Source: Microthyrium microscopicum
Taxonomy: Eukaryota
Direction of reading: 5' to 3'
DNA: 64,000 nucleotides
Assembly (NCBI GenBank): GCA_010405405.1
Contig: MU004244.1
Coordinates: 499,895 to 563,894 of the forward strand
Both the position numbers and the translations under genes were made by a program. Positions within the stretch are counted from its first letter, which is position 1. Each line of letters begins with the position of its first letter. The notes under the pieces are model-generated. The model made no database searches and had not been told where the DNA came from. It worked only from the letters and a program-made list of their open reading frames with translations. Below are positions 1-64,000 of this stretch, in pieces.

Positions 1-689
1 ATCCGGTGATGCTTCCAATTCTGGATCTACGCCTCCCTGTGCCAGCAGACGTGTCCTCCATCTGTTCCTCTACGATCTCCTCAGCTGGCTCCGGAATCCG
101 AGCAACCGACACTGAAGCCTTCTTCCTTTTCTTCTTGCCGCTGTAGGCCACCTCCGGCGTGCTTGGCAATCCTTCCATGTACCCCGACACGCGCGCATTC
201 ATCTGCTGATTTCGCTCAATCGCCGCAGACACCGGTCCTCCATCGTACGGCGGCGTGCTGATTTCTGATCCAGTGGAACTTGCGCGGCTCATCCGCCTAG
301 CACCCGAGACACTGGTCGATAGGCTTGGTCGTCTGCTGAGTGGAACACCGATTGGAACGCCACGAAATCTGGCAAAATCGCCATGACCGTCACTGCTTGT
401 GCTGGCTGCGCTGCTAACGCTGCCATGGCGATCAGAAGAGCCGCCGATTATCATGAACTCATGGTTGCTGAGGTCCCATCCGGCGCAGAATGGACAAAAG
501 TCACAGCGAATCTCCTGCATGGCATTAGTATGCGACCCAGGCTCGACAAGGGAGTCAACTCACCCATCCTTCCAATGCCAGTTTACCGGGACAAGTGGTT
601 AATGTTATGCCAGAAGCGCATGGTTGGATCATATGATACCATCTGTGCTTGCAGGGAGTGGTCGCGTGGTTCAGGTCGACAAGACACAT
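1..689 (-). CDS. Hypothetical protein with Cys-rich N-terminus (runs off the left edge)
   Basis: ATG at 689 reads MCLVDLNHATTPCKHRWYH...LEGW, then a GTGAG...CTAAT...CAG intron (~516-562), then EIRCDFCPFCAGW, a Ser-rich region and KKKRKK. The frame stays open to the window edge. Confidence 0.65.
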
Positions 690-3263
690 TTTCAGTGTTG
701 TATTCGAGGTTCCAAGATGGTGACGATGTAATGGCGGAGAATTACTGGTGGCAGTTATTCTTTGTTTTGAGCCTCATGGGATGTTGTTTGTGGGGTAAGC
801 GATAAGGCGTGGGTTCTTTGTGCTGTTACTTGATCTGCCTTCCCTGTTTCAAAGAAGTCGTACAAACGGCAGTCTGGACCAACAGAGGATTGACGTAGTC
901 CAATGACAAACGACTTTGGAGCACGTTTTGATAACGATCGATTGGTTGTTGCCTATCTTGGTATAGGTGTGACCTGAAGGGAGATTGAGATAAGTCGAAT
1001 GGGCAAGTGCGATCTATTATCGAGATCGGATGCTGCGAGATATAAGATATCAGAATCAAAACAGCAAGTAGACTCGAGCAGTGGGATCTATAATGCAAGT
1101 GTGCGGTAAGCAGAACGCCTCATGCAATGCAGTAACTTTCAGCTTCCAAGGCAATGGTAATTCACAATCTGGAAGTATGACTGAACTAGAACTGCAAGGC
1201 GTCGGGAGTCTGCATACCTTTATCAATTCCTGGTCAACTTGATGTTGGGAACAACTGCTAGTTATGTTAGATCATGGTCTAAAACAATCATATCACTTTC
1301 TCCTTGGCTTAGCCAAGATCTTATCCGCCACGTCTCTTGGGCCGTTGATCGTCTCACAGTTCCAAGCTCTATTAGGCAAACAACCGTTTGTGATGAGATT
1401 ATTAGCCGCGAGCCGCCCGACTGCCTAGAACTTCCAAGTCAATAGTAAAGCGATCAAAGTACAATACTCAATATCAATCGTCCCAGCCAATTCTTATGGC
1501 TTGGAAAGTACAATTATTGATAGTGATCGTAAGTATCATCCATCTAGGCATGCAGAACGAATCCTAGAAGAACGCCATTGGACACGATATAATGTTACCA
1601 TTCAGCCGGGCTAGAGCTACTCCTGTGACCTAATCAACTTGGGTCCAAGATATCTTCAAAACCTAAATCGAGACTCTGTCGAATTGGCAGTGTTGCTCAA
1701 AAACAGGGGTTCACTTGGCCGCCAAGTCCCACAAAACCTTGATCTTCCATCAAAATTTCTCCCTTTCGAAGCGAAGCCGAACCAGAAGATCTCGACAGAA
1801 CTACATTTTTCTCTGAAATGGTTCCACAAGCACGAGGGTCGTCGCGAGCAATGAGGGGCAGAACGTGCAAGTCTGGTTGGTAAAATACCCCTTTCCGTCA
1901 TCACGGTGAGCATGCAAGCAGCTGGCAAGAAAAAAATCTCTGCCCTCTGCCAGCAGCATCATTGTCAGTATTATGATTCCGATCGCGCCGGCGGCTCAAA
2001 ATTACTCAAACAATATCAGAGGCTAGAGCAGATGAGCTTTTGGGCCGATATCTGCCGGAGAGAGACCCATGCAGGTGAGCTGATGGATTCGATGGATTCG
2101 ATGGAGGTTGCGAACTTGCGAGGCTGATTTCCAAGATCAACTAAGATACTCATCCCTTCCCTCGGAACGAGCCTAGATATGCAGACCAGCCGCACTGCTT
2201 TACTGAGTAGCCGTCTAGTCCCTGTGCCGGGCAAAGAAATATGGTGCTTATATGCAAACGCGACAGCGCTTGGCCTGTATTGGATGGCTGCCGGTGCGGA
2301 TGCTCGGGTTGGTAGGGAAGGAGGCTTGATAATGCCAGTTTGATATTGATGCTGAATCCCTATCAACGACAAGTCGAAAGCGCGCATCAGATACTGGGGG
2401 CTATTTCATTGGAAGCAATGATAATTCAATGCAAAAGGCTCATCATACTACTGCATCCTTTTCTCTCTTTTCTCACGATTTTCTTTTGCGTTCTCAAACC
2501 CCATTTTATCTTTGCTGATTGTGACTACCATCTTGCGCTTGACGAGGACCCCTTGTATGCTCTACGATTTAGCCAGTTGTATGTAGAGTTTATTCCTTGA
2601 ACCCAAGAGTTAACCTGTATGCGCCTTGATCGCCCTCTTAGCTGTCACGGCCAAGATGCTTGGACTCTTTATCTGACCTTTGAGCCCCAGACATATAGAA
2701 GACTCAGCCTTGTTCATGGCCGCTCTGCGACAGTGGTGGTTCAATATATTCGACTTCGACCTGACTTGGCCTTTTCGCCCAGCTTAGGAGGCTTCTCACC
2801 TTTGTCTTGGGTTGAATCTCGAGATGATCGGCATATTGCAGCCACATGCATATCGATATTTAGCTTAGACTATAACCATTGGCAGGAACCGTTTAACGGT
2901 CTTACAACCACTTGGCGCAGAGCCACGTGCGAAAGTTCTTTTTCTTTGTTTCGGCTTCTATTTTCTACAGACCAACTTATCAACAGGGAGGTTTTGGGCG
3001 AAGGCGCCACCGCAATCAACGCAAAAAATTCAGAGACGAAATCAGCTCAGTCAGAAGATTATTAGAATATACATTTCCATTTCAAAAGAGCGAAAATAAT
3101 TCTGCGTAGTGATCCGATCGAACCTGTGACCTTCTGGTGGTACGCTCGACCAAAAGAGGAAACTCACGATAATTGAAAATGACAAAAAATACACCTCCAT
3201 ACCAATGGTATTATGCGCTGTTGAGGAAAGTGTAATAAAAGCCTCACCCGGCTTTTTCCCAAT

Positions 3264-3389
3264 CATCTAGTTAGTCATCCACAAATATGTGGTGAATTAC
3301 CAGGCATCTGAGTTAGTCAGCCACAAACATGTGGTGAGTGGTCAGGCATCTGAATTAGTCATCCACATTTGATGTGGTGAGTAATCAGG
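3264..3389. repeat. Tandem repeat, 3 x ~42 bp
   Basis: Units resembling CATCTGAGTTAGTCATCCACAAATATGTGGTGAGTAATCAGG start at 3264, 3305 and 3347. Each has a CCACA...TGTGG palindromic core. Confidence 0.9.
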
Positions 3390-4319
3390 TAATTGGCCCA
3401 AATGCTGACAAAGAACGATGGGGTCTTCAGCTCAAATTTGAAAGACATTTGGGCCACCTGTTGGTTAGTGAAAGAATATTGGCACAATTGTTGTATATAT
3501 GGTGCAATTCGAATTCCACACTTTGCAACCACCCATAGCTTTTAGAACCACGCCCCCTCTGATAAACAATGGCCCAGATAATTACAAAGCTGGTTCAAGA
3601 AATATATAATATATCAATGATTTACATATTTCCAATTATTCCAACATTTTTCGTAAAGTATCTTCCGGAATGGTCGTTTACGAAGACTAGGGGGTAACAT
3701 ATATTGAAGCATCAATGGAGACATTTGATACATTTCAACGAGGAAACTCATGACACCCCCGATATGTCAAAGCCAAAGAAATCTAGATCATAGATGCTCC
3801 TATCGTTTGAACCATTTGAAGCATAATCCAGTGATTGTAGATAGAACGTGTCTCCCTTCCAGTTTCCATCTTCCGGAGAGATACCTATATCGGGGGAGAG
3901 TAATGTCTCGTTTTCTGCAGGACTTATAGGAGACTGCATTTGCTCCAATAATTGTCCGTTGGCATCCAGAACAGCCACTCCATATTTAAGCAAGCCTGCT
4001 CCTGTACTGCTAATACGTAGGATCCAGCGATATTCCGCAAGCAGTGCAATGTACGACTTGCGTTCCTCTTCATCCAGACTCGTAATTGTCAAGACTCTGG
4101 CGAAGATCCCAAGAATTGCTAGGCTGATACTCGAGGAGAAGTACCAGAAACCTCGGGAATGCTCTTGCTTCAGACGTTTCACAAAATCCAGCACAGATAC
4201 AAAGCGCATCTTCGCTGCCTGGCGCGTGATGAGTATCAAGTCCATGCTAGAATCCGGCATTCTATGCGAGCGTAGTATCGCCCGGTGTAGTGTGATCTCA
4301 GCTGTGTAGTATGCCACAG

Positions 4320-4456
4320 CAAATACTATAATTCCCATCACAATCGATCGATAGTGGTGGGATAGACGTAGTCCTTGGGAGACAAAGCACTCGATAACAA
4401 AGCGTGGCAGATGGGAGCCATAGAAGTCGATGGGGCACGCCAGTTATTTTGTCCTT
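4320..4456. mobile_element. MITE-family copy (partial) at the left inversion breakpoint
   Basis: Contains CAAAGCACTCGATAACAAAGCG...GATGGGAGCCATAGAAGTCGATGGGGCACGCCAGTTATTTTGTCC, similar to copies at 4913, 25770, 27420, 28161 and 56198. Confidence 0.65.
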
Positions 4457-4904
4457 CGCCTGGCTGTTCTCAGTAGCTTCATGGTACTCGTGAATCAAGC
4501 CGAGCGAACGTACACTGACCCAGATACTTGCAGTGGGGCGCCTTGGTCTATGGAAGACCATCAAACATCAGTAGTGATAACTGGAACGTTTACAACTGGA
4601 GGTGTCCGATTTCCCCGAGACTTCAGAAGATGACGACGAGGAAGGAAGTGCAGAGATTGAAAAAGGAAGACAAACCTTCATGGAAATGGTATCCCTCACC
4701 CAGATCGTGGCAGACATTCTTGATCAGTTCTTTACCTTGAAATCCGATCGGCGACGAGATCCACTATCTGCAGCTCTCGAAAGAGCAAAGCCGCTCCAAC
4801 TGAGGCTCAAGGAATGGTTTATGAATCTTCCACAGATTCTGTCAGTTGATGATACAAAGCCGCGAAGATTGTCATCCGTGGGAACTTGGATACCTGCACT
4901 TTTG

Positions 4905-4960
4905 GAAGCGTTGATGGGAGCCATTGGAGTTGATTGGGGCACGCTGGTTATTTTGTCCAC
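4905..4960. mobile_element. MITE-family terminal repeat at the right inversion breakpoint
   Basis: GATGGGAGCCATTGGAGTTGATTGGGGCACGCTGGTTATTTTGTCC closely matches 4410-4454. Confidence 0.7.
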
Positions 4961-5078
4961 CAGTTGACCAGCAATGGAGGCTTACTTTGTCTTGCATGTA
5001 TATGGCCCATGCGACGCGCTTTCGTACACCACGCTCCCAATCAGGAATCTTCCAATTAGAGCAGTTCAAGTTGATCCC

Positions 5079-5350
5079 TCGGATCTTAAAGAGGACATAG
5101 AAGACAAAGAATAGGGAGTTGATGTTTCCGAATTCGTTGCCTTTGAGTCCAATTTCAGTGCTGAAGCCAAAGATTACGGCATTGCCTAGCTACATAATAT
5201 GTTAGCAACAGAATTGAGGCAAATTAGTGGTAACACTTGCATTGGAGCGGTCTAAATAGTTCAGAACGAGAAACGCAAAGGCTTGGGGCATGAAGAACTT
5301 GTCGAACTTGCGTAAGCATGCCTTCTCCTTCACCGGGTCAATGTAGCAGA
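5079..5350 (-). pseudogene. 5' fragment of an ACS-family (Dal5/Tna1-like) MFS transporter
   Basis: YIDPVKEKACLRKFDKFFMPQAFAFLVLNYLDRSN, a GCAAGT...GCTAAC...TAG intron, then LGNAVIFGFSTEIGLKGNEFGNINSLFFVFYVLF. It then runs directly into the TF fragment. Confidence 0.75.
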
Positions 5351-5657
5351 AAATCATCTTACAAAATATATCTTACTTAGAATGTAGCATTGATACTAGA
5401 ATCTCAAGAGGTTATATCCGGTGAAATATGAGTAAGTAATCCTTAGATGCGAGTACTCGCACGAACCATGTTAACAGATCTAATTGATACATCAAATATC
5501 ATGATCTAATATACAAACCTTGACAATCCATCAGCGCTCCCAACGCCATGTAAATGCTCTCGCAAAAGAAGTTTTCCAAAAATCGAACCATAACGCTCCC
5601 GCTTTCAATTGGTATCATGAAGAAATCACAGAGCTCTTCTCGCCCCCAATATACCAG

Positions 5658-8135
5658 CTAAAACATCTCCCATCCCTGAATCTCCTGCCCCGTTAAGCGT
5701 CCTTTATCCCAATCCTTTCCATGTTCATACGATGCATCCATCGGCTCCTGATCAACTCCACAGTGATCCTCATGATCACGTCCACGGAACCATCCTAGAG
5801 CATACGTCTTGCCTATCTTCTCCAGATGTTTCGTCATCATGTCTGCATCTTTCCGCTCCGTGTCGATAAAGTCGTCCAACATGCGGCTCTGGTGGATGTA
5901 TGCTAGTACACCAGCGATGGAACCAGGCTGCCGCGGTAAAAAGACCCGTCCACGCCGGAGATATACGATACACGCGACTATGACTAGATAGATGAGAATT
6001 CCACCAGCGAGCGCGAAAGACGTCCAGAAGGAGCGGAATGTCTCGGTGCTATTTTGTCGGTCATCTGTTTCGTTGCCATCACCTCCATGGCCGGCGACGA
6101 ACTTCCTTCCGTCGACGGTAAACGAGGTTGCGCAGACGGTTAGAACTTCTGTGAGGATTGCGCCGAAGCTGACAGCTGCGATAAGCCAGTGGCGATTCAA
6201 GGCGGCTTTGAAGCTCAGATAGCCAGGGACAGTACCGGTGTAGTCCAGAGTGAGTGTTTTTGGGGGCGCGTTACGCTGTAAGAGGATATAATAAGGCTCG
6301 AGGACGCGCAATTCAATGTCGATGGCGCCCCAGCCGATTTTAACGCCGGTGGCGAGTGCGGTGAGAACCCAGGGGGTGCGGATTGTGACAATGTTGGCCT
6401 TTTGATCAAAGATGAAGAAGGGGAGGAGGGCGGCGACTACGACGATATAGAATACGTAGGGGATGCCGGTTATGAGACGGAGCATGACTGGATGTGGGTT
6501 TTCGTTCTTGTCTGGGGGCGTATGTTTCTCGCCTCGGACAAACTTACCCTGCCAGAGTGACGATTTGTGAAGGTTATATCGACGGGTGCGCAACTTGTCG
6601 TGGATACGGTTGTTGGTCGCAATGTCGAGACCCTTGAAGTCTACTAGAATGTGCGATTTGGTTGCCATGGCTGCTATGCCAGCAATTCCCTTTGGATCAC
6701 TGAGCAGACCTGACTTTCTTCGTAGTGCGAACAGGAGACAGATGCCGCATGTAGCTACTATAAGCAACGCCGCAGTCAGGCAACGTGAAAATATTGGATC
6801 CACCATAACTCGTTTGTCTTCTTTGCCGGTGGTGTACTTTGGTGTCACTTCGACTGCAGCTGATTGCAGAACTGCCAGGAGACTTCCAGATATGATAGCA
6901 GCTGTTGACGAACATACTACAGCCCATTGCTTATAGCGAATAGCTCGTAAAGGGATGAGATACGCCATGGCGGTAAGATAATCCAGATTAAGAGAAGCCC
7001 GTGCAATAGCCCCTTCGCGCTGTGAAAGTTGATAGTAGGGCTCCAGCCGTTTAACTTCGTAGTCAACAACCTGCCACATAACACCATACGTCACGAGAAT
7101 GATAGTTGGGAGATATTTCCATGTGAAATATGCCAGAATTGTTATGTCTTTGGGTGTCTGAAACTTGAGAAGTCCTTCCGAATTGCGTTGTGATATTTGA
7201 CAGAGAAATTCCTGCAGTCCTGCTAAGCTAATAGCAAGAATGACAAGGAGCGATATATAAGGCCATCGCATTGATATTGGTCTCCATGCCGGCTTCTCTG
7301 GATCCTCTGGAAAGTAGTATGAATTCAAATCACCACTTTGGGTAAATACTGTGTCCCGTCTCCCCGGCTGGTCTCCACCATCAAAAACACTAAGATCAAC
7401 TACACTCTCATGAATGGCGACAATCGCGTCTACTTTCTGCGCTTCCCGTTGTATGGCATTTCGAATTTGAGGATCTGTGGTCAGCGATTCTCCGCGTTTA
7501 TGACCAGGTTTTGATGCGACTGATGCGTTCATGACCATTGAGTCCATTCCACCTCCAAGTACATGATTGGCAACCGAAACCCCGCGAGGTATTGATAACT
7601 CGACCGTGGGTCCTTCAAATCCCGAGAGATCTATCCCAATATGCTCTCCAGGTTCCTCATCCAAGTTATCCAGTGTTTCATACCGTCCTCGCTTCGAGAG
7701 CTTCCCATCGCGCACAGATCCTATCCGATTCATTATCCCACGTGCTTTTGAAGGTGACGCTACATGTGCCTGTCCCGTCGCATCGAATCCAGAATCCTGC
7801 AACCGAGAATATGCAGTCCCCTCACCTAATGAAGGTAGTGCTGGCATAGACCCAAGGCTATACATCGAAGTTGTGCGCGACGGCGCCCATGTTGGTGACG
7901 CCAAATCCCCCGATTCCCCAAACTCGGATTCTGGAGGAGACACATCGCGTCGAACCGATCCATATCGACTTGGTAATCCACCGCCAGGAGTTGTGACGGA
8001 ATTCGCGGATGAGCGGCGTCGCGATGAGGATAGTAGATCTGAGAGGCGACTTTCGTTTGTCGAGGAGCGTCGCGGTTCTCTCGGTCGCTCAGGGGCTGGA
8101 CTGGCTATGCGCAGGGCATCGGGAAGGTTGGACAT
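5658..8135 (-). CDS. DUF3433 multi-pass membrane protein
   Basis: 825-aa single-exon ORF with a Ser/Arg-rich N-terminus and two repeats of the 'W..vD.evk.LEPYy.L.qr...a..sL.LDY' module among hydrophobic helices. Confidence 0.85.
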   Translation of the reverse strand: MSNLPDALRIASPAPERPREPRRSSTNESRLSDLLSSSRRRSSANSVTTPGGGLPSRYGSVRRDVSPPESEFGESGDLASPTWAPSRTTSMYSLGSMPALPSLGEGTAYSRLQDSGFDATGQAHVASPSKARGIMNRIGSVRDGKLSKRGRYETLDNLDEEPGEHIGIDLSGFEGPTVELSIPRGVSVANHVLGGGMDSMVMNASVASKPGHKRGESLTTDPQIRNAIQREAQKVDAIVAIHESVVDLSVFDGGDQPGRRDTVFTQSGDLNSYYFPEDPEKPAWRPISMRWPYISLLVILAISLAGLQEFLCQISQRNSEGLLKFQTPKDITILAYFTWKYLPTIILVTYGVMWQVVDYEVKRLEPYYQLSQREGAIARASLNLDYLTAMAYLIPLRAIRYKQWAVVCSSTAAIISGSLLAVLQSAAVEVTPKYTTGKEDKRVMVDPIFSRCLTAALLIVATCGICLLFALRRKSGLLSDPKGIAGIAAMATKSHILVDFKGLDIATNNRIHDKLRTRRYNLHKSSLWQGKFVRGEKHTPPDKNENPHPVMLRLITGIPYVFYIVVVAALLPFFIFDQKANIVTIRTPWVLTALATGVKIGWGAIDIELRVLEPYYILLQRNAPPKTLTLDYTGTVPGYLSFKAALNRHWLIAAVSFGAILTEVLTVCATSFTVDGRKFVAGHGGDGNETDDRQNSTETFRSFWTSFALAGGILIYLVIVACIVYLRRGRVFLPRQPGSIAGVLAYIHQSRMLDDFIDTERKDADMMTKHLEKIGKTYALGWFRGRDHEDHCGVDQEPMDASYEHGKDWDKGRLTGQEIQGWEMF

Positions 8136-9596
8136 GGTCTGTTGGGTGATCGATGTTGGGATTTGAGCTCTATGCGACGAGTTCGCGGTTCAGGGGTACA
8201 CGCATACGGGTTGGTGATGTCGAGTTGATCAGCGCAATACGGCGCAGATTCTGATTTGTATTTTAAGACTGTAGGATGGATCGCACGAGCTGAAGCGTGG
8301 AGATTTTGTCCAGCAAGTGAATACGAGGGCGGCTCTAATTTTTCCAGTTGTAGCGAAGTTCTAGATTCTAGCGGGCGGCACAGCTTGAGGCTCGAAGTTG
8401 TACACGGACGGGTGGTTTATCGGGAGCAAACAACAGCAGTCAACTACATAAGCGACAGGCGGAGACAAACGAGTGAATGAAAGAAACAAGAGGGCGAAGT
8501 ACTAAGTATTAAGAATTAGCGGGAGGAAGAGGAGAGGCAGACGGAGGATATTGTCATCAGATGCTCTTGTGCAGTTGCCAGTGTGAGGCAGTGCCCACCA
8601 CCAAAAAGCAGCCAAGTCCAGCAACGATGCAGCTGGCAAGCCTCGTTGGACAAACAAACTCATGAAACATCCTCGAAAATGGAACTAAAAGGTCTAGTTT
8701 CCTGGCGATGTGGCGCACGTCTCGTCGCCAATAATCACAAAGGGATTGGTGGGTTGAATTTGGGGGCCTCGATTGTGCATGAACCAGGTCACCAATTCAT
8801 CCCTTCTCTCGAGAGTCGAGCCTCGTCGTTAGGCTGAGAGGATGTATTTGACATGGTCGTAGATCCTGGGTCCTAGGGATTCCGATGTTCATTGAAAGCT
8901 CTTCCTGCAATGGAAAAGGAGCTTGCTGAATCTCTTCGCGCTGCGAAAGCAGAGGGTGTCGAATCTCAACCCTTGGACTTCAACTTTGAACTTCTCAAAG
9001 AGAGAAAGGTCTCGTACACAGAGGAGTTATAAATAGCGCCACTTAATGCAGAAAAAGCAAGTCTTGGGTTCGTGGAGGGGCTCATAAATGGCAGACACTC
9101 ATCCATAATCCATTGCTAAACCGCATGATCCTTTTGCTGAATGCTCCTCTTCATTTTGGAGTTGGAGGTAACAGCCTAACAGGTAGTAGGATGGAGATGC
9201 ATGTGCGTAACCCTTGAGTTCTTTATGATCTGCAAGGCACTGATCATTATTGTAAGGCTCAAAGGCTGTCAAGCTGTCAGACATGGGGTGGCAGCCAGGC
9301 GGATTCTGAACGACAGATACATGTACTCTACGAGTCTACGTCTTCAGAGGTTATTCATCGACACAATATCCCACCTATTATGGGGCGGTGTAGATCGGTC
9401 GTCAACAGCTGCTATCGTGTATTGTGCAAGACAAGGATACATAGCCCAATGTCACTCCATTTTACTGGCTGAACCAAAGTGCGGGCAGCCTTGTATCTTC
9501 AAAGGGCGTAACATTTCCTGTACTTCTCCATTCATCACAAAACTTCAGGACGAAAGCTCTTAACCGTCCACCAACTTACCAGCGTTCTTAATCCTC

Positions 9597-10043
9597 ATGT
9601 TCCATCGCCAATTGATATCCGCATCCTCTACTGTCCCAAGATTCCTCGCACGCACCATGTCGTCCGCTGCGCCGAAGACGGAGTGGCTGGTTATGGTTCC
9701 CGACAAGCCAAATGCACTGCAAAAGCGATTAGAAGTTCGCGCGTACGTATTTGGCCTCATTTCCGAATTGATTGATGTACTCAAAATCTACAGGAAGCAT
9801 TTGGAAAACATCACCCCAGCACACAAAGAAGGAAATGTGCCGATGGGCGGCGCATACCTCGCCGAACCACCAAAAGAAGGCGAGACTCCAAAAATGCTAG
9901 GCTCAGCAATGGTATTCCTAGCAAGCAGCAAAGAGGAAGTAGTAGAGCGGTTACGCGGTGATATTTACACGACTTCTGGGGTATGGGATGTGGATAATGC
10001 ACAGATTTGGCCGTTCAAGACTGCTATTCGATCTGGATTGTAG
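9597..10043 (+). CDS. YCII-related dimeric alpha-beta barrel protein (possible mitochondrial presequence)
   Basis: Motifs EWLVMVPDKPNALQKRLEVR, HL, GGAYL, GSAM and DIYTTSGVWD. A 51-nt GTACGT...CAG intron lies at 9743-9793. An Arg/Ser-rich leader precedes a second Met near 9658. Confidence 0.85.
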   Translation: MFHRQLISASSTVPRFLARTMSSAAPKTEWLVMVPDKPNALQKRLEVRAYVFGLISELIDVLKIYRKHLENITPAHKEGNVPMGGAYLAEPPKEGETPKMLGSAMVFLASSKEEVVERLRGDIYTTSGVWDVDNAQIWPFKTAIRSGL

Positions 10044-10064
10044 ATACCTAATTGAGAAAAAATA

Positions 10065-10589
10065 TCAAACACCATCTTCGAGCCCTTCGCCCTTGAGCAG
10101 TTGTCCGTTGACTTCTAATGGTTGGATTGGGAAGACGACCCATACGATTCGCACCCATTGTGTGGTGCTGCGGTTGAACCATTGGTGCATTGTTGCTCGT
10201 TGGACAATTGTATCTCCTGCTTTTAGAACTCGTCGTTCTCCGCTGTCGAGGAGGAGTTCTGCTTCGCCCTCGATGACAGTCCCGTAGTCCATTGTGAGTG
10301 TTCGATGCATTGGTGTTGATCCGCCAGGTGGTTGCTCAGTGCGGCGGAAGCAGACGCCAGTAGCCTGTACTGCAATCATAGATTTATTTGCCGCGGAAAA
10401 GCTGGCTGTTTCCGCGAGATCTTGCGTGAGATCAACGGGTATGCTGGATGCGACGTGGAGATCTGCGAAGCCTGATGTTTTGAAGTTTGGGTGTGATGAG
10501 GCTTCATCTTGGGTAAAGACGGATCTGCCATCAGGGGCGTTGGTGGTGATGAGACTCTGTGGCATTGAAAGTCCGAAAGGGTGAGCCAT
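10065..10589 (-). CDS. Cupin-domain protein
   Basis: PPGGSTPMHRTLTMDYGTVIEGEAELLLDSGERRVLKAGDTIVQRATMHQWFN is a typical fungal cupin_2 motif. Confidence 0.88.
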   Translation of the reverse strand: MAHPFGLSMPQSLITTNAPDGRSVFTQDEASSHPNFKTSGFADLHVASSIPVDLTQDLAETASFSAANKSMIAVQATGVCFRRTEQPPGGSTPMHRTLTMDYGTVIEGEAELLLDSGERRVLKAGDTIVQRATMHQWFNRSTTQWVRIVWVVFPIQPLEVNGQLLKGEGLEDGV

Positions 10590-10864
10590 TGCTTTGGCTA
10601 TTGGAGATTATTGTTGGTAAATCTAGGTAGAGAGTGCAGATTCCCGGGGCGATTTCAATCTCTTTAAATGTATGCAGAGTTAGTAAATCCAAAGCTGAAG
10701 TTGCAAGTTGTTAGACTCGTCATGTTAGGTGCCTGAGAGGGTTGATCATCGGTGTCCATAAATGGCAGGCGAGAAACATTAATCGCACTTTATACGACAA
10801 GAAACACGATATGACGTTGATATTTTGATTGAATGTGTTTGAAAAAACTGCGTATGAAGGCGAG

Positions 10865-12092
10865 TTAACTCAAGGCGTCGAGGTTTACGTCTTCCATTCT
10901 CCACATGTACCACATGAATAAACTCCTATTCAAATGAGTTAATAGGCATAGTCCGGATACGTTGTAGATATGATACTCACCTGTATGGCACAAATTTACT
11001 TGCAATATCCAGCATATCTTGTTCGGACATATATTTCCACTTGCCGCCTCCTTTGGCCTTCAACTTACTCACGTCTTTTCCAATGTAGGCGGCCATACCT
11101 CTCTGCACGCCAAGGTCGCCAGTGGAGAAGATGTCCATTCGTTTCAATGAGAAACAAGCAAACATTTCTACACTCCAGCGTCCTAGGCCTCTTACTGCTA
11201 TAAGCTTTTCGAGTAGCTCCTCATCGGAGGCATCAATGAGCATTTGGGAGCTGAGCTCTCCAGATACAAACTTCTCCGAGAGCCCTGTGATATACTCGGC
11301 TTTTCTTTGAGAAAGCCCAGCTGTCCGCAGAGTCTCAATGTCTTTCTCAAGGATTTGAGCAGGCGTAGGAAAATGTCTGGGGTTGGGCTTCGCAGGTTCT
11401 GGAAATAATCCGATGAACTTCCGCTTGATAGAAGCGGCGGCAGCGCCAGATACCTGCTGAGATATGATACTGCTGCAAAGTGAAGAGAACGGATTGATCT
11501 CCTCCTGCAGTCCTTCTGGACTGAACACAGAGCAATGATGCTTGTCTATGGCAGCCTTGAGTCTTGGATCAACAGAGCACAAATGGTCGCAGGCTGTCTT
11601 CAACAGATTATCTGTGGTTGTGACATCCGACTTGGCTGCTGTGTTTGGCGTCATTTCAAACAGATCGCTAGGATATGCTTTGACAACTCGTGAACCCCCT
11701 GGCGTCTGTAACGGTGCGTTTGTCGCCAAAGGGTTTGCTTGTCGAGGACGAGAAGTCTTCTTCGGTGTCACTGCTGGCTCAGCCATTGCCTTGGCCGCGG
11801 AAGGCGTCGGAGTCGATGGCGGCGGTGATTTGGCAGCCCTTGCGCGTTTCTTTGGAGTCTTGATCTCATCTCGTTCTTGTGATTCAGTCGCCGTGACTGA
11901 TGCCTTGCGCTTTCCTCGAACAGCTTTGACTGGTGGTGGCATCACCGTAGACGCATCCGGATCAGATTTGAACTTTTTGGCTTTCTTGCCATTTCCAGCT
12001 AATTTGGAAGCTACCGGAGCTTCCACGTTGGTGCCATTGATCTCGACATCCTTGGACTGATTACTGAGCCTGGTCGATCGTCGAGTACTCAT
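10865..12092 (-). CDS. MAG1: DNA-3-methyladenine glycosylase (HhH-GPD, AlkA/Mag1 family)
   Basis: Motifs IISQQVSGAAA, LRTAGLSQRKAEYI, LIAVRGLGRWSVEMF and DLGVQRG. A GTGAG intron (~10926-10980) precedes a last exon RSLFMWYMWRMEDVNLDALS*. The N-terminus is basic and disordered. Confidence 0.9.
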
Positions 12093-13226
12093 GGTGCGCA
12101 GTATAGTGAGTCGTCGGTGTCGAAATGATAGCGACAAAATACAGCTTCCGGTTGAGGCAAATCTGGATGCGTATCTGATGGCGCTTCGATCAGTTATTCC
12201 CAGCATAAACCAGCATAAACTGACAAAGTTGAGATGAAGATCGCAAAACGCAAGTGGCGGGCACGCGTCTCAGCCAAGACGGCGAACTCCAGAACACGAA
12301 ATGAATACGATGTCACGTGCAGCCACTTCCAAATTGATATGCTATATGGCGTGCAGTTTATTTATTTCAAATAAATGATCTTGGACAAGCCTCTCTGTTT
12401 GAAGCTGTTGTTTTTAATCCAATGAGCTAGATACGATATTGAGGTTGGAGACGTATCAGATCCACGGCGGTTGCGTTGAAATTTCCATTCGCTCGACCCT
12501 TGATGCTGCAACAACTCCTCACTTTTACAGCGTGCTCCATCAACCGTTCGATCTTCTACGAGCTGGAGCAGTGCTCTTTCCCCATGTTCGAAAACAATGG
12601 TGGCCATTTGGGTAGCGCGCCCATCGAACGTGATGTTGGCACTAGTCTTAGACAAGACTAGTGCAGCCTTGCGATGAATGTCGCATACTAACATTACGGT
12701 TCTTTCTTTCCAACTTGCAACCTGTCCCATGGCTTTGCGCTTCTTTAATACTCTGTGAGCCGGAGTGTTCTCTCTCTGGCGTCAGAATTATGAGCTGTTA
12801 AGTTCTCGCTCCCATCGACCGTGATGGCTGTTATGAAGCTTCCCCGGCAGCAGAACAGAAGCCACACTTCGTTAATGTATATCATGCCCCATGAGAACTG
12901 TATTCCTCGGGTTATAGGAAATGCTATGGGAAACATCGCTGTTTATGGAGCACCACTTCGAAAGACGCATTTTCTTGGGGTCAGAGAGGTGTCGGCGCCA
13001 TGAGAACCGGACCAGAACCGAAGGAGCATCGCTCCAGCGCAGTCACTGAACCTTTGCGAACCTCTTACATGACACTTCAGCCAGACGACTTTTTGCTCTA
13101 GTGGAATGACAAGGGATCATTCATGAGTAAAGGCTGTTGACATGAGAGCGGGTATTGAGGTAGAGATGTTGAAAGTCTTTGTTCTACTCATATAACACAA
13201 TGGCCCTCTAAGCTGCCAATAGCACA

Positions 13227-13663
13227 ATGCTCTTTGTCCCTGATCTTCCGTCACTGCTTGGTACTTTTGAAACTAATTGAGACGAAAATACACAAATAGC
13301 CCCCTAGCATCGTTCTCATTCGATGTAGTCAAGCAACATTGCGTAGAAGAATTCCGGACTGGTCAGGGTAATTGTATCGACCAGATCATAAAGCTTCAAC
13401 ACCTCCTCAAGACTTGCACCAAAGGTATTCACATGAGTACACCAGCCATGGGAGGCAGTCACTGGGGCAGCCTTCTCAAGAGTAACCGATCCGCCGACAT
13501 CATTGAGCCTTTCACGCAGGCTGAGTGGGACGAGTTGCGCGCTGTTCAGGCGAAGTACGAGGCAGATGTCAAGACCGCTCTGGACCTCGGCATAACAATC
13601 GGCCGCTTTATGCAACTTAAAGAGGAGGAGCGATTGGTACTTGATGAAGACCCATTATCGTAG
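13227..13663 (+). CDS. Hypothetical protein
   Basis: MLFVPDLPSLL, a GTACTT...CTAG intron, then ASFSFDVVKQHC...DEDPLS*. Composition looks coding but no family is recognised. Confidence 0.4.
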
Positions 13664-14063
13664 GAAAGTCTTGTTCTGAATGGGAGTCGACGCCACAAGG
13701 AACATGCTCCCATCGAATGCGATGTCTAGCACCGCTCCTTCTAAGTAGTTTCCTTCCAAATGATTATCACATTCAGTCTTCGTAACTCTTTTCTGAAATA
13801 TCAAATGGGGGCTGAAGTAATCGATGACTAAATATAGCTAATAGGAGCGTGGCAGTTATCTTGTCGACCTATTGACAAACAAAATCAAAAACACTTTACT
13901 GTCTGAACTCTGAATTAAAGAACAGGGATTTGTAAGGCAATCTATGAAGCTCGAAATAGCCCTTTCCACCGGATGACCCAAAAGATTATCTAGAAAGGAC
14001 GGTCCTCATCATTCGTCCATAATTGACCCCAATCTTAATCATCAGACCAGTATGTCAATTGTA

Positions 14064-14729
14064 TCAAACGCACTTCTCCCACGCTTTTGACATCACGGGT
14101 TGATACTTATGAAAGTATAGGTCGATGAGTTTGGGTCGTTGAGGATGTTCATAATCATCGTCATGGATATACCTATAAAATTCCATAAACTCGATCCACT
14201 CCCGGAAATATGGCTTTTCATATTTCTTCAAGGCCCGTCTCAGCCAGTGCCAGTCCGCAGGAAACGAGAACCAGCGTAATCGGTACGATTGCATATACAC
14301 GTACTAGCTAATGTTAGGACTGACACGCAACAAAGACTGTAACCTACCTGGTGCATTCGGACCGGATCCTGAGCCACTCTAGTCACGATGTCGACCTTCT
14401 GCCAGAGCTCTAGCCATTCCTTCCATTCTCCAAACCATGGCTCATTTTGGTGTTTTCGGTCGAACTTCTCTCCTTGGTGCATCCATTGTCGTTCATACTT
14501 TTTAAAGGATGGTTGCAATTTCGCGCTGGCTTGTTGAAAAAGTTCTAGGTCGGCACCTGTTAAGCTCTCCTCTACATTAGGTGCGGTCGCGGTCTCTCTC
14601 GTAAAATCATCCGAATGATCGCCCAGATTAGCTTCATCCAGGACTTGAGTTGGTGGTATAGAACAAGGACAGGCTTGACATTTGACGCATCGTGAGCCTG
14701 TATAAGTAGAGGGGATGGGAGATTCCATT
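14064..14729 (-). CDS. Hypothetical Trp-rich protein (2 exons)
   Basis: MESPIPS...RMHQ, a GTAGGT...CTAAC...TAG intron, then YVYMQSYRLRWFSFPADWHW...EKCV*. Internal similarity between EPWFGEWKEWLE and KPYFREWIEFME. Confidence 0.6.
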
Positions 14730-15295
14730 TGCCTGTCGATTAGTGAAAAGATCACCGGCTGATAGAAAAGCATCGTAGATTTTTGTTCCTGGGGAGATAT
14801 AAGAGAGAAACCACGGAACTTGTTGCTGAAAGCGGCGCGGCTTTAAAATTCTTTTGTTTGTGGCAACGATTACGCCCTTTCTGATATTGGTACGCTGGTG
14901 GCTTGCTATCGAATCTCAACCATTGAACTCACTAGCTTGTCCTGTCAATCACCGAATCGTAATAGAAATGTATTAAAAGTTCTCTAACTCACGACTTCAC
15001 AGCTTCCTCTATCTGTCATTCGCTAGCACGTCAACACTTTCCGTCCCTGGAGGTTTACCATCCTACTTCACTTGAAATCTCCCAACCTGTTAACATGCTA
15101 TGATATCCAGCGGGAATGAATCACTTGTGTATTCTACGAAGAGCACTTGACATCTTATCTGGGTTCTACATTACACCGCATGGACCTATGTGCTTGGTAC
15201 GCGAAGACGATTGGATTTCATACTTCTATTAGCCGCCTAACTACAACGAAAACGATTGGTCCACTTTCAGACTTGCAATTTTGGAAAGTGATGAT

Positions 15296-16079
15296 TTAGG
15301 ACTTGATAGCCTCGACTATGGCTTTCCCAACTCCAGCCGCACTGTTGGGGTTCTGGCCAGTGATTAAACGGCCAGATTTGCCTACGACGATCTTTTCACC
15401 CCAAGGCTCCGTCGCTTTCTCGAATTTGCCCCCGTTCTTCTTAAGCACATCCTCAAGCAAAGCGGGCATGTACTTGCTAAGTTGCACTTGGTCTTCTTCC
15501 ACGTTGGTGAAACCTGTGACAGGGGAGGAGTCCACCAGATAAGATCCATCGCTCAGTTTGACGTTTGCGAGCGCAATGGGGCCATGACAGACGGCACTGA
15601 CGACTTTGCCAGCCTCCCAAAACTCTTTGATGATAGCCTGGCTCTCATGATCTAGAGCCAAGTCGAACATTGGGCCATGGCCTCCCACATAGAAGATTGC
15701 AGCAAAGTCCTTGGCTTTCCCGGCGAAGTCGCTGAGTTTTGAAGTGTTCTTCCACAAGGCTGACTGATCCTTGTGGAAGGCTACAGACTCTTTGTCTTCT
15801 TTGAACATCTCGACCGAACTTGGGTCTAGAGGTGCTTCGCCACCTTTCGGAGAGGCGACGATGACCTCGGCATGGGGAGACACTTGATTGTATGGATGGG
15901 CCTGCCATTGTTAGCAGAAAATTCGGACTTGACAAATACGACATCTTCGCGGGTTTCATGGTATCATTCACGGTCAAACTTACAAACTCTGGGAGATACC
16001 AACCGGTAGGATGAGGTTTGCCGCCTTCATCGAAGCTTGAGCACGATGACAGGACGAACAGTACTTTTGGTTTTGACAT
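15296..16079 (-). CDS. DJ-1/PfpI family protein (Hsp31-like glyoxalase III)
   Basis: MSKPKVLFVLSS...TGWYLPEF, one intron, AHPY...SPKGGEAPLDPSS, IFYVGGHGPMFDL, SAVCHGP (catalytic Cys-His) and LITGQNPNSA. Confidence 0.92.
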
Positions 16080-16319
16080 CCTTGATTGTTGATTCAAGAT
16101 ATTTCTGAAATTTGAGGAAGGTTGTTTGATGGTTAAATGATTTCGCTGTGTTAACTCAATGGTGATGTCACGATGAAGTTGGCCACACTCGTTGCGGATC
16201 ATTTGTGCGGGGATTGGAGTGGAGCTCAGCCTTGTCAGCCTTATAGGCTACTAAGGGGCTCACAAGATAAACGACAAGCTTTCATAATAACTGGTTAGCT
16301 TTAGGATGAGCAGATTTAT

Positions 16320-16484
16320 TTACCAGAAAATCAATATGATAAAAGCATTCTTCCCAATGAATGCGCGAAACTATTGTATTGACCCAGCATCGAAGGCGGT
16401 GGGAATTAAGAGCATCTTTCGTCATAAAGTGCGATGGGAGACGCTGTAGTTTATGAGCATTAGGAGCACTCCGTTTATTTTGAC
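16320..16484. mobile_element. Degenerate copy of the ~200-bp MITE family
   Basis: GTGGGAATTAAGAGCATC...GATGGGAG...GAGCACTCCGTTTATTTTGAC resembles the internal and right-end motifs of the other copies. Confidence 0.35.
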
Positions 16485-16847
16485 GACTCGATGTTGCATC
16501 AGTAACTCATTAGTACCTTTCTACAATGTTTCCCAGGCTCATTATGTATATTTGATGCCTGCAGCTCGATATCCTCGAGAATTACAACTATCAACTACCA
16601 CGTTCAGCATCGACTTTCGCCGTATAAGGTCGCCACCGTGTCATTCACCGCACTCGCTGGGTGCGTGCCCTCAGTTCTGTCGACCAATTGACTGAATCGC
16701 ACCTTCCTCAAAATTCACGGCATCGTGAGCAACTTCCCTAATACTAAGAAATCGCACAAACCACATCAAATTCCCACAGATTCAAAATCCAAATACCCAC
16801 CTGCACTTACTTCAATATCCGCGTCAATCATTCTTCACAACCCCACC

Positions 16848-17438
16848 ATGCGTTCAAACCAGCACTCCGATGATCGTCCAGCACTAACCGCCCCGTTGTC
16901 TCCAGATAAGAGTTCATCTACGTCAGTACTCATCGAGGCGCCCGCACCCAATGCAACAGCAAGCGTCCTCTTGAGCGACACTGTGGACCGCTCTTCATAC
17001 TTATATGGCACGTATCCAAATAAACCAGAGCACGAGTGGACAGAAGGCGACTACCAACACATCAGTGACCAATTTGTGCTGAAATTTGGCCCCTTGAACG
17101 TAAAGCCTCTTCGAAGAAACGAAGACGGAAAAGTGGTTGGATTTCACTGCGTCAACTTTCCAGGACCGCCCGATTTTGGCATACCAACCGTGAGCATGAT
17201 TCGCGATCCCAATGCCGAATGTACTTGGAGAAACGCAGAGGAAGTTCCGGTCACTGAAATAGTCCATCGCGACGCCGAGGGTTGGCGAGTGTTGGTCTGT
17301 CCACAAACGATTGCTTCCGACAGAAGGGGGACACGGTTACGAAACTATTCATTAGTTGGGCTATTCTCTACCTGTGTAGCAATGAAAAGAATTGTGACGA
17401 TCTTCGTAGTCCGTCTTACGTGTGAATTAAGAATTTGA
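16848..17438 (+). CDS. Hypothetical protein (3' end uncertain)
   Basis: Long ORF with ATG in CACCATG context (MRSNQHSDD...). No family recognised. Confidence 0.4.
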   Translation: MRSNQHSDDRPALTAPLSPDKSSSTSVLIEAPAPNATASVLLSDTVDRSSYLYGTYPNKPEHEWTEGDYQHISDQFVLKFGPLNVKPLRRNEDGKVVGFHCVNFPGPPDFGIPTVSMIRDPNAECTWRNAEEVPVTEIVHRDAEGWRVLVCPQTIASDRRGTRLRNYSLVGLFSTCVAMKRIVTIFVVRLTCELRI

Positions 17439-17669
17439 ATAATCTATTTACCTAGCTGGTAGAATCTCAGGAGTCAAGTCAAGCCGGCCAGTCGCACGAT
17501 GATCCCTTCAGCTACGATGTTTCCCATGACACTTCTTAAAGAATGACCAGAACTTTCAGAGAGTACGTTGGATAGTAGGGAGATTGCCGAAAGCTATGAG
17601 GTCAAAGTTCCGTGTCTATTTGACAGTCATAATAGACAATACAGTTGATGGAAGCAGACCCATCATCTA

Positions 17670-18296
17670 CCGTAGCATGGAGGGGGGAGTAGCAGACTTG
17701 ATCTTTTGATGAAACTACATTACCTTTTGAACCCTTTCTAGAAGTCTATATTTGTCTAGAATATAATGTCTTGAGTAGATCTTATGTTCTGTAAATAAAA
17801 GCACTTATAAGTAAAGATAAAGAAGGTATAATAGGATGTTAGCAAGAACGAAAGTGTAAAGTTTAAGAGCTAAATAGATTAGAGGCTATATATATAAGCT
17901 TAGTAATTTATCTTTATTATTATAAAACCCCTAGTAAAACGTAGTTATAAATCTGCCTCGCCTAACTAAGCTATAGCGTATTAATCTAGCCTCCTTTATA
18001 GTTCAAATTGTAATTTATAAAAAAAAAGTACTTATTGCTAATTATCTTGCTCTCTTAATTCTTTATTAAATTTAATAGTGATTTTTTTTGCCCCTCTTTA
18101 TAGCTAAAAAATAGCTAAAACATAGTTTTTTTAGAAAATGCTTTTATAGACAGAAAATATAGGTTTTCTAAAATAGGTATCTTCTCTAAGAAAGCGGCAT
18201 CGATTATACCTCTCTACAGAATACACATTTTCTAGTTTAGAAGCTTGATAGGACGATCACTAGTAAATTTCCTTTACCCCCCCTCGCGCGCTACGG
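17670..18296. mobile_element. Non-autonomous Tc1/mariner-like element, RIP-degraded
   Basis: Left end TA|CCGTAGCATGGAGGGGGGAGTA and right end TACCCCCCCTCGCGCGCTACGG|TA form imperfect TIRs with a TA target duplication. The interior is very AT- and TpA-rich. Confidence 0.75.
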
Positions 18297-18525
18297 TACC
18301 TAGGTACCCAGCCGAACAGAATCCTGTCGTTTTTTATGATGTTATATTACTATTATGTCAACAGCGAAATAACCGCATGGTCTCACGATAATGTCACGTA
18401 AACTTCGGTGAGAGTCGCAGTTAGCAACTTTCGTGATTGCATGTAAATCTCTTGCTTTGCTACAGACTTAAGGATGAAGGCCATTCAGTATCTGACTGAC
18501 CCAGACCCGAAGCCCATATCAACTA

Positions 18526-18672
18526 CCGTTTTTACCCTTTCAGTTGGGACATGCTAGCGCGCTTTTTTTTGCTGGTGGCGCTCTGAGTTTAGGCAGTGAC
18601 TCGCTATCGCTTGCGGACAAACCTCGCCTAAAAACCCGCGCTAGCATGTCCCAACTGAAAGGGTAAAAACGG
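18526..18672. mobile_element. 147-bp MITE with perfect 36-bp TIRs and TA TSD
   Basis: CCGTTTTTACCCTTTCAGTTGGGACATGCTAGCGCG and its exact reverse complement at 18637-18672, flanked by TA on both sides. Confidence 0.92.
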
Positions 18673-19235
18673 TATGTTTACAGACATTCACCCATCGACC
18701 CATGAATCTTCAGCTTCAAGCCTTTCCCAGCATAATCCAATATATCCGTACACGTAGGTACATACCATGGGAAGCTCAATATACTAGCCGCATATGCTAG
18801 TGACGTGCATATTAACAGCGCGATAGCCATCTATATCACCGAAAGCACCGACTGCGCACGCAAGGATACGCGTCCAGCAACATCAGGGCTAAATGCACAA
18901 GCAAAACAAAAACATCACAACAAGTAAACAATTGAAGATCAATCACAGATAGGGCACACGATTTTTTCTAAAGAGCAAAACTCCATTCCATTAACTATGC
19001 ACATGACTCAAACTACACTGTGATCCAAACTGCTTTCCTTCGATTAACAATAAGGGGCTGATGGGGCAGGTAGGTGAGCCGTGGTTCTGTACGGGTTGAA
19101 AAATGTAACACGGGAAAAGTGTATGCACATTCTGGCGGTGGGGAAACTTTACAATGCCACCTTGATTGCGATTATCTGGAATGAGAATTAGTTATGTTTG
19201 CATGAGTAGTGATGAAGTGAGCTTACCAGTTGCAT

Positions 19236-20821
19236 TTACAAGCGGGAGCCGTGAACGATCTTGTAGTCGACGCAGAGCTCACGTCCCTCATCGGAAAGGA
19301 CAAGGACGCGAATGCTACCACGACCATTGTCGAACGAGTCAGAAAGACGGGAGTACAAGCCGCTCTGGTCAAGAACTGGGAGAGCCTGCTTGACATCACC
19401 AGTCTCAGTCATGGCGACAATGCATCCGTCATCACGGATATCGAGCACGCGGTATTGCTTGAAGACCGGGCCCAACATGTTCTGGACAATGACGGATGGG
19501 GCAGGGTTGGAGATGAAGGAAGATTCCTCGTGAAGTTGCTTGGTGAACAAGTCAACACCGAGGTAACGGTGCTGGCCAGTCTGGGACGAGGTGGTGATGC
19601 GGATGACCTGGCAAGGGCGGCCCTGCAGGATCAAGAGATCGCCAATGCGGATGTGGTGGCATGGGATGGTGATGGTGTTTGGAGAGGCCATCTTTTCGGC
19701 TGGTCGGATGGGTGCTGGGGCGCAGTTGACACGGTCTGAGCCTCGGGGGATGGAAACTTTACGTTCTTCGACGGTGATTTCTTGACGGGAAGATTCTTCA
19801 CCGGCGTGAGAGTGGGCGTGGTGGTGGTGACGGAGGGAGGGTCCGTGGATGGGGTGAGCGATACGTTCAGCTACGCGTTGGACACCACGTCGGAAGGAGT
19901 GGTAGTGGCCGTCGTCGTCGTAGTATCCCATATCACGCTTGAACTTGCGGGGGGAGTCGACGGTGGTGGAAGAGGTTCGTTCTTGGGTACGAACTTGCTC
20001 TCCTCGTCGGGGGAATTCGGGTGCAGAACCTCCTAGGCGAGAGGATTCTTGACGATGGACTTTTTCAGAAGAACCAAAGCGTTGCTCGGCAGGACCAGCA
20101 GCGATGGGACTAGTTCGTTCTCGGAATTGACGTTCAGTGGTGTCTAGGTTTGCAGACTCAAAGCCACCGGCAGCAATACCGACACGTCCAACTGGGTTAA
20201 AGTTGCGGTCGTAGGAGGTATCACGAACGTCGAGTTGAGAGTCGACGTACTTTTGATAAGGTTCTTGATATCTGTTGGAGGGTGGTACAGTCAGTTGACT
20301 ATTCCAAATGGGTGTGAAGAAAAGGGAAGAGAAGGTTGAAAGGTGGAAAAGCCAAAGAAAAATATACACATCAACAAACCCAGCCACGGACCGACACACG
20401 GACGTTGCCAAGCGCCAATGGGAATAGGAGTAGGAATTATGTCTCAGACTTACCGCTCTCTGGAAACTTGAACACGGCGGGAAACGCGCTCTTCAGGAAA
20501 TCGCTGTGGCTCGGGATAACGCTCAGAAAGACGTTCACGTTCAGTGATTCGAACTTCTTCGCGAACTGGACGGCCTTGAGGGTGTTCTTCGCGAAATTCT
20601 TGGTGGATGCGCGTCTCCTTGCGATCGAAACGATCTTCTTTGCCTTGGGCGGAGGAAGCGGTATAGCGGGCTTCGTGACCTTCCCGTCCGACGCGCAAAG
20701 TCTGGTCGAGTAGGTTTGTTTCTCCCTCTACCTTGACTTTTTCAGTTTCTGTGGTAGCGTCACTCCGGTACGAGGACGGGAAGACACTGAAGGGGATCGG
20801 GACGCGGGCGTCAAAGTCCAG
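19236..20821 (-). CDS. HEX1: Woronin body major protein HEX-1: AUG isoform from 19931 (231 aa) and putative CUG-initiated long isoform from 20821 (467 aa)
   Basis: MGYYDDD...TITIPCHHIRIGDLLILQGRPCQVIRI...HGSRL* (eIF5A-like fold, PTS1 SRL). An upstream in-frame exon at 20821-20454 joins through a GTAAG...CTGAC...CAG intron at 20453-20272. Confidence 0.92.
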
Positions 20822-21252
20822 GTTGCCTGGAGTCGCGGCGTTCCTTCTTGAATGCCTCCTGAAAACAAGAGGAATACAAGAAAGAACTTTCTGGCTCCAA
20901 AAGTGAGACCGAGAAGGTTCAGAGGAAAAACTGGGCTGTTAAAAGTCGCGCCAGTTTTGAAATTGATGAAAAGACCGAGTCGAAGACTGGTAAGACAGAG
21001 TTATGCAATAGCAAGAACTTGGTGAAGCAATGGAGCAATGGGAAGAGATGTAGATGGTGAGGGGAAGAAGATGTAAAGGCAAGGTGAGTTGTCAGCGGGG
21101 AGAGGAAAGGAGACAACAAAGAGGAGAGCGCGCGGGAGAGGGAATCCAACGAATGCTCAGAGATTGTGGATTGGGATTGTTGTGGAACGGGGAGAAGTCT
21201 GGTGGCTGGAGACTGCAGCTGTTGGCGAGCCTTTTCTAGCCTGCCGTGTTTG

Positions 21253-21258
21253 TTTATA
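21253..21258 (-). promoter_or_regulatory. Putative TATA box of hex-1
   Basis: TATAAA on the minus strand, followed by a CT-rich tract typical of fungal core promoters. Confidence 0.5.
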
Positions 21259-22831
21259 TCCTAATCTGGCTAGGCGCTATCTTGGGAGAACCCCTGCATT
21301 GGTCGCCAGGGCCAATCTGATCGCGGCGGTCTGCTACAGCTTTTCCATATTGAATTCGAATCAGTCGCGCCATTCTAATCTATACTCTACGCGATATCGC
21401 CAATTGCTACCGTATCAGTTTGATTCTCATCAGGAAAGTATGTGTTGTTGCTCTGGACACCATGCATGAAGCTTTGAGTTGATCTTGAGCTTTTGAGCGA
21501 CTCTCACGCGATGAAAACCATCACTGACCTTTGCTGGTCTCAACCACGCTTCAAACATTGAACAATCCGTATTGTAAATAAATTACGAGTTCCCTACACT
21601 TCAACTCCACAGATCCACCATTTCCGTTCGTGGACCTGCTCAATGGCTGTTGTTGACGTCCGCAAAGCCATGAGTGGCCGCCTTCTCAACAAGCACAGTC
21701 CAGAAATCCCAGCTCACAACAAGCTCTCGATGCAGCTGGCGCCAGCCTCTCCAATTTCCTCTTGACATGCTCATTGGTCCCGACGCGCCAGCTTTCGTTA
21801 GTGCGGGAGAGTTGCTTGGGCAGCGCTGCAAAGCTGCCCTGTCAGACTCTGAGATCTGCTTATTCTGCAAGGGTCTGGGTGCTTCAGGGAGCAAGCTATT
21901 CCATGCATGTTGCATGTGTTTTGCTGTGTTGTTCAAAAGCTTCTGCATCTTCTGCACGTTGTGAGCTTTATGCCGAATCAATTGCATGCTTTATTGGAGA
22001 GGCGGGAAGCTTTATACAGCTTAAGTCGGCCGATTGGTGAATCGTGTTTAAGAAGGTTGGGATTATGCTGTTCGACATGTCTAACTTCACATGTCGTTGA
22101 ATGTAAGCTCGGAAGTTGGAGCTTGGTGATTTGTTGGGACCGAAACAGCTCCTGAACCACGCTCGTTCTTTCCAATATCAAAATCAATTTGCCAAGTATA
22201 ACAGGTGCTTTATTATGAACAACTACACTCACAACGTTTTCCATTGACATGTTCCTTGTAATTTGGGGCAAGATTCTGGTTCTGTGTATCATAAGAGCTC
22301 AGAAAACTCCCTTTGACGATGAGCTCTGCCACGACGCTTTGCGACAGAAAAGGCTCTCATTCCCATCCAGTGAGATCAATATCGATGGGAAGCAAAGTAG
22401 TCACTCTTTGACAATGGTTATGGCAGACATCGCGTTTGATGGGAATACTATCCACGAAGTACGGCTACCTCATCTTGACACCAGAGAAGGCAACTCTACA
22501 CTCAGTTCATATACCCACTCCTCTCGGAATGACAGGCACGGAGATATTTATGTTGACGATAATATGGTCTTCGACAGATGATCAATGACCATATAAATTC
22601 GACCTAAAGACAAGCAACCTTATCAACAAAAATTTCCTCAGCCTTGGGTACTAGTACGAATTACAAACATCATAGAGAAATACGATTGTGTGCCTTATCA
22701 AACCAAACGCTGTCTTCTCTTCGGCCTATGTCAAGAAACACACTCCGTGTGGGACTCTCCATCGCCCAATCTCAAAAGAGCCTTCACTAATCAACACCTG
22801 TGATATTGTCTCACATCAATCTGGAAGCGAG

Positions 22832-23439
22832 TTAGAACAAGCACGGCTGTCTTGACTGAATCAAACGTACAGTCTGGCCCCTTTGGCCATTGGAGCTGAC
22901 TAGGCTCTTTCTGTTTTCATCGAAGTGTGCAATCAATTCGGTCGCAGTACAGTCCCGAAAATCCATCCCGGATGGCCCAACCTCATCGTCATCCTTCCAG
23001 AACCTGGTTCCATCTCCGTAATCGAAGATGTTTGTCTCCTTAATTAGCTTGAGAATGCCACCGTAGTGTAGCTTGAGTTCCTCTGGTCCGATCACTGGAC
23101 TATCAGGGTCTACCTTTCGTCCTATCCAGTCGTTATAAGCCCTTTCGAATGAATGGCGGGGGCAACCATTCCTAACGATGAATATGTCGGCCTTGACTGT
23201 GCGACTTGTTCCACCTTCTTGAAACCAGACACCATCTGTGTGCAATCCGTCCACCCCACCCGAGTGATCTTGCCAAATGGCGTCGCGATTCCACTCATTT
23301 CTAAACGGTTGCGGATTCCAACGGCCAACATTACATATTCCCACCTGGTTCAGTCTGCGAATGTTGGTTCTCATGATGCCGATTTTAATGCAGTTACAGT
23401 TGCGGTATAGAAGGAAGAGGAAGGGTAGTTTACACATTA
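22832..23439 (-). CDS. Hypothetical protein
   Basis: ORF of about 200 aa starting MCKLPFLFLLYRNCNC. No family recognised. Confidence 0.5.
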
Positions 23440-24158
23440 TGTTGGAGTATGACGATACCTGCTCGTTCAAAGATCGTCAAGGGTTGGTGTACTGGATGGA
23501 GGAATTGAATTGGTATGGTTGGATGCAGTCAAGGCCAGCTTGGGAAAATTTGTGATATGATTATGCATAAAGAAATCATCTGAGATGCAGCTAGATACAC
23601 ACGGTACAAGGTGGACCATGCTGCCCTTGAACGTTTGCATTTTGATAAGTTGCTAGAGAGAAGATGTGAAAAAGGGTGACTGAGGTAAACACTTGATACA
23701 GCCAGCCGTTGATGGAGATGGAGCTTCCGCAATGGGTTGTTGGCGCAAAATTAATTTGAAAGGCGAATAAGCGTACTATATCCGTTTGAGCCAGACTTGG
23801 GTCGTTGACGAGGTGTTTGGTGAAGATAGGAAGAGGTGGCCAAGCGAACGGCGAGTACAATCGCAAGGCGTTGTTGATGAAGACATCAGCAATGTTCGTT
23901 TGTGTGAAAGCGAAGGCCTGAGCTTGGACTGTTTCCAGCATCCATCAGATCGCATGTTTGAATCCAACAGACGAGAGCGTTGCAGCTTCCCGCCAAACGA
24001 CAGCATCAGTGATATTTGGGGGATCAGTCACCCAAGATGGATCATCATTGAGCTTCACCAACCTGGTCTTGTTAAAGTTGGTTGTGTTTGCAAAAGCATG
24101 TGTGGAGGAAGTAATGAACTATCCAGCGTTGAACGCCATGACGAACGCCTTGCGAGCC

Positions 24159-25459
24159 TCAGTTCTCCGGAAACAGCTTCAGCTTTCGATTTGTCATCCT
24201 CAGCCGGTCCAAATGATAAGTATGCGTCGCCGAAGCCATCCCATCAAGCAAGATCTTCTCTAGGCTCTCGTAAACGTTTAACCCATCTGGGCGTTCAGTC
24301 GTGATGTTCTCGCAGATGCCACTACTCTCCACCTTGCGCACCTCCTTAGGATATTGTCCAGCTAGAACCCTCAACTGGCGATAGACAAAATTGATTGATC
24401 CAATTGCGCCGTACGACACCCGAACTGGCCAAATGTCGAGTACTCTGAGACCTCGCACCAGATAGCCGAGCGCGAAAGGGTGACATCCGGTGTGATTTGG
24501 TTCTTCGCATACGGTGCTGGAGAGACGATTGACGGCCTCGTCGAATACTCCACATAAGCCATTGAGTATTCTTTCGCGGGCCTGGAGAAGACAGTCTGCT
24601 TTGGTTAGTACATGGCTGAAATCTTGTCTTGCGAAATCGAGGTCTTACCGTTGTATTGTGGAACTATAACGTCGTCCTCATCTTCCCAGTCTGAAAAGTC
24701 GATGGTTCCAGGTGCATTCCCATGTGTGACATTATCAAGAAGCAGTTTTGTCGCGAGCTGGAACGTTTCCGTATCGCCAAATGTCCATGCAATGTCAGGC
24801 ACTCTCAAGTCTGAAAACTCGGTTTCTTTCTGTCTGTTGCCCTTGCGATTTGGCAATGACTTGCGAGTGGGTCCCATCCAGCTTCTAGCCCAGGGCGTAA
24901 CTCTGTTCGCACAGTCGTATTTATTGCATGTAACGGCCAGAGCGTGAAGTTGGTCAATTTCTAGGACTTTCGGCACGCGATTGAATTCCATGTGCGCAAT
25001 GGAGAATAGAAGTAGCATTGAATCTGGATCATCTTCAACAAAAGAGGCTTGGCGTTCAACGGCCTCCTTGAATTGATGTCCTGCTCTGCCGCCAGACATC
25101 AGCACTCTCCACACGGGGGAAGCAATTGATAATGCCTCCGACGAGACGGCGACTTCGAGAAGGCCTTCCTCTTTGGATCCAAGCGTTACAATATAGTTTC
25201 CTCCATCGTAAAGTGAAAGAACTTGGTTCGGTCGTCTGGTTTTCTCTTCTTCGGGCATGTTGGGCGCTGCAGGGTCGCCTCCTTTCCAATGGCTTCTTTG
25301 AAGATGCTTGAGGCGGTTTTGAGCCCATATAAATTGGAGATCACAGGAAGTGTACGGGCATCTCCATAGAAATGGATCCTTGGCCTGGTCGCCATTGCGC
25401 CTTTGTCGTTTATGTGACCTCTCAGCATCGGAGTCAACACTTCCACCGAAGAGCGACAT
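24159..25459 (-). CDS. C2H2-like zinc finger + BTB/POZ protein, paralogue A
   Basis: CPYTSC...HLQRSH; BTB-like VSSEALSIASPVWR...EDDPDSMLLLFSIAH...CNKYDC; intron ~24596-24648; exon 2 ends LRMTNRKLKLFPEN*. Confidence 0.8.
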
Positions 25460-25769
25460 TGCAACCCTGATTGTCTTTCCAGTCTCTCCTGGTCAAAAGT
25501 CCGGATTGATTATGGAAGCCTGATTGAGAAAATAGCGACACGCTCTCGTGTGATGTGAAATTTGGAGAATTGTAAGTGGTAAAGGGTTGTGAGATGAAGT
25601 TGTAAAAATGGCTTTCTAAGGCACAAGGTCCGTGCACTTTTTGATAGACGGTTGAATGTGTACTTTGAGATTTCCCCGAGGTCAGATTTTACTAAACGAA
25701 GTTCCGATATACAATGCTGTCGTTCGTGCAGATAGATCATCGCTGGCTATATACGATGGTTAGAACTAC

Positions 25770-25962
25770 GGGAAACATAAACGACGCGTACCCACCAGGC
25801 GTGATGGCCACTATCCCCCGTCATAAATAGCATACGCAATGTCCCATCAGATCTGATACATCATCAAGGTCTTAAAAGCCGTCATGGGGGCCAAAGCACT
25901 CGATCACAAAAAGTAATGGATGGGAAACTTCAAAGGCGATGGTAGTAGGTCAATTTCTGTCT
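25770..25962. mobile_element. Degenerate MITE-family copy between BTB paralogues A and B
   Basis: Left end GGAAACATAAACGACGCGTACCC...ATGGCCACTATC, internal CAAAGCACTCGATCACAAA, right end GATGGGA...TTTCTGTC. Confidence 0.55.
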
Positions 25963-27185
25963 AGACTGCCTCAAGCTCTTCTTCTTTGAAGAGCCTCAAC
26001 TTTCCATTCACACTCTTCAACCGCTGCTGATAGCTTTGCAGGAAAAGGCTTTCGGAGGATAAGGTTATCGACCGAAGACGTTCCGGCAGGTCCTCATGAT
26101 TGGAACTGTAAACGAGTCGTCCGCAAAACTCATTGTCAACCTTATGATTTCCGACTTTCTTCCCGTCACAACATGAGAGGAGAGTCTGATACAGGGTTAT
26201 GACCTCACCTGTATAGTGGTCGTAAGGCATCGTGGGCAAAACATCCATGAAGTTGAGTTCTTGAATAACATGACCAAGCGCGTAAGCACTACAGTCTTCG
26301 TGTTGACAAGATCCACAAAGACGATTTGCAGAAAGCCATGAGATGGTCGTGCTGCATAATTCAAGCAGCTGGCGAACCATTCGGCTACGTTCAGCCAGAA
26401 TCGCTTCTTCTCAGACGTTAGCTTCGGATCCCATCCTTATTGATGCTGATCTTACCTACTACACCAGGAGGTGTGGCTTGAAGTTCGACGGTCTCATGCA
26501 TGTACTTCAGCGTGTTCGCCGATACTTCTCCACGCATCATGAGACCGAAGCTCACCTTTTTGAAGGTCTCGCAGTCTCCAAAGGTCCAGGCTATATCAAG
26601 CCAGTCGGGGTGTATTTCTCCGGTCAATGCAATATCTCGCACTGAACCCATCCAGTCGCGAATCCAGGGAGCCACTACTGCAGTCATATCGTATTTGTGG
26701 CAAACGACAGCAACCGCATGGAGGGTATCGAAATCCATATCGTATCGTGGCGGGACTCGTAGCCAGTCCATGTGGGCAATGGCAAGTATGATAAGAACTC
26801 CGTCCGGATTATCACTAGGAAGACAAATTCTTTTCTGAACTGCTTCGCTGAAAGGGCCTTGAACCATGCGTTTCCAGACTGGCGAACACAGGCTCAAGGC
26901 ATGAGATGACACGCCTAGCTCTAGCTGGCCCTCATCTTCGGCACCCAGAATCATGATGTAGTCGTTATCAAAGAATGTCAATTTTTGGATAGGCCGTCGA
27001 AGCTCGCGTGGGCATCTTGAGGCCTTTTGAGTAGCATTTGTTGCTGAAAATGCTAAATCTCTGGTCTCATCTGTGATGGTTTGGGCATGCTCTTCGTCCA
27101 GGTGCTCCAAGCGAGCAGCAGCTGAATCGAATTCTTCTTCACAAGACAGCCAGGGGCATTTCCAATGAAAAGATACTTTCGCCAT
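25961..27185 (-). CDS. C2H2-like zinc finger + BTB/POZ protein, paralogue B
   Basis: MAKVSFHWKCPWLSC...HLDEEH; VSSHALSLCSPVWKRM...CHKYD; intron from 26455 at the equivalent position; ends LKSVNGKLRLFKEEELEAV*. Confidence 0.82.
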
Positions 27186-27419
27186 GATGGATAACGGACT
27201 TGGTAAGTGATACCCGGCTGACTCAAGCGATGAGGTAAAATGATGGTTGACGTTGAGTGCTTGAGTAAAAAAGCTTCGAATTCTGTGTGCGCACAATGCT
27301 GTAGGCTACCTGCGACTTTGGGAAAGTGCTCTCAAGGTTGAAAGGCTGGAACATTAGGTAGTCCTTGGGCCGAGCTGCAAACCGTCCATCGTACCTTCTC
27401 TATCGTCCCGGGCAACTTG

Positions 27420-27620
27420 TATGGACAAAAATAACTGCCGTGGTCCAGAAGCCCTCATGGTTCCCACGATCGCTACTAAACAAAAGGTGCTATTATTTCC
27501 GTTGCATTCGATAACCTGTGCCAGTCTGAACGTCCTTTATGGTACTTAGCGCATTTGATCTCAGAGCGTATCGCGTGGGAGCCATGGAAGTCAATGGGGG
27601 CACGCCAGCTGTTTGTCTAT
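27420..27620. mobile_element. ~200-bp MITE with ~50-bp imperfect TIRs
   Basis: Left ATGGACAAAAATAACTGCCGTGGTCC...CATGGTTCCCACG and right CGTGGGAGCCATGGAAGTCAATGGGGGCACGCCAGCTGTTTGTCTAT are inverted relatives. Confidence 0.7.
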
Positions 27621-27697
27621 CGGTCGGGAATCCTGTACAGGTGACTGTGGTACAAAGATATGATGGCTGCTGGTATTTGATTACATGAAACTAGTTA

Positions 27698-29180
27698 CTA
27701 AGAAAAGAGCTTCAGCTTGCGGTTCGTTTCTTTCAGGTGTTCTAAGAGATCATCCTGAATGGGAGACTTCATCTGCAAACGGATGAGGTCTAGTTGTTCT
27801 TCCATCTCATCTTCAGAATTCCACCATGTTCGTCCGCATAAGTGGTTGTGCGTGGACACCGACTTTCCTCGTAGTCCAATAGCGGACAGTGTAGAGTGTA
27901 GCTGATGTAGGGATGGCAATTCATGAAGTAGAGGCCTCTCCGGCCAAAGCATTTCTGACTTCAAACCTTGTATTAAACGCCCTAGTGCAAAAGCGCCACA
28001 ATCATCGCCATAGCAGCGACGGCAAGTCGGTTCCGAGGATAAGTATGAGATGGTCTCGTCGCAAACGGCAAGGTATGAGTCTATTGCGAGCTCGCGTCCA
28101 CGTAGAATCGCTTCTGTGTATGTATCAGGGTATTGATCGTGGCGTTAATAAATGGCACGCAACCGGTTGACAGGATAAATGTGCGCTTCCATCAAGTACG
28201 GTGTCTCCCATGGCACTCTATAACGAGATAACGCTCAAATTTGCAGCGTATTCGATTAAGAATCGACAGTTCTACGCATTAAGTGGGAAATAAAGCACTC
28301 CGTTCCAAGGCGTAGCAGATGGTAGGCCTCACACTTGATGGGAGCACATCATTGATTTTGTCAACCGATTGACACACTGCGATCACGTACCTATCGCGCT
28401 TGGAGGTGCAGCTTGAAGCTCGACAGGCTCTGAATGGAACAGCAGAACATTCGGCGTCTTTGAATGCACGCCTTCTTCCATGAGGAGTCTAGCCATTTTC
28501 TGAAACAACTCCACGTCTCCAAATGTCCAGCTTATATCCAGCCATTCCATTGCTGTCAAGATTTGACTTGCTTTCGACATGGCTAAATTCCGACCTCGAC
28601 CCATCCATTGTCGCACCCAAGGCGTTACCACCATCTCGCAATTATACTTGTGGCAAACCACGGCGAGTGAATGGAGCCAAGCCTCTGACCTAGCAGTGGA
28701 ATACGTGGGAATTCGAAGAAATTGCATATGAGCGATTGCAAGGATGAGAAGAATACTGTCTCCGTCGTCGTCGGGTAGACTCATTTTCTTTTCAATAGCC
28801 TCGCGGAAGTTGCCTGTAACCATCTTCTTCCAAACGGGAGAGCACATAGACAGAGCCTGGGAAGAGACGGAGACTTCTACTTGGCCCTCTTCTTCGTTTC
28901 CCAGGACAACAGTGTAGTCTCCATCGTCATATAGCGACAATTGTTGTTTTGGTCTTCGCAGTGGGGGAGGAGTCGGTCTTATGGCTTTATCGATCTTGGC
29001 CATCTGGAGTCGAAGTTCGTTCATGGCTTGTATGAATTCATCGTTGGTATGAGCCATTATTCGAGCAGGAGTCTTGACCCAATGATTGTCTTCCAGATGC
29101 GTCAAGCGCGAAGCTGCTGCATCAAATTTGCTCTCGCATGTCATGAAGGGACACTGCCAATAGAACACTTCCTTTGCCAT
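27698..29180 (-). CDS. C2H2-like zinc finger + BTB/POZ protein, paralogue C
   Basis: MAKEVFYWQCPFMTC...HLEDNH; VSSQALSMCSPVWKKM...CHKYNC; an enlarged intron (~28114-28390) holds a MITE; exon 2 EAILRGRE...LKETNRKLKLFS*. Confidence 0.82.
28161..28370. mobile_element. MITE-family copy inside the intron of BTB paralogue C
   Basis: TIRs AACCGGTTGACAGGATAAATGTGCGCTTCCATCAAGT and ACTTGATGGGAGCACATCATTGATTTTGTCAACCGATT; internal TAAAGCACTC...GCGTAGCAGATGG is shared with the family. Confidence 0.75.
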
Positions 29181-29713
29181 GGCTATCCAGGTGGAGGTTA
29201 GAGAAGTGCAAGAATTGCGCGAGTTCTCCTCAGTCGATGGAGTTTGTTCCTTGTTCTGGCGACCTGCGCCAGAGAATTAATAAATTAGGTTTGTGAGAGC
29301 TTGATCTCTCCTGTCGAATATATGACTGGAAGACGGCGAAGAAATCGCATGGTAAACCTCAATGATATTCTAACAGGACGGGATCCAAGGGAGTGAGGTT
29401 GCGAAGCGCGTTCACGCGAGCCACGACTTTCTGTGGCGCGTTGCTGCGCGACACCTCAAGCACCGCAAACGATGTCATATCTTACGATCTAAAGACAGAG
29501 CAACTTGAGAGTCTTCGAAAGTGATTTTCCAGCTCGGTACACATCTACTACTTAGATGGAGTATCTTTGAAGTTTGACTGCCGCACGTGGAACTTGGGGA
29601 GGTGACATCATGAGGTCTCCCCGCTCGCATGTGAAGCTAAACCTTTCGACTTCATTCAATCTCTATCGTCGCCATACATCGTCTAGTCAACAAATCAATT
29701 TCACGCATAAATA

Positions 29714-31223
29714 ATGGCCTACGTTTACGATAGCCATCTTGTATGTCGTCACTGTCGTCACTGTGCCATTCACTCTGGTCCGCTAACAATGTCTCCAGGA
29801 AGCCTTCGAGCACTATCACAAAGCCATCGAAGAAGAAGCCAAAACCTCCATACTAGGAGGTCCTGCACTCCCGGCTCTAGGCCATGCAGTCTCCGGTGCT
29901 GCTGGCTCTGCCATCTCGAACCTCATATCGTATCCTCTCTCCTTGGTCATAACAAGATTACAAGTCCAACGCCGGCTCAGCAAAGCCGGTGGAAATGGCA
30001 AGCTCGACGACGAATATACTAGCATACTTGATGCGGCGCGCAAGATTTACGAGCAAGAGGGTGGAATTGACGCTTTTTACGCGGGTGTTGGCCAAGACAC
30101 TGGCAAGGCCTTGCTCGACGCGTTTTTGTTTTTCTTGTCATACAATTTTATTAAACAGGGGCGGTTGAACAATCATGCTGGAGCAAAAAGATTACCAATG
30201 GCGGAGGAGCTTGGTGTTGGCATGGTGGCGGGTGCAATATCGAGGTTTTTCACAATACCGGTGCAAAATATCGTCACGCGAAAGCAGACAGCGGCCATGA
30301 TGGCAGCGAGGAGCGATTCAGTCGAAGCGAAGAAGCAAATGTCCAATCTGACTACGCGGCAAATCGCGAGACAGATACGCGAAGAGAAGGGTATTTTGGG
30401 CTTTTGGTCTGGCTATTCGGCAACTTTGATTTTGACACTAAATCCGGCTCTGACATTTCTGTTCCATGAGACATTGCTCAGGATGTTGGTGAAGAGAGAA
30501 AACCGATCGAATCCAGGATCTCGGGTCACATTCATAGTTGCTGCTTTGTCCAAAGCTGCAGCTTCCACAATCACATACCCAGTCGGACTCGCGAAAGCAA
30601 GAGTACAAATGTCCTCCAAGGCCGTCACACCACCTGACGACACGGAAACGATCACGGAGAAGACCTCATTATCAGAGGCATCAAAAACTGCCGCCACCAA
30701 AGCCAAACAGAGAACCATAATTGATGTTCTAATCAACATCGTCCGAGAAGAAGGGGTTTCGGCACTCTACTCTGGTCTTGAAGGCGAAGTTCTCAAGGGC
30801 TTCCTGACTCACGGCCTTACCATGCTGATTAAGGAGAAGATCCACAAACTCGTCATACAAGCCTACTACTTCATCCTTAAACTTATGAAGAAGTATCCCG
30901 GCCCGGAAGAGATGAGCCAAGCAGCAGTCAAATCGGTCTCTGATGCCGCTTCGAACGTTGGAGAGAAGGCACAGAAAGCGGCAAGCAGCATTACAGGCGC
31001 AGCTTCGAATGTGGGAGAGAAGGCCAAAGAAGCCGTAAATAGTGTCACAGGTGCGGCTTCGAACGTAGGTGAAAAGGCACAAGAAACAGCCAATGGCATT
31101 ACCGGTGGAGTTCAACAGAAACTGGATTCGACATTTGATACACTACACGATTTGTATAAGCATGGAAGAGAAAACGAGATGGATATATGGGATGAGTATT
31201 TGCTAGGAGACGATGATGACTAA
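29714..31223 (+). CDS. ANT1: Mitochondrial-carrier-family protein, peroxisomal adenine nucleotide transporter ANT1-like
   Basis: MAYVYDSHL, an intron, then ALGHAVSGAAGSAISNLISYPLSLVITRLQVQ, with carrier repeats PVQNIVTRKQ and YPVGLAKARVQ, GFWSGYSATLILTLNP and LYSGLEGEVLKGFLTHG. Confidence 0.85.
30944..31105 (+). repeat. 3 x 54-bp coding repeat (AASNVGEKA+E.A..ITG) in the ANT1-like C-terminal tail
   Basis: GCTTCGAA(C/T)GT.GG.GA.AAGGC recurs three times at 54-bp spacing. Confidence 0.85.
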
Positions 31224-32176
31224 ATCTGGTTTGAAGTGCTACTCTAGTAACAATGTAATGCCGTTGGATCATTAACCTAGGTTCATGTTCATTTCCATTC
31301 TTTTTGTATGGTTACTTTGTTCGCACACCTACGTTTGCGTACTATCGCTGCCTTTGGCTAAGTTTGGTGGTTTCCTAAACTTTACGCATGTTTACCAAAA
31401 ATATCAAGTCCAATGATTATTGATCAATGTGGGACCTCATGAGAAAAGAGAGGCGCGAAAATATGTAATAGGAAAAAACAATCTAGGATTGTTCATGTTG
31501 GCACGTTCTAGAGTATCAAAGTATGTGATGGTTGACTGAAATACGCCCTGCATTGTCATGACTGGATCCAGCCAATCGCGTAATACAACATAGTAGAAAT
31601 AACGATTCGACTGGCTTATGTGGCCGATCCGCTCAATTGCTTAAAGAGCCTCAGATCGAGGTTATCTCGTGTTTACAGGCAAGGAGACAAGCAGCTCCTT
31701 TTATCCTGGACTTTGCGAGACTTGCCATACATTGCCTTGAACAGTAAAAAGGCTCAAACAGTCTATTATTGGATATTTTGTTATATTGATTACATGAAGA
31801 GTACAGATTCAGTGGTAGAATAGGACAAAAGAGCAAATTTTTGGAATAAACGGGCACAATAATGTGAATAATTGGCACATATAACGTATATCGATCCTGC
31901 AAGCACGACATTGCCAGGTCTGAAAACGAATATTGCCAATACCAGCTTCTCCCACGCGAACTTCTCTCAAGCATGCAACAGATTGTAAAATGTTTCCAGT
32001 AATATAAACATGCATAATAAGGTAGTTCCCCGCAAAATCCAGGTATTCGGTTCATCATCCTGGATGAAAGGCCATCTGGTATTGAGCTGCCGTAGCAATA
32101 TCACTGTAGCTTGATCAAGTCCGACCTCACCTGTGACTTGTACTTCCCTGTGCTATCTGCCACAGTAGGAGTCGTC

Positions 32177-33855
32177 ATGGCCGAAGTCCCAGAGAAACAA
32201 GAGTATGATATGGACAAGAAAGTTCAGTTTGACGAAAACCAGCCCAATGCATCACCACCATCTGACGATTTGAATGTCCATGGAGTCAACGAAAAAGCCC
32301 TTTTGCGAAAACTGGACTGGAAGCTGCTTCCAGCCTTGTCTATATTGTACTTGCTCAGCTTCTTGGACCGCAGCAATGTCGCCAATGCTAGACTGGAGGG
32401 ATTAACTACAGGTAAATGGGCATGACTGAGTCATTATCAACCTGCTAACAATTGAAGACCTCAAAATGACTGGTAATCAATACCTTACTGGTCTGACGCT
32501 TTACTTTATTGGTTATGTTATCTTTGAGATTCCTAGCAACATCATCCTCAAACGTACTTCTCCAAGGATATGGCTACCGACTTTGACTCTCGCTTGGGGT
32601 GTTGTAGCTACTCTGATGGGAGTCACCCAAAACCTTGGAGGTTTCTTTACTGTTCGCTTCTTTTTGGGTGAGTAACTCACTCTGAGCATATACTGAAGCA
32701 ACGCTAAAGCATGTATAGGTGCCACTGAAGCAGGGCTCTTTCCAGGTGTTTGCTACTACTTGTCCATGTGGTATAAAAGACACGAAAGACAATATAGAAT
32801 CGCTCTATTCTTCTCTGCTGCTTCATTAGCAGGAGCTTTTGGTGGTATTCTTGCCTTTGTAAGCACAAACTAATCCTAAGTAATAGCTGAAGCTTATACG
32901 CTACAGGGTATCGCCAAGATGCGGCATGTTGGCGGTCTCAACGGATGGCGATGGATCTTCATACTCGAAGGCATACTTACAGTCCTTGTTTCTCTTTTCG
33001 CCTATTTCTTCATTGTCAACTATCCCAACACTGCCAAGTTCCTTACCCCCGAAGAACGCGATTTCGTTCAAGCGCGGCTCAAGGCCGACAGCGATGCCAC
33101 CGCCCACGAAGGCTTCTCCTGGGAGAATGTGAGATCAGCTCTCAAGGATCCGAAGTGCTGGCTGTATGGATTGGCTTTCCACACCATGTCCTTGCCATTA
33201 TATACACTTTCACTCTTCCTCGTAAGCTCAACCCTTCAACAGATGTGTATACTTTGTACTAACAATTCCCTAGCCCAGCATCATCGCCTCTCTAGGCTAC
33301 AAAGCAGCTTCAGCCCAACTGATGACCATTCCCCCATACGCTCTCGCCACCGCCATGACTGTCCTCGTTGCCTGGGCCTCCGAGACCTTTCGGCGCCGTG
33401 CACCGTTCGCCATGGCTTGCTCGTTTCTTGCTCTGCTCGGATATATCATCTTGTTGTTCAACAAGCAGCCCACCATCCACCCACGTACTTCTTATGCAGG
33501 CACTTTTTTGGCAGCCGCAGGTATCTACTCGTCCACTGGTTTAGCGTTGGCTTGGCCGGCAAACAATGTAGGCGGACAGACGAAACGTGCGGTGGCTAGT
33601 GCCATGCAGATCAGCATTGGCAACCTGGGAGCAGTGATGGGGACACAGTTGTATAGACCTAATATGGCGCCACGGTATGTGGTTGGACACAGTATGGCGT
33701 TGGCGTATTTGGCAGCCAACATCGTGGTGACGTTTGTCATTTGGAAGGTTCTGAGTCGGGAAAACAAGAAGAGAGATCAGGTATTGGAGACCCAAGGGGG
33801 AGGAGATGGGGAGTGGAAAGGAGACGAGGATTTAAGGTGGAGATTTAGTACGTGA
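32177..33855 (+). CDS. MFS transporter, anion:cation symporter family (Tna1/Dal5-like)
   Basis: LRKLDWKLLP, SFLDRSNVANARLEG, FEIPSNIILK, EAGLFPG, WRWIFILEG and NNVGGQTKRAVA, across four short introns. Confidence 0.92.
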
Positions 33856-33992
33856 GTATAATATCATGTCGGTTTTGCGTATATGTATGGAATGTGCCTG
33901 CTTTCCAGTTTCGGTCACATATGACATGAGACAAGTGTCTGGAAGAGCGAGAAGATTTCAATTACTATTAGCCACTACAAACAGTGATTTGT

Positions 33993-35962
33993 TTAAGCCA
34001 CCTCGTTCCAAACCACATTCTTATCGCCACGACACCTGATTTTGTACTTGCCCTCGGCAATCATATGATTGACAGTCCAGTGGACGTTGGGCTCGCTTTC
34101 ACGAATTGGACGATATCGACCCAAGTTCCATCTCACTTTCTTCACCCACGTCTCACCATCTTGAGCCAGGATTCGAACTTTTATGGGCCAGAATTCCAGA
34201 ACCCACCAACCATGAGCAATTTTCAGCTGATCGTTACATCTGTAGTGTGTTAGCTTGTTCTAAGATTGGTATTGGAGTGGGAACCATACGTTGCTTCTGC
34301 ATCAAAATGGTTCTCAGTTGACTCTGACGGCAGAATATACTGGAGATCCTCCGCAGTTGGCGCGTCCTTGATCCGGTCCTCTTTCCGGCCAATAGGCAAG
34401 AATGTTGCTCTTCGCCATAGAGGAGCAAGGCTACCTTTCTTGTATTTCTCAAGCAAGGCAGGAGGCGGACCAACCAAGGGCTTCGTAGGTTGTTGATAGA
34501 CAGGATATAGAGTATTGACATCAATCCCCTGTTGAGCTAAATGGATGGTGTTGAAAAGGATGCCAGTGTCGCATTCGAAACATTGACGGATCATCCATCG
34601 CAGAGGGATACGAGACAGCATATGGCGAGTTCCATTCTTACATGAACCTCCTCCAATATCTGCATGAGCTCCCATGAACCATACTTCAAGAGCATCTGTT
34701 TCAACTTTGAGATTCTTACGATAAGCTGCATCTTGTTTGTCGAATTTTGCCTCGAAGGATTCTTGCATATCTGCTTTGGTTTGCCGTCTTTTCAACGCAA
34801 AGCCATTAGTTTTGTCTGCGCCATTGATACCGTTCGAATGCTCCCCGTTGGTAGTAGCTTTGGTTTCTTCAGTTGGGTTTTTATTGGCGTGGTCAGGATC
34901 CTTCTCTTTTCGGAAGGCTTTGAAAATTCCTGCTTTCTTGACCTTGTCTTTCTTTGAGCCATCAGAAGCTCCCGCCGCGATGCGGCGTCGAAGTTCTTCT
35001 TCGGTAAGGTCTGGATCTTGATGAGACCATTGGCAGACCTTGAACTTGGCGCGATGCTCGTCTAGTGCCATGGCATGTCGGAAGTAATGGACGGAGTTTG
35101 TGGGGGACTTGCTGAAAGGGAGTTTTCGTGGGATGAAACCGACCGACGCGACGCAATCAAAGACACCAACAAAGCTATAAGGTCTGTTAGTAACTCTACA
35201 TGATATGGGGCCAAGAGACTTACTAGACATTAACATCCGTGCAAAAAGTCCGCTTAAAGTCCCAACTCATTCCCCACCCAGCATCCGAGTCGTCCTTGTA
35301 GAACTCATAGGCAAAGTTCACCTGAGATTTGTTGCTTGCTGGCAGCAACCCAACTTTATGTAGCATACCAGCAAGGCAGCGGACAGTGTATGCACCACGA
35401 GAGAATCCAAACAGACAAATTTTATCGCCAGCCCGATAGTTCTCCATCAAGAATTGATACGCATCACATATATGAACACCTAGGACCTGCATTAGCTTTG
35501 GGTCACAGCATATGGATCCTCGGGAGGTACCTAATCCGCTTCCAACGGCCATGTCTGCAGCGGCACCGATTCCATTTCTTAGTCCTCCCTTGCCATAAGT
35601 GCCAATACCACTTTGATAGTATGTCACTTGGCGCTCGGGAGTGTGTTTCATGAGACAAGAAACAAAGTACACGATATTACTGTTGTCCTGTAGATTGATT
35701 AGTACCATTTGTAACTCTTAGTGTATCCTCAATTGAAATATACCTCGTCGAATTGATCGCCAGTACCGTCTAGACAGATGACCAAAGTCCGAGGATGTTC
35801 TTTCACCAATCCTTCCGTTGCGTTGTCCCTCACGGCGCGAATTGTTCTAGGTAGGCGATCTGGCATGGCAGCCTCAATCTTCTCTGGTGGTTGGACATGA
35901 GGTGTGAAGTCTGGGCTTTGGACTGGGTATGAGCCCCTCTTCTCAAGCGTCTTTTCTTCCAT
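33993..35962 (-). CDS. DUF2235 alpha/beta hydrolase (Tle1-like phospholipase domain, YEL023C-like)
   Basis: LVICLDGTG, YYQSGIGTY, GDKICLFGFSRGAYTVRCLAGM (GxSxG), VGVFDCVASVG, RHAMALDEHRAKF, EVWFMGAHADIGGG and WWVLEFWP, across several canonical introns. Confidence 0.88.
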
Positions 35963-37668
35963 TGTAGCGCAAGTTCGGGGAAATTAAGATGTAGAAAGAT
36001 GGATTTCTAGATCCTGAAAAATTCGCAAGATAGGGACCTAATGAAGATGTCAGTGCAGACGCGACACGAAGCGAGAACTGGAGTCCTGGACAACCATCAG
36101 CTACGTAACAGCTAGTGCGTGCATGATTTTGCATTGATTCAGAAGCTCAAATTCGGCTGTCCGAGATTGGGCGGCAGTTGTTGGGAAAGGCGATCGTCGA
36201 AAGCCACTAAGTAAAGCCACTAAAAATGTACGAGAGGACTTTGGCGGATGAACTCATCGACGATCCCATTATTTCCTCCAATTGATCGTCAACTGTCTCT
36301 TTTCGAGAATGATCAGTGATTATTAAGGTTTTCAAGACACCTCTCATCATATCAAAGAGCTTCTACTGTAACACGAATTGGCGTCATTATGCAGTCTTGT
36401 TGGGTGAGAATGGATTCGATGGAGCACTTGACACATGCAGATTTGCAGAAACCTGATGCTAACCACGCCAGCCTTGCCAGGACGGGTGAACGATTCAATC
36501 GTAAATTGCCCAATGGAGACGCATCTGTTATCGATTGGCGAAGCCAGAACTCAAAGAGGAAAGGCCAAGCATAAACGGCACGGGTGGAGTCGCGAGCGTG
36601 CACACCATTCTGCGATATCATCAGCTTCACAAACTTCAATGTCAAGATCCATCCTCGTGTATCTTTGTAAGTTATCATCCCATCCTGATACTAAGGAAGG
36701 ATTCAACAGCACCTACAATACAACCATTATCCATGGTGACACGTGACTTAACCACGGAAGTTATTGATTTTGTTCCCTTGTGAAGTTGTGACAGGGCGGC
36801 AGGGCCTGGTTGATCTCCACCTTGAGCTCGCGTCGGACCGCGCAAGTGTGAATCCTCCCGCGCCCTGCCGTAGCCAGAAATCCCAAAATCCTTGTTCCAA
36901 GCGTCCAATCACTGTTGACCATCATCTTTCGGAGAGTCTCCGAGATCCTTTTTTCAAGTTCAATCTCTGATCTGTGAATTGGACTGATGCACTTTACGAT
37001 CATCATCGGCTGTACCATCCCTTTTCTTCACCTGCCATTACCTGGAGCATATTTGATGTTTCGCTTGTGTTTCCCAAGGTCAACCACAAGTTGAATCGTC
37101 TTTGTACTCGTCGAACAATGACGCAAAGCCATAGGCACGGCAGAGTGCAGCTCGTCAACAGCTCATCAACAGCTGAAAGTTCCTTGTGCATCCGCCACAT
37201 GCCAACCTCGTTCACGGTTCAATCAATCGCGAGCACTTTGTTCGTAAACTGCCCAGAACCAAAGAAAAACCTTGCTTGCCGTCCTACAGTAGTGCATGTT
37301 GATCAAGCCAACGAACTCAAGCTCTATGCCCCACACCGCATCAGCACGCAAGACTATCGTCTGAACTCTTACCCTATCTGGGTTGTTGCATCACGATCTT
37401 TTCCCAATCGGATTGTTATAGGCCATAGCTTCACTCCTCAATGGGATCACGATGATGTAAGTCGCCAAAGGGCTGATGTCGTGGCTGGCTGATATGCAGC
37501 GCAACGGCAATGCCTGCCTTGTGAAGCTTCTTGGAGCTCTGATTGCTGGTGGGATATTTTTCAAAGCTTGGAGGTTGTTTTTTTCTGTATTGACATCCCA
37601 CTTCTGTACCACTTCGAGTTTGCGAAGATAACTTCAGAAGATACAATTAATCTATACCACATTTCACC

Positions 37669-40600
37669 ATGGCGACTCAATCAAAGTTTAAATCGTTGAT
37701 GGGTAAGCAACATTGAAGCTACATTCGGCTTCTTGAATGGTTGTAAGCTAACAGATCCAGGTACAATCAAGCGGCGGCCAACGAAGAATGCTGATGGCAG
37801 GTAAGTTGTCTTCTCAGCATACCACTTTCAGTACTAAGAAACGCAGAAATGACGCTCAGGCAGCAGAGTCCGTTGGGGCTTCAACAACCAAGCAAACATC
37901 AATTCTACATGATCTAACTCATATGAATCTCAAGGACCGACATACAATTGCTGGGGCTCTCACGAGTTTGGCTAGTGGCGAGCCGATGGATGATAAGAAA
38001 CTATTACTTGAGAATGGTGTTTCTATGCTCCAAAGCTTTCCCCTTAACAGTAGTCTCAGTTCAACTATTTCAGATGGCTTCATTGCTATGCTTTGGGGCG
38101 ATTTACCACATCCAGCGCCGACACTGGCAGGACCCACTGCTCGGTACCGGAGGCATGATGGAGGTAACAACAGTCCATGGCATCCTGAAATGGGCAAGGC
38201 TGGCTCGCCATATGCTAGAAACGTTCCGCCCACCAAGCCCAGTATGACATCTCCCGATAAGCACCACCTCAGATATAATTGACTAACCGGTTTCCAGAGG
38301 GCCCAAATCTACCAGATGTAGAATCTGTGTATGATGCGCTGCTCCGCCGAGAAGGGCCATTCCGAAAACATCCCTCAGGCTTAAATCGCATGTTCTTCTC
38401 TTTCGCAACAGTGGTCATTCACGAATGCTTTCAAACATCGCGTGATAAGAAAACGCCTTTTATCAACGACACCAGCAGTTATGTCGACCTAAGCACAGTT
38501 TACGGCAATACAGAGAAGGAACAAGTTCGCGTTCGAACATACGAAGATGGATTCATCTATCCTGACTCAGTCGCATCCGAGAGAATCATGATGATGCCCC
38601 CAGGAGTTGTAGCAGTCGCAGTCTTGTTCTCGAGAAATCACAATCATATTGTTGAGAACTTGCTTTCTATCAATGAAGACGGCAAGTACAAGAAACTGGA
38701 TCAACTGAACGCAGAAGAAAAGAAAGCGTAAGCCATTATCGGCCCTCATACCAGTGATGAATTGCTAATCATATAACAGTCAAGACGAAGATCTCTTCCA
38801 GCTTGCTCGTAACATCAACGTTGGGTAAGAGAATATTCCTGTAAAATTCGCCGCATAACTAACGGGCCACAGCTTCTTCGCATCGTGCGTTCTCCGCGAT
38901 TATGTCGCAGCTATTCTGAACACCCCGAGAGCCAACTCCGAATGGTCCCTGAGCCTTGGTAAAGAGATCAAGCAAATGGGAAAGCGAGTCGAGCGAGGCA
39001 GTGGAAACGTCGTCTCCGTCGAATTTGCGGTGCTTTATCACTGGCACGCCGCACTCAGCGCTGCTGATGAAAAGTGGATGGCTGGCCTTATCGAAAACGA
39101 GTTTGGCAAAATAGATATGGAGGACGTCACAGAAGAAATGTTCACGACCATCATGATGAAATACGGCCACAAATTGAGGACAACCTTGCCCAAGAACTGG
39201 ACTTTTGGTGGACTCGAACGCAAAGCTGACGGAAAGTTCGACGACGCTGAACTGGCCAAGGTCATCAAGGACTGCGTCGAGGAGCCAGCTCACGAATTTG
39301 GTGCTCATGGTACTCCGCTCAGTCTTAAGATCGTCGATATTATGGGCCAGCTGCAAGCACGCAACGTGTTCAATGTTTGCACTTTGAACGAGTTCCGTCG
39401 TTACCTGAACCTGAAGGCATACTCCAGCTTTGAGGAATGGAATCCTGATAAAGAGGTTGCCAGATCCGCGGAATTGTTGTATGGCCATATTGAGAACATG
39501 GAGTTATATCCAGGTTTGATGGCAGAGTGCACCAAGCCTGCTATACCAGGGTAAGTACTTTTCATCCCAGGCTCATAAGATAAAGCTGAAAATTTATAGG
39601 TCCGGTGTCTGCCCTGGTCAAACGACTGGTCGAGGAATCTTGGATGATGCTGTTTCCTTGGTGCGAGGCGATCGCTTCCTCAGCTACGATTTCAATGCCA
39701 ATACACTGACCCACTGGGGATCTTCCACTCTGGCAGAAGGTGCGCCTGGTTCATACGGTGGCATGTTACCACGACTCATTTTCGGTGGTCTGCCCGGAGA
39801 GTTCACTGGTACTTCACCTTATGCCCTGCTTCCTTTCTATACCCCAGAGGCCGCCAAAGACATCTTGAAGGGCAATAATGTGCTCGGTCAATACGACTTG
39901 GTGCGACCTCTTCCTGGCATGGAGATTCTAAGTGTTCAGACCCACGAAGGTTGCAAGACCGCTTTGGCAGATATCGATGGCTTTAGAGAATTTTCAAAGC
40001 CTATCCTTCAGCACACAGCTACCAACGGCAAGTCCAACGGTGTCACCAATGGCAACTCCAACGGCGTTACCAACGGTGTCAACGGAGCATCTCATACCCC
40101 AGAAGAGCGCTCCCCTGCTCTGCAAAAGGCATTTTTCGAAGAAGGATTCGAAAAGAACGTCTCCGAGTTCTTCAGCTCCCACACCACAAGGCTCATTGAG
40201 AAGAACTCTTTGCATTTCGTCAAGGGCCGAAAGTCCTTTGACGTCGTCCGTGACGTGACCAACATCGTGCCGATCCTCTGGCTCGCCGATCGCTTCGCCA
40301 TCCCTCTCAAGACCGCCGAGCATCCCAAGGGCCTGCTAAGCATCTACGAGACCTTCAACGCCTTCCTCGTGCTCCACCTGTACAAGCACTTCAACATCGA
40401 CCCAGGCCACGAGTGGAAACTGCGCGAAGGTGCAACCCAAGCAGCGGGCCTCATCCGCCCAATCTTCGAAACCCATCTGAAGACACAGCATGGCGTCCGC
40501 GAGAAAGTCGTCGATCGTTTGGCTAAAGGCAGCGCTTTCGAAGTCGGTCCACACGCTGACCGTCTATACCACGGACTCATCAACACCAAAGCTCCAGTCT

Positions 40601-41223
40601 CTGATCTTGCTGGCGACCTACTAGACGTGGCCACACCAATTGCCGGCACACTCAGTCAGCAAGCTGCATTGCTTATTGACTTGTTCCTGAGTGAAGGATA
40701 TGAGAGTTACAAGGCCCGCATTGTCGAGCTTGCCACCAGCCCATCTACTCCAGCCACCGAGCGCGAGCTACAAGGCTTCGTGTACGAGGGTATGCGTCAT
40801 GCTGGTGCTGTCCCTGGCATCCCACGTATTGCTGCCAAAGACATCACGTTCTCTGATGGTGCTCGTGGACCAGTCACCATCAAGGCTGGCCGCACTGTTC
40901 TCGTAGCCACCAGCAAGGCTGCCATGGACCCTGTTGCTTTCCCCGAGCCTGAGAAGCTCAACCCACACCGCGATATCAGTGAGTATGCGCTCCTTGGCGA
41001 GGGTGTCAAAGTTGGGTTCCATCAAGGTCTATTTGGAGCTGCTTTGGCTGCCACCCTGCGCGAGGTGTTCAAATTGAAGGGTATTCGACGAGCCAAGGGC
41101 AAGTTGGGCAAGTTCTCTATCGTCGAGCGAGAGGTGGCTGGTATCAAGCTGAGAACATACTTGGATGCCAGTTCTCGAGAGAACCCTGTCCCAACATCAC
41201 TTACGTTGGAGTATGATGCTTAA
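37669..41223 (+). CDS. Fatty-acid heme dioxygenase-cytochrome P450 fusion (Ppo/linoleate diol synthase family) with degenerate P450 domain
   Basis: GKAGSPYARNV, FFSFATVVIHECFQT (distal His), SSYVDLSTVYG, EFAVLYHWH (catalytic Tyr and proximal His), LNEFRRYLNL, ELYPGL and DAVSLVRGDRF. The C-terminal EGMR (ExxR) and FPEPEKLNPHR are present but there is no FxxGxxxC cysteine. Confidence 0.9.
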
Positions 41224-41499
41224 ATTGTGGTGATTCTAGTATTTGGTGATTGAATGTTGATAAGAATACCAAATTGGGACACTGTACGAAAGGGGCCACG
41301 CGATTCCGGTATGTATATACTGCGAGTATAATAATAGCTATTGTATCTAGTATTTCCAATAAATTGTAAGAACTCTTACTCTCCTCCAAGTACGAACTTT
41401 CGAAATTTCACTGGTGTATGAGAGTGCGTCAATCATCTCGATGATTTATTGTCATCCGACTCCATCCTTTTCAAATGCAATCGGAGTAAGAATAAATAC

Positions 41500-41578
41500 C
41501 GCTAGAACGCGTTTCTTGAGCTAGAAACGCGTTCCTGTTCAACTCCTGAGAATAAACTTTCGTAGCTCAAGCTAGCGA
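41500..41578. repeat. Small fold-back element with a 12-bp internal palindrome
   Basis: GAACGCGTTTCT-TGAGCT-AGAAACGCGTTC at 41505-41534; outer ends CGCTAG..CTTGAGCTA and TAGCTCAAGCTAGCG. Confidence 0.55.
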
Positions 41579-41630
41579 TGAAACGGCGCGTGCCTAAATG
41601 TCAGTGGGACCGTAGAAATGTACGGTGATG

Positions 41631-42488
41631 GATTAGTTCTTAACAAGCAGAGGATCGATGGTTTATTGAAGGGCTGTATTGGTAAAAGATGTTGCTAAAA
41701 CTATGGTGTTTCTATAGATCTAGAGATGCTAAATACCCCTCTGTTTGTATGTTGCCCCGTGCCTGCCAATTAACTATCCTAAAAGCTTTTGAAGATTAAG
41801 CTTGTCTTGATCTTTTGGTCTTCTTGGTGGTGAGAATGTTCTTGCTGTCGTCCGTCCGTTCGAATATATTTGAAGTTGTATCTCGTCGTCGTCTTCGTAG
41901 TCCACTGAATTCAGGTTTTCAGGCTTACGGAATCCATACCGTCTGTTGCCCGTCCATCGTTGAATTCCTATCGTAAAAACTTATCTTCGGCTCGTTACCG
42001 CACCGCTACGGCGTGCCTCTTTATAGGTCACCCGTTGGTTCGTCAACATCGCAAAGTATCTCGTTAAAATCGGTTGGTTGTGGGCTAAAAGCCCGTCTTC
42101 AGCCGCTTATCGTGTGTATTTTTGGTAGGGAACCCGGTTCTCGTTGGGATCGTTGCTCAGATTGAGCTAGGGATGTAAAGGGTATTCTCGTTGGTGATGC
42201 TTCTTGATGATGGTTGCTGATGAGCCGTCGGTGGAAATTAATAAGTAGAATGTCGTCAGTCTCTGTGATGACATGGCTGTTCTGGATTGAGAATATTTAG
42301 GTATCTTGATCTTGCTTGTCCACGGTTCAGCCCCCAGATTGATAGATTAGTTCTTAACAAGCAGAGGATCGATGGTTTATTGAAGGGCTATATTGGTAAA
42401 AGATGTTGCTAAAACTATGGTGTTTCTGCAGATCTAGAGATGCTAAATACCCCTCTGTTTGTATGTTGCCCCGTGCCTGCCAATCAAC
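41631..42488. repeat. Two ~144-bp direct repeats (41631-41774 and 42345-42488) flanking ~570 bp
   Basis: GATTAGTTCTTAACAAGCAGAGGATCGATGG...GCCTGCCAAT is duplicated; the few differences are TG>TA or CA>TA transitions. Confidence 0.9.
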
Positions 42489-43326
42489 GGTCTGGGTCGA
42501 GAAGGCGCGCGAAAGGAGAAATGTTGGGCCTAAAGTGACGAAACGCTTTTTTTGGAACAAAAGGTGCATATGTATGATGCTAAGAAAAGGCGGAAACGAC
42601 AGTCGCTGGACGTGTTTTTGGGGTTCCTGCGTTTTGCTGCAGTAGCTCCAATTTGTCGATGGTGGCGGGAAGCTACATGGATGTGTCCGACCATTCTTTT
42701 TCTCAAGCTTGTCAGTCGCTTCTAAGACGAAAACGTTCATTGATGAGCCAACAATCTGCGTATAGAATTCAAAACGAGGGAAGATAAAGCAAGGCTCTGA
42801 GGTAGACATTGGAAGTGAAGGAAGTGAAGTTGATGGAGAAGGTCTAGCTACTTTGAGATATTGAGAGCTTAGTCAGGGACCAAAGCCGTTGCTGCTGCAA
42901 CCCCCTGTGATTGGCTGCACATGCAGTGACCGACCAGGGCTAATCGTCTCAACAACAATCACAACTTCCCAGTCTCTCTCCAACTCCATCCACTCATCAC
43001 TAATCTCCCTTATTCTGGACCGCCCTCCCTGGATTTCCGGACTCCTCGACGACGACATTTCTGGATAAGGACTCTCCTGAACACCTGGAATACCCCATCT
43101 CTGGTCGCCCTTACCCAGAGTTCGATCATGAACCTCACTCGCGACATCATCAACAACCGCCAAACACTGCGACGATAGGCAGCAACCAACCCCCCCGGAC
43201 GACCGACGCACCACTTGATCACCATTCTGGACCCTATAATCGATATACCACCGCGATCAAGTCGCAAAGTACCCTCCTAGACTTCATCGCATCGCCCAAC
43301 AGCCACATTCCTGCCACGACATCACC

Positions 43327-45167
43327 ATGGCGTCTCCGGGTCGCATACCTTCGTCGCCACCCAAGGGCGCCAGTCTGCAAGATGAGTTGCGACACTGGAA
43401 GGCACAATATGAGCAAGTTGAAATAGAACTTCAAGAATTCCAAAACTCTAGCAAAGAGCTCGAGGCCGAACTCGAAAAGGACATTGAGGAATCGGAGAAA
43501 CGAGAACGCGATTTGCGCAACAAGGCCGAGGCTCTTCATTATGAAGTTGAAGAGTGGAAGGTAAGTTTATCCTTGCGTGGTTTTTCCAATAATTGCTAAT
43601 TAGCCCCGAGTCGAAAACATTGCAGTCAAAGACAGAAGCAACGAAAACACAAGCAGTGCTTGAGAAAGAGATTACAACCTTACGAGAATCAAATCGATCT
43701 ATGCAAATGAAACTCCGCGATATAGAGGTTCAAAATGACGACTTTGAAAGACAAGCACGACATCAAACATCATCACTGGAAGATTTAGAATCTAAATATA
43801 ACGTAACAATTGAACGAGGAGTGCTATTGGAGGAAGATGTCAAGATCGGAGAGCAAGAAAGAGAGGCATTACGGATAGAGGCACAGCATCTTCGTGATGA
43901 GCTCTCAGATTTAAGAGTGGAGTTGGAAATTACTCAAGGCAAGCTGCTTCATGCTGAAGAGAATCTTGAGAGCGCTCGCTCGAGAAAGGTTACGCCAATA
44001 GCAACAGAAGCATTACGGCCTCCATCTCCGTTCTCAGAGGCGTCTACATCAGCTACCACGACAACATCACCTTCCTTGTCTACGCCGCCTCCAAAATCAG
44101 AGACATCAACAATACAAACCTCTCCTCCTTCGCCTCCACTCTCCGATGCATCTGGCGCTGCACCGGCAAAGGCAAAAGCCCTCGCACCAATAACTCCATT
44201 ACCCAAGAGAACACGCACTTTACCAACTACGACGCCACGACTTTCTGGAATACGGCCCCCGAGACATTCACGAGGACCTTCAATACCCGTGGCTACTCCT
44301 CAGCCAAACCGGACAATGCCAAAGACTCCACGAGCGCCACCATCAAGACTAAGCTACGCTCAACAACCTCCCAGTACTTCATCGAGATCATTGCACCAAA
44401 TAAGAGGGCTGATTGGCAAGATGCAAAAACTGGAGGAACGAGTTCATACAGCTCGCTCAAAATTACCAGCTCCTACATCCACCCCTCCTCGTGGGTCGCC
44501 GCGCAGTGCTAGTATCTCTGCCAGCGCTCACCCTTCCATTCCAGCAACAGTTACAGTCCGCTCTGCCCGCAAGCGGACATCCCAAAGCACATCAAGCAGC
44601 AACACAGCTGCTTCAGCATCGGCCGCAACAACGACTACTGATCCACCTCGTTCGGCCTCACGACTTTCCTTTGGCTATAATGCCTCTGCAGGCGCTAAGC
44701 TTAGCGACACTCCCAGCCGCCCAGGCTCGCGCGCAAGCGTTAGCCGCAACGATCACCAATTTGCGCGCCCCAGCTCCCGTGCTAGCATCACTGGACGCTC
44801 GACACCGCAACCTGGTCACCGGCCGCGCTCCAGTCTCAGTGGCACATATGCACCTGCGCGTGAGCCGCCTCGGGCATCAACACCTGGTCCTAAGCATGCC
44901 TTCTCACGCAGCGTCAGTATGGCGACTGATGGCGACTCGTCTTTCGTAGACGGGCGGACGACACCCGTGACAGCGCGCCGAACGACTATGGATCGTGGCG
45001 GCACCAGCATCCCAACTCCCAAACGTCCCAGCTATGCTATGAACCCGGCTGGACGACGGCAGAGTGGTGCAGGAGCAGCGCCGGGAGAGACGCAGGAGGG
45101 ATTGGGAGAGATGAGGCCGCCTAGCTCTCGAGGGCGGCGATTGAGTGGTGTAGGCGAGACGTTTTAG
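43327..45167 (+). CDS. nudE: Nuclear distribution protein NudE/RO11 (dynein-LIS1 regulator)
   Basis: [47 protein letters not shown] and [24 protein letters not shown], with a Ser/Pro-rich tail and an intron from 43561. Confidence 0.93.
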
Positions 45168-46090
45168 GAACGAATTTTGGCGCGCCATGATTGATTGATG
45201 GTTGATAGTTGATACCCTTGACTTAGGAATGCATATATTATATCCTACAATGCTGCAGCATTTCATTTTTGACGCCCCACAAATCTGTAACCATCGACTA
45301 GGAAATTCTCACGTTATCATGGTATATTTCACTGATGGAGCATGCAAGTCTTCCTTTTTATCGATTCATAGCTAACTATGTTGCGTGCTTGACTTCCCTT
45401 CCAAACCACCACTTTTACTTGCAGCAAAGACAGCGTAGCCCACAGAGAGCTTTCATGGGCCTCTGCCGAACAAGGCTTAATGATTATGCTGACTCTTCCC
45501 GGACTCGCGACAAGCTTGAAGTACCCAGTCCAAGCACTGATATCCCTGTTTCGCCGCCATATGTATCGATGGTAACTCGTGTAACTCGTAGTATTTGTAC
45601 TAATTTAAGCCCCTCTCCATTACTTCCACGATTGAAGAGACAACCCTACCTTCCTAGTCTCAAGGGTCATGTACCGGTATCTCAAGAAGTATCAGATACA
45701 TTTGGCGGCGAAGCAGGGGTACAAATGTCAAAATGTTGAGCATACACGAGAAAAAAGTATTTTTGTTTGGCCGCGTTGGTGGCAGCCATCAACGATGATG
45801 GGAGCAAGCCATCAAATTCATCCCGGTTGACTAGCTGCTAGATGGATAAATGAGCTTACGTCGGTACTTTTGTGCTGCTTTCTCAGCCTTGTCTTCAGCC
45901 TGATTAGATCATGTGGCAGGCCGCAGTTGCGAGAGCACGGACGGGCTTTCCACGCTAGCCTGACCAGGTTGATGCGACCTTTGTTGACTTCAATTTTCAG
46001 CCATTGACCGGGGAATTTCAGCCTGAGTGAATTCTCTGTATTGCGATTGTGTCTGACGGGCTATTCTAGACGTACAGAGACCTCCAAAAC

Positions 46091-46947
46091 ATGGCCATCG
46101 AAGCTGTTGGCACTGCGCCAACTAAAGAGTCGTTCAAACCACTAACAGAGCACCAAGCGCAAACACCAGAAACCTTTTTTGGCGGCCAACCAATACTCTA
46201 TCTTCACTGCCCCAAATCTCGAGTCCTAGTATCGAAATCACAACTAGAAGAGAATCCTCTGCTCAAGGATCTCCAAGTAACAGCATCTTCCGAAGTTGAA
46301 GGCTCGGATGAGATCATAATACCTGATGTTGACATCTGGGTATCATCACAGTAAGCCATTACCATCACAACTTCTATTGAGCGTATGCTGAATTTGGTAT
46401 TAGAAACCTAACGCTGTTCGCGCCACAAAAATCGGGTATATCAATATCATACCCATCAATCGCGCTCCATGCCTTAGGAACCCACAACTCTCCCAGCAAT
46501 GCCGGCGACTCAGGCCAAGTCGTCTTTCTCCAGGTCAACCTCCACAACCAGGACACCATCAACTCCGACGATGACATCAAGACGCTGGATCTTTCACTAC
46601 ATGTAACCGATATTGCTCAGCCCGAGCAGCAACCGCAAGCAGATGGCTCCGAGCCGCCCAGCGCAGTCAAGGCGCTGTTCGAGGCATTGTCGACATGCGC
46701 CGATTTGCATCCTGACCCAGAGGAGCAAGGGTCCGACGCGGAGCAAGAACCGGAACCTGGTGCGGGCGGCTGGATCACGGCGGAAAACATGAATGACTTT
46801 ATGGACGCGGATGGTAACTTTGTGGGAATAGGCACGCTGGGTGCCGGTGCTGGTGCGGTCCATGCTCGGCAGGATGATGATGAGCATGAAAATGGTGTCA
46901 ACGGAAAGGAAGAGACGGAGGAGACGAAATGGCAACGAACTGAATAG
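46091..46947 (+). CDS. ICln/Lot5-like protein (Voldacs domain)
   Basis: EHQAQTPETFFGGQPILY, intron ~46351-46403, GISISYPSIALHA, LFEALSTCADLHPDP and GGWITAEN. Confidence 0.85.
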
Positions 46948-47229
46948 GGTTTGCTTGTTTTATACTCAATAAAATGCGTTATGATTCAATCTGGCTCAGT
47001 GTTGAAACTTCACGCTTGCAAGGTGGACAGGAAAAGTGCATCAATGATATTTTGCATGAGATAGTCGACGTGTACGTAATATACATCCATGGAGCAGGAC
47101 TAGATGAATGAAGCACAGCGATTGTTGTATATAATGATGTTGTAATTTTTACATAACGTGATTGAAGAGCCATCACCTGCATGCCGAACTAAAATCCTTC
47201 CTTCGTCGGTTGGAAACAATGATTTAGTA

Positions 47230-48569
47230 CTAACTAGACATCGAACGCTGCCGGTAACCGCTATCTGGGGGCATACTCGACGGATTGCACTTCCAGCACT
47301 CTGGACCATAGTTGGCAAAGCCACACTCCTCGCATCGGTGTCCATGCTCACACTCCTTGAACTTTTTTCCCTTCATCTCCGCATCTTGCAACAGGCGCTT
47401 ATGACATTCGGCTCTACTAACGAAACAGTTCGTACTGCGCTTGTAAGCCAGTTCATTCGCTTTTGACTCCTCTCGTGAACGCCTAAGTTCATCTTGACGG
47501 GCTTGCCAAACCTGTAGCCCATTGGGATCGAGGAGGGCCTCTCTGAAGTACTCCGCCCACTCTCGATGCCGTGCGTGACTCCACCTGGTGTCATAATCAT
47601 CAACAAGAAAGTGATTTTGGAAGACCACGGTGACCTTCTTAAGTGGCAGCGTGCGGAAGTTAAGTAAGCTCTCGAATGCTAGGTCTCGAAGGTCCTCCGC
47701 TACCATACCGTAGTCTTCGCCCCAGCATCCATCGCCATGACGCACATGTAGATGAAAGGTACGCAAGCCCGTGAGAGTCTTGACAACCTTCATTGCAAGC
47801 GCTCTATGCCAATCGTTAAAGCTGCCCTCAGTGAGAAGCTCGAACTCAAGATGCAGTTTCTGCAGGTCTCTTTTCTGATGTGGAGTTCGGTTGGCCATGA
47901 AATGAGCAAAGTTATCTGGCTCTGTGAATCCAAACGTTGTGTTTGACCAAAAGGCGTGATTTGCCTCAAAATAGATCTGGCGGCAGGTTCGAAATAGCTG
48001 CAATTGGACTGTCTCTTGTTGTGGTTCAGGCTCGTTATCTTTTTGACATCGGCGATTAAAGATCTCCAAGTTGCTCTCACGATTCAAGTACTGTTTGCAG
48101 TCACGGTGAGGATTATGAGCTTCGCGGTCTTCCAATGTTGACCCGTACGCAAAGACTGACTTGGTCTTGGAGTTTTCGTAGGTATCTCGTGAAGAGTGCT
48201 GGGAGAGACAGTAGACGTTATGCCATCCGTAGTATTGTACGCCTCGCTCCATCCAATCATCACCGGATGGCGGCTCATCTCGATCGTCGAGCTGTTTGAT
48301 GTGAAGAAGTCTTCCGTCGTTAAAGACATGGGCCCAGACACGCTCCCGGATCTCGAGTGGCAGACGAAGTAGCGGTGATTCAGTAGAATTGCGCTGGATG
48401 CTATTCGATCGTTGTCAGTATCTATAGTAGCTTGGCATCAAACGAGGTGTTACATTTGCTTTGTTTTTGCGTATTTAGGCGCAGTGAAGGGTTGAGTTGG
48501 CTTTCTTGGCTTTCGTTTGCGCATAGCGACAGCCGGCACCAAGGCCTGCGCCGCCTTTCGCTTCGTCAT
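47230..48569 (-). CDS. DUF7730-like (F-box-like SPLLRLPxEIR motif) protein, paralogue 1
   Basis: MTKRKA...QPFTAPK, an intron, RNSTESPLLRLPLEIRERVWAHVF...LFRTCRQIYFEANHAFWSNTTF, and a Cys-rich C-terminus. Confidence 0.75.
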
Positions 48570-49158
48570 TATTGCGATTGATTATGTCTGCATGTAAAGT
48601 TGCCAACAACTTCAATTGCGGGTTTTGCAGGTAGAGGAAGCTTGTTAGATCAGGATGATCATGAAAATGGCAACGCCTTGACGCGACAAGGTGGGGAGCT
48701 GCAGATTTTTAACAGGGATCAAGTTGGCGCTATTCCAAGATAGTCTAGCGCGATCTGGCTTCGCACCTAACGATCTAGCTGAAAACAGATGACTATGGGA
48801 ATGTACCATTCTTAATCTCACCGATTTTGCACTTGAACTAAATACTTGTCGATAACTGAAACATAGAAGACAGGAACTACCTAGGTACCTAGTTTAGCAC
48901 AGAACCTCGAAAAGTGCCGTCTGACCTGCGACTTAAGTACTTATACAGCGTGCTCCTTATTGCGCATTGTATCGAAGCATCGATATGTTTATGTAGAACA
49001 TTGTGCATGTAAATTTGCGAGTCATATGATCAAACCAAGGCTAGCGATTTCGCGATATGCTGCTGTGTTCTTGGTCTTTCTATTGTACGGGATTTCTGGA
49101 CAGTCATACCTTCCCGCAACAGAGTTTGTTTCCTTGGTCTAAAGCTGTCCATGTCAGC

Positions 49159-50405
49159 TCAGTACAGACCTAGAATATACCTTCTCAAGCGGTTTTCCCA
49201 TTCTCGGCCAATCTCGTGAGACCAAGAAGGAGCTATATCTCCTATGATGTTTCGCCAAACTACAGTTACGCTCTCAAGTGGAAGACGTGCGAAGTTCTCG
49301 AAATTTGCCAGCATATGTGCTGGCCATATTACACTTCTAAGCGTATGAAACGTATCCCTTGGTGACTTTCCGGGATGGTGGTGAGAGCATCTGTTCCGCA
49401 CATAGAGATGCAACACGCGCAATCCGGGCAGGGATTTGATCAATCCAGCAGCAAAAGCTTTGTTCCATTCGTCAATGACTTCCGGGTACCAAAGATCAAG
49501 TCCGAGCCGCAGAGTTCTGATGGACTTCTTCTGGTAAGTACTTCTCTCCTTCATGAACAGGGAGAAGGAGTGTGGATCATTGAAGGAAAACGTTGTGTTC
49601 GACTGCATTTTATTAGCTTAAGCCCAAGAACTGAAATTTTGTGTAAGGCAATAGCCTGCACAACCTATTGCTAAATGCTGCATCGCGTTCTCACAGCGCA
49701 TCGCCATGATGTCAATGTAGCAGAATGTCAATAGATCCAAGGCTCAAGATCGAGGATTTTCAGTGATGGCAAACTCACCCAGAAGACTTGGTTCGCTTCG
49801 TTGAAGGTCTGGCGGCAGGCACGAAAGAGTTGCAATTGTGCAGTCGCCTTCGGTTGAGGATTCTTACAAAGCTTAAATTGGCGGTGCTCAGACCAAACTG
49901 GGAGCTTTCCTGTGTCCAATTTCACTTCCATGTGTTCATCGCAGTTAAGATGGGTATACCAGTCCTCGTCTTCTTCCATTTCAAAATGAGGGCTACCCTT
50001 CCCAGTAAACGTTGGATCAGGCCCTGTCTTGGACTTTTCATACATGTCGACAGGATTTTCCCGAGAAGCACAGAAGACGTTCTGCCATGGGCCGTACACG
50101 ATTACGCGTTTACTTTTTCGTGAATTGTCATGCTCTTCATTTGGATGCTTGATATGCAAGATTCGTCCATCGTCAAAGACATATTTCCAGATACGGTGCC
50201 GAAGCTCGATAGGCAGGCGAAGCAATGGTGACTCAATGGAATTTCGTTTGACGCTAATCGAGACCGATTAGTATTTCGTGATTGTCAAAGAAGGGCTTGT
50301 GTACATGTGTTTTGTCTGCGCGTCTTTGGGCGCGGTGAACGGTTGAGAGGGTGTTCGCTTTCGCACGGTTGACGCCAAATCGTCTGTCGCTTTCCTCTTC
50401 GTCAT
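49159..50405 (-). CDS. DUF7730-like protein, paralogue 2
   Basis: MTKRKA...QPFTAPK, an intron, RNSIESPLLRLPIELRHRIWKYVF...LFRACRQTFNEANQVFW, a second intron, SNTTFSF...YILGLY*. Confidence 0.75.
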
Positions 50406-50803
50406 GATTGTTGTCAACAAGCAAAACAAGAATGAACCGCCAAAATGGCACGTCGATGTAATGGGTTTGATGCAACAGCAAGATTTGACGAAGTGTCGTT
50501 GGGAAAATCGCGTCGTGGTTGTACCAAACAACCAGAAAAGGGGCTGAAATGACGTTGATCAGAGTCTTGAAAAGGGGCTAGATCTCTGAGAGTTAGCGTG
50601 ATCTGAGATCATACAAAGGCAGGGATGAGGGTCTGATGCACGTTTGAACATGGGTAGCAACACGTGAAATTCAATGTCTCAAACAGAAATGATTGTCGGC
50701 CCTACGTATGTCTCCTCCCGTTTTTATTTTCTCCTTCTCGTACTTCTTCTTCTGTAAATACTTCCTTGTCCAATTATCTGCAGTATCACCCCCTCATTGT
50801 GAT

Positions 50804-52056
50804 ATGCAGGACCATCCTTCGCCTAAAATGGCCAGCGAATCGGTTCAAGAACCGTCGAAAGTGGACCCTTCGTCATACACCATGAAGGAAGTCTACGCAG
50901 CAATTCCTCCTCACTGCTTTCAACGCAACACGCTCCTTTCTCTTGCCTACGTTCTTCGAGATTTCACTTTCGTTTTCATACTGGGCTACATCGCCATATT
51001 CCACATTCCCAGCATACAGAACCAGACGCTATCAACACTTGCCTGGACAGCATACTCATTCTGCCAGGGCTTGGTCTTTACTGGCCTCTGGGAGCTCGCA
51101 CACGAATGCGGTCATGGCGCTCTCAGCAAATCCAAATGGATCAACAATGCCATGGGATTGGTGATGCATTCGTTTCTGCTTGTCCCATACTACTCCTGGC
51201 GACTCACTCATAGCACGCATCACAAAACGACCAACAACATTGAAAAGGACATTGCGTTTGTGCCACAAATCAAAGAAGACTACATAGAAGAACGGGCCGC
51301 TCGCGGCAAATTTATGAAGACAATGGAGCTTGCTCAAGACATGCCAATTTTAGCTTTACTAGAATTAGTTGGTCATCAACTCGTTGCGTTTCCCACGTAT
51401 CTGCTCATCAACAACTTTGCTCTCCCACGCATGGCCGCCATTCCTTGGTGGAAACGTAGCCACTTCTACATTGGAGGTGATGGACCGAACTTCAAACCAA
51501 GAAGCACCAGAGAAATTATAGTGTCTGACATTGGCATTGCTGTGGCTGTAAGCGCCCTTTGGATTGCTGTGCAGTTCTATGGTGGATGGAATGTTATGAA
51601 AGTATACGGCTTTGCATATTTGTGGACAAACCACTGGATTCGTAATTTGGCCTCTTTTCCTGAACGCTGTAGCATCTAACCTTTTCTTCAGTCACCATAA
51701 CCTTTCTGCAGCACACAGATTTCTCCTTGCCGTATTATAGCTCCAAGAGCTGGACGTTTCTCAGAGGTGCCGGGTCCGCTGTAGACCGAGACTTTGGGTT
51801 CATCGATCGTTTCCTCTTCCACGGCGCGATATCAACTCATGTTCTGCATCACCATGTTGCTAGAATCCCTTTCTACCATGCAGCGGAAGCCTCAAAGGCT
51901 ATGCAGGGCGTCATGGGCAAAGAATATCGAAGTGACTTCAAAACACCGTACCTGTGGGCGTTCTGGAAGATTCGTTCTACAGCTCGGTATGTTGAGGAAG
52001 TGGATAAGGGAAGTGAGATCTATTTCTTTTCTAGAAGTAAGGTCACTTGTACATAG
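50804..52056 (+). CDS. Membrane fatty-acid desaturase, FAD2 (delta-12/omega-3) family
   Basis: AAIPPHCFQR, His boxes HECGH, HSTHH and HVLHH, TFLQHTD and RIPFYHAAEAS; intron ~51642-51690. Confidence 0.9.
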
Positions 52057-52387
52057 GAAGTCTAGTATTGACTTCCAACACACTCTCACATTGTTTCTCA
52101 CATCTTAGCGAGTCATACATTCAGCGGTTCACGGCCACCAACTTCAATAGAACAGTTTACTAGATCATCTCGCTACCTTCGGATTAAAGATCGACTCTGT
52201 CCTTGTCCCGATTGCTACGCACTAGCGATCTTGTGATTCTTATTCAGACAGTAGAAGGACACGGTTGATTGATGTGCAACATTAACCACTCAGAGAAAAT
52301 CAAGAATGCTTTGGATCTCATCTTTGGTCAATAGACACACGAGCTTCTCGGCATGTTCATGTCTCGCAGTACACCAGTCAACCACCA

Positions 52388-52436
52388 AAGGTGAGGTAAG
52401 GTAAGGTAAGGTAAGGTAAGGTAAGGTAAGGTAAGG
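52388..52436. repeat. (AAGGT)n microsatellite
   Basis: About nine tandem GTAAG units. Confidence 0.95.
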
Positions 52437-52792
52437 CATGGGTGATATAACATATCGCCATGCGGGGATATTTTTATCTTCACTACCTTGCCTCGAAGAG
52501 AGCGTGCTGCTACAATAGCTATATTTACATAGGGCTAAGCGGTAAACCGATCTTCACATCCTCTTTTGAGTTTGCTCATTGGCCAATCTAGCCTGGGTTG
52601 CCTGTATTCGATCCTACAATTGATCCTACGATATATCGATATTGCAGTCTTGCCGCACTCCATTCTCTTAAGGAAACCTACTAAAGACCGGAACGATGGC
52701 GTAGACTCAACATTTGCAGCATTCCTAATTTCAATCCTTTACAAGTTTGATCATCTCCAGCTTTGACAAACAATTGACAACATTTACTCAAG

Positions 52793-53597
52793 ATGGTCAA
52801 ATCTAGCATGGCTGATGCACACTGGCGAGTTCGAACTCAATGGGGCTTACGGATACTCGTCCCTATAGCCGTTGTCTGCATACTTTTTCTGGTTTTTATC
52901 ATTACATGCTTGATGTTCCTACCATTATTACAGTCGGGAAATATGTCTGAAATGTAAGTTACAGACCCAATCCATCATGAAATAGCTTTACTGACTTAGC
53001 TCGAGGATTCAATCAATATATATCCCTTTACTTGCTGTGGAGGTGATTCATCTGCCTCTGCACATTTGGACGTTCAAAAATGGCTGGACATATTCGCCGC
53101 TCGCTCTACTTCTTGCCACATGTATGCTGCTCGGATGGAGCGTGGGCGGCGCATGTTTTATGTTGGAGACTACATACCTCCGTGATTACACTCATAATCG
53201 GAGTTTGCTTGATATACTGGGCATCAGTATTTGTTCTGTCTCTTTATTGCAGACACTATTATACTTTGCGTATATGGTGTTTGCGGCGACCGCAGTCTAT
53301 CGATACAGAAACTTCAACAAGGCTATGGATATCGAGCCGCAGAAATCTGTAGATGAAGGTTTAGAGTTCGAAGGGCCCCGAACGACTCACGACATGAATC
53401 ACAAGACTGATGGGACGATGTTGGATTCCAGTGATCTCGAAGCGCAAGAGTTGAATAGGTCGTGGGAACGGAAGAATGAGCTAGATGCTGCGTCAATTAG
53501 GAAAACCGAGCTTGATGCTACGCAGCAAAAGCAAATAGAGCTTGACGCACGGCGATCCATCGCGGAGTTGGAGGCAAAAAGTGAGAAGACTGGATGA
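52793..53597 (+). CDS. Hypothetical multi-pass membrane protein with ELDA/ELEA tail repeats
   Basis: ATG at 52793, hydrophobic segments, a GTAAG intron from ~52954, and a C-terminal ...NELDA...TELDA...IELDA...AELEA. Confidence 0.6.
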
Positions 53598-54089
53598 GGC
53601 ATCGTCGCATAAGTCAACGGATTGACAAGACAGGTGGCGCTGCCCCTCACCCTCTCAGACATTTGGCATCATACCTCGATTCTGGGCTACTTTCCATCAT
53701 AGTCGATCATTTGGCTATAGTCTCTCCGCCGTAAAGCGCTCTCCGAGGGGGCGGCAGACGGGAACTACTCTGTAACTTAGTAGTACAGTTGGTGCGTTTC
53801 CTGCCACTCTGGTGAGGTCAAGACAATTATATCTTCTTGAGTGGTGGAACTTAAATCCAGCCAGAGAGTCAAGACCATCGCTAGCCTGATAAAATATGAT
53901 AATAAGACATGTTGCAATCTGCAAATGTTGTACCAGGTAGTTCCTTATTGCATAATCGGCAGCTTACTAAAAGGACTGAGCAGCCGATATCAGAAACCAA
54001 GCTCCTTCCCCACTACTACATGCATCATACCTCTATCCTTGACTTCCCCTCCTTGACCTAAGAATTTCAAACAACAACATCAAAGGGAA

Positions 54090-54767
54090 ATGTCGCATCG
54101 CGAGACTCTTTCACTTGCTCATACTGCAGAATGCAAACTAAAGATTGCGGCGAACAAGCCAGACCGAAACCTACGATTTCTACTCGGCCATGCGTTAACC
54201 CTTGACTCACTCAACCTGCGCCTGATGCAGATTGAAGATGAGAGCCGGACCGTTCGCCAGCCACGACATTCTAGCAGCGTCAAGTTCAAAGCCGCAGACA
54301 ACGGTGGAAACAAACGTTCGCCACTTTCAGGGCGACAGAAAACACCCCCACCAGTAACAAACAAGTCTGACGATGACCAAGACGTTGCCAGCGATAGCGA
54401 TCCCGACGAACTATCCTTACAACGTTTCCCATCTGCTGCTGCCCAGCCACGGCGACAGCCTTCTCCAGACAAGCTTCAGCCTCCGCAAGAATCGTATGAC
54501 GACGTTTCATCCTCCGATGATGAAGACTTGGAATCATTTTTGGCCATGCTGGAGAAGAATATAAGTCGCGAGTCACTGGAGAAAATTACGAAGAGTAAAA
54601 CAGACGAAGAGCTGGCGTCACTATATCAGTCTGTGAAGGGATGTTCTTGTCATGAAACGGATGCTCCGGAGATCAAGAACTTCTGGGAGGTCCCAACAGA
54701 TCAGCAAAACGGCGGCATGAAAGGATTCGAGAACATAAGAGTCGCAATAGCAGAGGTTGCAGCATAG
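54090..54767 (+). CDS. ECM13-like protein
   Basis: N-terminal LAHTAECKLKIAANKPDRNLRFLLGHALTLDSL matches the Ecm13-family signature, followed by an acidic low-complexity region. Confidence 0.75.
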   Translation: MSHRETLSLAHTAECKLKIAANKPDRNLRFLLGHALTLDSLNLRLMQIEDESRTVRQPRHSSSVKFKAADNGGNKRSPLSGRQKTPPPVTNKSDDDQDVASDSDPDELSLQRFPSAAAQPRRQPSPDKLQPPQESYDDVSSSDDEDLESFLAMLEKNISRESLEKITKSKTDEELASLYQSVKGCSCHETDAPEIKNFWEVPTDQQNGGMKGFENIRVAIAEVAA

Positions 54768-54826
54768 GCAGTGCTGTGGAAGCGATCACTTGTTAATCGG
54801 TCATATTCTTCTCGCAAGATCTGCGG

Positions 54827-55862
54827 CTACTGTCCGACGTGTGCAATTCTTGCCTGCATATTCACATCGTCCTTCTTCGCGATTCCGCCGATTCCCTTGC
54901 CCAGTGGTGCTGCTCCAGGCCTAGGCGCTGCTGGCGATGCACCAGCTGCACTTGGATCGTGAGGCAAGAAAACCACTTCGTCAATGTGCCACGACTTTCC
55001 ATTGTCCTTCGAATATGGTTTACTCGAGTTGATAATATTCTTTGGGTACGTGGTGAACTGCGATCCGACCGCTGGCTCGGGCTCTTTGAGGGTAACAGTG
55101 ACGTTCCAGTAACGTTGGGTATCAGTGGTTTTAGGAGCGCCGCCTTGATACTCTGTGGCAAGATGAAGTCTAAGGACATAATTAGCACTGATTTCTGGGG
55201 ACTGTACCAATACGGCTAAGCAGAATTTACCGATTCACTCTTTTGTATCCTCGCTCCCACTCAAATAGCACTGTATTTCCCTTGGACAGATTGGTGATCT
55301 TCTGTGTCCAATTGCCGTTCTCACCGGGCTTCTTATTATACTCGATTAGGATTTTGTCGTCGGCGTCGATTGCTTTCCCACGCGCTGGGAATTGCGATAT
55401 TTGCCGTGCAGAGTAGTCTACAACAAATGGTCGAATACACCTATTTTTCTATCAGCTTTGGACTTTGCAAGTCATTGATAACCTGTCTTTAGGAGAAGCT
55501 ACATACCATTGTCCCGCCTTCGCGCCGCACACCGACTGATTCTCCAGCGGGGAGTGTAGCTCAGTCACTGTCTGAATGAGATTACTTTTCGTGTAATTCT
55601 CTCTCTGGAACATTCCTGGCCAGAGAAACAGCGATCCCTTGGGATTTGGTGGCGGTTTTCCAGGACTGTAGACCACACTCAACGAGGTGTATTCCGACTT
55701 CTTAGCATCTAGGTACAGTGTATGTCCCCATGTTGCTTGTGGCAATTGTCTCTTCTCTATCGGGCCTATGATCTTTGGGCCTGGTCGTTCACCAACAGGT
55801 ACGAATGATGCAGATATGCAACGCGCAGCGAGCGCCGCAGCGAAAATGAGCGTCGTGATCAT
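54827..55862 (-). CDS. Secreted hypothetical protein (multi-exon)
   Basis: Signal peptide MITTLIFAAALAARCISA, SLFLWPGM, LIQTV and CGAKAGQW followed by GTATGT; further exons run to ...ARIAHVGQ*. Confidence 0.65.
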
Positions 55863-56197
55863 AATGCTCGTAAGAATGAGTGGCAGATGTAGTAGGGCTC
55901 GGCATGTATCGCAGCGGATTCGATTTTGTTATATCTTATTCGGTTCGGGCCGTACTAAGCATTGGTATCGGTAGGGCCATTTCGAGTTATAGCAGCGAGA
56001 TTATGTGTGTTTTAGACTAATTTCGGCGATTGGCAATCTAGATAGCAATAGCGAGCCGTGAAGTTTTAAGAACTCATAGATTATAGGCCCTTGTGCGTCC
56101 TATAAACATTATATTGGTTGATAGCAGAGCATTTGCTAAAGCTTTGTCTCGATTCTTTTGCTAGTTATCTTAGTACAGATTCGAGTCACACAACAGA

Positions 56198-56397
56198 CTG
56201 GCAAGATAGTTGCTGTGCTCTCACCAGCCCAAATGGCTCCCATCACTTCTTTTGACTAGAAGATGCTATATCTCTCAATGCAGTCTACTGACTAACTATG
56301 TGCGCAATTGATGGGCTATTGAACACTTGCTGACTGAGTAAGTGATGGGATGATTGGGATCAAACAAAATAATGGAACCACGCCAGTTAGTTTGTTT
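56198..56397. mobile_element. MITE-family copy upstream of the HET gene
   Basis: Left GGCAAGATAGTTGCTGTGC...ATGGCTCCCATCACTT; right AAGTGATGGGA...ATGGAACCACGCCAGTTAGTTTGT. Confidence 0.6.
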
Positions 56398-56648
56398 TTT
56401 TAAAGGACGAGGAGTTGGTACTTGATATGGACAGGTCAGTTGTATTCCTCTGGTGGTGGCTTAGACTTGATTGCCTGCATATAGTATGCAGGCGCATTCC
56501 TTCGCAATAACACCTCGATGGATTTCAAGACAACTTCCGGTCAAGTTCCATAAGATGATGAACTTTTCTCTATAGCATTCAGTGCACTCTATACTGTATC
56601 TTACAGTTTACTTTACACGTGAAAGCAAAGAGGTGCCCTTTCCTCAGA

Positions 56649-58919
56649 ATGCCTATACCGTTTCAAGAGCTCGGAGAGAATCCACCACTGTGCGACTGGT
56701 GTAGGATTATTACGGATTTCTTTTTGCCAAAACGAACTCCTACGTCAACTTTGGACTGCCAGTCGCTTGTTGCGAATAAAGAGGATTGCTCGCTGTGTCC
56801 ATTATTCTACAAGCAAGATAGACTGTCTCCACCATCGTCGCTCAGAGCAACAATAGCAATTTATCAAGTGTCAGCAAATGGGGCGGTTGCTGAGCTGCCA
56901 GTCGCTCAGAATCAAAAACATGAGACGATCTTCTGGAAGGAGGCGAACGAAGATCAAGATTTAGCTGTGGCTAGCAGAAGTTCCTCCTGGAGACTGATTC
57001 CCGACACCAAATCGACGTGTATCCAAGAAAATGGACCGCAAGGGAGGATCGTTGTCTTCGATGAATGCATTCCCGAGCAACAATTTTCGGCTCGTTATAC
57101 CTCAAGCCTAGATTGGCCAGGCATTCAAAATTGGCTACAGACTTGTGATAAAAGTCACTCCGTGGCATGCCAGTCGCGAGAAGCCATTGAACTCCAGCAT
57201 CTGCAATTGATAGACTGCTACAACTGCGATTCGCTCTCTATATCGACCTTTTTCCAGCCATTCCCGAAATACGTGGCCTTGAGTTATGTCTGGGGACCAT
57301 CTGCCGTCCAGGACAAGAGTAGAAGGGTTGATCTCTGCAATGATGGCATACCCAAAACCATCAGGCATGCAATAGAAATATCTAGAAAGCTAGGATTTCA
57401 GTACTTGTGGGTCGATTGTTATTGCGTGTCACAGCAAGATACAGAGGCGAAACAAAAGACCATCCACTCCATGGGCGAGATCTACGAAAATGCCGCTCTG
57501 ACTTTGATCGCGGCAGCGGGAGACGATGATGAGCATGGTATGGTATCGAAAGATCTGGTAGCTTGCCAGAAAAGGCCCATATACAAAGTAGGAGACCATT
57601 ACGTTACAACTGTTCAGCCAAAGATTCCAAAGATAGCGATTGCGACTTCAAAGTGGTCCACTAGGGGTTGGACTTATCAGGAAGCACTTTTATCCCGTCG
57701 CAAACTGGTATTTACGGAGGAAATGATATTCTTTGAGTGCCGAGGGAAGCATCGTCTCCATGATCCATCACTAATGTAAGTTTTCGAGTGAAACCCCATA
57801 TTTAGTGGTCTCTTGACGAGACAGCGGTAATACCAGTGCACTGGATGGTTGCCATAACATTTTATTGCTGCCACCCAGTGTGATGGGCCTTGATCGTGAG
57901 AGTCTTCTAAGGTGAGTTATACAAGCAGTTGAGGCCTGTACATCGTTGCAATCTTACACCGAGTAACTAACAAAGTTAGGGTGAAAGAGTTGCGCACTCC
58001 TGATAACACAGCGATGGGGTTCATATTTGGCAACCAAGTGTTTCCTTGGAGTGGAGTTGGTACACAGGCCGAGGAAATTCAATCTAGAATAGAAGAGTAT
58101 TGCCACCGAGATTTGACCTACGATAGTGATGCTTTGAAGGCATTCGATGGAATACTACAAAAATTCAGAAAGATGGACACGCCTGTGTTAAATCTGTATG
58201 GCATCCCGATCTACACTCCAGAAACATTTGATCCTCCATTAGCCATCTCAGAACACAGGCTGCTGAATGCCTTGGGCTGGTACATGAAGGGTACTGCAAC
58301 TCGTCGATCTGATATCCCGAGTTGGACCTGGGTTGGCTGGCAATATCAACGTGACACTATATGTAGATTTGAATTCTCCTTTCCGAAGAAGCTTGATCGG
58401 ACATATGGAGAACGCTCATTTTCACACGTGTCTATTGAGTTGGAGTTCGAAGATGGAAGGATCATGACTCTTTCCAGATTCTGGGAGGGTCTTCTTGGAA
58501 AATCCGAGTTGCTCTATGTGCCGCGACATCTCGTCATTCATGGGGCAATTATGGACATGGAAGTCTCCGAGACTGGAAAGATCAGTCTTTCCGGAGCCGA
58601 TAAACTTTCTTTCCAGTTGTGGGGAGGTTGGAACAAGGAGACCTGGAGTTCTGGTTCTCACAGGGCTCCGATTAGATTTATCGGCTTCATTCTAGGTCTG
58701 CGCAATGGCTTGCGAAGCAACGAAGAAGTCATAGTCCTAGTCTTAAAAGAGACGAACGAGGTCAATACTTACGAAAGAGTGGGAATAGGGCATGTAACCC
58801 ATTTGCCGACAGTGAAAAGCCTTCGTGCTAAGAGTTCTTGGTGGAAAGATGAGAAATTCTTGGACCGGTTGCGTTCCTATGATATTAACTGTCGCGAGGA
58901 GAAGATAAGGCTCGCATGA
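56649..58919 (+). CDS. HET-domain protein (heterokaryon incompatibility), 3 exons
   Basis: YVALSYVWG, PKTIRHAI, YLWVDCYCVSQ, MGEIYENAALTLIAAAG and WSTRGWTYQEALLSRR. An 86-nt middle exon (57825-57910) keeps the frame into exon 3 (RDLTYDSDALKAFDGI, PSWTWVGW, YERVG). Confidence 0.9.
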
Positions 58920-60039
58920 AGCTCTCGGAAGAACACAAGCGTTGGCACATAATTTTGGTATCTTAAATAGATGCTTGAGCAATGAACACCTTGAATCCTA
59001 GCGAGGCATAAGATGGATTTTTCAACCAGATTAGTTTTGAAGCTGGCTGATGAAAACTCGGCGAAGCAACTCAAACCGGATTGGTCTTATTTTATGAGAA
59101 TTCGACCCAAAGCCAAAACCGCCTTGCCTATTGTTGACTCTTAAGTCATAACGCAGCCGATTGTGATGATACGAGGTTGATATGATGCAAAGACGTTGCT
59201 AGATAAAATGACCGGTGTGCTTCGCATGATTTTACTGGTTGGATCCCAAGGTATTCTACAAGAAATGATAATTGTTTTTACTCCACAATCGATGACATAT
59301 TCATGTTTGATTATCAATGGTATCGGCAAGCGGGAAAGCATGCAATAGAGTAGCCAGAGTGGTTTGCATAAACGGCAGATTAGACGCGCTTGGAGTCAAG
59401 GAGAAGTTATAAAATGGAGTTGAGAAACCGACGGCCAAATCAACTCTCCGAGCAGCCACGTTCTCATCGAAATCCGGCTGGCTTTGTGTGGGTAATCCCG
59501 CTTAACCCGTAAAAATGAGTGGATCCCTAAATTTAGCGAGGCTTCATCCAGTTTATTGGCCAATGGAAGCATTCTATAGACTCTGAACGCCGTTGGAATA
59601 TTCTAAGCGAAGGCTGTCAGGCTTCGGTCTGCAGTCTCGAAACCGTTCCAGGCGAAATCTGACCCACCGCGCTTGGCCTAATGGATGGAAAGGATTGGAG
59701 GATTTGCTGATCCGAAGTGTTGTATACGAAATACGATTGCCTACGGAGTAGACTTGTACCAATGTCATTGAATTTGGAAATCCCACTCTTTTATTACCCA
59801 ATCTGAGCCTCAGTGTTTACGGATCAGTTGTTATCAATTACCTACTCAAACAGAGGGACCCGCAATCCAGGTTTTGCTCGCCTCAGTCAGTTTGCGCTTC
59901 ATACGGAGTACACCTGGCGCCGATCATCGCTTCCTGCTTCTATCCTCCCATAAGTCAACCTTGTTGCCACTGGACTAGAGCCTTCTCTGGTTCTCAAAAC
60001 CAGTATTGATCTTGACTTCCCTTCGCACCACCCTTGATC

Positions 60040-61033
60040 ATGGTGACAACTTCGACCGGCGAGTTTGCGCCAGCAGCCTGCTACTCCAATGACTTTGCTA
60101 TTCGCAAAGCGTGTAGAGAAAGCTGCACATTCGACACATGCTCCTTGAGCCTCTCATACTGGTCGTATCTTCCATCCTATGCCGCCAATGGACTATTTCT
60201 CGCGCTTTTCACCATATCGCTGTTAGCATATCTCGCGCAAGGACTCATCCGCAGGCGCTTCATAGGTTTCACGATTGCTATGCTTCTAGGATCTATTCTA
60301 GAAGTGTTGGGTTACGCGGCCAGAGTATGGGCGCATGCCCAACCTTTTGTTGAGGTGAGTTACACCATCGAGCGTAAAATGAAGTTTCACAATGAGCTAA
60401 ATCTAACCTCACTTTATTTAGAATCCATTCCTCCTCCAGATCATCGGCCTTACAATCGCTCCGGCGTTCTACGCCGCTGGCATCTACTTCTGCCTATCGC
60501 GCATCATCATTACGTTCGGTGCAGAAAACTCCCGCCTTCCAGCCAAATGGTATCCGCGCATCTTCATCACGTGCGATTTCTTCTCGCTCATCCTACAAGC
60601 GACTGGCGGCGGTATGGCTTCGACCGCTACGCATCTGAACAAAAATCCTGCTGCGGGTAACCACATCATGGTGGCAGGTCTTGCGTTCCAAGTGTTCACA
60701 CTCCTTATCTTCATACTTTTGGCACTGGATTTTGGCTTCACAACACTCAAGCGCATTCGCCAAATGGGCAAGTCGGAAGCCTTGGATCCAACGCATCAAA
60801 AGCTTCGCGATAGCAAGAAGTTCAAACTATTCTTGATCGCATTGGCATTCGCCACACTCTGCATCTTTACGCGTAGTGTGTATCGTGTAGCAGAGCTATC
60901 AGAGGGATGGCAAGGACATCTTATAAAGACCCAGAAATATTTCATCGGTCTTGAGGGCGCGATTGTGGCAGCGGGAGTTTTGGCATTGAATGCATTTCAT
61001 CCGGCTTATTGCATGCGTGAAGCGTTCGAGTAA
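60040..61033 (+). CDS. RTA1-like lipid-translocating exporter family protein
   Basis: LEVLGYAAR, intron 60355-60421, IAPAFYAAGIY, IFITCDFFSLILQATGGG, GLAFQV, RSVYRVAELSEGW and FHP. Confidence 0.9.
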
Positions 61034-61496
61034 GGCATCGCGGATGGATTGGGTTGGGGAAACTGCATAGAAGCGCCCATATATAGATGGATTGGACATT
61101 TAATGTTTTGGTAATGAATGATGTTTAATCGTAGTATCAATCCGAAATGATTCCGCGCATCCGACTTGAATTTGTCTGCTGACAGACGGGAAAGGTCAAA
61201 CCTCAAGGTCCAGTTCAAGATCTTTGATGTTTCAATCCGAAAAATGCCAAGACTTGGAGAGCTTCACGTGACTTCTTGAGTTTAACGCGTTTTATCAAAT
61301 GCTGGTTCGCGTTTATTCATGCTCCCATAGCTCAACTCCGCACTCCACACTCCGCAATTATATACTGTCGTGTCACCAATTGCAGATCATCGCAGTGGAA
61401 GCTTCCCCGACGCGACCTGTCGAATGCAGCTTCAAAAAACCTGCCATTCAATACCTTCTCATCTCAGTGGGGCAATGGCCTAGATCCTCCAATGCC

Positions 61497-64000
61497 ATGG
61501 CCATCCTTCCAATCGCGGCCTTGGAAGATCTTCCAGATGATCAACTTCAGTCACTGAAAGGAGTGATAACCCTGATATGGCCATTTTCATCCTCGACAAA
61601 AAAGGCAGCTTTCTTACTCTCTGAACCTGATTTTAGGCTACGGCATAAAAAAGGGCAGGTGCGAGTCCAAGTTCAAGGCCCTGCTGCTTTAGAAGTAGCC
61701 AAATCCAAACTAAGTATTGGAGATGATATTATCCTAAACTTGAGAGGGGGAAGACTGGTGCGCGCTGAGCAAGATGTCAGCACACCAGGCAAGAGCGTGG
61801 ATATAGAATTGATCTATAAGGCTAGCTTGGGCATGCAGGTAAGTTCAAAAAATACGTCTATTTGATTTGTACTCATAAGTCTAGATCTCAAGAAATGGTG
61901 AACCACTAGCGACTATAGATATCAATACGCCGCAATCACCAATCTCTTCGCCGCGACCGGATCTAATTGGCGATGCAGTTTCGACTCCAACTATGGAAGA
62001 TGCTGGATTCGGCACTCCTGTTAGAGCAGAGATCCCTCTATTTCACAGAAAAGCTAGAAAATCTGCCGGATCTGAGGTAGACTCTCCTATTGATCCATTC
62101 AATGATACGCAAGGCGTCGAGAATCCGAGGAAGCGAATGCGCGTTTCTTGGGGAACTCCAGCTCGATGGAAATTAGCCAGTCTACCTCCATCACCGCCGA
62201 AGAAGCGAGTTGATGGTGACAGTTTTTGGATTGGCAACGACGACAGCGACTCTGATGTCGAAAAAGACACTGGACTAGAAAACGATAATGATGGTGAAGA
62301 CCATGAGGCAGTGGACTCTAGTGCAACTTCTCCAGTCAGCGAGGCGGAGCTCACTCAAATGGTAGAAGATGCTCGTCGAGATTATGGCAGCGAGAAGTTG
62401 CAAGGCTTCAAAGACGATGGTCCTAGTAGTCCTGTCGGTTTCGAGCCGTATCGAGATACTACAGATGTTCCATTTGATCATACTTTCAATTTCCATGATA
62501 TGCCTGGATTCGGACGAATGCCTTCTGATCTGTCAAACGACATGCCAAGTACTGCTTTGCAAAGTATGCAGAGCGCGCATACCAATGTCGAAGAGTTGAG
62601 GGCAAAGAGTCCAGAGCCTGTTCAAAGTCAACCATCCTCCATGTTGATGGAAGACCAGAGCATGATAGCAAATATCACAGACTTCGGCGGTCTTGATAGA
62701 GTACCACCCGATTTGCCACCTTTCATCGCGGCTGATTTGACGATGCTCGAAGATTTGACTGCTATCGAATCGGAGGTGCCTATGCACGATGAAGAACAAA
62801 GTCAAATACCGGTCATCGAAATTGACAGTTCTGTCGAGACGGTACCTGACAACGCAGGCATATCCATTCATGACTTTACAGCTCCTATAGAATCCGTCAT
62901 GTCCACTATGGCTCCACCTCCGCCGCGATCGCGTCCTGTCACACCGAAACTGGAACCGGTGGAATCGACTTCACTACCTATACCTTCACCCTTTCCGCAG
63001 GAGGATCTGACGAACCCACTTGATGCTGCATTGCAAGACTCGCCTGGCAAGAAGTCATTTAGACCTAAACTAAAAATGACGGAAATGATACCGGACCTGG
63101 ATTTTGGCTTTGGCTTTGGCTCTGGCGATACTCAACATTTACAACCCGAGGAGAGCCAATTCCAGCTAAGCGTGGATGCTGGCAAAGGAAATAGCTTGCC
63201 CGAACAGTCCTACACACCAACGACGACGCCGCCGGACCTGGCCTTCTCGGAAATCATGGTAGGATCATCTGCAGCCGAGGATTTTCATGAAGATGGCGAA
63301 CCTTCTGCTAATGTCATTGACGTAGAATCTCCCACACCAGGATTAAATGTGACCGGATCATCACCGCCAAAGGCAACTAAGGAGGATAATGTTGTTCCAC
63401 AGCGAAGGAGTTATGTTGTACAGGAAAATGAGGTCGGGGATGTTTTGGCTCGGTCATTTGGCACTCAATCAGCTACGAAAACCACGGAGTCTGTCCAACC
63501 TTCTAGTCGCTCGGCTCTCCTTGACTTAGATATTACACCTTCCACGAGCTTTGATCACTTATCGAATAGTTTTATAGGACAAGAGGCCCAGGAACCAGAA
63601 AAGGCGGGAGCTAGTTTTGGGGAATTCACATCAGCGCAGCTCGAAGAGATTTTCTCCAAGCCGGTTGCCCCTTCCAACGTTGATGAAGGGAAGGAGCAAC
63701 GGTCGCCCAGCATGGAGTCCGCCCCCGATTTCCGAACCTATGAGGACGACGACGATGGTTGGATGCCCCTTCCTGATTCTTCTTTTCATGAAAACCCCAC
63801 ACAAGATTTTGGAATTTCAACCCCTTCTGTAGCAGGATCTCCACTAGAAGGACAATCGTTCCCCACACAGCCCTTTGGCCAAGCTGTAAACGAAAGCTTC
63901 CATGACCTTTCCCCCATACCCGAAGATTCTTATTTCCCTCCCGACATTGGACAACCCAGCTTGCCACCACCAGAGAGTCAGCAAACGTTAGACTCGCCAG
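61497..64000 (+). CDS. Large OB-fold protein, POT1/Cdc13-like telomere ssDNA-binding family (3' partial)
   Basis: N-terminal OB-like KGVITLIWPFSSSTKKAAFLLSEPDFRLRHKKGQVRV, intron 61839-61883, then a long acidic Ser/Pro-rich frame open to the window edge. Confidence 0.65.

Follow-up and report, generated by a model that had tools for sequence, protein, structure and literature searches.

Does the hex-1 gene of Microthyrium microscopicum encode, beside the familiar Woronin-body protein, a second and longer one that begins at a codon other than AUG? Woronin bodies are defined by one protein, HEX1/HexA, which descends from eIF5A and is made from a transcript that is among the most abundant in filamentous ascomycetes. 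Throughout the literature searched, it is treated as a 20–25 kDa protein that begins at MGYYDDD. The window analysed here (64,000 nucleotides of contig MU004244.1) carries the hex-1/hexA gene of this Dothideomycete, which encodes the Woronin body major protein. The short form is defined by the following features:

19236..19931, minus strand: canonical HEX1/HexA coding sequence, 231 amino acids plus stop (Pfam and PDB matches)
19239–19247, minus strand: PTS1 tripeptide SRL at the end of the HEX1 coding sequence
19929..19931, minus strand: AUG of short HEX1 (MGYYDDD), context GAT ATG G

The 231-residue product contains the eIF5A-like two-domain core, recognized by Pfam as PF21485 (30.8 bits, cut-off 27.1) and PF01287 (29.1 bits, cut-off 24.2). 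It aligns end to end with HexA in PDB 8qlu_A (residues 1–231, E = 2.8e-87) and also matches 1khi_A (E = 1.5e-77), while AlphaFold modelled the core of L013, a related open reading frame (ORF) 69% identical to the window's long form, at pLDDT 80–97. Its translation begins with the hexapeptide MGYYDD and ends in SRL, both named as typical of HEX1 in PMC7762394, and the AUG form includes a poly-His stretch. The start methionine is invariant in alignment A2.

Upstream of this methionine, the reading frame stays open. From a CTG at 20821 to the stop codon, the spliced sequence spans 1404 nt (467 codons) and contains no stop but the terminal one; this places 236 residues before MGYYDDD that include 36 Arg and 30 Glu, with Met, Cys and Trp absent. 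The initial annotation had described a stop-free, Arg/Glu-rich frame continuous with HEX-1 and a strong context for its first codon; both descriptions hold, the context being AAC CTG G with A at −3 and G at +4. An in-frame TAA lies 40 codons upstream of the CTG in the window, with no better in-frame near-cognate codon between, and the 467- and 231-residue forms share the SRL end. Judging from sequence and its conservation, it is probable that a CUG start combined with leaky scanning yields a 467-aa long and a 231-aa short HEX1 from one mRNA. The long form is composed as follows:

20819..20821, minus strand: CUG start codon of the long isoform, putative, in the context GGCAAC CTG GA (conservation)
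20454..20821, minus strand: coding exon 1 of the putative long isoform, 122 codons plus 2 nt
20756..20821, minus strand: N-terminal block (L/M)DFDARVPIPFSVFPSSYRSDA (homologue patterns, residue identity)
19932..20271, minus strand: second part of the extension, an Arg/Glu-rich linker (translation, alignment)

Whether one mRNA could serve both starts depends on the transcript, which is delimited by these features:

21253..21258, minus strand: TATAAA box (sequence; a transcript contig reaches 21184, 74 nt downstream)
18962..21184, minus strand: stretch taken as the hex-1 mRNA (contigs of run X1 without both introns)
20822..21184, minus strand: AUG-free 5′ leader before the CUG, at least 363 nt (sequence and contig)
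20272..20453, minus strand: leader intron, 182 nt, GT..AG, phase 2, holding the ATG at 20371
19176..19226, minus strand: 3′ UTR intron, 51 nt, starting 9 nt past the stop codon

Contigs were taken from X1, a public run, and from X2; that either run is RNA is a guess in its record. A T-run forms a loose contig end at 18962, which marks the poly(A) tail of a minus-strand transcript. At the other end, the hex-1 mRNA begins at 21184 or further upstream, a short distance past the TATA box that the initial annotation had placed at 21258 and that reads TATAAA from 21258 to 21253. The contigs bound the true 5′ end without fixing it and leave room for rarer spliced or shorter transcripts; contig cover upstream of 21319, which is none or almost none, was given no weight. 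The X1 contigs skip exactly 20453–20272 (joint 20271 to 20454), and the joint from 19175 to 19227 was seen in contigs of both X1 and X2.

A 590-nt X1 contig follows the genome without a break from 20595 to 21184, spanning both the CTG and a suspected acceptor, TTTCAG near 20859. Thus, no ATG exon is spliced in near the CTG, and the TTTCAG proves to be the loop and 3′ arm of an RNA hairpin (see below). The transcript covered by this contig extends 363 nt beyond the CTG on its upstream side, to 21184 or further. Of the findings that the initial annotation had named in advance as counting against a CUG start, three were looked for (a spliced-in ATG exon, a downstream transcription start and an unconserved codon), and none was made.

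On the minus strand between 21299 and 19931, the sole ATG is at 20371, within the intron (20453–20272) that the X1 contigs skip, just as had been noted earlier. The 1327 nt from 21258 to 19932 thus hold 1 ATG, where base composition predicts 15.5 and a first-order Markov model 7.8. Words of the same composition are common in this stretch (AGT 20, TGA 18, GAT 9, GTA 9 and TAG 6). After splicing, the leader before MGYYDDD is about 1.1 kb long and contains 0 AUG.

Conservation of the CTG itself was assessed in at least 116 metagenome loci, at least 95 of them non-duplicate, fetched with a degenerate pattern whose first codon is the one following the CTG position, so that the start codon itself played no part in the selection. 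These loci are related, forming 79 clusters at 90% linker identity, 47 at 70% and 11 at 50%, and because they were chosen for having the block, lineages without the extension are unsampled among the matches listed. Among these matches, the start position is CTG in 91/95 loci, ATG in 4/95 and any other Leu codon in 0, so that the conservation on which the initial annotation had hinged its proposal is found. As a control, CTG occupies two invariant Leu positions of the core in 6/56 and 11/56 loci, with five different codons used at each; overall, CTG accounts for 85/466 Leu codons. All 91 CTG loci listed have A at −3, and a conserved uCGnCAAy spans positions −8 to −1. G at +4 is likewise conserved, but is fixed by an Asp codon inside the search pattern. 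At −3, the 4 ATG loci among the matches listed carry C or T, and an overlapping mini-uORF is present in three of them.

Upstream of the CTG, protein-level constraint appears to end. An in-frame stop lies 5–55 codons upstream in 24/24 uninterrupted long ORFs and within 100 nt in 59/72 aligned sequences, at a distance of five codons or fewer in 15/72. The spacer between the hairpin and the CTG varies from 19 to 32 nt and falls into all three classes modulo 3 (34/20/18 of 72), and the conserved nucleotides upstream take up each of the three possible frames with respect to the CTG. These patterns suggest that the CTG is the 5′ boundary of protein conservation, with no coding constraint on the sequence before it.

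This boundary bears on the possibility that the long frame owes its start to an AUG further upstream, carried by another exon or by an alternative transcript, the CTG being an ordinary internal Leu codon. Many annotated models do show a Met ahead of the block, but these N-termini all differ. One of them, model P0167, begins MPKVVN followed by LDF, while locus L030 (93% identical, 98 aa) has a TAG directly before the VVN codons, so the MPK appears to come from a mini-exon spliced onto the block. Between 21298 and 20372, the window is free of ATG, the contig is unspliced across the region, the stops in the 15/72 sequences stand only 4–5 codons before the CTG, and 23 cDNA-like leaders contain 1 ATG in 5,443 nt. 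Moreover, an internal Leu codon would vary, whereas here CTG stands in 91 of the loci listed and is replaced by ATG alone. We regard an upstream AUG as extremely improbable.

Downstream of the boundary, residues 1–20 (LDFDARVPIPFSVFPSSYRSDA) have a mean identity of 0.88 across 26 long ORFs, on par with the HEX core. Identity in the linker is 0.14–0.48, yet the frame is open over 390–580 codons. The block is present in gene models of Dothideo-, Eurotio-, Lecanoro-, Leotio-, Geoglosso- and Xylonomycetes; among the matches listed, a regular expression found it in 34/120 homologues and 99/101 further homologues, confirming what the initial annotation had said of long HexA models. Sordariomycetes were absent among the 120 matches of the listing that gave the 101 further homologues, although gene callers would hide an AUG-less extension. 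In existing models, the block sits awkwardly: by a hand count of names, 19/221 homologues among the matches listed are labelled ‘partial’, and 14 of these 19 begin at or just before the block, while ‘complete’ models have unrelated N-termini ahead of it. Counting against a CUG start, a few annotated models have an ATG 4–10 codons before the block, and the solved HexA structures begin at MGYYDDD. Taken together, the sequences show that the codon and its context, the open frame and the depletion of AUG are conserved in four or more classes of Pezizomycotina.

Pfam returned no family for exon 1, a PDB sequence match to this exon (E = 1.5) was dismissed as chance, and the best ESM Atlas score (0.77) was to an ascomycete cluster that gave no lead. 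When the L013 long ORF was modelled by AlphaFold from 48 sequences, residues 1–142 were without a fold and the extension had pLDDT < 50, lending some support to the earlier proposal that it is disordered. The linker is thus variable and predicted to be disordered, with a moderately conserved motif, TERQFRERTSP, at about 20100–20159.

AUG depletion extends to relatives. Across 24 uninterrupted long ORFs, the 19,320 nt separating the CTG from the ATG of MGYY contain 0 ATG, whichever frame is read, against 68.6 expected, and the single ATG in the 23 cDNA-like leaders compares with about 29 expected; the core, as a contrast, has 217 ATG against 188.5 expected. In 24 genomic loci, the nearest ATG upstream of the CTG is 135–713 nt away (median 350), with 19.5 ATG per kb further upstream. 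The depleted leaders foreseen in the initial annotation are therefore found in relatives, and the lack of any ATG between the two starts supports the leaky scanning that it had proposed.

Alternatively, the CUG could give the long form while short HEX1 comes from a separate, shorter transcript starting downstream of the CTG. Transcript starts are invisible to contigs, and the hex1 gene of Trichoderma reesei reportedly has multiple transcription starts. Against this, avoidance of ATG in all frames over 19,320 nt would be pointless unless ribosomes scan through, and the ATG loci keep a weak −3 base (C/T), with a mini-uORF in 3/4, as if preserving leakiness. A separate short transcript therefore seems unlikely to us.

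The leader contains one further conserved element:

20843..20884, minus strand: conserved two-tier RNA hairpin (folding energy, covariation)

The hairpin has a minimum free energy of −18.4 kcal/mol (z −5.0) and its 3′ end is 21 nt before the CUG. Across 72 sequences, 95.5% of cells are paired and 6/14 pairs show compensatory changes; Rfam covariance models gave 0 matches at E ≤ 1 on either strand of 18900–21400. A downstream hairpin that might aid CUG recognition was also sought and set aside, since RNAalifold found only an invariant 4-bp helix immediately after the CTG, without covariation.

A conserved leader hairpin would be expected if the region before MGYYDDD were untranslated and its conservation reflected an RNA-level function only. 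However, variation is codon-periodic at +45 to +57, outside the search pattern, and the CTG/ATG exchange sits exactly at the first conserved codon. The frame also stays open for hundreds of codons, so that phase is kept despite length differences of 390–580 codons. An untranslated leader is very hard to reconcile with these observations. The same hairpin, conserved 19–32 nt upstream of the CTG, and the disparity in identity between the first ~20 codons (0.88) and the rest of the extension (0.14–0.48) would also suit an extension translated mainly for regulation, with peptide and hairpin tuning ribosome flow and the long protein a by-product. The third codon positions of the block vary, so constraint acts on the peptide, which is compatible with either reading. 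In 24/24 ORFs, however, 200–360 variable codons are in phase with HEX1, which would be needless for a regulatory uORF, and we judge this explanation to be distinctly improbable.

Returning to a CUG start with leaky scanning, scanning ribosomes would first traverse the hairpin (20884–20843) and 21 nt later meet the CUG at 20821, where, given A at −3 and G at +4, a fraction would initiate, presumably with Met-tRNAi. The resulting long isoform would consist of the invariant ~20-residue peptide, a disordered Arg/Glu linker of about 215 residues and the full HEX1 core. Ribosomes bypassing the CUG would reach the AUG at 19931, since there is no other AUG in any frame, and start the 231-aa HEX1 there. 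Use of the CUG in vivo, the isoform ratio, Met at residue 1 and the function are all matters that we infer. The CUG form would presumably be the minor isoform and, if made, may be scarce or conditional, and the extension could control crystal size or tethering. With an identical C-terminal PTS1 on both isoforms, the extension has to contribute something besides import. Our working guess is that the HEX core lets the long form assemble together with the short one, and that the tethered N-terminal peptide of the long form either engages a partner at the Woronin body or septum or restricts growth of the lattice.

A more elaborate version, which we think distinctly improbable, would make the N-terminal peptide, CUG and hairpin into a translational switch. 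The first CUG-started ribosome would pause on the proline-rich RVPIPFSVFP (about codons 7–15), its trailing edge would park the next scanning complex with the P site over the CUG, and this queuing would raise CUG use. Antizyme inhibitor mRNA, with its near-cognate upstream ORF, is a known example of such queuing. The ratio of long to short HEX1 would then be tunable by elongation conditions, for example eIF5A (of special interest given the eIF5A ancestry of HEX1) or polyamine supply, and the long form would act as a linker from the Woronin-body lattice to membrane or septum.

If initiation at the CUG is as proposed, a second HEX1 about twice as long would exist in most classes of Pezizomycotina, and Aspergillus, Penicillium, Onygenales, lichen fungi and many plant-associated Dothideomycetes would make it. 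Its N-terminal peptide would become a candidate link from the HEX crystal to membrane or septal partners, or a control of crystal growth. Hundreds of hexA models that are ‘partial’ or have arbitrary N-termini would be accounted for, and a simple rule would be available for their repair. For the study of translation, it would be an unusually clean case, with one CUG, A at −3, exchange for ATG only, ~1 kb free of AUG in every frame and a hairpin upstream.

CUG-started long HEX1 appears to be absent from current gene models and from the literature searched; our search of openly accessible literature found no report of non-AUG HEX1. What known HEX-1/HexA (PDB 1khi, 8qlu, 8qnu, 8qlw) and the protein described here have in common are the eIF5A-like domains, the MGYYDDD start, poly-His and SRL. 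The known proteins begin at that Met, whereas here a 236-aa, putatively CUG-started extension precedes it. In its accessible part, PMC7762394 describes only two small HEX1 isoforms, both from alternative splicing, and blames annotation error for N-terminal extensions. The alternatively spliced intron described there lies just after MGYYDDD, whereas the intron found here is inside the extension.

Comparison with 6-phosphogluconate dehydrogenase offers a second point of reference, as this is likewise a peroxisome-related fungal protein with an isoform dependent on a non-AUG start. Peroxisomal isoforms of the fungal enzyme reportedly arise by non-AUG initiation, in work attributed to Kremp et al. 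in 2020. There, the non-AUG start reportedly creates the peroxisomal isoform, whereas both HEX1 forms share the PTS1.

A precedent is CPC1 of Neurospora crassa, for which N-terminal extensions started at near-cognate codons are known (Ivanov et al. 2017, PMC5487733); the main text of that paper makes no mention of hex-1. As described there, cpc-1 resembles hex-1 in having a conserved, AUG-less in-frame extension in Pezizomycotina, with near-cognate codons in good −3/+4 context. By that account, cpc-1 has several candidate codons, conserved in 73–98 of 100 species, whereas hex-1 has a single CUG at the boundary of conservation. Finally, the cpc-1 leader, on the same description, carries AUG uORFs, whereas the hex-1 leader is wholly AUG-free, with ATG as the sole alternative to CTG at the start position.

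The minus-strand gene at 19931-19236 was assigned as the hex-1/hexA orthologue of an ascomycete, because its 231-aa product contains two eIF5A-like domains (Pfam) and aligns end to end with the solved structures of HexA (8qlu, E = 2.8e-87) and HEX-1 (1khi, E = 1.5e-77). Among the matches listed, its closest homologues are Dothideomycete, the top one being 72% identical, with the Westerdykella, Melanomma, Zopfia and Cenococcum proteins at 55-60% identity.

Features of the hex-1 locus
21258-21253, minus strand: TATAAA, 74 nt above the transcript contig end at 21184
20884-20843, minus strand: conserved two-tier RNA hairpin, 19-32 nt before the CUG across an alignment (A1)
20453-20272, minus strand: intron of 182 nt, GT..AG, holding ATG 20371
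19931-19236, minus strand: HEX1 coding sequence, 231 aa, starting MGYYDDD and ending SRL
19176-19226, minus strand: 3' UTR intron of 51 nt, GT..AG, beginning 9 nt past the stop codon and skipped in contigs of both runs

The initial annotation held that the only ATG of the leader is intronic and that a long stop-free, Arg/Glu-rich frame is continuous with HEX-1, and both statements proved correct. An ATG scan of the minus strand between 21299 and 19931 found 20371 alone, so that 21258..19932 (1,327 nt) contains one ATG, where base composition predicts 15.5 and a first-order Markov model 7.8; other triplets made of the same three bases are frequent there (AGT, 20; TGA, 18). The spliced frame from CTG 20821 runs for 467 codons with a single stop at its end, and its 236-aa extension contains 36 Arg, 30 Glu and no Met. 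The frame is closed by a TAA 40 codons upstream of this CTG; the only other in-frame near-cognates between them are three AGG and an ATT whose context is poor, and the nearest upstream ATG in the window is 478 nt away. A second CTG at 20952-20954 (minus strand), in good context (AAA CTG G) and out of frame, opens an 11-codon ORF in the leader.

Contigs identical to the window were present in X1, a public sequencing run whose kind was guessed as RNA. They omit precisely 20272-20453, and one ends at 18962 in a T-run corresponding to a minus-strand poly(A) tail. A 590-nt contig follows the genome colinearly over 20595-21184, with no joint at the CTG or at the TTTCAG near 20859, which rules out an ATG-bearing exon spliced in at that site. 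The same contig takes the transcript to at least 363 nt upstream of CTG 20821, but the contigs leave the exact 5' end undefined and rarer transcript forms possible. On the plus strand, an X1 contig skips 57 nt with GT..AG ends (22370-22426), suggesting a neighbouring gene with an intron, about 1 kb upstream of the promoter of hex-1.

Metagenome contigs were scanned with the degenerate pattern DF[DE][AG][RK][VI]P[IV]PFSxFP, which begins one codon downstream of the tested position, so the search does not bias the tested codon. This yielded at least 116 loci, of which 95 among those listed were non-duplicate. The closest named relatives of the listed loci are Leotio-, Eurotio-, Dothideo- and Lecanoromycetes, and clustering the listed loci on their linkers (the variable part of the extension) gives 79 groups at 90% identity, 47 at 70% and 11 at 50%. 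In line with the predicted conservation of the start, the codon preceding the pattern is CTG in 91/95 and ATG in 4/95 non-duplicate listed loci; CTC, CTT, CTA, TTG and TTA occur at this position in none of the 95. Two Leu residues that do not vary in the core (RY-L-G and D-L-F) served as controls: they are CTG in 6/56 and 11/56 loci, with five codons used at each, and in the long ORFs CTG supplies 85 of the 466 Leu codons. All 91 listed CTG loci have A at -3 (preceding codon AAT 36, AAC 32, AAA 10, ACC 4, AAG 4, ATC 2, ACG 2 and AGG 1), and the listed loci share a conserved uCGnCAAy over positions -8 to -1. The -3 position is C or T in all four ATG loci, one of which, L107, grouped with CTG relatives at 65-70% identity.

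ATG depletion extended, as anticipated, across loci. From the CTG to the MGYY ATG, 24 listed ORFs total 19,320 nt, which hold no ATG in any frame versus 68.6 expected, and 23 cDNA-like leaders of listed loci contain one in 5,443 nt versus approximately 29 expected; the core of the 24 ORFs has 217 versus 188.5 expected. In 24 genomic-type listed loci, the nearest upstream ATG is 135-713 nt from the CTG (median 350), and ATG density farther upstream is 19.5 per kb. Loss of ATG in every frame of a stretch that is itself coding is the signature of leaky scanning towards the canonical AUG, since the only sensible reason for it is that ribosomes scan through. Leakiness also seems to be kept in the four ATG-start loci, given the weak context in 4/4 and, in 3/4 (L063, L097 and L114), an ATG at -7 that opens a 5-codon upstream ORF overlapping the start. 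Between the start of L063 and its MGYY ATG there is still only one other ATG, at +539, beyond the end of the uninterrupted frame.

In 24 unique listed loci an unbroken frame of 390-580 codons links the CTG with the C-terminal tripeptide, and an in-frame stop lies 5-55 codons upstream in 24/24. Aligning the window with 71 unique loci (72 sequences) showed that the 100 nt before the CTG include an in-frame stop in 59/72, and the last 5 codons before it in 15/72. The conserved nucleotides upstream stand 19-32 nt from the CTG and are found in each of the three phases relative to it (34, 20 and 18 of 72); on this evidence they are judged noncoding. They fold as the hairpin CUUUCUUG-UAUU-CCUCUUG-UUUU-CAGGAGG-CAUU-CAAGAAGG, with a folding energy of -18.4 kcal/mol (z -5.0) in the window (20884-20843). 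RNAalifold recovered both helices from the 72-sequence alignment; 95.5% of cells are paired at the 14 specified pairs versus 41-67% with partners slid, six pairs carry changes on both sides (29 cells), and 0/500 shuffles matched the covariation score. No Rfam family matched the hairpin, for which scanning modulation, a protein-binding site and mRNA localisation are candidate roles.

Identity to the window residues, computed across 26 long ORFs, is 0.88 for residues 1-20, 0.14-0.48 in the linker, rising slightly at 161-180 (TERQFRERTSP), about 0.5 around MGYYDDD and 0.7-0.94 in the core. L018 and L044 keep the N-terminal block and the core with wholly different linkers, one long and His/Gln-rich, the other Ser-rich (Ser/Lys/Ala). 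AlphaFold, run on the related ORF L013 with 48 aligned sequences, gave residues 1-142 a pLDDT <50 and predicted a short helix at 144-160 (pLDDT about 70) and a confident core. A second, moderately conserved motif of the extension (about 20100-20159, minus strand; consensus QIDVTERxYRxRTxP) corresponds to this predicted helix. Exon 1 of the long form had no match among Pfam families or solved structures, and no Atlas cluster that was informative. The picture is of an invariant N-terminal peptide followed by a variable, predicted disordered tether.

A protein search with exon 2 returned 1,247 homologues, and more than 100 of the best 120 examined have 313-591 residues and align with the part of the query that precedes MGYYDDD. 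The block (N)LDFDARVPIPFSVFPSSYRSDA, which the initial annotation had attributed to long HexA models, was indeed present in 34/120 of these and in 99/101 additional listed proteins found by exon 1 alone. Among the matches listed, block-bearing models come from Dothideo-, Eurotio- (including Penicillium, Aspergillus, Coccidioides, Histoplasma and Blastomyces), Lecanoro-, Leotio-, Geoglosso-, Candelario- and Xylonomycetes. The listed proteins have nothing in common upstream of the block; 19/221 are labelled 'partial' (names counted), 14 of these 19 beginning at or just before the block, and several models cut into the block itself to gain a Met start. The recurrent upstream peptides FERHSRKDA... 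and KAFEKGR... are two frames of the hairpin element, which explains why they open many gene models. Together, the models indicate that the extension is widespread and mis-annotated. Four models of 1,093-1,452 aa (P0138, P0142, P0144 and P0187) fuse hexA to its upstream neighbour, probably another effect of the missing ATG.

Comparative evidence and transcript contigs thus strongly support the proposed CUG-started long form with leaky scanning. The sections of PMC7762394 on HEX1 describe two small isoforms arising by alternative splicing just past MGYYDD, and ascribe 'hypervariable N-terminal extensions' to inaccurate annotation. Within openly accessible full-text literature, no paper linked Woronin, HexA or Hex1 to non-AUG initiation. 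HEX1 may be a protein in which a non-AUG N-terminal extension with leaky scanning has apparently been overlooked. Hex-1 is absent from the main text of PMC5487733, where the part on cpc-1 establishes conserved near-cognate starts of N-terminal extensions in Pezizomycotina, and it is this arrangement that the proposed long form of HEX1 resembles.
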